Shown: positions 1 to 64,000 of the stretch, one piece after another
How the letters are laid out: each line of letters starts with the position of its first letter
Position numbering within the stretch: the first letter of the stretch is position 1
From: Rhodosorus marinus CCMP1338
Taxonomy: Eukaryota; Plantae; Rhodophyta
DNA: 64,000 bases
Assembly: GCA_029953675.1 (NCBI GenBank)
Contig: JAMWBK010000001.1
Coordinates: forward strand, 310,001-374,000
Direction: 5' to 3'
The notes under the pieces: generated by a model
What the model was told of the DNA's origin: nothing
The model's input: only the letters and a program-made list of their open reading frames with translations
Database searches by the model: none
Made by a program: the position numbers and the translations under genes

Positions 1-64
1 TCTCGTCAATCTTTGTATTGGGCTTCTCAACCTCCATGTTTACATCCTCATTCTCGGCACCCAT
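1..64 (-). CDS. Probable 5' end of a gene running off the window (MGAENEDVNMEVEKPNTKIDE...)
   Basis: ATG at 64-62 opens a frame with no stop before base 1. The C/A-rich plus-strand stretch at 80-230 resembles the upstream regions of other minus-strand genes here. Product not recognised. Confidence 0.35.
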   Translation of the reverse strand, partial: MGAENEDVNMEVEKPNTKIDE

Positions 65-599
65 GCTTCCTTACCCAAACGCAAATCGCCTCCTTACAAT
101 CCACCCACCCCCGCCCACCCGCAAAAACGAATCTGCCAAAACGCGGTGATCTTGCTGCCCAAAACCCACCTCCTCAAAAGCCAAACCCCAAATCCTCAAT
201 CAACAAACAAACAAACAAAAAAAAAAACACAAGATGTGTCAATCCGGATTCTCCCTCTTCCGAAGCATATTATCCCTCCTGCTCTTCTCCTGATCAAATT
301 TGCTTCTTATCCGCTCCGCTAAACAAACAAATTCATCGTCAGCAGGATGCCAAAAGAAAATCTATTGGTACCTGCCCAAAACTGCTTCCCACAAAAAAGC
401 CGATTCCTACCCCCATTCAGGCACTGTCCTCGTTTTTCTTCCATCGCAGAGCAACGCCTCAGGAACCGACCGAAAAAACCTGAACTAGTCAAAAACAGGA
501 TTAATTAGATTGAATATAGTCATTTTTGTTTTTAATTGATTTATGCTGATTTGCTGTTTGCTGAACCTCCTGGGGTAGCTGTGACTGTTTCGCACTGGG

Positions 600-960
600 A
601 CTCGACCTCGAGGGACGCCATGATTCACTGCGTGAGTCGCTTTCAATGTATCAGAGCCGCACAAGAGGTATCTGATGAGATGCTCTTCGTCCTGAGAGTT
701 CATTGCTAATTGCGTAAGGAGCGCTCTCGATCACTCAATCTCCAAAACAAAGCGTATCGAGCCCTTCGTCCGGTTTGACAGGATGAGCCCTCTAGAAACT
801 CTCCACAGTGAGGTGAGTAGACTCACCGTACCCCAGGTTGACCGGTATACCGGTCTTAAAGTGCCCTTTGATGTCCGCGACGCCTTCCTCGTACGGTGAT
901 GGTGCCAGATATCACGTATTTGTTTAACTCCATGACGGTATGGTAAGAATACTCAATGCC
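600..960 (-). mobile_element. Decayed retrotransposon gag-like relic
   Basis: Frame with stops. Peptide NSQDEEHLIRYLLCG resembles relic peptides at about 56050(-) (GEENSILIPVFLCG) and 3880(+) (DYTEMIKYLRG). Confidence 0.3.
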
Positions 961-1419
961 ATCCTTTCCAATCGGACCAGTCCCTGAGTTTAAAAGCTCA
1001 TTTGAGCACTTAACGCGGAGCTCGTAGCTTCCTATGTTTTGCTTCAGCTCGCTTGGAGATAAATAAAAATACGAACACGCGTTCCGAACGACACGAATTT
1101 TTTTTGTAGTTTACAAATATTAGATAGACTTCTCAACATGCACTTGGAAGCCTAAAATTGAGGGGTTCGACTACTCAAAACGTAATATAAGTTGCTACTA
1201 TCTGTGATTGGTTGTATTTCTACCAATAAACAGATGACATGCGATAAAACTCATATTTATTTGTTCTATTCACAAAATAAACCAGTCAAAATCTTGAGCG
1301 GGTCTGGCGCGATTTGTTTTGGATCAATCCCGTGCCTTCCCAGATATTGAACAAATATAAATAATTCTGAGGCATGAAAAGGCTTCGATCGCGGGACGTT
1401 GTGGTGAATTTCTTGTAGT

Positions 1420-1990
1420 ACATGAGACTATCGCATAGTACGTTGTTCTCGTCTTTTGTTGATCAAAACGGAGCAGCTCGTTCCCAAAGGGTCGAAAGTG
1501 TCAAACGATGTCTAGTTGAAAGTCAGCTCTTGGGAGCCGCGATGCTCCCGCCTCTGCAAGGCGCTGTGATTTGCATACAGAAGAGGAATTTGCAGCCGAC
1601 ACTCGAAGTCTGCACTGAGCGAAATCGCGTGGGCGCAGTACACGTCTAATAGCGTCACAGCTCGACTACGGTTTCAGGTCCAAGCTCCTTGAGCTATCGC
1701 ACAGCGATCCTTGGCACCAGGTCTAACGTGTCTTCTCCGGTGAATTATATCAACGTGCGAGAGAGTTTGAACTGAAGGGACGTTTCTCTGAAACACGAAG
1801 CAAGTCAAACAAGCCCGCCCCCCTTAGTCGAGGTGAGGGTGGAGATATCACGCAATAGGGAAACAGATGAACGAAAGATTTACAAAACGCAGCCTTTTCT
1901 TGCCTTAGGAGACATTCCCTAGATTTATTCATAGTATCTTCATTGTCCTCGCTGGTCTGAACTAACCACGAGCGTATTCATCCATGATAA
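1420..1990 (+). mobile_element. Decayed Ty3/Gypsy integrase (Zn-finger to core junction) relic
   Basis: Stop-interrupted frame RLIASQLDYGFRSKLLELSHSDP...KSNKPAPL...HSLDLFI follows the Gypsy pattern RL.VP..LR..IL...HD.P.....K...KP.PL......D. Confidence 0.45.
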
Positions 1991-2182
1991 AGGTGTCTAA
2001 ACACCTGCTCTTCCCGCCGTGATGAGATCTTCTAAAGAGAATTGGCGGATGCAATGGACAAGCAGGTTGTTACGTAGGCGCATGATTTTGGGGTTTTGAG
2101 GGAATAGCAGAGCAAACAAGAATTTGAAGGAGTCTTATTAGAGTTAAAAGAGAGCCTCTTCTCTTTAAAGATTGGAGAACTG

Positions 2183-2815
2183 ATGGCGTTTGTACCTGGT
2201 CTGAAGGTTGGCGGACTTGGGGAGACTTGGACCCAAAGTGCCTGCGTCAAAAGGCGCTATGGTGTGCGCATTGCAGGGGGAAGGGTTGGCAAGTTGAGGA
2301 TGTCGGGCGGGTTTCCTCCTCCAAGCGACGGAGGCGGAAGAAGGCCAGGTGGCGGTGAGAACGGATTCCTTGCTGCCCTTTTGCTCTTTATTGTGGGAGG
2401 GGCTCGAACTGTGGCTTCGCCAAATGGACAGTTGTTCCTTTTCGGCTTTGTTCTGTATTTATTTTTCTCGGGGAACTTTATCTTCGTCTTCAATACCTTG
2501 TTTACATTCTTTGCGGTCGCCACACTTCTCCCCGTTCTGTTGATGCTCGTGTTCCGTTTATATATGTCCCGGAACCTTATTGAGGTAAGCGGATATCCTC
2601 GTATGAGCTCGTGCACTCTTAGTACTGTGTTTTAAGGTTCGCTTTCCTTCGCTCAGGGTAATTGCTCGAATTGTGGGGCACCCGTGGCCGGCATCCGGAA
2701 CCAAAGTTTCCAATGCACTCGTTGCGGGACAAAGCTTGAGGCAGGAAGAGACGGAACAATCTCCATTTCAGATCCGTCGAGTGCAACTATGGACGTCAGC
2801 TTCAGAGAGGAATAA
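2183..2815 (+). CDS. Plastid-targeted membrane protein with C-terminal CxxC...CxxC zinc ribbon (186 aa, 2 exons)
   Basis: Exons 2183-2584 and 2657-2815, GTAAGC...CAG intron. MAFVPG transit peptide, two hydrophobic segments, then RNLIEGNCSNCG...FQCTRCG and a C-terminal TMDVSF. Resembles conserved cyanobacterial/plant hypothetical proteins. Confidence 0.85.
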
Positions 2816-3489
2816 TTTTCGACCTATGAGAAGCAGCTTCAGGTTGTCGGAAAGAGCAAAAAAACGACGAGATCAGGAGTATGGGGCGGAAGTGAAAGGG
2901 ATCACCCTTCCGCACGTATTAGAGGTGCAACGGTCGCGGGGGCGCGCAGTGCTTATCTTGTTCCCAACCGCTGAATTTCTTCCCAGGGAGGTGGCAGCTA
3001 TAGTCCAAGCTATGAAGCACGGAAACAGCGCGGGTTGACCACGCACAGGGACAAGTTCTTTCACTATTGAAACCGAGACGAGCAAGGGGTACAGTCAGGT
3101 CGAAAACTTCTGCTTTCAGAGTCCGTATTGGGAGTGGAAGTCACGTCTAGGAACCTGACGATTGAAGACACACTTGGGCAAAAGTAAATAGGAAGCAATT
3201 TACCAGTAGGTTCCGAGAGCTTAAAAATAGACTTTTCATCACAGACGTACGTTTTCTCATGGTGACCGAAAGAAAAAAAATTCGGTCCCTGAGCCATGAA
3301 CCGTGACCTGCTAGCCGTCTATGCATGGACTCAGTGCTCCTGCAACTCCTTGAGGATTTCAGTGGCATCTCATGCGACAAGAGCCTCTGTGCTGAGACCT
3401 ATAAGCGAAATCAAAAAATCGCAAAGAAATTAATCATTTAGGGGAAACACTGTCCAATAGCTATCCTTTGTCGGAACCTTGTCCAATTA

Positions 3490-4060
3490 TCTCTCGAACA
3501 GGACCATCGCGCGGTAGAATTCGTGCGTTTTTCATACATCAATTGGAGGATCGGTCCGAAATCATTATTCCGTTGATAAAGCGCCGTATGCAAAGGCTTT
3601 TTTCTAGGCCATGACAATTCCCCTGTTGCGGATAAGTTGCTTGTGGCGATGTGTGCCTTAAGGCCAATGGATCAGGTTCTCCCGAAAGAAATTGAGAGGA
3701 CTGTAAGATATATGCCCGAGGCAGAAAAGCTTAATAAATGACTAGCCCCTCATTCATTCGTATTGGGAATTCCCAAGGCGTTTGGTGCAACTCCGGAAAC
3801 AGGAAGAGCCGAAGGAGACTGGAGCCACGATCTCAAGGATCTTGTGAAACACAAACTCAGCACTTCCTGACGATGTTTGACTACACTGAGATGATCAAGT
3901 ACCTAAGAGGTACCAAAAGCAATCAGCAACTCCTGAAAGCGGATTCTACCCCTCAAGAACAAGATGACGCACCAAGTTCTGCTCCACCTCCGCAGGCCTG
4001 CCAGGGAGACTCTGACTGGACAAAGAATACCTCAGATAAAACCCACCTGAAACACACTAG
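3490..4060 (+). mobile_element. Decayed gag-like coding relic
   Basis: Long frames broken by a few stops and frameshifts (...FSYINWEDRSEIIIPLIKRRMQRLFLG...; FDYTEMIKYLRG), no credible start or intron structure. Confidence 0.3.
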
Positions 4061-4436
4061 GTACTCCTTTCCACACAAATTTATTAAGCCTGTCGATATT
4101 CTATCATCCAGCTCATCATACTTCTTGACGCAAAATTTGAGTTCCTTGATCTTTCTTCTTCTCTTAAGAGTCAGTCCCCTTACGACTTCTTCGAAACAGA
4201 ATCACCGACCAAACCTCGACAACATGATTTTCCATACATTTTAGATTGGCTAGTAATTCCCTAGGAAAACGAGTCCTGACATTGGAATCGATTTGTCCTC
4301 TTGAAGAGGATTCTTATCTGCGGTTTGATAGGCGATTGGGGGTTAGGTGAAAAGGACACAAGTCCTGTTGAAGTTGAGAATCCTATGTTGTCCGGTTCTG
4401 ATGTTACAGAAGATTTAAGAGGCCTTGAGTAAAGCT

Positions 4437-6760
4437 ATGGATCGGATATTCCTCTTGGCAGTGCTTTCGATAGCGCTCGCTGGACAAATATGTGGAGTCA
4501 GGTCTGCCGGAGCGCCCGTGCAGAGAGTGGACCTGGAGATGGTTCCAAGTAAGGTCAGCGACGGTGGATCGTACAAGTATTTGCCGCAGACTATGCGCTT
4601 GTTTGAACAAACTCAGGGCATTGGACCGTTCGAAATGCGGATGCACAACGCGTCTCTGAACGGTGGGATTACTTCGATCGGGGAATACTTTACAAGGATC
4701 AAAATTGGGGGCCAAGATTTTCGGGTTCAGGTAAGAGCGCAATGCGCGACATCTAGTCTCTTCTGACATGGCTGAGCAGGATATAAACAAATTCCTTTTA
4801 TGAACGCGTTCTATGGATCAGGTTGACACCGGAAGCAGCACGCTGGCCATTCCTTTGGCTCAGTGCCGATCGTGCCATCCCGGCGATCTGAGATACTCAA
4901 ACGATAAATCAGCGACACGAAAAGCTCTGCCCGTAAGTTTGTCCGCATGAATGAGAACAACTAGTCACTCGATCAAACTGAACGCGTTCTGAGTTTCGAA
5001 AGCAAATGTGTACTTCAATGGTCCAACAGATCGCGTGCTCCTCTTCTCAGTGCGGCGAGAACACTTGCCATGCGGGTTGCAGTCGGTGCATCAATGGAAA
5101 GTGCTGCTCCGAAGAAGATCCGTCCCTCTGCGGTTTCTTTCTTCGGTACGGGGATGGCAGTGGCGCGCAGGGTGCACTTATGTACGACCAGATGGAGTGG
5201 GGAGGCCTATCCGTTGATGGCAACTTCGGAGGAATACTAAAAGATTCCAGAGATTTTGAACAGGACGGGGTGGACGGAATCATGGGCCTTGCGTAAGTCT
5301 CTAGGGAAAGTTGTGAGATTCCAGTTCCATTGTTATTCACTCTGCGGTTCTGCTTCAAACCCGCATCAGGTATCCATCGCTGGGATGCACTCCAACATGT
5401 ATGACGCCAATCTTCGACTTGATGGTTAAAAACAAACTGGTAGATGACCTTTTCAGCATCTGCTTGGCGGAGCACGGGGGTGTGATTACCCTTGGGGACT
5501 ACGATAGCCAAACGATGAAATCCCAGATCGCTTGGGTACCGATGGTGACCAGTTATCCTCCAACGTTCTATACTATTTCACTTCCGGGCTACATGAGGAT
5601 TGGCAAGAGGAATGTCATTCTTCCCAAGTTCAACACCGCCATCGTGGACTCTGGGACCACGCTGCTCGTCGTGTCGACGAAGACATTTCAAGCGATTGCC
5701 AAGCATCTCGAAACTCACCATTGTGATGTGCCTGGTCTCTGCGAGAAGAACTCTTGGTTTCAACCAGCGGTGTGCGTCAATATCAACGATGCTGGACTGG
5801 CGCTGATGCCCAAGCTTTCTTTCCTCGTTGGACCTGAGAAGGAAGTTTTGGAGCTGCTTCCTGAACACTACATGCTCCCCTTTGAGGTTAGAAAAGCTTG
5901 CGTAGACATTGGCTATCATCGAGCTGGCAGAAACTCATGCCCCGTATCCACCACCGCAGGAAACTGGAAAGAAGTTCAGATGCGTTGGAATCATGACGTC
6001 GGATGGAATCTCCGAGGTTGATGTGATCTTAGGAAACACCCTCAACATGAGATATGTGACCACGTACGACAGAAAAAATTCCCGGATGGGATTCTCCCAA
6101 AGGAGAAAAGACTGCGGTAAGCAAACCCATCGTTAACGTACATCTAGCGGTTTGAGAAGAAGGAGCAGGTCCTGCGTCTTGGTGGCTATTACCGCGACAC
6201 CACCACGGAGTAGTTATCCCATGTTCTTGGCGTTAAGCTTGTTGAGTCAACATCCTCTGTAAAGAGAACGCGCTGACCAACGCAAAATCGAACTCCTACC
6301 ATCATCCCAAACCCCCAGGGTTAGCAACGACAAGGTGCGAGTCTTTCTGGCGATGTGAGGAATGTGCTGCCGCGCAAGGTTGTGAATACAACTATTCGTT
6401 GAAGGGATGCTTCGATAAAACCCAGGAAAAGGCATCATGGTTTCCTTACCCGAGCTGCTCCGGACCTCTATGCTTTTGCAGGGTAAGCGTTGTCATTGCT
6501 CCTATTTACTTGGCGAGCTCATCATGGGGAGACTAACTGCTGTTTTTTTTACCTCCCATGCTTTTTTCACTTTCTGAACTTTGGACCTCCCTCATGCTAC
6601 TCTGTGCTCGCTGGTTGTGCAGTTCGGCATTGGCGGATGGATGTACAATGCAGTTATTGGTGTAGGTATGGGACTCTTAGTAGCTGCAATTGTCATCTTG
6701 CTTAGTAGGTTGGCTATATCCGGTAGGGCCCGACAAGGCTACGAAGAGATTCCTAGATAG
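4437..6760 (+). CDS. Pepsin-family (A1) aspartic protease, type I membrane protein
   Basis: Signal peptide MDRIFLLAVLSIALAG. Catalytic VDTGSS (exon 2) and IVDSGTT, plus GEYFTRIKIGG, DGIMGLA and ILGN motifs. About 7 exons. Late exons 6319-6482 (Cys-rich) and 6623-6760 (TM helix plus tail GYEEIPR). Confidence 0.92.
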
Positions 6761-7154
6761 GTTGACTTGCGTAGTGATACCCATCCACGATACTGAGAAC
6801 AGCTGAAGACAACGCAGTAGCAATTGCCATCCGTAGAATCGCTTGAACCGCTTCTCCGAGGGAAGGACTATCAAATAGAACACGCGCGGTGCACGGATTT
6901 TGAGAAAGAGCATGAGGGTAGCGTTCAAGAAAGTTTGTCGGATAGATACGAGCTCTTGTGAACATGAGAGGGGGTGTTCCTATTTGCCTCTCACCTCGAC
7001 TTAAACCATACTAAACTGAATCCTGTGTCTGGCGTGCAGACCGCCCCTAATCGTCGCGCACACGATCATTGAATTCATCCAAGCGTGCGCTGACCGGAGC
7101 CGTGGTGTGCACGATTGAAAAAATGTTGTACAGCAAAGACTAGGTGATCCTGAA

Positions 7155-8140
7155 TTACGACGGTGATCCAACCCTGTAGAATATGGCAGACAACGCCAGT
7201 CGAACCATAGCCAAGTAGCCGCCCAGTTCGCTCGGCTGTTCCAGGGATCCGAACAAGTGAGAGTAGATGCAAGGGCCCAACTGCGGAAAATTGTATACGA
7301 GGTGATCGCACTCAGGACAAGTGTTAAGGCATCGTCCTCAATAGTATTGTAGGCTCCTCCACGGTTACCTGCAAGCTGATCGCTTCTGCAAAAGAGTAAG
7401 CAAGAAATGGATATCGTCGTACGATATCCAGCGATGCCTTATCTCTCCCTCTCAACACCAGCGCTTCGCGAAAGAATCTGTAGGATGAGGCCACGAGCAG
7501 CGGGATTCCGAGAACGAAAGATAATTGAACATGCTGCGACTCAATAAACGCACAGGCATGCGATAGGCCTCCTATAACTCCCCCAAAAAACAAGACTCTT
7601 ACGTCCGCTGATGGGTGTCCAACACTTTCGCCCTGAAAAACAGAAAAGCACGTTCAGCCGTTCACGTGAACCAGGTCCAAGCCTCTTTCCACGTAACGTT
7701 GCGTGGAATACCTTCACAACGCACAGACATAAATGTCCGAAGAGCGCTCCAAACAGTATCAAATGAGAGAGGTACTCGTCCAACCAGTATACCAGTTCGT
7801 AGAACTCGATTGGAACAGATTCTTTTCCAAGATCCAAACGCCACTCAGTTAGAAACGAGTTAAGGAGGTTTGCAGTCCAATGTACAGCCTGGAAGTACGC
7901 GAAGACGACTATAAGAATTACAGAGAGACACCTGCTGGAACGTGGCTTTTCTTCGAGAAAGAGAAAGTGCAAAGAGACGAGCGCAAGCACGAGCGAGGGT
8001 GTGATCAACAACAGATCGACTAGCTCAACGGCACGCAAGCCAAAGACATAGAGATCGCGACATTGCTCTGCGACCAAGAAGAGGGCAATCGGCAACACAA
8101 CGAACAGTCCAATCGTCCATTCCAGTAGATTAAATCTCAT
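7155..8140 (-). CDS. Multi-pass membrane protein of unknown function (about 270 aa, 3 exons)
   Basis: ATG at 8140 (MRFNLLEW). Introns about 7711-7633 and 7368-about 7282. 6-7 hydrophobic segments. Polar motifs AVHWTAN, YWLDEYLSH, AFIES, EQPSELG. Confidence 0.75.
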
Positions 8141-8229
8141 TCTCTTCCCAGACAAGAAAGAAACGATACGAAAGCCATTCTTCTGAGCAACCCTTGTAGT
8201 CCAGTAGCAAGCCCACCCAGAATCCTTCA

Positions 8230-9530
8230 CTTGTACAACAACGCAGTTCCGGATCCCTCTCTGAACCCTTCCATTTGCACGACGACGATTTCCGGCGATG
8301 AAATCCGTTACATTTCCCGTCCTGGCGAGGGAACCGAACCTCTTAACGGTGTGTGCCATTGTGAGCTTCATTATGGAATTAGCTGTTCTGTGGTCCTCCT
8401 CGCAGCTTACCTCAGAGCAGGCGAGTGGAGTAGTTTCAGAAAACCAGTCAATGGGACGTAGCGCAACCTTTACCGGACCGAACCCTGGGCTACGAGAGAC
8501 AGCTTGTTGGCGCCGGAGGCAGCTCTGCCTTCCTAAACGCGATTTTCGCACGGATCATGGTGTGTATGAAGACCATGTAGCCCACAAGATTTTTCTCCGA
8601 GTACCTTAAAGGAGTGGCTTCGGACGTCCTGTTCCCAAAAACAAGGTGTTTCCTACACAAGAAGCATGTGCAACCCTCTTGGAGCTGCACCAAGGCTGCG
8701 ATGGAGAGCGAATGGACGCGGGATGCAGGCATTGTTGTCCTCCTTTCAGAAGCAATCTACACATATTGGAGGTAAAAAGCCTGTATTCAGTCCCGGCAGA
8801 TACGTATGCAGACATCCTGACGGAACGTTCAGATTAGTCGATCTCAAGGACTTCTGATATGCATGAATGCTGTGGGTGGGTGGGTGGGGTGCAGCTCCGA
8901 GGAGTAGAGATACTGGGTTGCTTAGAAGAGTTCTCACAGGCCCGCTCCAAAGTCACTCCTTCTGTTACCTTGAGACCGCTATTCTCAAATGAATTTTGTC
9001 CTCTAATTGGCTTCAGACGGAATCAAGTAAAGCGCGCACATCGGGGGACATGCCATGTCCACCCATTGTTGTGAGAGCAATTCAACCGAAGATAGCGGGG
9101 GGCTCATATGAGCAGAGATGTAATCAGTAGGTAATCCCTGCTAATATCACGAAAAAGATAAAACTAGGCATCGGATGACAAGTCCATCCGTTGTTTGCGA
9201 GAGCGCCTCAACGGATGCTAGTGACAGCTCATTTGGGCAGTCAATCACGAGAAATAGACTCAAGGCCGACAAATAATATTTCCGTCGCTACTGTTATGTT
9301 AACCGATGGCAAAGTAAATTACTGGCAGCGGCAAACGAACCCGTAGTTTCTCGAAGCAAAGAAGATTAGTATTCCTCAGTTCGCCGAAACGATTTCGCTT
9401 GGCTGGCAAATCGACTTGGACCCGGTTCCCCGGGGAGAACTGGTGAGCCAACGTCTATGTGAACAGTACGATGTGGGTGACCATGCGCCTAATAGTGGGG
9501 ATGAAAAGCGTAGTACATGACAGTAAGCCT
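8230..9530 (+). mobile_element. Decayed Ty3/Gypsy pol relic (RNase H to integrase)
   Basis: FRKPVNGT*RNLYRTE resembles FSRKLN.AQRNYSTTE. CWRRRQLCLPKRDFRTDH resembles WRHYLLGR.F..RTDH. Further on ETISLGWQIDLDPVPRG resembles the integrase core start. The motifs occur in the correct order. Confidence 0.6.
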
Positions 9531-9602
9531 CGTGTATTTTGAAATATCTGAAATTTTCCAGCGGGTATTTCAGTAGATTTCTACCTAAAGCACTTGACCG
9601 AA

Positions 9603-9670
9603 ACTTACAAAGGCTAAAGCGGGCCTGGACTTACAAAAGACAAAAAGTGCGAGGTGGAGACTTACAAAAG
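9603..9670 (+). repeat. Three spaced copies of (G)ACTTACAAA(AG)
   Basis: Copies start at 9603, 9628 and 9659. Confidence 0.8.
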
Positions 9671-9713
9671 GCCACGCTTGGGACATTCTCTCTTTCCAGT
9701 CCGTAGGCCACCT

Positions 9714-9738
9714 TCTCTCTCTCTCTCTCTCTCTCTCT
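9714..9738. repeat. (TC)n microsatellite
   Basis: About 12 uninterrupted TC units. Confidence 0.95.
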
Positions 9739-12700
9739 TTTAGTACACGTTCGACAATGAAAACCGTCTCTAACCCATCTGTATGTTGAAGCTGGGGATC
9801 TTCCCGTACCTCACACGCTCATCAGACCCCCTTGACCCTTTCTTTTTGTCCTTTACTATTCACGTGCTACTAGAATCCCATACAATCTTCCACACAAAAT
9901 TTCTTTCCAAACAGTCCGAGCAAACCCGAACCCCCCCCCTCTCCCAGCCATACAAAAACAGCTTCCTCTTCCCAGACGCAATCGGTATAATTTGTTCTTG
10001 TCGGCTAGGTCTTTAGCAACCCCCCAGTTCCCAATTTTGTGTTCCCTTGAAAACAAGTTCTATTAAGCGCATTTCTCATCCAAGGGCTTGCCAGAGAGAA
10101 GGCCATATATTTTTCAGCACTGGATCTGGATAAAAATACCCACCCCCCCCTACCCCCTTTTTTCGCCGAGGTTGTCAAACGTCAAGGCTGCGGAAGTTCC
10201 TATCAAGAAAACTAGCTCAACCAATCAGGTACTATCTTGTTTTGGATTGAAAATCTGAAGAAATTGGGGAAGATATATATTTTTTTAAACAATTTCAAAT
10301 AGATTGGGGAGAATGCGACGCCCAGGGGTTGCAAAGAAAGTTTGTCTTTTTCTGTAGTGGTGTGGTTGCAAAATTCGCTTCTAGCAAAAGAACGAAATAT
10401 CAATATCAGCTCCCCCATCGTCCAAGGCGATTCAGTTCCTAGTTGACAATCCTAAAAACTGCTCGGGGTGTTAACGCTGACAGAGGATTCGTCGGCGGTG
10501 AAGGGAGAGACACTGTAGTTTCTGTTTCTCGTGGGTGGCACTGAGCCTGCCGCGTTGCGGCTTCTACCTTAGAGCTGTAGTCAAGTTCTTGACTGGAAGA
10601 AACTCAGAAGTTGTGTCTCTCGCTCTCTCTGTTGAGATTTTCCATATTGTAGTCATCATCGTCATATTTTGTTCAGAGACAGAAACCCTGCTCGGAAGAA
10701 GGCTATGCTAGACCGAGAGAACGGGGCCTCTAAAACTAAGGCGGCATAGAGAACGCCACAGCACGGAACTCAGCGAAGAGAGGTAACGCGTGTGAGTCTC
10801 ATCGTGCCGCGAAAAGAGTCCCGAGGTCATGCCGCGCTGAACTCTCAACCCACCCGAATACCTCGATGAGAAGCGGAACAGGCGGTTGTGACACAGCCGA
10901 TACAGCCGATTGCAAGATGGTCACATTCGTAAGGGCTTGGTACACAACCTCCTTGTGACGGCCGTGATTCGAGCATCTGCACCACACTTTCGAGTCGGAA
11001 GGTAAAAACTAACCCGAGGCGAGAAGGCTGGGAAGAGCACATCGGCAAATTTCGCCTTTGAACACAGAATGCTAATGAACGTTTTTAGGAAAGCTGCTGA
11101 AGGCAAGTTAACCATTTTCTGCACCCCCAGAACGAACGGGTAAACACCACTCAATTGTTTTTATTGTACATTCTTTAGCCACGAACAGTTCTCAAGAAAA
11201 CGACAGTTCACATCTGTCCGTTGTTCAATTACGCAAGTTGAGCTTGTTGGCTATGAGGACGAAGCCTAAAAAGCCTAGTTTTTGAAAGAATAGGGATATT
11301 ATAACTTTTTGGGGTAGTTTCATATTTTATCTTGTTGTTTTGAAATTATACTTCGATAAGCTGGGTTCGGAATACAAAATCTAGGAAAGCACAATTGGGG
11401 GCGCTTACGGAAAGAATCTTGGCAAGTGATTTTTCAACCTGGATTTTTGCCGAGTGTTGGTGCACTGGAAGCTTGAATATCTGTTGAAACTGGGGATCGA
11501 CCGTCGATTAAAAAAAATATAAAATCTACATGTATGAGTAGTCTATCTCACTAACTGGCAAGAACCTCAAGTGCCCGACAGCGGATTTTGGACTAATGAC
11601 AAGGTAAGCGTAAAAAAAGATCCATTGTTCATGCAATCAGCTTGATTTTTCATTTCGTTAGGGGTACGAACGGTTGACGGAAACTACAGAACCCCGACCC
11701 CCTTCTGTGAGCCTCCTTTTTCTACGATCGCAACTATTAATTAGAATCAATTGATTTTGCACAATAGCGAGCGCTTGCTAACCGTCTTTCCTTTTTTTTT
11801 AGTGGTTGTGTGTGCCCAAAAGAAGTTCATTCACGAAAATCGCGCTGGGTGAGGAACGAGCGTAAACAAATGACGTTTTTATAAACATTCAAGAAAAAGT
11901 GAAGCGTACGCATTTTACGAAAAAGAAAGAAGAACCTCATCCCCAAGAAAATCCTACTTCAACCATGAAAGGAAAAAAAGCCTGAGGAAATTTCCCCCAC
12001 TTGCACAACCCTGCTTTCCGTTTCCTTCGTCATGTTTTGTTCCGATCGCAGAAAACAGAAACAACACGCACAGCTGAGTTTCAAATGCCTTGACCAGTTT
12101 ATGAAACTTCCCACCCCCCCCCCTTTTTTTCCATCAAGACAACTTTCTTGCGCGGCATTCGAACTCTTTTTTCAAGAGTATTTTTTTCTCACTTTCTGAT
12201 TTCCCTTGAAAAGAAGAAACCTTTTGATGGTTATGTCCACTTTCAAAAACGTCTCAAAAACTGCAATTTTTGCATAAGTAAGCGAAAAGCGAGGGTATCG
12301 TCTTGTTCTATACACCCGGGGGTTTAAATGGCTTCCAAGTTTCTGTAACCGACAACGCTTCTCAGCTGAAATTAAGTTTCCAACAGTTTTCAAGTTTCAA
12401 AAACAAAAGGGGAAAGAAAGGATAAATTTCACCGCTGAGGGTGGAAAATTGCGGTCGATTAATTGCTCCCCGCCCGAAACCCCACCATTTTCGGCACTAA
12501 ATTCGAAGATTCATGTGCCCGTATTGAGCGTTGTCAGCCTCATCCAAAAGGCCCCACACACCCCCACCTCTCGGGGTACTGCGCCAAACACTTTCTCCTT
12601 TGTTAAAAGTTTTTGTCAACCTCATTCGAATGACCTTTAGTCTCTCTTTCCCTTAACGAGTTTACAAAACCTTCTTCGTCTGATAAGAATTACATGTAAC

Positions 12701-13786
12701 CCACCTCAGCCCCCCTTCCCCCCCCCTCCAAACGCCCAGCCCCCTTTGCAGGGTTGTTGGTAAAGGGCTGCTAGTCGTCGCTCTTACGCACCTGTTTTTA
12801 TGTCAGTCAGTGTGGGTTTTTGAAAGTCAATTGTACTTTGTACTTTGAAACGAGCAAAACCCATGCAAAAGGGAGCGCAGAGGACAGAATTATCTTCCTG
12901 ACACGTTCAGCTGGGTTACGTTTGGGGGAAGCAAGGAGGGCGGGGTGGGGGTTGGGGGGTGTGGTTGGTGTGTTTGTGTTGGACTGAAGGTTGTAATGAT
13001 TTGGAAAAATAGTAAATCGTGAAAGTTCAGTTCGGGGCGGGGTTAAGTTCTTTTTTATTCAAAAACGTTTTAGAGGATGATGGACTGTTGTGGTCCCTCA
13101 CTCACAAACCACCAGGCTTTTGGGGGAGGAGGGGAGAGGAAGGATACGAGATACAGTAAGAATTTTTCGTTCTCTGAGAGTGCTGCTACTTGTCAATTGC
13201 CGTTGCGCCCACTGGGAGCAACTGTGTATGTACTAAACGGTGTGTCGACCGGATGAGCCAGTCGTCAGCTTAGCTTTGCGCTCTGGAAATGAAAATACAC
13301 ATGGCCGTACCTTTGTGAAAAATATCCGATTTTGTTAGATTGGATGCCTTTCGCGGTTTTCTGGGCGAGGGAAGACAACCTCTCCCTCGGTTTTTTTTTC
13401 TTTTCGGTGTCCAGGAGATCGCCTGCAGAAGCACGACGGCTGTACGACATGTCGACAAGGCTTAGGTGAAGGAGTTGTGTGTGCGTTGGATATGGTCATT
13501 GATTACGGATGGAGTTGTGGATGAGACAGGTGGGGTGAGGGTGGTGTACTGGGATTGGATGGACTGGGTCTTCGCCCGTCCGCTTAGGAAAGATGTGAGG
13601 TTTGAAGCGCTTGCACCGAAGAGCAACGGAAAAAGCATGAATTGAGGAAACGTGGTTCAGTGGGTTGGGATAGCAGGCGGCGTATTCGTAGGGTAGGTGC
13701 GGTGATCGTAAGCGCGAATAGAGACGCAGAGGAGATAGTCCTCAGGGATAGGTTTTTAGGACGTTGGGTCCCTACAGAGAGTCCCG

Positions 13787-15018
13787 ATGAATATTAGCGA
13801 CCTTGTGGACAAGGAGAACGATTCATTGGATGGGACCCTCGGCTCTGTACAGATTCGCAAGGATCCCAAGGTGACCCAAAAGGTCACGGAGAGTCGAGCT
13901 AGCAAATCCAGCGAAAGAGTGAGTGCATGCAAGCAAGGCGAGCTCGATCATGCAAATCGACTTCAGTAGGAAACGCGTTGAGATACTGTCTCCTCCCCAG
14001 CTAGTTGCCCGTTGAAAGACAAAGTCTGTCGCTATCAATGCTAAAACCTTCTACCTTCATCTGCTCAGAGGGGGTTGTCGGATCCGAACCAACCGAAGAA
14101 AAACCACACGACTCGACCATGGACGCTGGAGGAAGATAGAAAGCTCGAAATGCTGTATAACAGCATGTCGGAGAATATGAGCAGTAGCAAAAGGTGGAGC
14201 CGAATCGCCTCACAGATGGAAGGGCGAAAAGGAAAACAGTGCAGGGAAAGGTGGGAAATCTTTGTAGTGCCAAACTGACACAATGAATGACTATTGACTA
14301 ACAGTGCGTTCTGCCCTACACTGTTTTGTCGCGTAGATGGTTGAATCAATTGAAGCCGGGTATTCGTCGAGAGTCGTGGACGGTGGAAGAGGAGGAAACC
14401 CTTCACGAGAGGCACAAGGAGCTTGGTACGTGCACATGGCGTCGAATTCGCGTTCTTGTCAGTGCCTCTAAACAGTGGATTGTTCCCCTCCTCTGCGTTC
14501 TAGGCAACAAGTGGGTTGAAATAGCAAAGTACTTACCCGGAAGAACTGATAATGCTGTTAAGAACCATTGGAACTCGATGATCCGGAAACGGACTCGACG
14601 AGAAAACAACGTACACCCGAGAAAGAGGGCCTCAACTGCGTCGAGATCAATAGCTCGGTCTTCGGACACGGGCTCCTCACCACACGTCGGGTCTGGAAGG
14701 GTGCACGATGCTAGGTATGACAGCGGAACTATAGTGTGGGCGGACTTGACAGCTCAGGGCGACAGTGCGAATGTGAATGCTGCGAAGGAGTCCTCTAAAT
14801 TATCAGTGAGGTCGAAGTCCGCACTAGGGCCCAGTCGCGAGCCAGGAAAGCCACGCGTAGGAAGGCAAAGAGAACCAAGAACAGTGAGCGGATCAGGTGG
14901 CAACCCCCTTGTCACACTCGCCTCTGCTGCTTTGGTGAGTGATGACTCTGCAAACGACGTATCGGATGAAAACGTGAGGAACCGCAAAGCGCGATTCAGC
15001 AATCAATTCAGTTATTGA
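13787..15018 (+). CDS. R2R3-type Myb transcription factor (about 4 exons)
   Basis: [11 protein letters not shown]...[41 protein letters not shown]...[26 protein letters not shown] assembled across GT-AG introns. Confidence 0.92.
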
Positions 15019-15559
15019 GAATAGGTCCATCCTGTGTCTTTGTTGTTTGTACAGGATTCCTCTGGAAGCGAGTAGTGTCGAAGATTGCTCGCCGTCTCCG
15101 ACTGTTTTTGTACATCTGTGTGAATATTATGTGAGGGGGCGCGGTGGAACTGGACCTCTTGAAGCTTGCCTTAGTTCTCATGCGCCCGAATTTTGTTACA
15201 CATCAACAAGTGTAGTGTATAGGATTGCGTTACCAAATTAACGAATAAAGTAGCGGAAACCCGTTTGCTCCAAGGCTTTCTCCCATTTCATGCTTGTATC
15301 GAAGATCTGCGGGTCGTATGCTCGCTGTCCTTGGGGAGACTACTTCATACAACTCACGTCCAATGTTTATCGAACAGCTGCCAAGTTCAGATTTTGCTTA
15401 GATTCCATTTCATCTCGACGCTGTGGACTCCTGGGCTGCAACATCTCCGCCTCAATTCACGACGTAGCTAATGAAGTGCCTTCTGGAAGGGCATGAGCAG
15501 GCGAAAGGGAATTTTCCTCCTTGCATATCATCCTGTGCAGTTTAATCCCATTTTCAATT

Positions 15560-16109
15560 CACTCCTACTTGTGGTGTCACCTGGATCTTATACCGTTTCT
15601 GAAGCTCCCCAAGCTCGTTTTCTTTCGTTTGGACCTGCTTCTGAAGAGTTTGAATGGCTTCTTCAATCTGCAAAGTGAACGAAATCGAACAGAGTCAGCA
15701 TCGTGTCCTGAAGGTGAGAAGGAAGCAAACCGCTTCGGTCGTCAGTTGCTCACGTTTTTCTTCTTCTCCTCAAGAACGGGTACTACCGATTCAACGTTAG
15801 ACTCTACTAAGACTTCCCCTACTTGTTGCCAACACTTCCTTGATCCGTTCAATCCATTCAACTGAGTTAGTACAAGTCTATAACATTGCGAACAACAACC
15901 AGCAAGCACGTTCAAGTTAGTACAAGGTCTTGGCCCATCCTGGATAACGTTGAGTATCTTAAATCGTCGTACTCGTGCTCGGATTTGTCCGCATCGATTT
16001 CTGCGATCTTCGAGTACAGGTCTTGCAACTCCCGTTTCAGATTGCCGAAAACCTGGACCACCCTCTTCTGCTCTTCCGTCACCTCCGCCCCACCTTCGTT
16101 TTCCGCCAT
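15560..16109 (-). CDS. PFDN2: Prefoldin subunit 2
   Basis: MAENEGG...FGNLKRELQDLYSKIAEIDADKSEHE|LVLTQLNGLNGSRKCWQQVGEVLVESNVESVVPVLEEKKKN|IEEAIQTLQKQ...ELGELQKRYKIQ. Intron 15972-15878 checked. The extreme 3' end is uncertain. Confidence 0.9.
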
Positions 16110-16781
16110 TTTGCTTGCTAGGAAGTAATGATCATCCCTATAAGATACTACCTCCGAATAGGTACACCAAGCACCCGCCCCAGCACTATCTAATTGAAAC
16201 GATGCGGCGGATCGGAGACGGACATTCAGACCCGAAGCGCGATACGGTTGATCCTTCTCATTCGCCGAAAGGAGGACGTTGCGCATTCATGAGACGAGCA
16301 AGAAGCGTCTATAAATTTCTGTCTTCTACTGGGATCTTCAGTTGATCATTAAAGCTCGATCAGTAACCAGGCGATGAGTTTCTCTGCTGCACCCCACGGG
16401 CGACGCGAAGGATATGCGCCAACTGTTTCTTGCATTCTCGCTCGAAACAAGGGCGAGATTGAAATTCGAATTTACCAGTGCCAGTCGATTCTACGATTAC
16501 AGAGGCGGGGAGAAAGTCACGCCAGCCATAACAGCGACGCTGCTTGCGACAATGGACAAGCCTTCTAATCAAAGTCTGCGGAGGTTCACGACGCCCGCTT
16601 GATTTTCAGAAGAAAAAGCGCATGAAGTTTATTGATTGAAATCAATCAATAACTCAATAAACCGAAAGTCATTTTTTCTTTGGAAATTGAGGTCGAAGTA
16701 TCTCCTCCAAAGCCCAATTCTCAGGTCTTCTTGACCGTTTGTTCTTTGAGGCCGGCAAGCTATTATTGTTGAGGATTGTCA

Positions 16782-17250
16782 ATGACCGTGGAGGACGTGG
16801 GCACGCGACGCGAAAAGCCAAAGGCGAGGCTCATTGTGGGTGGTCACAGATATCCACAAAAGGCATATACGGTTTATAGATCCCCAACAGCAGAGCTTGG
16901 TAGGTGAGCTTGCTTTTTTTACATCGCAAGCACAGCACTACATGGTCTCACTGCTACGCGCTCCTGGTGGACCCAGTTACCCTAGTCTTCGTATTCGGAG
17001 AAACGAGACCCAAGGGGCTAAAAAAAAGGAAAAAAAGTGGTGGTTATCGTAACAGTGTTTACGAGTTTAGGTTCTATAGACGCAATATGATCGTGCTCTT
17101 GAAGATCGCATTGCTGCTCTTAGTGCTATCGAACGTCGACGTTTCCCAGGCATCAAAGTTGGGAGAAATATTCCGTTTCCTTGCCATGGCCCGCCAGCGT
17201 GGAGACACTCGGTTTCCATCGTTTAGATCTAATCAAATCCAGCGAACATA
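16782..17250 (+). mobile_element. Decayed Ty1/Copia reverse transcriptase relic
   Basis: KPKARLIVGGHRYPQKAYTVYRSPTAEL matches the Copia RT KARLV..GHR...SPTA block. It is followed by stop- and frameshift-broken similarity. Confidence 0.45.
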
Positions 17251-18735
17251 AGTCCTGCGAGTGGATTCACGTTGTTGATTGAGGTTAAAATGTCATGATG
17301 GTGGGATCGTTCCTGTCCAGCTAGAACGCTGGACGTATCCCCACGGACGGGGGATAAAGAATAAAAGCGAGTTTCTGCGTGGAATCCAGGTAGTTCAGTT
17401 TGGCCTAGCTTGAGAATGCGGTGGTGCTCCTCCGGAGCTGATGTTATTGTCCAAACTATCGTGTCACTGGAGGGCATGGTTTGGAGACGGGGCAGCCCTC
17501 TCGACTCTCAGCTCACAAAAACGCAGACTCTTACGCATGCTGATAAGTTCAAGCCAGAGCAACATAGAACCACACCGATCTGACCGGAATGAAGCAGGTC
17601 CTAGACCACTTTCTTGGACAAGTTTCAGAACTTGTTCGGTAGCAGCGCAAATGTGAACTGTGACTAAATTCCGTAACGCCCGCACGTACGGACACGCGGA
17701 CGGCCTGTGAGACAAGAAACCATAGAGTAGCCCCCCAAGCTAGATGTACTGGCAGCGAGGGGTTTACGAATAGCTGTTTACACACAGAGCAAGCAGCTCA
17801 TTACGCGAGATTCAACAGCCACCGAAAAAGGACGAAAAATCTACACCAATAAAGTATTCAAACCCCAATGAGCATAGAGCATATTCTCTTCGTCTAAAAA
17901 ACAATCATAATACGAATGCTGCTTTCATCCCGGTGTCTGATCTACTAGCAAACAGTTTCTTTTTTTAGAGCATGAGTCAGTCCAAAATGTCCTTAATTAA
18001 AAATCCCGGATCAAATTACGACATCAATTGCCTTTTCTTGGCATCCATAGACCCCCAAAGATCTACTCGAAGTGCAATATGATCTAAATATAGAAAATAA
18101 CTTGGATAATTGTGTCTTATTTATGAAATACGATCAAGAACTGGTCATTTCTCAACTGACTTCCGCTCACAAATTGATCCTAACCAACACACCAATCACA
18201 TCGAATTCTATTGAAATATACTCTTCCCTGGTAAGGTAGAAGAGGCCATTTAAGTAGAGAAATGGAAGATCTCTCAAACATCCGTTAAATTTCGACGAAT
18301 CATCTACGGTAATGAATATGGTCTATTTTTTACTTTTTGATAGACTAGATTGCTCTTGATTGCCGATGGTTGTTTTCTATTAATATCGCCTTTTTAGGTG
18401 GTTGTTTATTAATGATGGTAGCGTTTGGATCTGTGTTGGAAGGGGCCATCTGGACTGGGCATATAGGGCGGAGTTGGTTTCTTTTTCGGTGGAGGTGGTA
18501 GAGTCGAAGCTGGAATCTGCTTGGCGTAGTAGGACGGACGGTACGTGGAACTTGATAACGAAAGCCAGGGCGGAAGAGTTTTTGAAGATCGTCAAAAGAA
18601 GGCACGCTTTTTTTGGTTGGTTTTTCTTTGGAGTCTGCGTTTTTCTATTTGAGTATGGATGGTTAGTGGAACGGAGCTGGAATTCTTCAACCGCTTTCTG
18701 GAGATTTTCTCGTAAGGAGAGTGGTTGCTGTAGAT

Positions 18736-20744
18736 ATGGACAACAGTCGACTCTCTCAGGGTTGGGTGATGGTATTCACCGCCGGCTTACTGAATTGTCT
18801 GCAGGCTGGAACTTTCTTCATGGCCCCTACAACCCTCATGCCGCTGATTGTCAAGGACTTTGACCTCACAATTGCGCAAGCATCTATTCCTATAGCGATT
18901 GGAAAACTCTGCTATGTCTTGTTTCTTATTCCTGGAGGAATCCTTGTCGACCAGTTAAGCCCAGACAAACACCTGCGCAAATTCGGACGAGGACCGTGCT
19001 AACTGCAAAACGCGATCTGGTTCTCACTTGTACACAGCTTTGGGGTCCGGTATTGCTTGTCGATAGCATTTCTGGGCTTGGCAATCCTGACATCTGTGTA
19101 CGGGGCGTTCGTCAACACGTTTGCAGAAATCATCCTCATGCACATAGCACTCTCCGCGTTTTCTTCAACCTCCGGTGTTCCTGTCTATGCTGTGGTGGTT
19201 GCAAGCTGGTTCACAGAGAAGCTCGGTCTTGCGATGGGAATGGTCCTCTCTGGGTTCAGCTTGGCTGGGACTGCGATCCCGGCAATCCTGGCCCCCATTG
19301 CGCGAGTCTATGGATGGCGCGTCGCGATGGGAACGATGAGTTCATTGCTCTGGTTCGTAGCTTTGCCGCTGAGCTTCTTCGTGCTTAAAGAAAAGCCGGG
19401 CAAGGACGTAAGCAATAGCAAACTCAAGTGGTTTTTTTGTGTTCATTTCTGCGGACTGATCACCGTTATTCCCCTGGTACAAACGCAGCCTCATGAAGAC
19501 TTTACACCCGCTCGCGCAACTGTCATGGATGAGGTCGAACTCGAGCTGGAGGACCGAGGACTCGGTTTGAACTCTCAGGAGAAGTATTTATTTGCCCTTT
19601 TCTCGATTGCGTACTTTGCACTGCAATACCAATCTGGTATGCCAGCGCCTGTCCTACCTACCGCGAAGGACTAGTCGTTGATACAATGGCTCGAACAGAT
19701 GTATGCGTATCGTTTGACAATTCTTCGCTTGTTCTTTCCGGTCACACTCCGAAAGGATGTTTTCAGGAGAACATTTTGTACTTCCTTCATACTGATCAAG
19801 GCCTAGAGATTTCAACGGCCTCTCTGTTTCTCTCGGCGCTCAACTTTGGTGCCTTTGCCGCGAAGCTCTTCGGTGGGTATCTCGGGGATATGTAAGCTCT
19901 TCAACAGCGCTTGTGGTTGCATACTAAACCGGGTCTAACGAAGATTCTCCCCCTCGCCCCGTGACTTGCTAAGGTTCGATCGGTTCAATATGGCAGTTAT
20001 CCTGTCACTGTTCAATACTGCCGGCATCTTGATGCTGTACATTTCTTCACCAGTGCCAAGTTTATCCAACAACTTTATTTTCCTTTTCTCTTTCTCGGTT
20101 CTGTTTGGGTAAGCTCGTTCCATGATTTTCAACTTCTGCGAACGCGATGGTCCCGGCCTAGGTACTGGTTTTCTGACATGAGTGGATGCTCCTCGTCTTT
20201 CTTAGGATTGGTTACGGCTCAACGTTCAACGCACTCTACTCAATTGCCCCGGTTGCTTTCGGAAAAGCAGGGTTGGGACGAATCCAGTCATCACTTTTTG
20301 CTGTTGGGCTGACTGGCAACGCCGTAGGTTCCGTGTTCACAGGTAAGACTTGTTTGTTTGTCTGGATGGTGGTAGAGGAACGGCAATCGCAAGTATCGCA
20401 TTCAGTCGTTCTGATTCGCACTTTGATGATCAGGTATCTTGAGAACGCAGACGGGAGACTACAGATTGGCCTTCATGGTTGCACTACTCCTGAGCGTTTT
20501 TACCGCCGCCGTGTTGTTGATGATCTCATGTTCAAAGATCGCGAGGAATATTCGGGAAGAGCAATACCTTGAACAGTTGACTGGTAGGATCTTAAATATC
20601 GCTGCGTTCTTCGGTTGTTCGTACGGTTTTTTTTCGTTTTTTTCGACTGTTCTTGCATCGAAGCCGCTTGGACCGGTATCCCTTTCTAAGCGTGTAGTAG
20701 AAGCCATTGCACGGTTCCCGTCTCTCGTTCCCGCTCAGGAATAA
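18736..20744 (+). CDS. Major facilitator superfamily transporter (about 7 exons)
   Basis: GGILVDHFGVR (MFS motif A), WFTEKLGLAMGMVLSGFSLAG, GGYLGDMFDR, FGKAGLGRI. About 12 TM segments. All introns resolve in frame (first donor GTTAAG at 18954). Confidence 0.9.
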
Positions 20745-20759
20745 CCGTGAGTTGATGGT

Positions 20760-21400
20760 TTACCTCTTCGTTATGCTTTTTTTGCAACACAGGCGCGAGC
20801 ACCGAGAGCCTCTTCGGGGGGGTTAGTGAAGATTTTGTATCGGTTTCCTCCTTTGACAGTGTGTACGCCACACGACAGTCATACTGGCAGAAAATGCGCA
20901 ACAGGACCTTCAATACCTTCGTGGCACTCCGGACTGGGTACGGCCAGAATAGCGGTGGATCAGTCCATGGAATGAAGAGATCTGAAACTTTCTTGAACAT
21001 GATGAGGAGTGGGTTGATAGGGTAAGTCTTCTCATCGAGCAAATCGGTAAGGAGAACTCCATCTTGTCTCGTCTCACATGCATGCGATCGACGTTAGGAA
21101 CACTATGGAGTTCACCGGGGTGGAGGATACCCAGCCTAGATCAACCGGGCTTGGCGGGAGTAGGAGCATCGGACGCTTCAACGCCGAGTACAGAACAGAT
21201 TTGTCAAGACCGACCTCGCGTTCCAACCTCCTCGGTCGTGATCCGCGATGGTGAGGGTGAGGGGTCAAGCGAGAGTAAGGAGGAGCACCTGTCCATCCTC
21301 GGCAGATAGGTCAACAGTACTAGTGCCATGGAAATGTTCCTCAATCTATTTTGCTTTTTGCGAGAGTAGCTGTTCCCCTTTTCCCACGCATATACCAATG
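20760..21400 (-). pseudogene. Decayed coding relic, possibly retroelement gag
   Basis: Long frame with scattered stops, no splice structure, weak resemblance to the 3490-3740 relic. Confidence 0.25.
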
Positions 21401-21570
21401 CCTTATTTAAGACCTTATTCTCTGCATTGAGAAGACTGCGCCGTCGGGGAATACGACGCGACTAGTTCATCTGCAAGCATCACGCCAGCAATGCCTGGCA
21501 TGTCCAGCTCGAATATTTTATTTGAAACAAGACTTATCAGCGAAGGTATATTATCTGTTGAAGTTAATAG

Positions 21571-23755
21571 TTAGCTTGTAGAATCGACGAGGACTCTGAG
21601 GTCGTTTCGCTCTGATCCATCATTTGTGAGCGGTTGGCGGCTGTCGTCCACGGCCTTCAGAGTATCCTCCTGTATAGCTTCTTGCGACGACTTGAAAGTA
21701 AAGAGTGTTAGAGCACGAATCGCTGATTCGGTGTCATCCTGGAACATTCTCACGGCTGTCGGTGCTGAAAGTTTGGTATTGAAGAGCGCGTCAAGAGTCC
21801 TCTGTGAGTACACTTTTCCTTCGCTCTTGTGCATTGGTTCTAATGGAGTAATCCATTTCTTCCCTAAACCACTGTCGACTCGCTGCCCGGCGCGAATCGT
21901 CATTTGGAAAAGGTTCTCGCTGTACTTGCTTTTAAAGGTCGTCATCCTAGTGGTTCTAAGGTTGAGCTTTCCAAGGGCCTGGTAGGCCTCCCCGTCAATT
22001 TGTTGATCTTTGATCAACTTAAGATCCTTGGCCACTTCGTCCATCAGATCCAGTTCACAATTGGCATGCAGCCTCATTGAGAAAAACTCATTGTCCAACC
22101 TTAACCCGTCACGCTCTGCTTGCTGCACAACTTTGCTTAGCATTTGGAAGTCGCCTAGCATGCGATATCCATTGGCCAGGATTTTTACGGTTGACCTGTC
22201 CGGACCATGGGGAAATTGCTTCAACAGTTCCTCAAAAGCCGCCTCCATAACCGACGCGCTTCCGACGAGGCTGGCGGCGGTCAGGATTCCTTTCAAAACT
22301 TCTCGGTTTGATTCCAGCTTCTCCGCTTCCTTCAACGCCTGGTGGCCTTCACCGTTCAGAGTTTTCGCGTACACGAATGCTGCCCGGACTTGAACCGTGG
22401 GTCTGACTAACCTCTTCTTCAACTGCTGCAGGAAAATCTTAGTCCACTGGTAGTCACGCTTCTTCGCCGCTGTGACGAGCTGGAAACACACGGTATCCGC
22501 GTCCAACTCCACTCCCTTTTTAAGGGCATGCTCGGAGATAGCATATGCTCTCTCGAATTCACCCCTCCTCGCAAACGCGTTCGTCAGTATAGCAAATGTT
22601 TCGGCGTCTGGTTCGATTTGAAACCTCTCCCGCATGGACCTGTAAGCGAGCCAAAGACGAGTCATGTAGGCGCTGCGGTCGTACACGCGAAGCAGCAAGT
22701 TGAACATCTTGACTGAAGCTTTCCCATCCTCGATGAGCCCAGGTATTCTCGTGAAAAAGGCAGTAGCCGCCTCTGGCTCTCGCTCCATAGCGAAAATCGC
22801 GAGCATCGATTCGACCACGCTAGGCTTAACAGCAGGGTTATTCTGCTGTATCTGGCTGAAGACTTCACGCGCTTTAGCAAAATTCTTCTGCTTTGCGTGG
22901 GAGAGCATTAACAAACGATCACAAGTTTGGTCGGGCTGTAAGTTGTATAGGTACAGGTGGTCATACAATGTACAGAACTTGACGTGCTCATCTAAACCGC
23001 CAAAAAAAGATGGAAGAGAGGAAAGGGGAGATCAGCAATCTATTTCATGTAACTAAAACAACAGCTTACTTCAGACCACCAAAGCTGTCCTCACCAGTCC
23101 TCAGATACACTCTTAGCATGCTGTGAAATATGGAAAGCGGAGGGTCGAGCTTCTTCCTGGAACCCGTCATTATACTGTGAAAGATCATTTCCGCTTTTCG
23201 CGGAGCTCCACCCAACCCACAAGTGTCGATGAAATACTGTGCAATCTTATAGTTTGGGTGGATGTTGAATTGTTTCATGTGCTCTGTAATCTGCTCAATC
23301 CCAAATATATCACCTGTGGGTTGAAATAACTTGGCGACGGCCTCGAAAATCTGAATGGAGGGCATTCCCCCAGATCGCAGATAAGAATTATACATTCTCA
23401 GCGCGGCCTCGCGTTCGTCGAAGTGCGCCAGAAGCGTTATCATCATCCGAATGATCTCGCCGTGGGGCTGTATGTTCTCCGCCTTCATTAGCTCAAGGAG
23501 CTGAATGCCTTGCTTCAACTTTTTCCGCCTGAGAATGATGGACATGAAACTCCGCAGAAGGCCCCGCCCTGGTTTTCTGTGGTGAAGGATCTCATCCTCA
23601 ACCTTGTTCCGGAGTCTCTCGAATTCCTCATCGGTTGCCTCCTCGTATTTGAACGTCGCTAAAGAGGCCCTCTGGAACCTCTCCACTGAAACAGAGGATG
23701 GTCGGGACAACAGAGACCGTGAGATCCCTCGCAGAACTCCACGGCTACGAATCAT
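21571..23755 (-). CDS. Pentatricopeptide-repeat protein, probably mitochondrial (about 690 aa, 2 exons)
   Basis: Arg/Ser-rich presequence MIRSRGVLRGISRSLLSR. Tandem about 35-aa helical repeats (e.g. FNLLLRVY..., IEPDAETFAILTNAFARRGEFERAY). Intron 23094-22992 joins the two ORFs in frame. Confidence 0.85.
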
Positions 23756-24129
23756 CGTTTCTCCAGCTCAGCCCTTCCCAAGGTCCCGACGCCCGCTCAA
23801 CATTCTACTACCACCATACACTCCATTCCGCCCAGAATCAAGGAAAGTCTGCCAGACAAAAAAGGAGCAAAACTGACAACTTAAAAACTACTCTGAAACT
23901 TTTATTGTTGATTTGGAAACCTCGAGATCGCTCAAACAATATCTTCCCACTGGCGTTTCATTCCATCGTCCCCATCCATCCCCATTCATCGCCTGTCCCC
24001 ATGTGACAACTCAGGTTAGAATAATAGTATAATTTCGTTGGCCAAACTAAATTCTCATCCTTTTGGCCAGGTAGACGAGCCAGTTTTGGATTTAAGTTTG
24101 TATTTGCAGATTAATTTATTTAATTATTC

Positions 24130-24800
24130 AATATTCACGGCCGCAGCATCAAATTTCGAGGAGAAGTAGGCACTGGCTAAGCTCCGACGGATGATTCAGG
24201 GTGAAGTATGTGCAGCTACTGAGGCACGGAGCTTTTACAGACCAGGCTGTGTAGGATACCCAGGGCTATGAAAAGGTATTACTTTCATGTCAATTGCGAT
24301 TACTGAGGTTAACGCAAAAGAGTCCGCGGGCAAAAATTCTGAAGGAGATCCGAAGGCTGCGAGATCTTCGCCAGAGGATGTGGGAGTTAAAAAGGACTCG
24401 ACGCAGTATCCCTTGGAGTGATGTGTTATTTGATACCATAGTAATCGCAATTGACATGAGAGTAGTCCCGCTTCATCATCGTGATGGGACGCTGGTGAGG
24501 TAGAGTTGGATGATGTCTTGCAATGCTAGATGACGTACTGAAGACCTTCTCTGTGGATTTGCAAGGAGAGATATTGTGACGTTGAAGGGGTTTCTTGACC
24601 TTTGTTGATTCTATACGATCAGAATTGGTTGATTGTTTGATGCAGGGGTTCCGAGTTCATCACTACCTTTGCACTGATTCGTACGCCTTCGTGAATGAAA
24701 GGTTAGACGACTACATAGGTGCAACGCGTTGCAGGGCGGTCTTAAGATGTTTCCAGAGGAGCTAGCCGCCTAGTTCTCTACCTGGTAGAATTGAGAATTC
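24130..24800. mobile_element. Two back-to-back retroelement integrase-core relics forming an inverted repeat
   Basis: Perfect 20-bp inverted core 24285-24304 / 24440-24459. Opposite strands encode SVIAIDMKVIPFH and IVIAIDMRVVPLH. The plus copy continues ...LLCGFARR...DAGVPSS, like Gypsy rve. Confidence 0.5.
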
Positions 24801-25930
24801 GTACATCATCGGACTGCCGCCTTCGTGTCCGTCCACGTTGTCCTTATTGTTCGTACAAGGCGGTGAAGGATAGCTGAACCAACGGCTCAGGGACTGCAAC
24901 AGTCCACAGTTTTATCGTGTAAACCACAGGCACAGCTCATTTCCACGGATTGACAACTCTGATTCACGTGCTACCCTCCCTTCTTCACCCATCCAGAGTT
25001 GTAAATTCCTCTCACATAGTACAATACACTAATACCACTATTTCAGGTCCGGAAAGGATTTATCTAAAATTTAGAGGAAAATCATTGATTCAAATTTCTT
25101 TACCCCTAGGGTAGTATTCTACGGAGAAATATCCAGCTCTTTTTGAAATATTTGCTATCAATTCTGCATATCATGGTCTTCGTGGAACCCCCTGTCGAAC
25201 TAGTCCCAGATGTGTGCAGCCTCGTCTGAGCTAATGGAAGGCCTCCCCCTCAAAAATATATGAAAACAGGCAAAAACGGACGATGGTTGTAACATGGGGT
25301 GTCCTCAAATTTGGCCTGGTTGATTTTAGACAAAAACAAGGGGTTAGCGTTTCCAATGGATCTGCTTCGATCCTCATTTTTAACGAATTTTCTGGAGAGG
25401 AGATATATCCCGGAAGTTTCTATTTGATTAGAGAGAAGAAACGGATAACTGAAATCGGGGTTTTTGACTGCTTTCACATGGAATTTTGGATATGGTGGAT
25501 TTTGGGGTGTTCTTAGGAGCTTTTATGGCAAGGGATTCCTTTGAAGGTGTTTTTAAAGTGAAGCTAAAGAGAACCCTCTTTAGCATATGAGTTGGAGACG
25601 GAGCCGGTCTTTTGGGGGGGGGAGGGGGGAAGGAAAGTAGTTGAGTTCAGGATTGAGATTTGCGTGGAGTTTGGGGTTTACATTACGATTAAGAGTAGAC
25701 AGGAATTGACTGATAGAGTTTGGTGAGATCGGTTGAGTATGGCTGTTGAAAGAAGATCGAATTTGATCTAGGATTATCTGGGGGTGAGATTTTGTGCTGT
25801 TTTTGTCGGTTTGGGCGCCCGCGAGGAGATCCCGGGGGGGCGGGGGGCTCCTTGGTTTGACTAGATTTTTTGTTCCATTTATATTGGTGGAGTTTAATAT
25901 CTATTTTGGCCTGTCGACAAGGTCGCAGAC

Positions 25931-27865
25931 ATGAATAGCTCGTCGGCGGAGCCTCAGGGTTCTGCTTTTGAACCGCTGGAAATGGGATGCTCGAAGATTC
26001 TATTGAACAAATTGAGGAACCTGAAAAAAGCGATAGAGAAAGCGCACCATCTTGAGGAGGCACTACAGCGTGGAGAGAGTTTGAATGATCAGCAGCTAGA
26101 GTCCGTGCGAACGAAAGAGCTGAAGTCGGCCCTTGTCCGGGAATTGGAAGAAGTCCACAAGAAACAGAGTGTCGTCTTCAAAAAAGAAAAAGAAAACGTG
26201 AGGGAAAAGCTGCTCGAAGACTTCAAGCAATCGAATGCTCCTGAAGCCGAGGAAAAAGAGGTCTGGATCTAGGAACCAATATTACCCAGTCCTTAACTAT
26301 GGAATTTCTCTTAAAAAACAAAAATCAATGTTCAATCAAAACTGAGCAGGTGACGAAGCCGGAAGTAGAGGAGGGGACTGCACCCGAGCGGAAGGAACCA
26401 GCAAAAGAAGTTGCGACGAGCACAACCCAAGAGGCACAGTCGGTTGAGAGTGAGCAAGCCGCGGCATCCTACCCAGTACACCCACAGCCGCAACCTGAGG
26501 AGAATACGGGGCCAGAAGTCACCCAGGAAGTAAGTCTGCCGGTGCGGAGTACAAGTTTGGCCAACCAGAATGCAAGAATGCGATGCTGACTTGAATATGT
26601 CTCTCTGCTGATAGCTTCTCAACCTTTTGCACGTCGCGGATCGAATTAATCATGAGAAAGCAACGGTTAAAGCTGTGCTTGAGGACTTTGAGCGAAACGG
26701 AAAGCCGGGACTTTCCGAAACTACGTGTTCAGAGCAGGACCTGAAAGCCATCACCTACTTCGCCATGATGCTCACTACTCCGGATGGTGTGGTTCCACTG
26801 AACGAGGCAGTTCGAGTCTCAAGTTTCCACGCGGAGAACTATATCAAACGCTCTACCGAAGATGCGTTCCCAGGTTGCACCTACGCGAGCCTTGCGAGCT
26901 TGGTTTCGCAGGTGTCTGACACGGACACTCTCCAGAACCGCAACCCACAGGACAAAGCGGCGTCAACAGAGTCCACGGAGGATAAGTCCAAAACTGTGGT
27001 CCAGGACTCTGCGCCAGCACCGACATTCAACTTTTTTGCCCAACCTGAAGCTTCCGTAAGGACGTTCCCACTTGATATACAGGAATACCGATCAGCTTAA
27101 ACCTCGCTTGTACTGAACTAGCTCACTCCAATTACCCTTCTGACAGAGTGAGGTGACGTTGGAGTCAAGCATGGCTCATCAGGGTATGGGATTACCGATG
27201 ATGGTCGAAAACAACCAGCTACATGGAGGAAGCCTTGAAGGTCTAGACATGGTACAGAGCTCTCATGCGATGCAGCCGCCTCTTCAAGCTGTTGGGATGC
27301 AATACTTTGGCTCGCATCCGACTGCTGGACCGGTGTACAGAGCTCCTGTGGCCCCGGGCTACATCATCCAGGGACCAATGCAAGGGCACATGCAGGGTCA
27401 CATACCAAACTATTACTCTCCGAGTCCTATGGGAGTTGTTCCACCTTCAGGTATGATGAAGTACTTCAGACGCGAGATTCTGTGAAATGCTCACCGCCAA
27501 ACCAAATTTTGGTGGGTTTAGATCAGCGAAGGGGAAGCGGACGGGGTCAGGGCCGCGGTGGTGGCAGTAGTTCGGGTAGGGGCGGACGTGGAAATGGACG
27601 CCGGGACACAAACGGAGCTAGTGGTGCACGCGGGTCTGACAGAGGAACATTCCAAGGAACCAAGAAGACTTACGGGTATAGACCTCAACTGAGCGTATCG
27701 AAAGCTCATGTTAGTTTGTCTCGAACGCTCACCGCGGATCCCTTTGTTCTATCTTTTCTTTTCAGATCGTCCGGAACTAGCGCAAGCGCAGGCCAGAGTC
27801 AGCCCATAAACGCGGAGCTTTCGACAGCAAACACAGACTCTGCAAAGCCACACGCTCCCCAATAG
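25931..27865 (+). CDS. Caprin-like RNA-binding protein (coiled coil, dimerisation-like region, RGG tail)
   Basis: LLNKLRNLKKAIEK...LQRGESLNDQQLESV resembles the Caprin N-terminus. Middle helical region ends GCTYASLASLV. C-terminal GRGQGRGGG...GRGGRG. About 5 exons. Confidence 0.75.
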
Positions 27866-27999
27866 GCGGATTAATCGACTGATCCAAACCGTAATTGCCG
27901 CAGAGCCCCGTGCCAAGTGGGAACTGTTCACTGCAATGTGTGCTTGGTTCGATTGCCAGCGGGATATTTTGACTTTCTCAGCGAAAAGAACTCAAGAGA

Positions 28000-29520
28000 G
28001 ATAAATTAAGAGGAAGAGGAAAAACACGCGCCGTTCCAAGAGCATCAATGGAAATGAGCCTCCAATCCCAACCCCTCACATGTGATACCGTCATCACGAA
28101 GATGCAGCTGACATGAAAAGCTCACCCGAAGAGTTCGCTGACGCTGTTCAGGTTTCGGACTAGATATCCGAGAAAATTGTTGCCGACAGGTCGCCACTAC
28201 CACAGCAAGGTGACAGGCCCTGGGCACTACTCAGTCCGCACGTTTAGGAACGACTTTTTTTTTCCTTATTCGGCGTCTCAAGAACCAAGTAGCACCAACT
28301 GCAAGGGTCCACCGCTTAAATACCCGAGAGCAAGGAAGTTGCCCCTAGACCGGGATGAAACATCTACAAGTGCGAAGGCTGCTCGGGGAAAACCCACTGT
28401 GTCTATGCCAGAGGCAGTTCAAATCAGACACAGGGATACCGCCCGCTGGGTCTGAATTGGACTGCAAAGATTCACACCCGAACAAACTCCGTGCTCTTGT
28501 CTATTCCCGGTTCTATTCCTTCTCGGCGGGGGGTGTGGGATCTTTGGTATTCTCCTTGGAATAGCCAAGGGTAGAATCGCTGCCTTTGGCGTCGGCCCTA
28601 AAATGTATCTCTTAGCGATTTATGGTATCAAGCGCTGCTAGAGACTACTCATAATGTCCTCATGTACCCTAAAAGGCACCTCCTTCACAACACCGGACAC
28701 CTCACAACGTTAATGAAGACGTTCATCAGGCATGAGATGGAGGAGAATCCTTGAGATCTTTGCGCCACTGGAGACCTTTTAGAGTGGTTACAGCCCGCGC
28801 TAAGTCTGTGAAAGTCCGTGAAACCCCTCCCATGAAAATGAGCGCAGGGTTTAGAGTTTACTGCGACGTAGATAGAAAAAGTAGAAGAATAGACAGGGAA
28901 TAGAATAGAGGACAGAGTTTGCTTTGGGTGTAAATTGTGATAGTGGGTCGAATCCCCGCGTCTAATCTGGACCACCTTTGGCATAGAATCAGTGCCTCCG
29001 GGTGACCCACTTCTGAACTCAGACCTTTGCTCAGGTTGCCCTGCCCTCTTCCAGAAGGGGTTCGGCCTAGTTCCTCAAGTGGACCCCGGAGGAAGCTCTC
29101 CCCAAAGAGACGCCAGGCTTCTGTGGATCTTCAGCCCCAGCCTCTTAACCACCGCGATGCCATTCCTTCCAAGAACTGCCTCACACAATAGCTGAAGCTC
29201 TGCCCATGTCTAGGGTTTCATAGTGGGCACACGAGGAAAGCTCTTCCTCTAGCGCTTCACGCTGAAGTTCCTTTTGCTAGCCACGTCCCTGTTTTGCATC
29301 CTGCAGCTGGCAGGTCACTCCTGTAGACAGGTGAGAAGGTGAGAAGGGATATTTTCAAATACATTGACGGTACTATCCTCACATACCTTCATATGCATCC
29401 TCTGGACCATCCGCACGGATTCGTTGGACTTGCGATCAATTGCTCGCTTCGACGAGCTCCTCTATAGCAGCGAGAACAGCTTGGGATCCTAGCTATTTAC
29501 GTCCAGCCATCGCTTGAAAT
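28000..29520 (-). mobile_element. Decayed Gypsy-like gag-protease relic
   Basis: About 200-codon frame with about 6 stops (29520-28900), then CLI*TASG and, about 78 codons later, VGNNFL. That spacing fits the retropepsin D(S/T)G...ILGxDFL motifs. Confidence 0.4.
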
Positions 29521-29669
29521 AGTCTCAGAGTTAAAGTCATCGTCAAATGCTTATCTATGGAAACTCTGTTCGAGCATCTCCCACACAGCTCCAGCAGAAA
29601 ACCTTACGGCACATTTGTCATTGGCCGCAGCGTCCCAAAACCCTTTGGCCCGATTTTGTTGCCCCCACC

Positions 29670-29716
29670 GGGACAACATGGGACAACATGGGACAATATG
29701 GGACAGCATGGGACAG
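29670..29716 (+). repeat. 10-bp tandem repeat GGGACAACAT, about 4.5 copies
   Basis: gggacaacat gggacaacat gggacaatat gggacagcat gggacag, about 210 bp upstream of the SF3B4 ATG. Confidence 0.95.
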
Positions 29717-29927
29717 TTCTACGTCGCGTGAAAGTGGAAGAGACGGAGTGTTTTGGAGGTTTGAGTCGGTCGAAGACGGGGAGGGTTTGAAAAGTGAAGA
29801 GTTCAGTCTAAGAGGATTTATATCGAGCGAGCGTGGTGGTAAAATTGTGCATTTAAACTGTAACGGATTTCTGCTTGACATCGTGTGGATTGCAGATTCT
29901 TGTGTTCTTGGGAGCGCTTGATGAGAT

Positions 29928-31235
29928 ATGGCGGCGGGAAGCAGTTACATGCAGACTGCGAATGCAGCGGAGAGGAATCAGGAGGCTACTGTATTTGTAG
30001 GAGGGTTGGATGAGAAGGTCTCGGATGAAATTTTGTGGGAATTGATGATTCAGGCTGGGCCGGTAAAGCATGTGTACATTCCTCGCGATCGAATTACGAG
30101 GCAAGCCCAAGGGTACGGGTTTTGTGAGTTTCGCACAGAAGAAGATGCGCAGTACGCGGTAAGAATTCTAAACATGATAAAACTGTACGGCAAGCCGATC
30201 AAAGTACAACCGTCATCGGAGCACAAGCGAAACATGGAAGTCGGAGCGAACATATTCATTGGAAATCTAGATCCGGACGTCGATGAGAAGACTCTCCACG
30301 ACACTTTCAGTGCATTCGGACTTATTATCGAAACACCGCATATTATGAGGGATCCTGAAACAGGTAATTCACAGGGTTATGGGTTTGTCAAGTTCAATTC
30401 TTTCGAAGCCTCGGACGCCGCGATTGAAGCGATGAACGGTGGATTTATCATGAATCGGTCCATTGTAGTCCAATATGCATTCAAAAAGGACGGGCACAAC
30501 AAGGTCTGTTGCCCAGTTAACTAGCCTTCTCCCTGATCTGGGATCAGATTGTGCATAGCTCTGGAGAGCGCTGAACTGAACAAATTGTGATGTTTTCAAA
30601 TTTAACTCATAGGAACGGCATGGATCTCAGGCGGAGAGGCTACTGGCGGCTAAAGGACAGGATTCCCTCGCGAATTCGAGCAACGCTGGGAACTATGCTC
30701 CTCCTGGAGCAGGTGGAAGCGTCCAGAACCAGTGGCAAATGCCCCCCAGCGGACCGCCGCCACCAAGAGCTGGGGGCTACGGATATCCTGGAGGCTATGG
30801 AACTCCCGAAGGCGGCGTACAACCACCTCCGCCACCACCGCAGGGCCCGTCGGGTGCCCCCCCAGCTATGGGAATCCCAGCTCATGCTCCGCCATCTGGG
30901 CCAATGGGTCAACCTCCTGCGGTTCCTCCTCCGCTTCCAGCTCCAGCTGACCCGAGCGGGCAGATGCACCAAACATCGGCGATGCGTGCTCCTATGCCGC
31001 CACCAGCCCAGTATTCGCAACAGTACAATTCCACGGTGCAACCTCCGGCAGCTGAGTACGAAAGCACTGTGAACAACCAACCAACTCATGCATTCTATCC
31101 TCGAGGCTTACGTTCTCTCTTCTCGCTGTTTTCTTCAGAATGCCGCCTCCCCCTGGAGCACCAACGCGCCCGCCGCCTCCACCGGTTCCAAGACAGCCCA
31201 TTGAAAACATGCATCCACCTCCACCGCGAACTTGA
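29928..31235 (+). CDS. SF3B4: Splicing factor 3B subunit 4 (SAP49)
   Basis: [32 protein letters not shown] (RRM1), [26 protein letters not shown] (RRM2), [13 protein letters not shown], Pro-rich tail. 3 exons. Confidence 0.95.
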
Positions 31236-31855
31236 GCGCCCTGGTGGTGGCTGTTAGGTCGATACTTTCTGTTTTTATAACTAACAGACGTGACATATAT
31301 ATGTAAACTGACGGATTCGGGCACTCACGAACCGGTGAACCGCGTCATAACCCATCTTTTCTTGGTCGTTTGACAGGACGCTTTGAGACATGGACTGTGG
31401 GGATGTTTACCCAGCAGAAAGAAGCTTGGTGGTGTTCCTCGGTGGATGTTCGTTGGTGACACATGACTGGCGTACATTCACTGGGCAATCGTCGGGGGAG
31501 TGAGGCGCTACGTCGTAGCCTCAAGCTCAACCACTGCGGAGAGCAATTCTCTGCTTGGCCAGCAGATTTTCTAACCGGCTTTTTAAATTTGCGGATCCCA
31601 GCTCTCAAGAAGCACTAGTCCGCGGAGGTCCATTATCACCTGCGTCTGAGTTTATTTTCTAACTGCGTTATAGTCTACAGGATTAGAGAGGTGAGGAAGT
31701 CATACTGTTCGCGTCCTCACGCCCCGGTTGGAGAGTCAGTCTACGGCATCCCCACGAGAACGTGAGCGCATGGGTGCATTGGTTCACCCAGTTATCCACT
31801 TCCTTGAGATATATACATAAGTTTCTCCAATTCACAAGGTTAAGCATCCAATTCG

Positions 31856-33702
31856 TTACAATCCAAAGTTACGGAAGTTATCTGTCAAGTTTCCTGAAGG
31901 AGGGTATCCCGGTTGTTGCGGGTTGATCGGAGCCATCCCTGGATTCATTGGCTGTTGGATTGGTATCATCCCCGGAGGTGGAGCCATGCCTGGCGGAGGC
32001 ATCGCCATTGGCTGACCAGGGGGAGGTGCCATTGGAATTCCCGGAATTAGCTGCCCGGGCATGGGCTGTCCGGGCATAGGCTGCCCTGGCATAGGCTGCC
32101 CTGGCATTGGCTGCCCTGGCATAGGCTGCCCTGGCATTGGCTGCCCTGGCATAGGTTGTTGAATAGTCCCTGCGGGAATCAACACCTGGTGCGGTGCGGC
32201 CTGTACTGCAATGGGATGGGTACGGGCAGGCGGTGCCACATCAACTGGAATAAGCAGTTCTGCCTGTTCTCTGGTCAGCCCCTGTGATGAACTTTCGGCT
32301 GGAGGCTTCTTTCCTTTTGCCTTCCCCTTCTTAGACTTCCCCTTCGACTTTCTCTCCGGAGGGGAGTCATAGTCGCTTCCAGAATCCTCAGATTCTGATC
32401 GATCCTTCTTCTTCGTCTTCGATTTCGAAGACTTCTTGCTTCCCTTCCTTGTACCTCTCTCCCTCTCTTCATCAGTATCACGAGAATTGCTCGACGCCTT
32501 CTTCTTCTTAGTTTTCGAAGACCTCACTTGACGATCAGAGCCTGAATCTTCTGAGGAAACATGCTTCGAGCGTCTTGAAGACGTCGTTTTCTTTCGGCCG
32601 TCGTCCCTTGCTTCATCGTGACTCCTATGAGAAAATGCGTGGAGAAACGAAAAGCGTTTCATGGTCAGAGACAGCTACTTCTGAAGCGCTCAGGGCAAAT
32701 CGTAAGGATTTTATGTTGTGGACCAGCCACAGCGGTGTCCTCCGAGGAAAGGCAGATCCACCCATGAGGAATTTCCTGGAGAGGTTGTACCCGACCGCTT
32801 CCCCCATTTCAAGCGTGCAATGAGGCGAATACGTACCTTCTGCTGCGGTAATCATCATCATGATAATGATCGCTCGATCCTCTCCTATCTCTGCGAGATG
32901 CACCGTTCCGATCATCTCTGTACGGATCATTCATGTACGGGTCATCGATTGGAATCGATCTTGAAGGACCATAACTTGGTCTTCTGCCATATTCCGGTGG
33001 TGGTTGCCTCGAATTCTGTTGATACGGGTCCTGCGGGGCATACCGAGGCGGTGGCGGAGCTTCACGATAGTGCGGATCACGGTCATAATCACGGGGGTCT
33101 CCGTACCCTTTGCCCCCTAACGGTGGCGGAGGAGGTTGACTTCCCGAATAATTCGCAGTATCGAACTGCCATTGATTCATGGACTGCCCCCCGGGTGTGT
33201 ATCCACGTGCTCCTTGGGGTGGGCCATAACTCCCCCGGGACTCCAGCCGCGGTGGATAGTCTCCAGGTTGTTGAAAAGACCCTCCACTAGGAACACCTCT
33301 GAAGCTGGAGGAGCTTCTCCCTAACTTTTCTTCCCTCGACAGTTCCCATGAACCTTGGTACTTGAGGAAAATAAAAGCCCGACAAGATTCTAGGTCGCCG
33401 ATCCTCGGTAACTGCATAACATCCTTCTCGTAGGGGTCATACTTGGCCAAATACTTCCGGTTGCACCGATCATTCCCTACTGATTCAAGCCTCCTCAAGT
33501 CCGACTCCAGAATCACATCCTCGTCTATATTCCTTACGCTCCGTTTCTGGCTCCGATGAACCTCCGCACAAGTTTCACAAACAAAAGTTCCAATCTGCAC
33601 ACAAATATATCGAGGATCCTGACGCTCACAATCCGCACAAATATGATTCCCCGCAACACGCTGCAAATCTTGCATCCATCTCCTCCTATCCTCTTCACCC
33701 AT
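31856..33702 (-). CDS. ArfGAP-domain protein with long low-complexity tail
   Basis: GNHICADC...GTFVCETCAEVHR (C-x2-C-x16-C-x2-C-x4-R). Intron 32836-32625 joins the two ORFs. Ser/Lys-rich and Pro/Gln-rich C-terminus. Confidence 0.9.
32051..32155 (-). repeat. Coding 15-bp minisatellite, (QPMPG)x7, in the ArfGAP gene
   Basis: Seven near-identical CTGCCCTGGCATAGG units. Confidence 0.95.
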
Positions 33703-34168
33703 TTCTTCTTCGAAAGCGACTCACAGGCAGGCTGCCACACATTAAAAAAAAAAACACACCAAAAACCACCAACGTCTCAGAGCTCGTACAAAATCCGAAA
33801 TTCACTCAAATCTACGTCTCATTCATTACTGAAAACCCAAAACCCTCTGCCTCTCCCCGCAGCACAACGAAAACGTCTACTACACCTTCCTCCTTCCTCC
33901 ACAGTTGCATATATTCGTATGCTTACCTCCATCACACTTCCCCTTCCAATGGGAAGATAAAAAAGGCTTTAGCCGTCACTTCAGAATTATATCGATATCG
34001 AAGCTTTTCTTTCCGTCATATTTCTAAAGACCCATGATTTCGAGGTACAGTGCAGGTGATGTTTAAACGAAGTTTTAACTTTTCCTTCACTATATCCTGA
34101 CGGACTGTGACTTTATTTTTTGGAAAAAAAACGGTCGTAATGTAGCCTCGAACAACTTAGTGAATTGG

Positions 34169-34210
34169 GTGGGTTAGAGGGGGGGGAGGGGGGAGGGGGG
34201 AGGAAGGGGG
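34169..34210 (+). promoter_or_regulatory. G-run tract with G-quadruplex potential
   Basis: gggttagaggggggggagggggagggggg... has four or more G3+ runs. Similar tracts lie upstream of most genes on their sense strand. Confidence 0.4.
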
Positions 34211-34799
34211 ATTTTGCGCTTGGACAACTTTTTCAACATAATACTTTTGGGAAGAAGCTTTTAGCTCAGGCTCTTTAGTTCCTTCCTAATGTTGCTTTAG
34301 CTGGCTTAGGTCTTGTTCTATGAATCACGTACACGAACCATGCTATCGAACGTGAAAGCGGGCTTGCTTCGCTCGGGTTGAAGACAGAATAACCAGAACA
34401 TAAGGAAGTGCCCTCAGCTCCTAGCATCAAGCTACTTGAACATCCACCCTCACCCCATCCCCCCCAAAAAATACCCAGTGGGACAGTAAATGTTTTCAAA
34501 AACTTTTTGTTTGCTTCGACTAGACCAATCATTGGTAATCTCATTTTGCTTTTTTCTTTAGTTTTTGCGGTATTTAACCTCAATCATTATGGAAGACGAG
34601 GTTTAGATCTTCAGTGTCGCTAGAAGCATTTATAAAATATTGTTGGATTATATTACAAGACAATAAAACGATGAGGACACTAAATCATATGTGCGAGGTG
34701 TTATTGATTGAATACAATCAATACCTTTGTTGTACCCCACCGCTATGGAGAATTCTGCGAGTCCCCCTAGTTAGGAACAAGGTGAAGTTTGGAAACCAC

Positions 34800-35570
34800 T
34801 ACCTCTTCCAATGGCAGCACGACGAAACCTGAGAAATCCAACGCAGACAGATCGTTTCGCTCAGAGTTCTTACAGAGAAGGACAATAGGGAGGCGTCAAT
34901 ATCCTGACTGTTGCCAGCCTTCAACCGCAAGTTATTACACCTCAAGGGATTGTGAGATCTTCAGCCTCCTCTCATCGATCTATGGTTTTCTAAGGAGGAA
35001 ATGGAGACCCTCGAATTAAGCAGGGGGACACCTAGCTCGCTGAGGATTAGCAGTTCGTTGTCATGAACACGAACTCTGGCAACAACACCAACACGGCTAT
35101 TTCGAGCATGACAAAGACACTGATTGTTCGCCAAAATCACACACAACCATTCAGCGTTGAGAGTCCACCATGCTCGGTTTTACGTACTCCTCTCAGCGTA
35201 TGTCATAGTCGCTGTGCAAATTCGAATCCGTCTTGCTAGCCTCCAGGGCGAGCTTGCGTGAAACTGGCATTTTTGATCCGACTTTTTATACCGAAGTCCT
35301 GAGACACTTAACCCAAGTGAGCGAGCGTCAGTTGAGATCCAGAAGGGACTAACTGGTGAAACTTCTTTGTCAACAAGGGAGAAAAACGCGTCGACACACA
35401 TAGTCCGGTTTCGTCCACTGTTTTCTGTCCAACTGCTAATCGTTCTGAGCGGTTCGACGGTTTATCTCCAACTGAAACAATCCACTCGAGAGCGTTTCCG
35501 GCCTCAGAAAAACTTTCTCGAGTGACATCTTTTGCCGTCACCCCTCAAGCTTGGAACACCAAGCCCATCG
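34800..35570 (-). mobile_element. Decayed Gypsy RNase H relic
   Basis: PFWISTDARSLGL...TYAERST resembles PF.L.TDAS..G...AERNYST. It is followed by FWRTI...FVFMTTN, like WR.YL...F.V.TDH. Confidence 0.4.
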
Positions 35571-36154
35571 CCACTCGAGCTTTCAGATATTTTACATTGT
35601 CCAATACAGTGAACGTATGCAATCAGCCGTTGGGAGGATTTATTTTGAAAGTCATCTGACGCAATAAATTATCAGAATTCAATACCGCACCCATTGGTAT
35701 TCAATCAATAAGTGCTATAATGATTGCACCTGATCTAAATTTGGGCATAGTTTTTTGCCAGTCACGGCAAGATTTTTTCATTATTTACTCGATGTGCAAG
35801 AGCAGCCGAGAAATCATTTGCCACAGTAGAACCTATTCAATCTTTCGTAGACAAAGTGTCATTTATTTCTGTAGTTTTAAATCGTATACCCCGAAAAATT
35901 TAGTGAAACAAACTCAGTTTTACGGAATATCATAAAAAGCAAAGAGACACTGTTTAGAATAAGACAAAAAATTTGTTTTCTGTTTTATTTTAGTAAATTT
36001 TGTTATTTGAGCTGGAAGCTGCGTAAGATTACCCATCCAGTCAGTTTCGTATTGAAGGCAATATCATTGCCAAAGCATGCTTGCACAAGATATTAAGCTT
36101 ATGTAGAGATTGCATTGGGGTCGTGGGACGGGGCGAGGGGTAGTGTGTGGTTTG

Positions 36155-36177
36155 GTGTGTGTGTGTGTGTGTGTGTG
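36155..36177. repeat. (GT)n microsatellite
   Basis: About 11 GT units, roughly 110 bp upstream of the microprotein ATG. Confidence 0.95.
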
Positions 36178-36287
36178 CGTGGAATGTATTGAGTGTTGGA
36201 CTAGGTTTTGGGCTGAGAGGTGTTTCTATAGTTTCGTTATTAGGAAGTTTTGTTGTTTGCTAACGATCGGTTGAATTTTGTTGGACA

Positions 36288-36482
36288 ATGACTTCTTCAA
36301 GCAGTTCGTCGTCGTCGGCGAAGGAGGAGGAAGTGCCAGTTGATACTGGTGCTGCGGGAGAGGCTGTGGAAGCGCCTGCCGAGGAGGGTAAGAGGTCATC
36401 CTCGAGCTCAAGAGGCAAGGCACCCAAGCCAGCCAAGGGGTCTGCGGCTGCTGAGGAGGGCGGAGGATGCTGCTGCTCCTAA
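36288..36482 (+). CDS. 64-aa acidic disordered microprotein ending GGGCCCS
   Basis: Single ORF with GC-rich coding-like codons, a G/T-rich promoter-type upstream region and a C-terminal Cys cluster. Confidence 0.65.
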   Translation: MTSSSSSSSSAKEEEVPVDTGAAGEAVEAPAEEGKRSSSSSRGKAPKPAKGSAAAEEGGGCCCS

Positions 36483-37581
36483 GGACGGTTTTCATTTTTT
36501 TCCGGAAAAACCGCCCGAGGGGCTATAGGACAATATGGCCAACGTTGAAGTAGAAATTCTTGTGCGAAGAAATAAAACAGTCCTCCCAGAATCTTTTGCT
36601 TGCTCGTAACCCGCATCTCCAGCGGAAATCATGAGCCCCCTTGCCAGATACCTCACTTTGAAGTATTCTCGTTGTGCTTCGACCTGTGCACTCCTTCGGC
36701 CATCGAGTCCATTTTCATCGAAAGCCTCCACACAACGGAAAGGTTGCGCACGAGAGAATCGGTGGGTCTTTCAGGTCATCCTCTTCACAATTTACTGATG
36801 AGTACCAACTCCAACGCAAAGTTCGATACTCCTCATGAGATTTTTTCCCTCTCAACTACGAACTGCTCCAGATCAAATTCCATTTCGAGCATGACACCCG
36901 CCTCCAAAGAAAATCCGGCGGGAACGTCCACGGTCTCATCCAACAGTACACATAATTCAAAAAAACCAAATAAATCAGCGTCTGTAAATTCCTTTTGAAT
37001 CAGGCCATCAACTCGTCTACATTATAAACCAATACACTTACTCTATAAACAGTATAATATTGGTTTACTATTGTTTATATACCGTATCCTATGAAATCAA
37101 ATGAGAATACCGTACTCGAGCATCAAATCTTAAATGTATCGATTTAGTATCGATAATATGACTACTTTAAAGTATATACTGTTTAAATGTTCGTTCTAAG
37201 CCAATTTTCTCATTTAGAATTTTTGGGTCGAGTCGTCCGAACGAAATAATTTGCATTATTCATGATATGGTATGATAAATTTGAAAATTATGAATTATAT
37301 TGTTGTCTGGGAACGTACAAAATGATCGAAAATGGAATAGATTAAAGTTGTTGAGCGTAAAATATCCGCCGTCGTTGAGATCCGTTTTTTTTTTTTTTTG
37401 GCTCTGAGAGTTTGATGACGCTGGTGGAACAGTCACCCAAATAGGTATCCGCGCTCCGGTGTCGTTGTCGGATTTCTATCGCTGCGGGAAGCTTAGAGGA
37501 AATTTTGGTTTGCACAAGAAGCCGGAGTGAAAGAAGTTGTATTTAGCTCTTTTTGGATTTTTTTGGTTGGCGTTGTGAGTC

Positions 37582-38339
37582 ATGGTGGAGACGACAGTGG
37601 AGACGGCGGAGGTGCCGAAGGAGGAGGTGGTTGAGGAGGTGACCAAGGAGGAGCCTGAGGCTGAGGAAGCTGAGGCTGAGGAAGCTGAGGTTGGGGATGC
37701 GACTGATGAGGATGATGAGCATGATCATGATGATGATCACGATCACGATCATGAGCACGATCACGATGACCACGACCATGACCATGACGATGTCCATGGC
37801 GGCGGAAAGCAGTCGAGAGCGGAGAAGAAGACCAGGAAGGCAATGTCTAAGCTTGGGTAAGTACATTTGGAAGACAATGGCGAGAAAATAAGGGGTAAAT
37901 CGCAGATAGCCTTTGGAGCTAAGCATACTGTGGTCTTCATTGCAGGTTGAAGCCGGTTCCGGGTGTTAACAGGGTAACTCTGAAACGGAAGCCAAATACG
38001 CTATTCGTCATTTCGAAGCCGGATGTGTTCAAGTCGCCCTCTTCTGATACATATGTCATCTTCGGTGAGGCGAAGGTTGAAGACCTGTCAGCAGCAGCGC
38101 AGTCTGCTGCTGCTGAACAGTTCAAGGACGTTGAACCTCAAGTCGCACCGGCGGCGGCTACGACTGAAGCGGAAGAGCCGGTGGAAGTAGATGATAACAT
38201 TAGTGAAACTGGTCTTAAGGATGGAGATATTGAGCTCGTTATGGCGCAGACTGACGTCAAACGTCCACAGGCTGTCAAGGCCCTCAAGGAAAGCGATGGT
38301 GACATTGTCAACGCCATTATGGCGCTCGCCGTGCTCTAG
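37582..38339 (+). CDS. NACA: Nascent polypeptide-associated complex subunit alpha
   Basis: KQSRAEKKTRKAMSKLG|LKPVPGVNRVTLKR...LFVISKPDVFKSPSSDTYVIFGEAKVEDL and UBA-like DIELVMAQTDVKRPQAVKALKESDGDIVNAIMAL. Intron 37857-37945. Confidence 0.96.
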
Positions 38340-38499
38340 CTGCCGGCTAGCGTACTAGAAAGGTTTTTAGCGATGATCGTAAATAAGTAGCGCCCCGCTG
38401 TTCCTTAACAATATTTTGGAATGCCATTTGATCGTGCCAAAGGACTAGGCGTTCCACCTTAGACGAAGATAATAACTCTGACTCTAGGTCTGCGCGTGC

Positions 38500-39520
38500 A
38501 ACTTCGGCAACGAGTCTGTCCGGTTAGGGGGATGGGAGCTCTTTGCTGCGAGCAAGATCCAGTAGTTGACTGGTTCACGGAAAACTGTTGAGAGGGAATC
38601 AGTTTGCAATCCCAACCCGAATTTGCTGCTCGCCAAGAGCCGAATTGTGGGACTGTCCCTTAACAAGATGATCCTGGATAGCACAAGAAGCGACAGCTTC
38701 CCTTTAATCAGACACATGGATGTGTTGGTTGCCTCGTTATTGGGTCTGACTCAGCTCAATGTCTGCTATTGCGACAGCCTCGAGAACTTGTGGTAGGAGC
38801 AAGTGATCAAGGCAACCTGACGAACATCCGCTAGCAGCTAGTGAAAAGCATAACAGTGCTTTCTGCGGCTTGGAATGACTTGAACGGACGCAAACAGTGG
38901 TACCATAACTCTCACTTCCTGCAATCATTGTTCTGCGCGACCGACAAGCAAGGAGCGGGATGCCAAAGTCCAAGGTACTAGCTACCTGACGTTACTGTTG
39001 CAAACAAGAGCACACTCATCCAGCCGCAGAAAACAAGATTGTTGATGGCTCCCAGTTCCCATGCCAATACCCCTACAAAGCAACTATTCTTGTGTGGCGA
39101 CTCCGCTTACGCTCCAGGCGATCGTTTTGTTGTGTTGCATGTTGTCAGCCGTGGTTTCTGTTCCGACATAGTGGGCAGTTGTGCAGAGCACAGAAGAGAG
39201 CTCATTTCAAACAGTTTGCGGTTCATGCACTCATTATCAAAAGACAATTCGAGCCGGTACTCCGTCGACTGTTGCCTGCTTCGCGTAAATCTCCTGAGCA
39301 CGCGTACTCATGAACGCAAATCTCCTTGATGAATTGACTTTACAGAGAACGTGGGAGGTTCGAATGACTTTATGAAAGTCCATCCGTTTTACAAACGACA
39401 TGATCCAAAACTTGAGGCAGGTTGAGTTTCTCTGGTCTTTCCATGGTGTCCAGTCTAGCATACTTTTGCTGTGCACTGGAAGATTCTGTAGGTCAGGCGT
39501 TGGATTTATGGGCATCCAAC
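38500..39520 (-). mobile_element. Decayed Gypsy integrase-core relic
   Basis: VDGVPARIVF/DNE...FEMSSLL... (one frameshift) resembles HG.P..IVSDNG..F...LLG. Confidence 0.4.
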
Positions 39521-40155
39521 ACCGGTTAGTGACTCCGTCGAGAGTTCGTGTCGCTTTACCTCACCACAGCCAGCACCCACTTAAAAAAGATCCCCCGTGG
39601 TTGCCTCGGACTCGACTTGTATCGGTTTCCGGCACGTGAAGACCAGCCTGTCGAGATCTGCCAGATTCCACCCCCCTTGCCCTCCATAATTTCCCAACCA
39701 TGCTTCTAAAGATACCTACTCAACAGTTAGTGGATGGTCCCGCTGCTGGGCGTGGCTTGAAAATGAACCTCTAGCTAGATCGTCGCTAATCTAGCCTTCG
39801 GGCAGCAGCTAGTCTCTTCCCAACCAGTTCTGCTCAGCAGGATAGGGACGTTGGGCCGACTGAGACACCAATGGACTCAATTCCGCTAGCTAAGCAGCCC
39901 GTGAATGAATCCATACCCTACTGGAACTTCAGGTCTCCCTCTCCCTCATTGCCTTTGCAGCTGTTCCTTTAGTTCAAGCAATGTATCGACTGGTGGACCA
40001 CTGATTGAATTTCTTCTCAATATTTGCTACGAGGAAACCTCTAACTTTTTGCAAGCATTTTACAGGGCATTCATTTCTATTAAAAATTTCAGGAAAAGGA
40101 GTTTTCCCAAGACCCCCCAAAAAATGAACCTGGACGTACCCCCCCTTGGCGGGAC

Positions 40156-40557
40156 CTGGGGCATGCCCCAATGGCCCCGTTGGAAGGCCATATCAACGAT
40201 TTCAACAGTCTCGTAGTAGATTCTGATGCCCCAATGCTTGATATGGAGGTTTGATTGGTGGAGGTGCAAGCCCTCGCACGGGGTTTTGTGAAAAAGGTTG
40301 CGACATCTCTGGAAGCCAATCCATCATTGTAAACGAATTTCAACTCATTTTCTGCCGAGACATTCAATTTATTTTCATCATACGACTGAGCTTCGATGTA
40401 TTGTATTCTGTAATAAGGCATATTGTATAGGTCAATCGTTTCATGAATATGCTAAACAAAAATTTATGTCCCATTGCCGTATTTGGCCCCTAAATGAATT
40501 GCTACCATTTGAAGTTTTATCATGCTCAGGCTGGGGCATGCCCCAATCCGCCTGAGC
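40156..40557. repeat. Pair of identical 17-mers containing the palindrome TGGGGCATGCCCCA
   Basis: CTGGGGCATGCCCCAAT at 40156-40172 and 40531-40547. The second copy is nested in a GCTCAGGC/GCCTGAGC stem (40524-40557). Confidence 0.85.
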
Positions 40558-40779
40558 CCACTTTACCCTGAAGTTCACGTACATCAAGTTTTTCAATAAA
40601 TTTGTTTCTATTCAATCAGGCTCGGTCGACTTTTCAATGAATGTCAAAATGAAGGGCCTGAGTGTTATGTTCCCTGCTGTAAACCGCATCTCCGAAGTAA
40701 ATATTACAAGAATATTTGTTCTGCACTTTATGCGCTTGGAAGTATCTGTCCCGCTGTTTATGCGAACTCATTTAATCTG

Positions 40780-41430
40780 AAGACAAGTGGAACCCTGAGG
40801 AAATCTACTCGTTTGTAGTCCTTCATTCTCGCGGTGATGGCTGGTGAAAGTGAGATGCATTTCATACCTCCCCACCTGTTTCCGTTCATTTTTCGAAGGC
40901 GTTGTTGAGGGGCCGGCAGAAGGCCGTCCCCTCTTTCCGGCCGAAGACGATGCTGATGGTACAACATGCGGAGTTGCAAAGTATATTTATCCATTGGACA
41001 GACCGACTTAGCTTTTTGTTCCACGCCTGTCACGGAGCTGATCTTCCTTGTAACAACTGCGTGGTGCTGTGTTGGTTGAGAACTCTCTCCTGTACTCATC
41101 CAGGGTAGTCGCAGTCGTCTTGCGTGGCGAGCTCCCTAGGGGGTGGGTCTTGAAGAGGTTACCTGTTTCTCATGTAGAGCTGGCTTTTGATAATTTCTGG
41201 TACTGGTTTTCGATTCATACGCGTACATACGGAACTCCTTCCCACTTCTGAGCGAGGTACTCGTCAGTTCTGTCTGGTCATGCGCTTTTTCGATCCTGTT
41301 GATCTTTGGGTGGACCTTTAGACATATAGGCAGGTCTTCCCGCAGCGGAGTGACCCGAAAACTTCTCGAGATACACATATTTTGGGAACTCCTCGTTTCA
41401 CCAGGCCAGGAGCCGGACAGCTTAGTACCA
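40780..41430 (-). mobile_element. Decayed Gypsy gag relic
   Basis: About 210-codon frame with about 5 stops, including TTLDEYRREF, like the retrotransposon-gag SV.EY..EF motif. Confidence 0.45.
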
Positions 41431-42203
41431 AACCCCCGGTCTCCACGCAAATCCGAGTTGACTGAAAATAGAATGCGCCTGCGCGAGCGCCGCCGTGCTC
41501 AGCGCTGCTCAAAATGCTGAGCACTGCTCAGCTCGCAAAAATCAGCTGCGCTCATCCAGCAATATCCTTCTAGAAAATCCAAAATATAGGAAACCCTGGG
41601 AGAGGGACCATGGAAGTTTGCTGACTCTCATCCTCACGACTACCAATATCAATTGTACTGTCTTATGAAGTATTGCCCAGTCATCTCCAAACAAATTGTA
41701 ACACCCACCCCCCCCAAATAAAGTTTGGGTCACCCTCCACACTGGCAGCCAATATTTTGTATCACATTTATTATTTCAACATTTTCTAGATTGCTTACTT
41801 TCTATAATATGCTTTTTTAGCTTTCTTTCTTAGACTGTCCAGAATCCAGTGATTTTCGCTTACAATGGCAGCAGCGTGCTAATGAACGAGGCCGACTCCA
41901 AATCAATGTCAGTACGGGGGTAGGAACAAGGCTCGCGGTGAGGACTCGGATCATTTCAGCTCACATTTAATTTGAGTAAATATTTCAGAAATATTTGATT
42001 TCTATGGAAACAGGAAATTTTCACAATCCCTAATGTCCAATGGCTTGTATTAGCATCGACCAGGCAGTTAGGTGTCAACACGTGCCCCAGGGGATAAGTT
42101 CCAAGTCCCTAAAACAAATATACATCTGCGCATATTCTATGCGCTTGAGATGGCCATGAAGTGGGGATGGCAAAGTTTCATCAGGTAAAAACGATTAGTA
42201 CTT

Positions 42204-42463
42204 CCTAAAAAAAGAATATCATCTTATTCTACGAGGACCTCTTTGCTTTCAGTTAGATTTTTATTGATTTTTTGGTTGGAAAAATCGCGATTTTGCCCAA
42301 TATTTGGGTGGCAGGGATAAAAGTTGATGACGCCGAGATTCACGAGGGAGGGGGGGGGGTGAGTAGGGACGGGTCGCCTAAAAAAAGGATATGATCTTAT
42401 TCTACGAACACCTCCGCGTACACGGAACTGTTTTTTGGGATTTTTTACACCATTTTGCCCAAT
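42204..42463 (+). repeat. Diverged tandem duplication (about 170-bp unit) upstream of the zinc-finger gene
   Basis: 42204-42241 vs 42377-42414 match at 34/38. ATTTTGCCCAAT occurs at 42290 and 42452. Confidence 0.8.
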
Positions 42464-42991
42464 GCTTTTGCTCAGTGCTTTTGCTTAGCTGGTGTAAAAA
42501 CTTAAGACGGAGAGACATGACTGGATAGAGTGTGTGGAATTAGAAGCTGACGAATGTTGAAAAAAGATAAAACAATCGTGTCTTCGGGGTTTGGCGGGGG
42601 GGGTGTGAAGTATAAAGCCGTTTACTTGGAAGCTTTGGAAGAGGGTAACGATACGATCAGCGGGAACAGAAGGGTTGTGTGTTGTTAAGTTTTCGGGTGT
42701 GTGTGTGTGGTTTTTTGGTTTGTTTTGAGTGGGAGTGAATTCAGACTGAGGAAGAGTAGTTTGGAGAGTTGGTTTGGTCTAGGGCAAAATCATTTTCCGG
42801 TTTTGCCTGTAGTTTTTGGCGGTCTTGTTTGCGACGTTTTTTTTTTGAGGGGGGGGGGGGCCTTGTTTGAGGTGAGGAGGACGGTATGGTATGGTCGGGT
42901 GAGGTGGACTCTATTGCTGCTTCTACTTTTTGTGCGTGAGGGTATCTGTGTTTGATAAGGAGGGAAACACTTTTTTGACTTTGGTGTAAGT

Positions 42992-44584
42992 ATGGCTAAC
43001 ATTCAGGGGCTGAACTCCCTAGATGTATTGGGGGGTTTGCCTGACTACGCGAAGGACTGGTTGACAACTACTGAGCATGTACCTACCCCCAACGCGGAAA
43101 TGCTGCAGAAGTATTTACCGATCACTATCGAGTCTTTCATAATGAATACGGAGGTCAAGTTCTCCATGCTTCCTCATTTTGAACGTGATAGTATGTGGTT
43201 TGCGTCTACACTGCCCGAGACTCCCAACTCGCTTCCCGTGAAGTCGGTTTTGAGCGCCTACGGGGCACCGCCTCAGACTGTTCACGCGAGAACAATACTC
43301 GACTTGCGAACTAATAATACGCGAATGCTTGAGGTAGTGCGGTTTGATGACGACAGCTTGTGCTGTTCGAAGACTGTGAGATATGAAAACGGAGATATTA
43401 AGACCGTCAGTCACTTCTTACCTTCGTCAACGAGCGAATTCAAAGAGGAGTTCTGCCTGAGGCGGGACACAAATTTCGAGTGCAGATTTTGTGCTTTCCT
43501 GCGAGTCGAGTGCCAATGCGCAACAAGTGTAAAAATGCGTAGCTGCTCATCTGGGCTAACTTCTTTGAACAACAATTCGACAAAACATTTGCACTGGACA
43601 GCTCTTCGAGATTTCATGGGAAACGTTTTCAACCATAACATTGGCAGGACACAAATGTGCATGTATGTTTCCCGCGGAGCAAACAAGTGGGGGCGCGTTT
43701 CGCAGAGAAATTGTGTAGTCAGATATCTTTCCCATGACAATGAAGATGGCCTCTTAGTGAAGGAGAAGGACAAGTACATCCTGGAAAGTTTCGCGCTTTT
43801 GTCTCCTGGAGGATTGCTCAGGTTTAAGTTTGAGAGTGATGTTAGCGGGTCGGAGGGATGGGACGCCTCCAACCGTTTCTATGACGGGATGGAAAACGAC
43901 CGGAACTCTTATTCCATGATAGACCCGCTGGCAGAAGACGGTGTTTTCAAGGTGGAGCTTGGGTTCCAGCGCTCGCTCATGTCAGGTGATTCATTGCTGT
44001 CAACCGAGAAAGAGGTGGATTCGCAGACTTTCAGCGAGTCGGCAAGACTGGCGCTCGAGTACTCAGGAAGTGGTACTACCCTGCAGACTGATGAAGTACA
44101 GAACACCAAGCGCGTATATACCTCCTTAGAAAACGACATGGTGGACGCAGTGGATTTGGAAGACTCAAAACCGTCAACTGACAGTGACCCAGTAGCGAAG
44201 AAGCGAAAACTTGAAGATATCAAAGACGGCTCCTCATTGGTTTGTGAACATTGCTCGAAGGAATTCAAGAGGAAGTATGACTTGCGGCGGCATGTGACAA
44301 CCGTGCACGAGAAAGTGAGAAAGTTTGCATGCAGCATGTGCGACTTGCGCTTCCTGCAACGGGCACACTTGACAGAGCACATTTCGTGCGTTCACGAGAG
44401 GAGGAAAGCGAACTTCTGTGCAAAGTGTGAATTGACGTTTAGCTCAAAGAGCCGGTTAGTAAGACATGATCGTGCGGTACACCAGAAGCTACGCCCCTAT
44501 GTCTGTGGCGTATGCAATAACAAGTACTTCCAGAGGACTGACCTTAAAAAGCACCAAGACGCTAAGCATGCAAACGTCTTTTGA
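42992..44584 (+). CDS. C2H2 zinc-finger protein (4 C-terminal fingers), 530 aa, intronless
   Basis: CEHC...HVTTVH, CSMC...HISCVH, CAKC...HDRAVH, CGVC...HQDAKH. NLS-like KKRK. Unassigned N-terminal domain containing CRFCAFLRVECQC. Confidence 0.9.
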   Translation: MANIQGLNSLDVLGGLPDYAKDWLTTTEHVPTPNAEMLQKYLPITIESFIMNTEVKFSMLPHFERDSMWFASTLPETPNSLPVKSVLSAYGAPPQTVHARTILDLRTNNTRMLEVVRFDDDSLCCSKTVRYENGDIKTVSHFLPSSTSEFKEEFCLRRDTNFECRFCAFLRVECQCATSVKMRSCSSGLTSLNNNSTKHLHWTALRDFMGNVFNHNIGRTQMCMYVSRGANKWGRVSQRNCVVRYLSHDNEDGLLVKEKDKYILESFALLSPGGLLRFKFESDVSGSEGWDASNRFYDGMENDRNSYSMIDPLAEDGVFKVELGFQRSLMSGDSLLSTEKEVDSQTFSESARLALEYSGSGTTLQTDEVQNTKRVYTSLENDMVDAVDLEDSKPSTDSDPVAKKRKLEDIKDGSSLVCEHCSKEFKRKYDLRRHVTTVHEKVRKFACSMCDLRFLQRAHLTEHISCVHERRKANFCAKCELTFSSKSRLVRHDRAVHQKLRPYVCGVCNNKYFQRTDLKKHQDAKHANVF

Positions 44585-45348
44585 AAGTGCTTGTTATTTA
44601 TACCCCGGAGTTACGGCATCGACTATGTGACATTGCCGCGCTGGTGCGAAGGCGAGGTGATGCGTGGTACCATTGCATACCTCCCTGCGATGAGGCGCGT
44701 CCGCAAGGTTGGCGGCCGTGCATCCACGAAAAGCACACAGGAGATTAATTCTTGTTAAAAGTGTGCAGATTTCCGAGGCTGACCTGAACTAGCGGAATAG
44801 GGCCCGCCGATCGTTTTAACTGTCAGAGAATAGGGACTCCATTGAAGTGCGGGGTTCCCCACCACAACATGGAAGCTTTTTGGCCAGTTCACTCAGACTT
44901 TCCGCGAGACTAGCTGGCAAACTGCCAGCTGCTTATGGGAGAACACCCTTGTTGTTTGCGTGCTCACGTGTTGCCCCGAGGAACGAAGATTCGTTCATCA
45001 TGTTTATGTGAATAATATGGAATATAGAACTTGCTATTCCTTCGAAGCAAAGTCGTCTAAACAAAAAGAACTATTGAAATTTTTGCTTAACTCCTACTAC
45101 GTTGTTGTCCAAGTACTCGTGGTGACAGATGGCTAGGGAAAGGAGTCCATTACCCCTCTGGGTATCGAGTGTACATGATATAGCAACGGGAAAAACGGAA
45201 CAATACGCTAGACGCCCACTTGCCCTTTCGCATGTTAATAATAACCAGTCGTACAGGATCTCGACTCCAACAGAGTTGAGTACTCACCAAAGCTTCTAAC
45301 GCAGCCTACCGTGATCCTCTAGCTGAGAAATGCGAGATGAACCACTCC

Positions 45349-46882
45349 TCATCTTTCCGACACTTTCAGTGCCGGGATTTTCTCTCCAGTCGCCTCGTCT
45401 ACCGCAAAAGCTCGTCCGTCAATGTAAACATACACGTTCTTTTTCTCTCCGGCATCTTGAGGAGACGAAGATCGGTTAGCCTTCGATTGTAATGTGCGAA
45501 GCAGCTCTTCTTCCTCGTATTCATCCCAGTCCTCGTCTTCTTCGTCGTAGTCTTCGTCAAACTCCTCCTCATCCTCAGCAAGCTCTTTGTCCTTTATCGT
45601 ACTAATATCGAGGTCATCCTCTCGCCGCGAACCCCTGCCCTTCCTTTTTGCATGAACTGTTGTAACGTGGTCATTGTCCGACTCGAAATCGAGGTGTATT
45701 TCGGGAAACTCTAATGGGGTGTCCTTCGTCAGTTGGATTTGTGACACGTCGATCTTGCCTGGTGTCTCCGGTTCTGGGAGCGCCCCAGATGATCTAAGTA
45801 CCTCCACCAACGACTTGTCCTTTTCGATCCTCAAAAGTTCCCGCTGCTTGTTCTCCTCACGAGCTTTCTTTCGGTCTAACTTCGCCTGTTCTCGAGCCTC
45901 CAAGCGCTGCTTCCTCTTCGCTTCCAGACGAATTCTCTTTTCCTCAATGGCTTTTTCCGCCTCTGCTTCGGCGATTGGGTCTCGCTCTTTTCCACTCCGG
46001 GTGGCATTGTAAGTCAAAAGGCTTTCCCGAATTCTCGCACGGTGCTCCGCTGAGAGGGGTTTCCTCCCATTCACCCTTAGTTTGGACCGCATTCCACCAA
46101 CTACCCGCTCTCTATAGTCGGGATCCGCCCACATCTCCTTGATCTTCTTAGAAAGCTTCTCCCGAGTTTCATCGCTAAGCTGTCTCCCGACTCTGTTCCT
46201 CCCTACAGGACCGTCGAAACCACAACCGTTAGTCTAGTCAACGTTATGAAGATCACCTGTTCCAATTGTTCTTACCTCTACTTTCGGTTGAGCTTCCTTC
46301 GTAAAGCTCATTTAGGCTCTCCCTAAACTCCTCGTCCTCGAGAGATTCGTTTATGTACGCATTCAATTTGTTCTTCACGTCTTCACGGTACTCGAACGGT
46401 ACCGTGCCGGACGTGAACTCTGAGATCAGGGACGGAACTTGAACTCTTCCTTTCCTCACCTTAGCACCCTCTCGAAGTGCTTTCATAGCGTTGCTTTCGC
46501 GAATTTTTACTTTGATCTTCTCCCTCGTTTCAACAGTTTGCTTCCTTCCGACATTTACCTTTCTCATTTTTTCCCTCATCTCTGGCCGTAGCATTGCCGC
46601 GCGTGTCCGCTCCGCAATTTTACGGCGCGTTTCATCGGAATGTTTCCTGCCCTTGTTCCATGGCGTGTTGCCCTTATTTGCTAGTGAAATCTTCTTCTTC
46701 GTTTCCTCTCTATGCTTCCTCCCAAGCCAGTGAGGAGTTCTTCCACTACCAGAAACCTCTGCCTCCCCTTCCGGGGTTACACTCATAGCGGTAGCAACGC
46801 GAAACACCCCACCCTCACGTCTATTGCGAACGCAACCATTCCTAGCCTTCAACCTCCAAGCCGCAGGAGAGACGAACCCCAT
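45349..46882 (-). CDS. Plastid-targeted NUMOD3 (IENR2)-repeat protein (2 exons)
   Basis: GRKHREETKKKIS, TPWNKGRKHSDETRRKIA, GRQLSDETREKLSKKIKEMWADP, KPLSAEHRARIRES. Intron 46275-46203. MGFVSP transit peptide (an upstream ATG at 46912 is an alternative start). Confidence 0.85.
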
Positions 46883-48069
46883 CCCGGCCAATCCAAGCCT
46901 ACACTCCTCCATTCCTCCCCTACACAGTACCCCTAAACCCAGACAACCACAGAAAGCTCTCCACGAAAATCGCTACCTTAGGAACAAGATCACGAAACAC
47001 AAGGGAGTTCAAGTTCCATGACTCCACTGCAACCCCAACCCCCCCCCCCCCGCCCCTCTGACTCCAACCTAAAACTCCATTATGTACAAAAAAAAGAAAA
47101 GAAACGAGGGATATATAAAAAAAGGGTCCTTTTTCGTTCCACAAGGCTTACGAGAAAATCTTCTCCTTGTCCACTACTCAACCTCTTCCAGCCCCACCTT
47201 TCCCCCTCCCCCTTTCCCTTTCTCCTGCCGCCTAACCCAAACCAAGCCTTCCCCGCCAGCGACTTCATCTCCCACAAAATGACATATTCATCATTTCTAA
47301 AACCATGCCCTGTGGGGGGTCTTCCCCATGAATAAAAAAAAGGGTCTTTTGACATAAAACTCCGTGCATGCTTAGAAATTCCTTTAAATTCAACCCCTTT
47401 TTTTGCTCCATGCACTCCACGCCAAATCGGCATTCCGTACTCGATGAACCCCCAAGGTTACATGCGAAAAAAAACAAAAAAACAAAACGGTACACCTTGA
47501 AAGTTTTTTTTTTTTGAGGGGAAAGCCAACACTATTTTTAAAATTAAATATCTCCCCTCCCTTTTTCTGAACTCCCGTCCTAAAGACAAGCATGTGTACT
47601 CCTCTGAAATCGTTAATCAGGAGTATCATCTCCACAGATTTAGAAAAGACTATAGCATGGCAGAAATATTGTTTTATAAAACTGTAAACTTTAGAACAGT
47701 TGTTTCTTGTTTTTCGCAAGCGGAGCTCGAAAATGAGCCGTAAATACGCTGTGGTTCTTTTTTTTTGTCATATCCGCTTCTGGACACCTGTCGGCAATTT
47801 CGATCTCCGTCGGTGTTGGGACCTGCCGCCTATGGACAAGGTTTTAAAGCCGTGCTATATGCTATCCCGAGATGGTTGGTCATTTCATTGGTTTGTAAGG
47901 ACGCCACGTGTCCTTTGTGAGGGGGGGGGAAGGGGGTCGGGGAGAGGTTACCGACATGAGAAGAGAAGGTCTGTAGCTGAACGGAGGCTTGCGGTGGACA
48001 AAGATGAGGTTGACGGCTGCCGTCATACTGAGCGTGAAGAGCCTGAATAGTCGTCGCTAAAGCTCGATT

Positions 48070-48450
48070 AGTCCATAGAAGACTTCTACCATGCTTTGAA
48101 CGTCTGATTGCCAGGGACTGGTTTTACTCCTTGGAGATCATTGGCGAGGAACACAGAGGTTCACCATTTTCGAGTGAAGCATTCGTCGCAAGGGCTGGTG
48201 TTCAAACGCGGCTCAGTGCAGACATCCTTTGGAGGGCTAAGATGATGCTACCTTTGGATAAGAACACAGTTCCTCAACACACACAGCAAATTCTGCCTGC
48301 GTTCGCCGATCGCTTCGCTGCTCCAACACATAGCAAGACGCAAACTGCAAAATTCAGCTACGCCTGCCAACGGCACCCTCAGAAGCCAAAAAGGATCCTA
48401 CAAGGCTTTTGGCGACAGCATCCAGTCTCCCGCCTGGTGACACAAAGCTG
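48070..48450 (+). mobile_element. Decayed gag-like relic
   Basis: WFYSLEIIGEEH is similar to YCWVIEIVGEEN at about 56060(-), with differences mainly at third codon positions. Confidence 0.35.
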
Positions 48451-49600
48451 AAAGAAGAACGTTCCGGAAATTCTCCCATACACCAGTTGCTGATCTAGAC
48501 TCAAGCACCCACAGTACGTTCTCCATAAGAGTTCTACTAACAACTTCTCTGAACGATCGCATCGGACTTATAACCATTGCGTTCTCATCGTACCCCTACA
48601 AAATATCCAGAATCCTACACCGGTCAACATATGTACAAATAGCAGCAAGAAATTACTACTATTGCTGCAATCTTGGCTAAGTAAAATGTACAGAAGCTGT
48701 TCAATTTTTTTCTTAACATTGTTTTTTGTCGCGAAACTTTGCGCATCTGCTTTTTCCGCCAGAATGCAATTTTTAGTTTTCATCAGGGAGGGTAGCAAAA
48801 TTCCCCTCGAGCTCTGAAAACGTACAAAAAAAAAAGAAATCCGCCCAACTTTCCATTGGGATAGAGGCGTAGGGGTTTTAACCATAGAGGTTGGGAGCTG
48901 CGGTGCGAAAGCAGTCATTTTCAGGACTCGAGCTAGCTAAAACAAAAAATATTTAGATCAAATACTACCGTAATTATGAAAAACCAACGGCCATAAAGCG
49001 TTTTTGTTCCATAAAATGAAGCAAAAAATATCATAGGATCTAAATTAGGATTATACATGATGTTTTCTGGGGATGGATGAACCCGGCGATCAATAACGGG
49101 CTTTTTACTGTTTAGGACGATTTGCGTTGGAGTCATCACAATGGGACTTTCAATAGAAACGTTTGTCTGAGGGCTTGGCATCCGGGGGAGGGGGAGAGAA
49201 CCATGCTTAGGGCTTCATGGGAAGTAAAGTCCTGACTCGGAGGAGACAAGTTAGTAGAACTGGTTCCAACTCTGGTTTTGAAAGGAGTGTGAGGGTCTCA
49301 GGAAAGACGGATACATTTGTAGTGGGTGGGGAAAGGGAGGAGGGGAGGGAGTTTGTGTTGTCTTGCTGAGAAGGAAGTTAGGTTTTTGACAATGTCTGGA
49401 GTGGAATTGCTGTTGAGGGGTAAGATGGTTAGGAAGGGTACTTTGTGACGATTTAATTGGATGTTTTTGTGCTTGATGATTGCTGCTGGAGGGACTGGCT
49501 TTGGTATGCATGTCTAGTTGTTTATGCTTGTTGGTAAATTCGTGGTGGACGAAGAGTGCGGAGAGCTTGACGATCTTTGAAAGAAATCTATTCGTGCGCT

Positions 49601-50370
49601 ATGGGCTGTATACAAAGTAGTGAAAAGAAGAACGCGAACCACAGGAGCTTGCTGCTGTTGGGAATTGATGGAGCGGGGTCGACGACGGTCTTGTATCAAC
49701 TTGTGCAGCATGAACGGGTTGAGACGATCCCAACCCTCGCTTTCAATCGTGAGACACTCACTTTCGAGGGTATGGAGTACGAAATATGGGACATAGGGGG
49801 AAATGACAAGGTATTTTTTTCAGCAGCTATATCAGATACTGAACCCGTATTGCTCTCACTCAGGGCGCTAACCAGATTTACCGAAATGGAGTTTGCTAAC
49901 CAAAACTAGCCTTCCTATCAATCATCGCTAGGTTCGACCACTGTGGACAAAGTACGCGCGGGAGGCGCATGCCATTATCTATGTTGTTGACGCAACGGAC
50001 AAGAATCGGCTCCCCATGGCCGCACAGGAGCTGAAACTCTTCATTGACGATAGCGAAAATAATCATTATCCAACATCGAAGAACCCATTGCTGATATTTG
50101 CAAACAAGCAGGTGGGGATGGATTTCAGTCTCATTGCCGAAACAAGCTCAGCGAGGACTTATTAGCCCAACCTGTGTTTGCAATATCTCCACAATTGAAA
50201 ATTTACAGGAAATGGATGGGGCGAAAAACGTAGATGAAATGAGAGAGGCTCTCGGCATGGACTCACTGCCGTTTTCGAACTACAAGATCGTTGGGTGCTC
50301 CGCAAAAACCGGGGACAGTCTGAACGAAGGCCTCCATTGGCTAACGCAACAGTTGAAGGAGCCGGAGTAA
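49601..50370 (+). CDS. ARF/ARL-family small GTPase-like protein with atypical G motifs (3 exons)
   Basis: Exons 49601-49810, 49932-50111, 50209-50370. MGC N-terminus, LLLLGIDGAGSTT, ETIPTLAFN, WDIGGNDKVRPLW, IIYVVDATD, LLIFANKQE, CSAKTG. Confidence 0.9.
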
Positions 50371-50649
50371 CTCCAGCGAGCTTGCTTGACTATGTATCTA
50401 AGCGAGGTATGAGTGAGTATGAGCTTGGCATGAGTTCAGCTTGTCTACCAGCGCAACAACGTACTCATTGTCCTCGCAGCCCGTTTATTGAAAAGAATCT
50501 ATGTGACGTTGTAAATCATTGGTTTGAGAATCATAAAACAGAAACCCACTGTTTCAGAGGCTCCGCAGCAGAAATAAAGAATGTAAAACGCTTGTAGATT
50601 TTTTTTGCATGCGTCTTATGGACGTCGATGGCAAGGTTCCCAAGTAATA

Positions 50650-51550
50650 ATTGGAGAACTCAGTTCAGCAGGCTCTCCACCTGCAGCGCGTAGTTACCAA
50701 AGCTGTTAATTGTTTCATGGTATTCATAGCACATGAGGATTGAGCTCAACCTTCTACCCACTTCCAGCGGGCACGAGAGGGAGAGGCTGCAATGAGATCT
50801 TTACAATCTGTAGCTTCGAAGCTCAACTAAAAGCTCTGCTTACGGCGCGCCTACCCAGGAGGCACCTTTTCACAGGGGGGAAACGATTGATGGAAAGGCT
50901 CACGAACAACACTCTTTGCAGCTTCTCTGACCAAAAATTGTCCGTGCACCCGGTGCACAAGGCATGCGCGCTGTATTGCAGTGCTCGGCTCTTATCGATT
51001 CTAATAAATTTTGGTACCACAGTATTGTACGAAACGTACTATCAGCGTTGAATTACGAAAAAAAACTCAGAAAGGCAAAAGCCTACTCCATTCAGTGTTC
51101 AGTCCATAATAGGCTAAATGATTGAATCTTAATCTCGATCGGTCCCGCCGGTGACTAGGAAAAGTTAAGCAGAGAGGTATGGCTGCCTGCTAGCTACTAG
51201 ATTCGGTGGCTTATGAGGATGATATATTGGCTTCAGTGAAAGCACGCATTCGGAGCCAACTATTAGAAGAAAGATTGGTGGGAAATCCCCTAACCGAGAA
51301 ACAGACCTGAAGTAGCCCGACGGCTGTTGGTTCCCTCTTCAGAGTTGGGAGTGACAAAGGCTTCAGGAGAGAGGTCTATGAGTAAATGGAACGGAAAATT
51401 TCCACAGCTTTGTTCCTTCATTAAGCTGTCCAGGATCCTTCCTCTCAAGTTCACGGAACAGAGAAAGCCTCTGCGAGTAGCTGCATAAGTTTCCGAATCT
51501 AATTGGACAGAAAGCCCTGATTCACGGATTGGTGATTGAAGATATGTGAT
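50650..51550 (+). mobile_element. Decayed Gypsy protease to RT N-terminus relic
   Basis: CSALIDSNK...KPTPFSV (retropepsin-like), then QLLEERLV...T*SSPTAV...KGFRREVY, like LLEKG.I.PS.SPWSSP...R...DY. Confidence 0.5.
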
Positions 51551-51797
51551 TCCGAACTAAATGCCATGAAAACACAATTCCTGTGTAATTTGTAGCGATT
51601 TTCTCAATTGTTGTCTCGAGGATGATGGAGGTGACGGAAAATGAGCATTCAGGAAAAGGTGTGGTATCGGACGGGGTGTGAAAGGTTTTTGAGGTGTCGC
51701 TTAGGAGAAGGAGTCACCAAGAGCAGGCGTTAAGACTTTTTGAAGTAGCTTGAAGTTGTTGTTGTTGAGAGCTGCTACTTCTTTAAGGAATTGGGCA

Positions 51798-53510
51798 ATG
51801 GATATATGTTTTGTTTCTAGTTTTCTGGGCGCTCGCGCCCGGCGTTCTCGCGGAGCTGGGCAAGGACTGACGCGGAGGGGAAATGTGACCACGATGGTCG
51901 CTTTGGAGGCTAATAAAACCGATCCTAGCTTGTCCACTTACTATGGAAGAGGGAATCCGGTGTTTGGGAGAGTGGTAACAGCGATGGTAAATGGGTCCGC
52001 CCGTTGCTTTGTGTGAGATATTCGTCCACCAGCCTGCAGCCTGTGGTTCTTAATGTTCGCAAATCTACACTCAATTCTTCTAGGTTACGCCCTTTAAACC
52101 TAACAATCCGAAGGAAGTGGACTACACAGTTGCGGAGCAGCTTGCGGTCCACCTGGCGAAGAATGGTGGGGTCAACACTAACCTACAGAAAGATGGAAAT
52201 CTGTGTTCTCTTTGATTTTCTTCCAGGACGGCTGGAACTAACCAAGTCATCTCCCCGCAGGAAGTGACGCCTTGGTTATCGGAGGTACCACTGGCGAGAG
52301 CCCTACTTTGACTTGGTCCGAACAATACGAGCTCTTCAAGGTTGTGAAGCAAGCCGTTGGAAGCAGCGTTAAAGTAGGCCGTAGAAGCTACTCCACCTAT
52401 CCGTATAGAAGAAATGAGAACTGATCTGATCGCAACTAATGCGATTGTTATTGTCAGGTTATCGCCGGTGCAGGATCGAATTCCACAGACGAAGCCATTG
52501 AGGCTACGATCAGAGCTGACAAAATGGGCCTGGATGGAACGCTACAGGTGATACCCAGAAAACACAGGCCAGCTGCGCATAGGGAAGACGATTAAGACAA
52601 TGCGTCTAAGACTGTGCTGTGCTTTGTGTTTGGTCAGGTCGTTCCTTACTACAACAAACCTCCACAGGAGGGCCTGTACCAGCACTTCAAGGCTGTGGCT
52701 GAGTGTGCCCCTGACCTACCAGTTATGCTGTACAACATTCCCGGTAGAACAGGAATCAACATGAGTGCGGAAATGACCGCAAGACTGGCTAAGATCCCCA
52801 ATATCATCGCTACAAAGGAGGCAAGCGGTGACATAGACCAGTTTGTTGAAATTCGGCGGTTCGTTCTTTTCCGTTGTCGTGACTACTACTATGCTGAAAA
52901 ATCAGCTTCTGACCAGCTTAACACGCCGTCCGCCGCGGATTGTTTTTATGGAACCTCCTCTCATCTCAGGTTGACCGATCCGGAGTTCGCAATGTACTCT
53001 GGGGATGATGCGATTGCACTTCCACTTTGTTCGGTAGGTGCAACTGGAGTAGTCAGCGTTGCCAGCCATATCGTTGGCAATGAGATCCATAAGATGGTAC
53101 GGAACTGTATGAAGACAAAGCAGACCATGACCAGGACGTCGTCATGCAGTTTTAGTCGGATTGAATGATGACCTTTCTATCATATTGCTGCGTATCAGAT
53201 CGAATTGTTCTTCGAGGGCCATGTTTCGGAGGCGCTTGATATACATTTGAAACATGCTGGACTTTTCCGAGATCTCTTTTGTATGGCAAACCCAATCCCT
53301 ACAAAGGCCGCTCTCAGACTTCTCGGTTGGAACGTTGGACCCCCTCGACTACCATTGACGGTATCGAAAAGCAGCCTCACCATTACCCAGCGCTAGAGAC
53401 GGATTTTCTGATATGACTCCCCAATACTGTCTTTCTCCTTGCTGCAGGATGCAACCGATGAATGCACTGAAATAATTACCAACCATTTGAAATCTTTGAG
53501 CCTCCTGTGA
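51798..53510 (+). CDS. dapA: 4-hydroxy-tetrahydrodipicolinate synthase (DHDPS), plastid-targeted, cyanobacterial type (about 7 exons)
   Basis: [72 protein letters not shown]. Confidence 0.96.
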
Positions 53511-53519
53511 GCTGGGTTT

Positions 53520-54100
53520 TCACAATACAACACTTCCGATCTTTTCCACTTTTCTTAAAAATTTAGGGAATCTATTCAACTCGGCAAGAGCTTGAAAACA
53601 AAGCGACGAAGTCATTTGACGTTCGTCTCCATCTCTCCCAGCAAGAATGTCCATGAACCGCTCGAGATCCATCAAATTTTGACGAAGGTTAGATAAGGGG
53701 AGGACTACAATGCAACCCCTGGAAAGCCAGACTCGAAGCGAGGTTATGCTTTTTCTGCTCGTAGCTGACCCATTTTCATAGATCTCCCGAAGCATAGGAT
53801 AGACCGCGAGCCGAAATCAAGCCTTTGTCAGGAAAGCGCATGGACTCATCTGTTCATCCAGCGACAGGTTCGCTCACAACTTTGGGGTTCCACTTCGCGA
53901 TAAGTCTCAAGAATGACTAGTATTGACTAGGTGCTTGCGGAAACCTTCCTGGCCGAGGATCCGTGTGATGCCTTTTGTACAATCTCCAGTGAAGTCCGTC
54001 CTTCAGTAACAGTACCAGTCATGTACCTGTGCTAGGAGAACAGTTTTCCTCACCACTCACTCTAGCAGGAGTACGACAGAACCATGTGGATTGGAAGCTG
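53520..54100 (-). pseudogene. Decayed coding relic (likely TE-derived)
   Basis: About 160-codon frame with 3 internal stops and no identifiable start. CTAG-dense. Confidence 0.3.
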
Positions 54101-54427
54101 GGTATGGAGAATAGACAACTCCTGAGAAAGAAGAGCATTCCTCAGATTTAATCTTCGAGTCATAAGAGCTTGTTTGTTTTTCAACCTTCAGTATTCTAGG
54201 AGCTCTTCCTCGTGCTCAACATTTCCAGGCCTACATGGGCGCCAGTGAACTAGAAGGAAACGGTTCTTTCCATAGCCGAAGCTATCCAGTATAAACCTCG
54301 TTACGAGGGTTTCCGCAAGGAAGATGAGCTTGTGGAGGAGCCGGCTCGGTACCATTTGCTTTTCTGCTTGGTGTTCCTAATTTGTTAACATACAAGATAC
54401 GCGCTTTGTTTTTGCGGACACGGGGCA

Positions 54428-55189
54428 CTACACCTTGTCAAGGGGCCGATTAAATCCTCCAACTCGGTTCATGTACTGTCTGAATTTTGGTTTCTGCTTT
54501 ACGTTGGCTCCGCTGACGTCGGACCCTTCAACATGTTTATCCTAGAAGGGAAGAAAAAGACACGACCTAAAGTATTAATACACTGAGATCTGGAGGGTTT
54601 GGGAGGGGGTTGCCCGTTGATCCTTCTCAGCGAAAGGGATGCTTACCTTGGTAGAGTCAAAGCCAGAAGGAAGTCCGAGCATAGCCATCATTTTCATCTC
54701 CTCTTCATCAACTTGTGCCAGAGGAGGTGATGGTGGCGGCGATGGTGGAGGAGATGGAGGGGGTGGTACAGGTACGGCAGGCGGTGCTACTGGTGGTGGG
54801 GGCGGAGGAGGCGGAGGAGGTGGTGGAGCATCAGAATATGACCCCACCCTTGTGTGCATCTCCGTCGGTGGTGGCGGCCGCTGTTGTGACACTGCCGGTG
54901 GTTGAATCTCAACCGGCGGAGGAGGTGGAGCAGGGGATGCACCGTTCTCGAGATTCCTCGTTTTGAATTGGTAGTCAGAACCCCCATTTCTAGGTCTACC
55001 CCTTTCCCGTCCATCAACCGGGGACCTAGACCTCTCTCTCCGACGCCCCTCGTGCCCATCTCTCCGAGCTTCAGACCTCCCATACTTGCTATCCCAAGCA
55101 TCCCCCTCAGCTTTCATCCTTTCCCCATCCCTGCTCTTGTACCCTCTCCTTGTACTTCCATCAACTTCATAATTCTGCGGAGAACTCAT
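54428..55189 (-). CDS. SNRNP27: U4/U6.U5 snRNP 27 kDa protein
   Basis: RERSRSP region, [20 protein letters not shown]|DKHVEG...[17 protein letters not shown]. Intron 54646-54542. Confidence 0.92.
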
Positions 55190-55499
55190 TCTCAATCCTC
55201 CTAGTCCTCTTATTATTAACTCAAACCGTCTTCTACTAAAGAGATTCTCAATTCCAGGCCCAATAAAAGTACTGAACTATCGAAACCCAAGCAGCCTCCC
55301 CAAACCCTTAGTCCACATAACCTCTTTCTCCCTTCTTGACGCCACGAAGCAATGGGACAGTTCCAGTTTCTGGTTCTTGGACGATAGCGGGGACAAGAAC
55401 ATTGATGCTGTGCAAGCGTGTGTTAGGTGTGAAGGCGTGTAACTTTAATGAACATAGTGAAACGCGATTGTACAAGTGAGACCAAGGGTTGCTGCGGGA

Positions 55500-56300
55500 A
55501 CACCGCGGTCAGCATCCGTTACCTCCAGGATAGTTCCTACCCTAGCCACCTGCTCCTAGTGCTGGATGCTGGGGGGTACGACGCCTTGCGAGGGGCAACT
55601 CTACGTCTCTGGCAGCGGCTCCGTTGTCTTGGACCTCGCATAGTCCCGGCGGTCATCGGGGTGGGTCCCCAGCTTAGGGAATCGGGACGTTCGGGATCCA
55701 TCCTGCTGACGTTGTTGTTGCTTCTGCCCCTCGAAGTGCTGCCGCCAGTCGCTCCCTCGTTCGCTAATGTTGATTTCAGGTCCGAGAACGCCTGAGGTCA
55801 CTGAATCCAGGGGTTGGTAGCATGCCAATAGACGAGGAACTCCTAGTCAAATGACCTTCCGCAGTCACCACTGTTCTTGAGGAGGGCCTATTGCCTTTTC
55901 CGCAACCCGTTCCAACAAACAATATCGGCAATGATGGTAATAGTCGCTGCGTGTAATGGCGACGATAGGTTTGCCCTTACAGAAGTGAATCTCCCACATA
56001 AGAAAACGGGTATCAGGATACTATTCTCTTCCCCAACGATTTCGATGACCCAGCAATATGTCTTCCAGGATTGTAGCCTCTGTGGAAAGCCCCTGCATCC
56101 CTTTCTAGTTCAATTTCCTTGTTCTCAGGTGAAGGAAGAAAATAATGTCAACATTGATCAATGCACACTCACATTCCCCCTCTCTTGCTGGGGTCACATC
56201 ATCAATGTACTCAACAGATGTGAGCTGCAGCTCACCTGTCTCCAGATATCAGCTCATAACCTCAAACCTCAAACCCGTCGCGGTGTTCTTATGAGCTGAG
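55500..56300 (-). mobile_element. Decayed gag-like relic
   Basis: Stop-interrupted frame FPQRLQSWKTYCWVIEIVGEENSILIPVFLCGR...IVCWNGLRKRQ*ALL. Confidence 0.35.
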
Positions 56301-56666
56301 TCTGCTTCCATCATCACGCTCCCCTCTCGGATCAGCAGTGATCATAGTCGTTTTGACAGTATCCTGTTTGCTTGCAGAAGCTAATCACTAGAATGCGGAC
56401 AAGTTCAAGGAAGAGCGAGAGTGGTGTTGGCTCGTGATCGCTTGCTATGTGAAAGGCTCATTTCGAAGGAAAACTGTCCTGTGTGGTGTAGCTGGGTAGC
56501 TGCGAGATGATTCAAATAAACAGTTAGCCTGTTCTTCTCTTCGTATTTACAAAGTAGCTGCTAGCCTGAGAAGGTTCCCCTCTGCAGGCTCGGATCAATA
56601 TTCACAATAAAATTTCTGCACGTAAATAAGAATACACTGGTGCACGTCGGAAAATGTCAGAACTGA

Positions 56667-59600
56667 TCAAGACTCTGCAACAACAGCTCGTTCCGGTTCG
56701 GTTCTGTCCGGCTTCGGCGTGCTCGTCTTCGCTACTTGTTCAGCCTCAGCCTTGTCATTCCTGTAAGTTGTTTTAACCTGCTCGACACTTTCAGTCTGTT
56801 CATTCTCCACAGGCTCATCAACGTCCTCGACTTCCTCAGTTTTCACCGTTTTCTCCGCCTTCTCGGTCTTCCGTGGGGTACCCATGAGTCTATTCAATAA
56901 ATCTTCCTCAGATTCTATGGGCCTCTTCACCTTGTTCCCACCGGCAAGCATGGCCTTCATGTTAATGTCCTCCTCTCCAAGCAGCAGGGTCGCGACATCG
57001 CTCAATTCTGCATCCCTTGCCCTGGCCTCGACAGCGTCCATGGATCCACCGCGGATAACGAGGTCATGAATCCTGTCCTTCTGACGAGCTCGGGCGCGAA
57101 TCCTCTCCTCCACCGTACCTTGCGAAATGAGGCGGAAGACAGTAACGGGGCGTTCCTGGCCCAATCTATGGGCGCGATCCATTGCTTGTGCGTCCACGGT
57201 TGGATTCCAATCGCTGTCGTAAAAGACAACAGTATCAGCAGCAGTAAGATTGATTCCGACACCTCCAGCTCTTGTGCTGAGCAAGAAAATAAACAGCTCG
57301 TCGTTGGACTGCCAATCCGCCACCATATCTCGTCGATCTGCCAACGCACTCTGCCCGTCCAGTCTCAAAAACTTGTACGAAGAGACCGCACAATAGTCCT
57401 CCAAAATGTCCAGGACACGTGTGAACTGAGAATACACCAAACACTTGTGGCCTTCCGCTTTGAGCTTCCTCAACAGGGTGTCCAGGAGCTTCATCTTGCC
57501 TGAGTCTGCTACGAGACGCCCAGAATCGGGTAGCATAATGGGAGCCGAATCATAGTAGAGGCCATAGTCACCAAACAAGCTCCTCCACATCTCGTACCAC
57601 TCCTTTGTTGATACAGTGGACTGCTTCGCGTTTAGCTTCGGGTACAAGAATTTCCTCGTCTCCCGAAGATGTCTGTTTCTCGCTGTGCTCCCGAAAACGA
57701 ACGGCTCAATCGCAGGAGATGCAGATGGGGGTACGTACACCCGCGTCGTCCGCAGCAGCCGTGAGTGGATAGCACAAAGAGCTACAGGACTTTCTCTTCC
57801 GGGCAGCAATATAGAACGTGAGTTCACGAGGTTCTTAATAAACGGCTCCAAGAGCATTTCCGAACTTCTGCACTCCGAAAATGTGTCCCAGTGCCTGACC
57901 AACCGCTCAGTCTGGCTCCTAAGAATCCACCACCACGTCTTCATCCGGTCCCATTTGACCATGGTTCTATACAGCTCACTTCCGGAATACCCACAAAGCC
58001 TTGTGGCAGATTGAGAGCCATCGAAGACAGAGTCCCTAGTCCTTGTTGGGAGCCAGATACACAGCTTCTCAGACCAGAACGCATTCTCGTTCCGGAGACC
58101 TTCCTCAAGATCCTCCACCAGTCTTGGAAGCGCTTGCTGAATAGCGGATCGGGTTACCAAGGTAACGTTGTGAATGGGCCTAACCCCCGTGCTTAGAATC
58201 GTAGGCGGCAGCGGCAGATGAGGAGGCGGCCGCGGGCCCTGGAATTGATAAGGTGTTCCAGCATGACGTCGTTCAAACGTTTCCGGATGGTTGCAAACTT
58301 TTCTAAGCTGCATGACAATATTCATCAGCTGGCCACGATCCTCCGAATTCTTGTCTGCAGTACCGCCCATTGATCGGAGCAACTCCTCTACCGATATGTT
58401 CGACTTGATCGCGGAATACAGTACGCGCTGTCTGGGTGTTAGTTCGCATGGCAGTTCAACCTCCGTCTTCGGGGGCATCTCATTTTCCACGTCCCGTTTC
58501 ACTCTGCGAAGCATAAACGGATCCAGCAGAGTCCGCAATCGCTGAACGGTTTCACTATCCAGCAGAGAATTGTTTCTCGCATGGCCTTCTATGTCCTTAG
58601 CAAACCAGGCAGTAAATTCCTCGTGGGAGTCAAAAATAGAGGGCATGATGAAGTGAAGCAACGACCATAACTCAGCCATTTTGTTCTGCAGCGGGGTCCC
58701 AGTGAGCAGCAAGCGGTTCCGGCATGAAAAATTAAGGAGGGTCTTCCATCTTGAAGTCGTGCTGTTCTTAATAGCTTGTGCCTCATCAAGCACTAGATAC
58801 TGCCACTTCACCCTTGGGAAATGCCTTTCATCGGATGTCAGAGTCTCGTAGCTGGTAATGCAAACGTGGAACTCTGCATCCTTGTGATACATTCTCTTTG
58901 CACTCCAATGTTTCCGCAACTCCTGTCTGTCGTTCTTAGAACCCCAGTAAGGCAGTACTCGGAAGGACGGACAAAACTTCGTGATTTCCTGCTGCCAATT
59001 ATGCAAGGTAGCTTTCGGGGTGACAACCAGAAATGGTCCCCAGTTGTTCTCCTTTTCGGCAAGATACGCGAGGAAGGATATCGTTTGGATCGTTTTTCCT
59101 AGACCCATTTCATCAGCCAATATCCCGTTAATTCCCTGGTCGTACAAAGACACGAGCCACGAAAGCCCTCGAAGCTGATACTCCTTCATCTTTCCGATCA
59201 GTATAGACGGCTGCGTAACCGCTACCCTGCTCTTGTCTGAGTCCTTCTTTCTTTCCACATCAGAAGCGACGAGTCCGTTTGCTTCATTTCGAACCTTTCG
59301 CATCTGCTTATCGTAGACATCGAGCTTCTCGCGGTGGTCCTTGACCATCAGCAACGCCTCCGCCTCAGCTCGTCGTTGAATGTCCGCGTCCGTTTCTGTA
59401 CCATCAATGTCCTCAAAGCCCTTGCCATCCGCGGCAGCTGCAGTCGCCTTGGCTTTCTTCTGCAGGAAGCTTGAGAACGCCTCACTCTGTCCCAAGAGGA
59501 ACTTGAGCTTATTCTTCTGCCTCTGCGCCTCTCTTTCCTCCTCTTCTTTCTTTCTCTGGATTTCAATCTCGAGATTCACCCGCTTAATCTCCTCAGCCCT

Positions 59601-61162
59601 TTCCTTCTCCTCGCGCTTCCAGTAAGCCAGAACATCCTTCACAAGACGCCTGCTTCTGCGGATGGCGTCATCACCAGGTTTCATCAGCTTCACGGCACGC
59701 CTACGAACCTCTTTCGAACAGGCCAACGAGACAACTCGGCATTGTCGCGCATTTAGAGCCGATTGCGCAGTCATAGCTCTATACGCCTTGGGAACATCTG
59801 TCTTGACGATAGTGCGCCAAACAGGCTTGAGTTTCTTGTCAAACTCCTTCTTCGACACTTCCTTCTTTGGCTTTGCTTCGACTTTCTTCCCTTTTGTAGC
59901 CTTCTTTTCCTTCGCAGGTTTTGCTTCACTTCCCCCTTCAGGGGTAGGTTGTTTAGGCTTTGGCTTTTTCTTTGGGGCTTTGGGTTTCGTGGGAGCGGCT
60001 TTCACGCCGGCAGTTTTTGTCTGCTTTTTGCTGGTCGGCTTGGCCTTCTCCGGTTTCTCGAGCTTCTCCTTCTTCTCTGGCTTTTCGGCCTTGTCGGGCT
60101 TTGCTGCCTTTTCTTTCTTCTCAGCTTTCTCGGCTTTCTGAGCCTTGCCTTCTTTCGGCTTCGACGGATGAGCTTTCTTTACATCCTTCTTGGGCTCCTT
60201 CGGTTTAGATGGAGGTGGCGGTGTCTTCTTCACCTTAACGGGCTTCTTTTTGATTATAATAGTACCGATTTCACCGCCAACACTTCTCTCCCTCCTCGCC
60301 GACCGGAATTTTAGCTCCGCCTTTTCGGCTTCCCGCTCCATTGCCTTGCAGGATTCATCCTCATCGAACAATTTCGGGATCTCAAACAGCATTCCGCGAA
60401 TACGGACCTTGTCATCCACGTTTGGATCATCGTCCAGTACCCATGAGATTGGAAAAGTTTCTGCTGCGAATCGGGCATTAAACTCGGACCGGCGTAGGGC
60501 TCCTTCCTGAGACAACGGACTAGTCCACAACCCACTGATCGAAGACAGTTTCTGGGGTGGTGCTGGGGCTAAGTCAAACTCGTACGCCGCAGGTGGAGCC
60601 TTGGGGGCTTCCACTTCTTCGTCACTGTTGTCGTTCGAAGCCTCTGCCACTTCGCCAGCTTTCGTTTGGTTTGTCTGCGTAGGAGCATCCTGGGGTTCTT
60701 CCTTTCCCGAATTCAACGATGGATCCGAATCCTTCTTCTCTTTCGCTCGAGATTCTTCAGCATTTTCCTTTCCCACAGACTCCGGGGGCTTTTCAAGCCC
60801 GCTTGAGTTGGCTCCGCGCTTTGGCTCTTTTTTCCCATGGGCTTCAAACTTTGGCTTCTTAGATCTGCCTTTGCCGTACCGCTCCGCCTTCAAGTCTGTG
60901 GAATGTGCTTTCCTCTTTGCCTGGTCCGACTTTCCACGGTCCTTGCTATCCTTGGCCCCAACCTCCCGCTTCTCATCGGCGTCCTTCACTTCGTCTCCCT
61001 TGCGGCGTTTCGATCCAATGCCTTCATTAATGTGGTTTTGTACTTCCATCACTCCTCTGCCCAGGAGCCGGTTGCTTCCGTGCCCTCGCACGTCCTCGCC
61101 CAGCTCGCCGTGCGATACAGCTTGCAAACCTCAGGCCTTGATCAGCTTCTTTACCTGTACAT
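56667..61162 (-). CDS. INO80: INO80 chromatin-remodelling ATPase
   Basis: DBINO region (RRSRRLVKDVLAYWKREEKE...QRQKNKLKFLLGQSE), GILADEMGLGKT, LDEAQ, long split-ATPase insertion, QAMDRAHRLGQ. Start is either 61162 (via intron 61154-61057) or the internal ATG near 61049. Confidence 0.96.
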
Positions 61163-63100
61163 CCATCTAAAGTCCGACAAGCCTATCACACAACTCTTCC
61201 CTCACAAGAAGTAAATTCCCATCCGCTTCAGTGGGTTCCCCATCCCAACACAACAAAATCAAATCACTTTCACTTATCCCGCACTACAACCACCTCCCTC
61301 CCTTCCCGACCCACCCTCCCGCCCTCCAACAGAAGAATATTCATGAAGTCTCAACGCCACATTCTCACCAGGCACGCCCGCTTCCCAGACCAAATATAAC
61401 CAAAAAAATTTGTTCCATGGGCCAAAACCCCCTCAATAGGTAAAAAAGCAGATCACAAGCAACGCACCCCTTCCAACACCAAAAAAAAAAGGATTTCCCC
61501 AACGAAATTTTCGCACCACACTATTTCCCACCCGACTCCCACCTTACAATCCCATAAAATATTAATTAATTACACCAAACCCTCAATTACACAACCAAGA
61601 CACCCCCCCTCCTTTCACCTCACCCAATCCCCCCTTACCATCTAACACCAACAATACACGCATGCCAAAAACGGGCCTCCCATAAAGAAAATGCAATAAA
61701 AAAAGGAAAAAAACCACTCCAAAATTCAGCCCCGGTAAGTGAAGCCTCGAAATTTCCCTTCGGGCTCAATTCTATCCCTCCACACCACCCCCTATGCCAT
61801 AATGATCACCATCCCCAAAACTCGTCTTAAAAAGTTCTAAAATAAATAAAGTACGTAAGAAACAATCTCTCCTTAAACCCCCCCTTCACTATGTCGTCTT
61901 TTTCATGATGATATTTGTCCGAAATAAATTTCGGAAACGGACCGACGCCTTCTTCTTCGCCATTTTAGCAAAGCGCAATCCGAACACAATGCCCACATCA
62001 ACACAAAAGTCAATTTTCCCAAACTCCCACTCTTTTTACTTCTCCCCTCCCCCCCCTAAAAAAGTGAAAAAAGTGCCGGAGTGAATATATTATCATATCT
62101 ATAGACATTATAAAACTTTCCTCCGGAAGAGCCCTAATCACCCTCGATAGACGAACTAATTTTAAATTAGTGTAGTTTTGGACATAACATGGGCACTGCG
62201 ATCAGCAGATTATTATCTTATTTATACTAAGATTAAATTACTCGGTTTTTAGGTGGGAAAAAAAGATGTTTGCTTCGGTTAAGTTTTAAATATGTAGTAA
62301 ACAGATAAGAAAATATGTGGAGCTTGGTCTTTTTTGGAGGACGATGGTGAAGGTGCTTATGCATGTCATCAGGAAACAATGGAGGGCTTTGTCATGATCT
62401 CTTACCCCTCTCCGTTTGTTGGGACGTACAAGGAATATTTACCATATACATTAAAAAATTGAAGTAGGTTGTCCTTTGGATGCACTTTTTTTTGTACGGG
62501 TAAGTAGGACGTAAGTTATTGACGGATAGGCTATCTTGGTGAAGCGTTTTAGGTTGGCAGATGAGACGATGATGGAAAAAGGTAGGGCAGGGGGGGGTTC
62601 CAGGGGTTACGTTAGTCTGGAAGAAGTATCAGTGTGTGAATGGGAAATAAATACCGTTTTAGGTCTTCATTTTCTGAGCAATTTTTTTTGAGGGTGGCAT
62701 GGGATTTCGTGGATAGGATTCTGGTTTACACTTGCGCGGAAGGAAGTTGCATGTGGTGGTCGTAGTGAAGAGCAACAGCGATTTGAGCTGTTGGCTCTGG
62801 GCTGGTGAAGCCTTTGAGCGTTTCTCAGGTGGCGTTTTTGTTCTTTAGTAGCGCCGTCTTCCCGGATTTGGGGAGGGCGTGTTCGGTAGCGTCCTTGAAA
62901 AGATTTGTGTAGGTTTGTTGCTATCCATAACCAATATGCACCGGAGATGCCAATCTAATAAGTAAGGAGACACCCCGGTCCAACCTGGAGCGAGGCTGGG
63001 GACATCGTTTCAGAATGATTGTCTCAGTCCTATCTCCCGTTCCAGAGCGATGCTCTTCATTAGATCGCAAGCGACGGTTCAAAGTACGCTACCCGCATGA

Positions 63101-64000
63101 CTAGTTGGCCTTCTGTACATCATGGCATTTTGTGGTTGCAGGTCGTGCCAAAAGCACATATTCAGTAATTCTCCAGCTCGGTATCAGCCAGACACCGCTC
63201 CAATTCTCGGTGGAACGAAACCGTCGAAATGCAGTCCGGCTTATACTTCCTGGAGCTTGCTTAGTGAAACATAAACCATTGCTGAAGCAGAAATGAGTGT
63301 CCCCAGGATAGCCAGCCCAGTCGCTCCCTCGCGCCTAATACGATCTTCGAGAATGTCCATCAATGATATTGCAGGCCTGTACTTGTCGTTGAAACTCAGC
63401 AACTGCTTCAGGCACCTTCGTGACTCCTGCAGCATTTGAGGTGAGGAAAATATGATCTCAGCCATTAATTGGTACGGAATACATGAATTTGAGTTCTTAC
63501 ATAGAGGTTATCCAGTCGATAATAGCCAACCGCGCAGTAGTACAAGCAATCTGCCGGTCTGTAGTGATCGAAGCTAAGCCCTGAAAGGTATAAGAGTGAA
63601 GATTAGGCAGAGTCATATACAATCAAAAAGTTGTTCGTTGATCCTCTACCTCGAAGCAGAGCGACTCCTTTCTTTATATGGGCTCGGGACTGGGATTTTA
63701 CCAATGCCCAAGCGTAATTGAACTTTGCTCCTGGTGCAGGTCGGTTCTTCGCACATTCCTTCAGATAGTCCTCCTCGAAGGCCTGAAGGATAAAGTCAAA
63801 CATAGACGGTTGAGCTAAAAAACGCTATGCTAGGAGACATTTACTGTTCCTACCTGCAGGCTCTGATGTAAATGAAACACGTTTTTCGGAGCATCATCGG
63901 GTTCGTCTGCAGCCTCTGTCGGTGCTATCTTCGGGATCGGTGAACACATGAGCCCGCTGGCCCTCACAGAGTTCTCCAACATTAAGTCATAATCCAGCTG
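63101..64000 (-). CDS. FIS1: Mitochondrial fission protein Fis1 (5' end at or beyond the window edge)
   Basis: AKFNYAWALVKS...IKKGVALL|...DCLYYCAVGYYRL...|ESRRCLKQLL...LEDRIRREGATGLAILG plus tail anchor. The last exon is uncertain (stop at 63241 or 63101). Confidence 0.85.

Follow-up and report, generated by a model that had tools for sequence, protein, structure and literature searches.

The window analysed here is a stretch of 64,000 nucleotides from Rhodosorus marinus CCMP1338 (assembly GCA_029953675.1, contig JAMWBK010000001.1, positions 310,001 to 374,000 of the forward strand), and all coordinates are counted from its first nucleotide. A gene model rebuilt by hand from positions 49201-50800 occupies 49601-50370 on the + strand and has three exons, two introns with canonical GT..AG borders in phase 0, and a CDS of 552 nt which encodes a protein of 183 amino acids followed by a stop codon (Table 1). 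The open reading frames on the opposite strand are all short. The protein is a 100% match to KAJ8908400.1 (NDN08_005109), deposited for R. marinus as a 'hypothetical protein', and the annotation coordinates of that entry are those of the rebuilt gene. The original prediction for this locus was of an ARF-like protein and candidate pseudo-GTPase with altered G1 (GIDGAGSTT), switch I (TIPTLAFN), G3 (WDIGGND) and G4 (NKQE) motifs and an MGC N-terminus, and every one of these sequences was found in the rebuilt gene. The G4 motif is split by intron 2, such that NKQ ends exon 2 and Glu131 (GAA) is the first codon of exon 3.

Table 1. Features of the ArlRhodo gene of R. marinus and of its surroundings in the window.
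Feature	Position	Strand	Evidence or remark
ArfGap-domain gene	32809-33702	-	Pfam ArfGap 7e-20; 16 kb upstream of ArlRhodo
C2H2 zinc-finger gene	42992-44584	+	
NUMOD3-motif gene	45349-46912	-	
5' UTR / upstream region	49235..49600	+	L001 and L006 align from 49235; 80% identity with indels
Exon 1, codons 1-70: MGC, G1 GIDGAGSTT, switch I TIPTLAFN, G3 WDIGGND	49601..49810	+	96.2% to L001, 0 indels; junction in cDNA L006
Met-Gly-Cys, predicted N-myristoyl Gly2 and S-palmitoyl Cys3	49601..49609	+	clade conservation; published ArlRhodo trait (PMC8358228)
Codon 27, TCG = Ser, P-loop (Walker A) Lys position	49679..49681	+	L001 has identical codon
Codon 47, GCT = Ala, switch I Gly position	49739..49741	+	family alignment
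Codon 68, AAT = Asn, catalytic Gln position (ARF1 Gln71)	49802..49804	+	family alignment
Intron 1, 121 nt, GT..AG, phase 0	49811..49931	+	71% to L001 with indels; missing from cDNA L006
Exon 2, codons 71-130: RPLW (interswitch/switch II), VVD, clade-specific insertion SENNHYPTSKN, NKQ of G4 (50103-50111)	49932..50111	+	93.9% to L001, 0 indels
Intron 2, 97 nt, GT..AG, phase 0	50112..50208	+	cDNA L006
Exon 3, codons 131-183 and stop: Glu131 (GAA, 50209-50211), G5 CSAK (50296-50307), C-terminal helix	50209..50370	+	cDNA junction fixes Glu131
3' UTR	50371..50640	+	sister-strain transcripts; 79.5% identity with indels
DHDPS gene	about 51894-53510	+	
INO80-type SNF2 gene	from about 56667	-	

The gene is represented among the transcripts of a sister strain, R. 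marinus MMETSP0011, in an unspliced form (L001) and a spliced form (L006). The spliced cDNA joins AATGACAAG to GTTCGACCG at the first junction and AACAAGCAG to GAAATGGAC at the second. Because L006 spans both splice junctions, these and the Glu of NKQE are confirmed at the mRNA level. The R. marinus gene is transcribed and is spliced as modelled, in agreement with the intact three-exon reading frame described previously. The same four altered motifs were also present in three independent R. marinus transcriptome proteins (P0001, P0224 and P0229), which together with the spliced cDNA bears out the earlier view that a sequencing error is unlikely.

Comparison of the window CDS with L001 identified 25 synonymous and 7 non-synonymous codon differences, with a dN of 0.016, a dS of 0.27 and a dN/dS of ~0.06 by three methods. 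None of the 7 non-synonymous differences fell in the G motifs, and silent changes were present inside the TIPT and GGN codons. The exons were 91-96% identical with no indels, whereas the introns and UTRs were 71-85% identical and contained indels. The gene is under strong purifying selection, and the suggestion that it is a maintained gene stands on these comparisons and on the spliced transcript.

The protein matched the Pfam Arf family (PF00025) over residues 10-178 with a score of 169.4 bits against a cut-off of 22.3 (E = 6.5e-50), and the solved structures nearest to it by sequence were ARF3, ARF1, ARF6 and ARL1, at ~40% identity. An ortholog search in red algae and a phylogeny among ARF/ARL subfamilies had been proposed as checks. 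Homology searches recovered a compact set of relatives with 40-59% identity, and those with a named source were from Gracilaria, Gracilariopsis, Porphyra/Pyropia, Porphyridium, Hildenbrandia and Cyanidium. The Gracilaria protein carries the label 'ArfX2'. These relatives belong to ArlRhodo, a name given by Vargová et al. 2021 (Genome Biol Evol 13:evab157, PMC8358228) to an ARF paralog specific to red algae which is of uncertain origin, predates their radiation, and has as its hallmark an N-myristoylatable Gly and an S-palmitoylatable Cys. The published supplementary sequences include PpuArlRhodo1, with which P0163 is identical, and CcrArlRhodo2, which P0009 closely matches. Cyanidioschyzon merolae has one ArlRhodo gene out of only 7 ARF-family genes.

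A neighbour-joining (NJ) tree, which is a distance tree with 100 bootstraps and not a maximum likelihood tree, had red-algal Arf1, Arl1, Arl2, Arl5, Arl8 and Sar1 and one Volvox ARL as outgroups. It united the window protein with all 8 published ArlRhodo sequences and another 43 relatives in one clade (92/100 bootstraps), with the window protein beside PpuArlRhodo1 and Porphyra-type sequences at weak support (50/100). All named members of the clade are from Rhodophyta, and its metagenome members have no taxon assignment. In the non-redundant set, the named members are from Cyanidium, Galdieria, Cyanidioschyzon, Porphyridium, Porphyra/Pyropia, Hildenbrandia, Chondrus, Gracilaria and Gracilariopsis. 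With a profile built from the clade, its members scored 194-333 bits, and no single-domain canonical ARF scored above 191 bits. When 1.84 billion cluster representatives were searched with a profile, tandem-ARF proteins dominated the top of the list, the only new clade members were P0259 and P0266, one ARF1-like sequence with a K-to-T change (P0355) was recovered, and no ArlRhodo-like family was found outside red algae. On its sequence and its position in the tree, the window gene is the R. marinus member of ArlRhodo, an ARF paralog from the red-algal stem lineage. Membership in this already named family had been missed when the gene was first read.

The genomic surroundings of ArlRhodo were compared in Rhodosorus, Gracilariopsis and Porphyridium, and the 10 kb flanks had nothing convincing in common. 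The ArfGap-domain gene of the window is a real ArfGap gene. No link between it and ArlRhodo was found, unrelated genes lie between them and the neighbourhood is not conserved; their proximity is probably coincidental, as had been supposed. A C2H2 zinc-finger gene adjoins ArlRhodo in two of the three genomes, probably by chance. The ArlRhodo gene is intronless in both Gracilariopsis and Porphyridium.

An AlphaFold2 model of the window protein contained a complete ARF G-domain (pLDDT 83.6, pTM 0.83) with residues 1-10 disordered, consistent with the earlier description of the fold elements as intact. The best PDB matches identified by Foldseek were GTP-form structures of ARL1, ARF1 and ARF6 (query TM 0.82-0.85, rmsd 1.6-1.7 Å), and Q71L structures were among them. 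GDP-form ARF1 structures matched more poorly (query TM ~0.7, rmsd at least 4.5 Å). The GTP-like shape of the model is suggestive only and is no evidence of nucleotide state. The Trp of WDxGG (W63-D-I-G-G) is present, and an insertion of 5-6 residues ahead of PLLIFANKQ is the sole internal stretch modelled with low confidence.

The ARF amphipathic N-terminal helix links GTP binding to membrane insertion. In the window protein residues 2-15 (GCIQSSEKKNANHR) are hydrophilic, and the N-terminal segment is 3 residues shorter than that of ARF1. Its maximum hydrophobic moment was 0.28, compared with a median of 0.36 for the clade and of 0.55 for canonical ARFs. Because the N-terminus is hydrophilic and of low hydrophobic moment, the myristoyl/amphipathic-helix switch of ARFs is absent. 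The clade has Gly2 in 92% and Cys3 in 93% of its members, while only 1% of other ARFs have this Cys. As judged from these sequences, a G-alpha-like Met-Gly-Cys site with predicted dual acylation replaces the amphipathic helix. The myristoyl/palmitoyl N-terminus of the original prediction thus agrees with the published ArlRhodo trait (PMC8358228).

We then examined the nucleotide pocket across the family. The P-loop Lys was present in 0/59 non-redundant clade members, which extend from Cyanidiophyceae to Florideophyceae. In the clade alignment including redundant cluster members, the Lys column contained Ala (39), Ser (19), Thr (17), Gly (1) and Arg (1) and no Lys, and Cys occupies this position in one member recovered by a later search. 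The catalytic Gln position, codon 68 of the window gene, corresponds to ARF1 Gln71, and was occupied by Leu (63), Asn (6), Gln (5), Met (2), Val (2) and Ala (1), redundant members again included; Thr was recorded as a further replacement. The catalytic Gln is retained in a handful of members (P0005, P0146, P0170 and P0171). Typical members, such as those of G. sulphuraria and C. merolae, read GLDGxGATT in G1, GGL or GGT in G3 and NKQD or TKQD in G4. In the same alignment, non-ArlRhodo proteins of the ARF family had the G1 Lys in 150/150, the G3 Gln in 139/150 and the NKxD Asp in 150/150 sequences. Since the clade takes in all three cyanidiophyte genera sampled, the loss of the Lys and Gln is ancient. 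Among the published sequences, Porphyridium ArlRhodo2a-c have kept GKT in G1 and have GGS in G3, such that the family is not uniformly 'dead'. The set without Lys was monophyletic in 37/100 NJ bootstraps, and Porphyridium ArlRhodo2a-c may either have branched before the Lys was lost or have reverted.

The other two changes are of narrower distribution. NKQE is confined to R. marinus, where it is fixed in the 4 available sequences (the genome and three transcriptome assemblies), and 97% of the clade keep NKQD. The switch I Ala is found only in R. marinus sequences and their closest relative, P0002, and 92% of the clade have Gly. The window protein therefore combines changes of differing ages, the loss of the Lys and Gln being ancient and family-wide, a distinction that was missed by the first reading. 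That reading had also argued that the Lys and Gln changes each need at least two base substitutions. The arithmetic is right with respect to canonical codons, but it is beside the point because the ancestor of the family was already without the Lys and Gln. The window protein lacks all three marks of a catalytically competent small GTPase, namely the Walker A Lys, the Gln after DxxG and the G4 NKxD, and by such sequence criteria the designation as a candidate pseudo-GTPase holds.

The remaining contacts to nucleotide and Mg2+ were conserved in the clade at the level of working ARFs. These include Thr28, which contacts Mg2+ (100%), the switch I Thr45 (100%), Asp64 (98%) and Gly67 (100%), and in G4 Asn128 (97%), Lys129 (100%) and Asp131 (97%). 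In G5 the residue is still Ala or Gly, and the P-loop glycines are likewise retained. Only Cys3, Gly24 (GLDG), Leu46 and the replacements of the Lys and Gln set the clade apart as conserved residues that other ARFs do not share. A scan of the clade against other ARFs detected no new clade-wide Arg or Lys that could compensate for the lost lysine. Arg39 was considered as such a candidate and rejected, as it is invariant in the 14 closest sequences but not across the wider clade. The Lys position has been filled almost only by small residues (Ala, Ser, Thr, Gly), which speaks for a pocket that is occupied and sterically constrained. The other contacts are conserved almost perfectly, and this fits a protein that binds nucleotide and is hydrolysis-dead better than an empty scaffold. 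The motif pattern of ArlRhodo is consistent with a pseudoGTPase that binds nucleotide without hydrolysing it, similar to Rnd and RhoH.

We therefore favour, with a probability of roughly 0.55, the reading that the window gene encodes a permanently membrane-anchored, non-cycling protein of the ARF fold which probably binds guanine nucleotide and cannot hydrolyse it. In this mechanism, myristate and palmitate would hold the protein on the membrane whatever its nucleotide state. The pocket would still be filled by guanine nucleotide without the Lys, probably with weaker binding, and GTP should predominate in it because GTP is commoner than GDP in cells. A Leu in place of the Gln is known from ARF1 Q71L as the classic block to hydrolysis, and for this reason ArlRhodo would be expected not to hydrolyse GTP whether or not an ArfGAP is present. 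Sec7 exchange factors are unlikely to be used, since their glutamate finger acts against the P-loop Lys. On this view ArlRhodo would mark a membrane or recruit effectors in a constitutively 'on-shaped' state, and would be controlled through its expression and a palmitoylation cycle instead of a GEF/GAP cycle. The extra changes of the Rhodosorus lineage, from Gly to Ala in switch I and from NKQD to NKQE, may reduce nucleotide dependence further.

The binding of nucleotide without the Walker A Lys is the step that we infer solely from the conservation of the other motifs. Mutants of the Ras superfamily that lose the P-loop Lys usually have a nucleotide affinity lower by orders of magnitude, and the kept G motifs could instead serve fold stability or partner binding. 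That the scan detected no clade-wide compensating basic residue also counts against this explanation. Since NKQE and the switch I Ala have been added in Rhodosorus, its protein may depart from the norm of the family. A broader form of the preferred reading is more tentative, and we regard it as possible rather than probable: that ArlRhodo as a whole is an ancient ARF lineage, older than the red-algal radiation, which binds guanine nucleotide lysine-independently, is permanently 'on' and has exchanged control by a GEF/GAP cycle for a myristoyl-palmitoyl acylation cycle. If this is true, the pocket of the Rhodosorus protein, with Ser27, Ala47, Asn68 and Glu131, would be the most derived form of it known so far, and the binding mode would be a lysine-independent one within a Ras-superfamily G-domain.

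The main alternative is that ArlRhodo is a nucleotide-free scaffold, a class i pseudoGTPase with an empty pocket whose ARF fold serves only as a lipid-anchored interaction module. This we consider less likely, although several observations point towards it. The P-loop Lys is missing from all 59 non-redundant members, and Rhodosorus adds NKQE and the switch I Ala. There is precedent in ArlEM of Microsporidia, which is lineage-specific and predicted to be myristoylated and palmitoylated (PMC13393502), and in the class i pseudoGTPase domain of AAGAB, which works via non-switch surfaces (PMC12490416). The class definitions used here are those relayed in these two papers, which cite Stiegler and Boggon 2020. 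However, the class i pseudoGTPases described there are without most G motifs, whereas Thr28, Thr45, Asp64, Gly67 and NKxD are 97-100% conserved in ArlRhodo across red-algal classes, with the SAK of G5 kept as well, and the restriction of the Lys position to small residues also counts against an empty pocket.

It is unlikely that ArlRhodo is a still-cycling GTPase in which a monovalent cation, or a partner, homodimer or dedicated GAP acting in trans, takes over the roles of the Lys and Gln. The remaining residues of the catalytic site are all intact, the Gln of P0005, P0146, P0170 and P0171 and the GKT of Porphyridium ArlRhodo2a-c would fit such a protein, and an ArfGap-domain gene lies within the same window. 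Against this, the Leu found at the Gln position in most members is the change that blocks hydrolysis in ARF1, no new conserved basic residue was found, and the 10 kb flanking the gene have no conserved neighbours in other red algae.

A change of ligand in the Rhodosorus lineage, in which NKQE would re-tune the base pocket away from GTP and towards another nucleotide, is very improbable. In its favour, the substitution of Glu for the guanine-specifying Asp occurs only in R. marinus and is fixed there in a strongly constrained gene. However, the rest of the family has NKQD and Glu would retain the carboxylate pairing with guanine N1/N2. The known specificity switch in G4 is from Asp to Asn. A pseudogene, or an artefact of sequencing, assembly or annotation, has nothing in its favour except the unusual motifs, and is ruled out by the intact reading frame and canonical splice sites, the dN/dS of 0.06, the same protein in three transcriptome assemblies, the spliced cDNA L006 and the orthologs throughout Rhodophyta.

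The family to which the gene belongs is known, and the window gene is a new, previously unannotated member of it. In the literature searched, the name ArlRhodo appeared only in the naming paper and its preprint, and no paper linked a pseudoGTPase to a red-algal ARF-family protein. The main text and searchable supplements of the naming paper (PMC8358228) deal with the distribution, uncertain origin and lipidation of ArlRhodo, and do not mention the P-loop Lys, Walker A, a catalytic residue or a pseudoGTPase with regard to ArlRhodo, although its figures could differ. That the pocket lacks both the Lys and the Gln throughout the family appears not to have been reported before. As pseudoGTPases, Arls included, are already an accepted concept (PMC13393502), a lysine-less ArlRhodo is not in itself startling. 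It does present a clean, ancient and testable case, and raises the sharp question of whether GTP can be held in a Ras-superfamily pocket that lacks its lysine. The pattern predicts a non-cycling membrane landmark under acylation control. Red algae have undergone severe genome reduction and have very few ARF and Rab genes left, and ArlRhodo is one of the few gene-family innovations of their stem lineage. Cyanidioschyzon merolae is genetically tractable and has a single ArlRhodo gene, and the question is therefore directly testable in this alga.

Comparison with known systems places these features in context. The published ArlRhodo proteins (PMC8358228) are, like the window protein, red-algal and have Gly2 and Cys3, and all eight group with it. 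That data set is without R. marinus, and NKQE and the switch I Ala are features of the Rhodosorus lineage. Canonical ARF1, ARF6 and ARL1 have ~40% identity to the window protein, the same fold, and WDxGG, RPLW, NKQ and SAK in common with it. These proteins have GKT and GGQ, begin with a myristoylated amphipathic helix and go through a GEF/GAP cycle, whereas the window protein has no Lys, Gln or amphipathic helix and has gained Cys3 and the 5-6-residue insertion. The Leu of the GTP-locked laboratory mutants ARF1 Q71L and ARF6 Q67L is the natural residue in most ArlRhodo proteins (WDIGGLD). However, these mutants retain the P-loop Lys and bind nucleotide with normal affinity, and the window protein has Asn in place of Leu.

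ArlEM of the Eumicrosporea (PMC13393502, 2026) resembles ArlRhodo as a lineage-specific ARF paralog with predicted dual acylation that is conserved despite non-canonical G motifs. It differs in that most of its G motifs are mutated, some are deleted and it is proposed to be class i, whereas ArlRhodo lost the Lys and Gln alone and has its other motifs intact. GMS IRG proteins still act nucleotide-dependently. Like ArlRhodo, this subfamily of the IRG family (Irgm1-3, PMC2532785) has a natural, conserved change of the P-loop Lys (GKS to GMS) and consists of membrane-bound regulators, but it belongs to the dynamin-like/IRG family, has Met and not a small residue at this position, occurs only in vertebrates and regulates GKS paralogs. 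The G-alpha i/o proteins have the same MGC signal for myristoylation and palmitoylation, a parallel that was drawn in PMC8358228 and is an analogy of the anchor only. The match of the window protein to the Pfam G-alpha family was below threshold, at 30.6 bits against 48.8 bits.

The P-loop Lys and the catalytic Gln are replaced in nearly the whole ArlRhodo family, and the two losses are separable within it. Three Porphyridium paralogs, PpuArlRhodo2a-c, retain GKT in the P-loop and have GGS in place of GGQ (Vargová et al. 2021, PMC8358228, supplement 2), which shows this separability and requires that these paralogs either diverged early or regained the Lys. The ArlRhodo-like protein P0266, from the representative library, reads GLDCSGCTT, with Cys at the Lys position.

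P0355, from the same library, is ARF1-like and canonical except for a Lys to Thr change (GLDAAGTTT). The metagenome and transcriptome proteins P0095, P0065 and P0112 are ARF-like and keep the Lys; their N-termini follow the pattern MG(x)C, and their G3 motifs are odd (WDICGND, KAPGGER). Their scores are close to those of ArlRhodo; they could be its relatives from outside red algae, or merely long branches.

Both a fully spliced (L006) and an unspliced (L001) ArlRhodo transcript are present in one R. marinus transcriptome (MMETSP0011; JGI 3300017118). The unspliced form retains both introns, and its splitting by gene callers produced the fragments P0068 and P0226. These introns, both phase-0 in Rhodosorus, have no counterpart in Gracilariopsis or Porphyridium. 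A C2H2 zinc-finger gene adjoins ArlRhodo in Rhodosorus and Gracilariopsis, a shared neighbor that is probably due to chance.

Features in the window and ArlRhodo loci of other red algae
Feature	Location	Strand	Details
Exon with two RRM-like repeats	window 29928-30524	+	Pro-rich ORF downstream
ArfGap-domain ORF	window 32809-33702	-	single exon, 297 aa; Pfam PF01412, 7e-20
NUMOD3-motif gene	window 45349-46912	-	annotated 496-aa product; PF07460, 1e-17
Dihydrodipicolinate synthase (DHDPS) gene	window ~51894-53510	+	match 6e-40; contains introns
INO80-type SNF2 helicase gene	window ~56667 onward	-	domains DBINO, SNF2, Helicase_C
ArlRhodo gene, Gracilariopsis	L003 10001-10588		intronless
ArlRhodo gene, Porphyridium	L004 7650-8192		intronless

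The original prediction placed an ArfGAP 16 kb from the ArlRhodo gene, which is the tabulated ORF; its ArfGap zinc-finger domain precedes a tail rich in Pro, Gly and Tyr. The DNA-binding motif NUMOD3 typically occurs in homing endonucleases, and its presence in a nuclear, apparently cellular gene is unusual; the product has an acidic tail rich in Lys and Glu. The large helicase gene extends past the end of the stretch examined. The exon with RRM-like repeats appears to resemble an SF3B4-type splicing factor.
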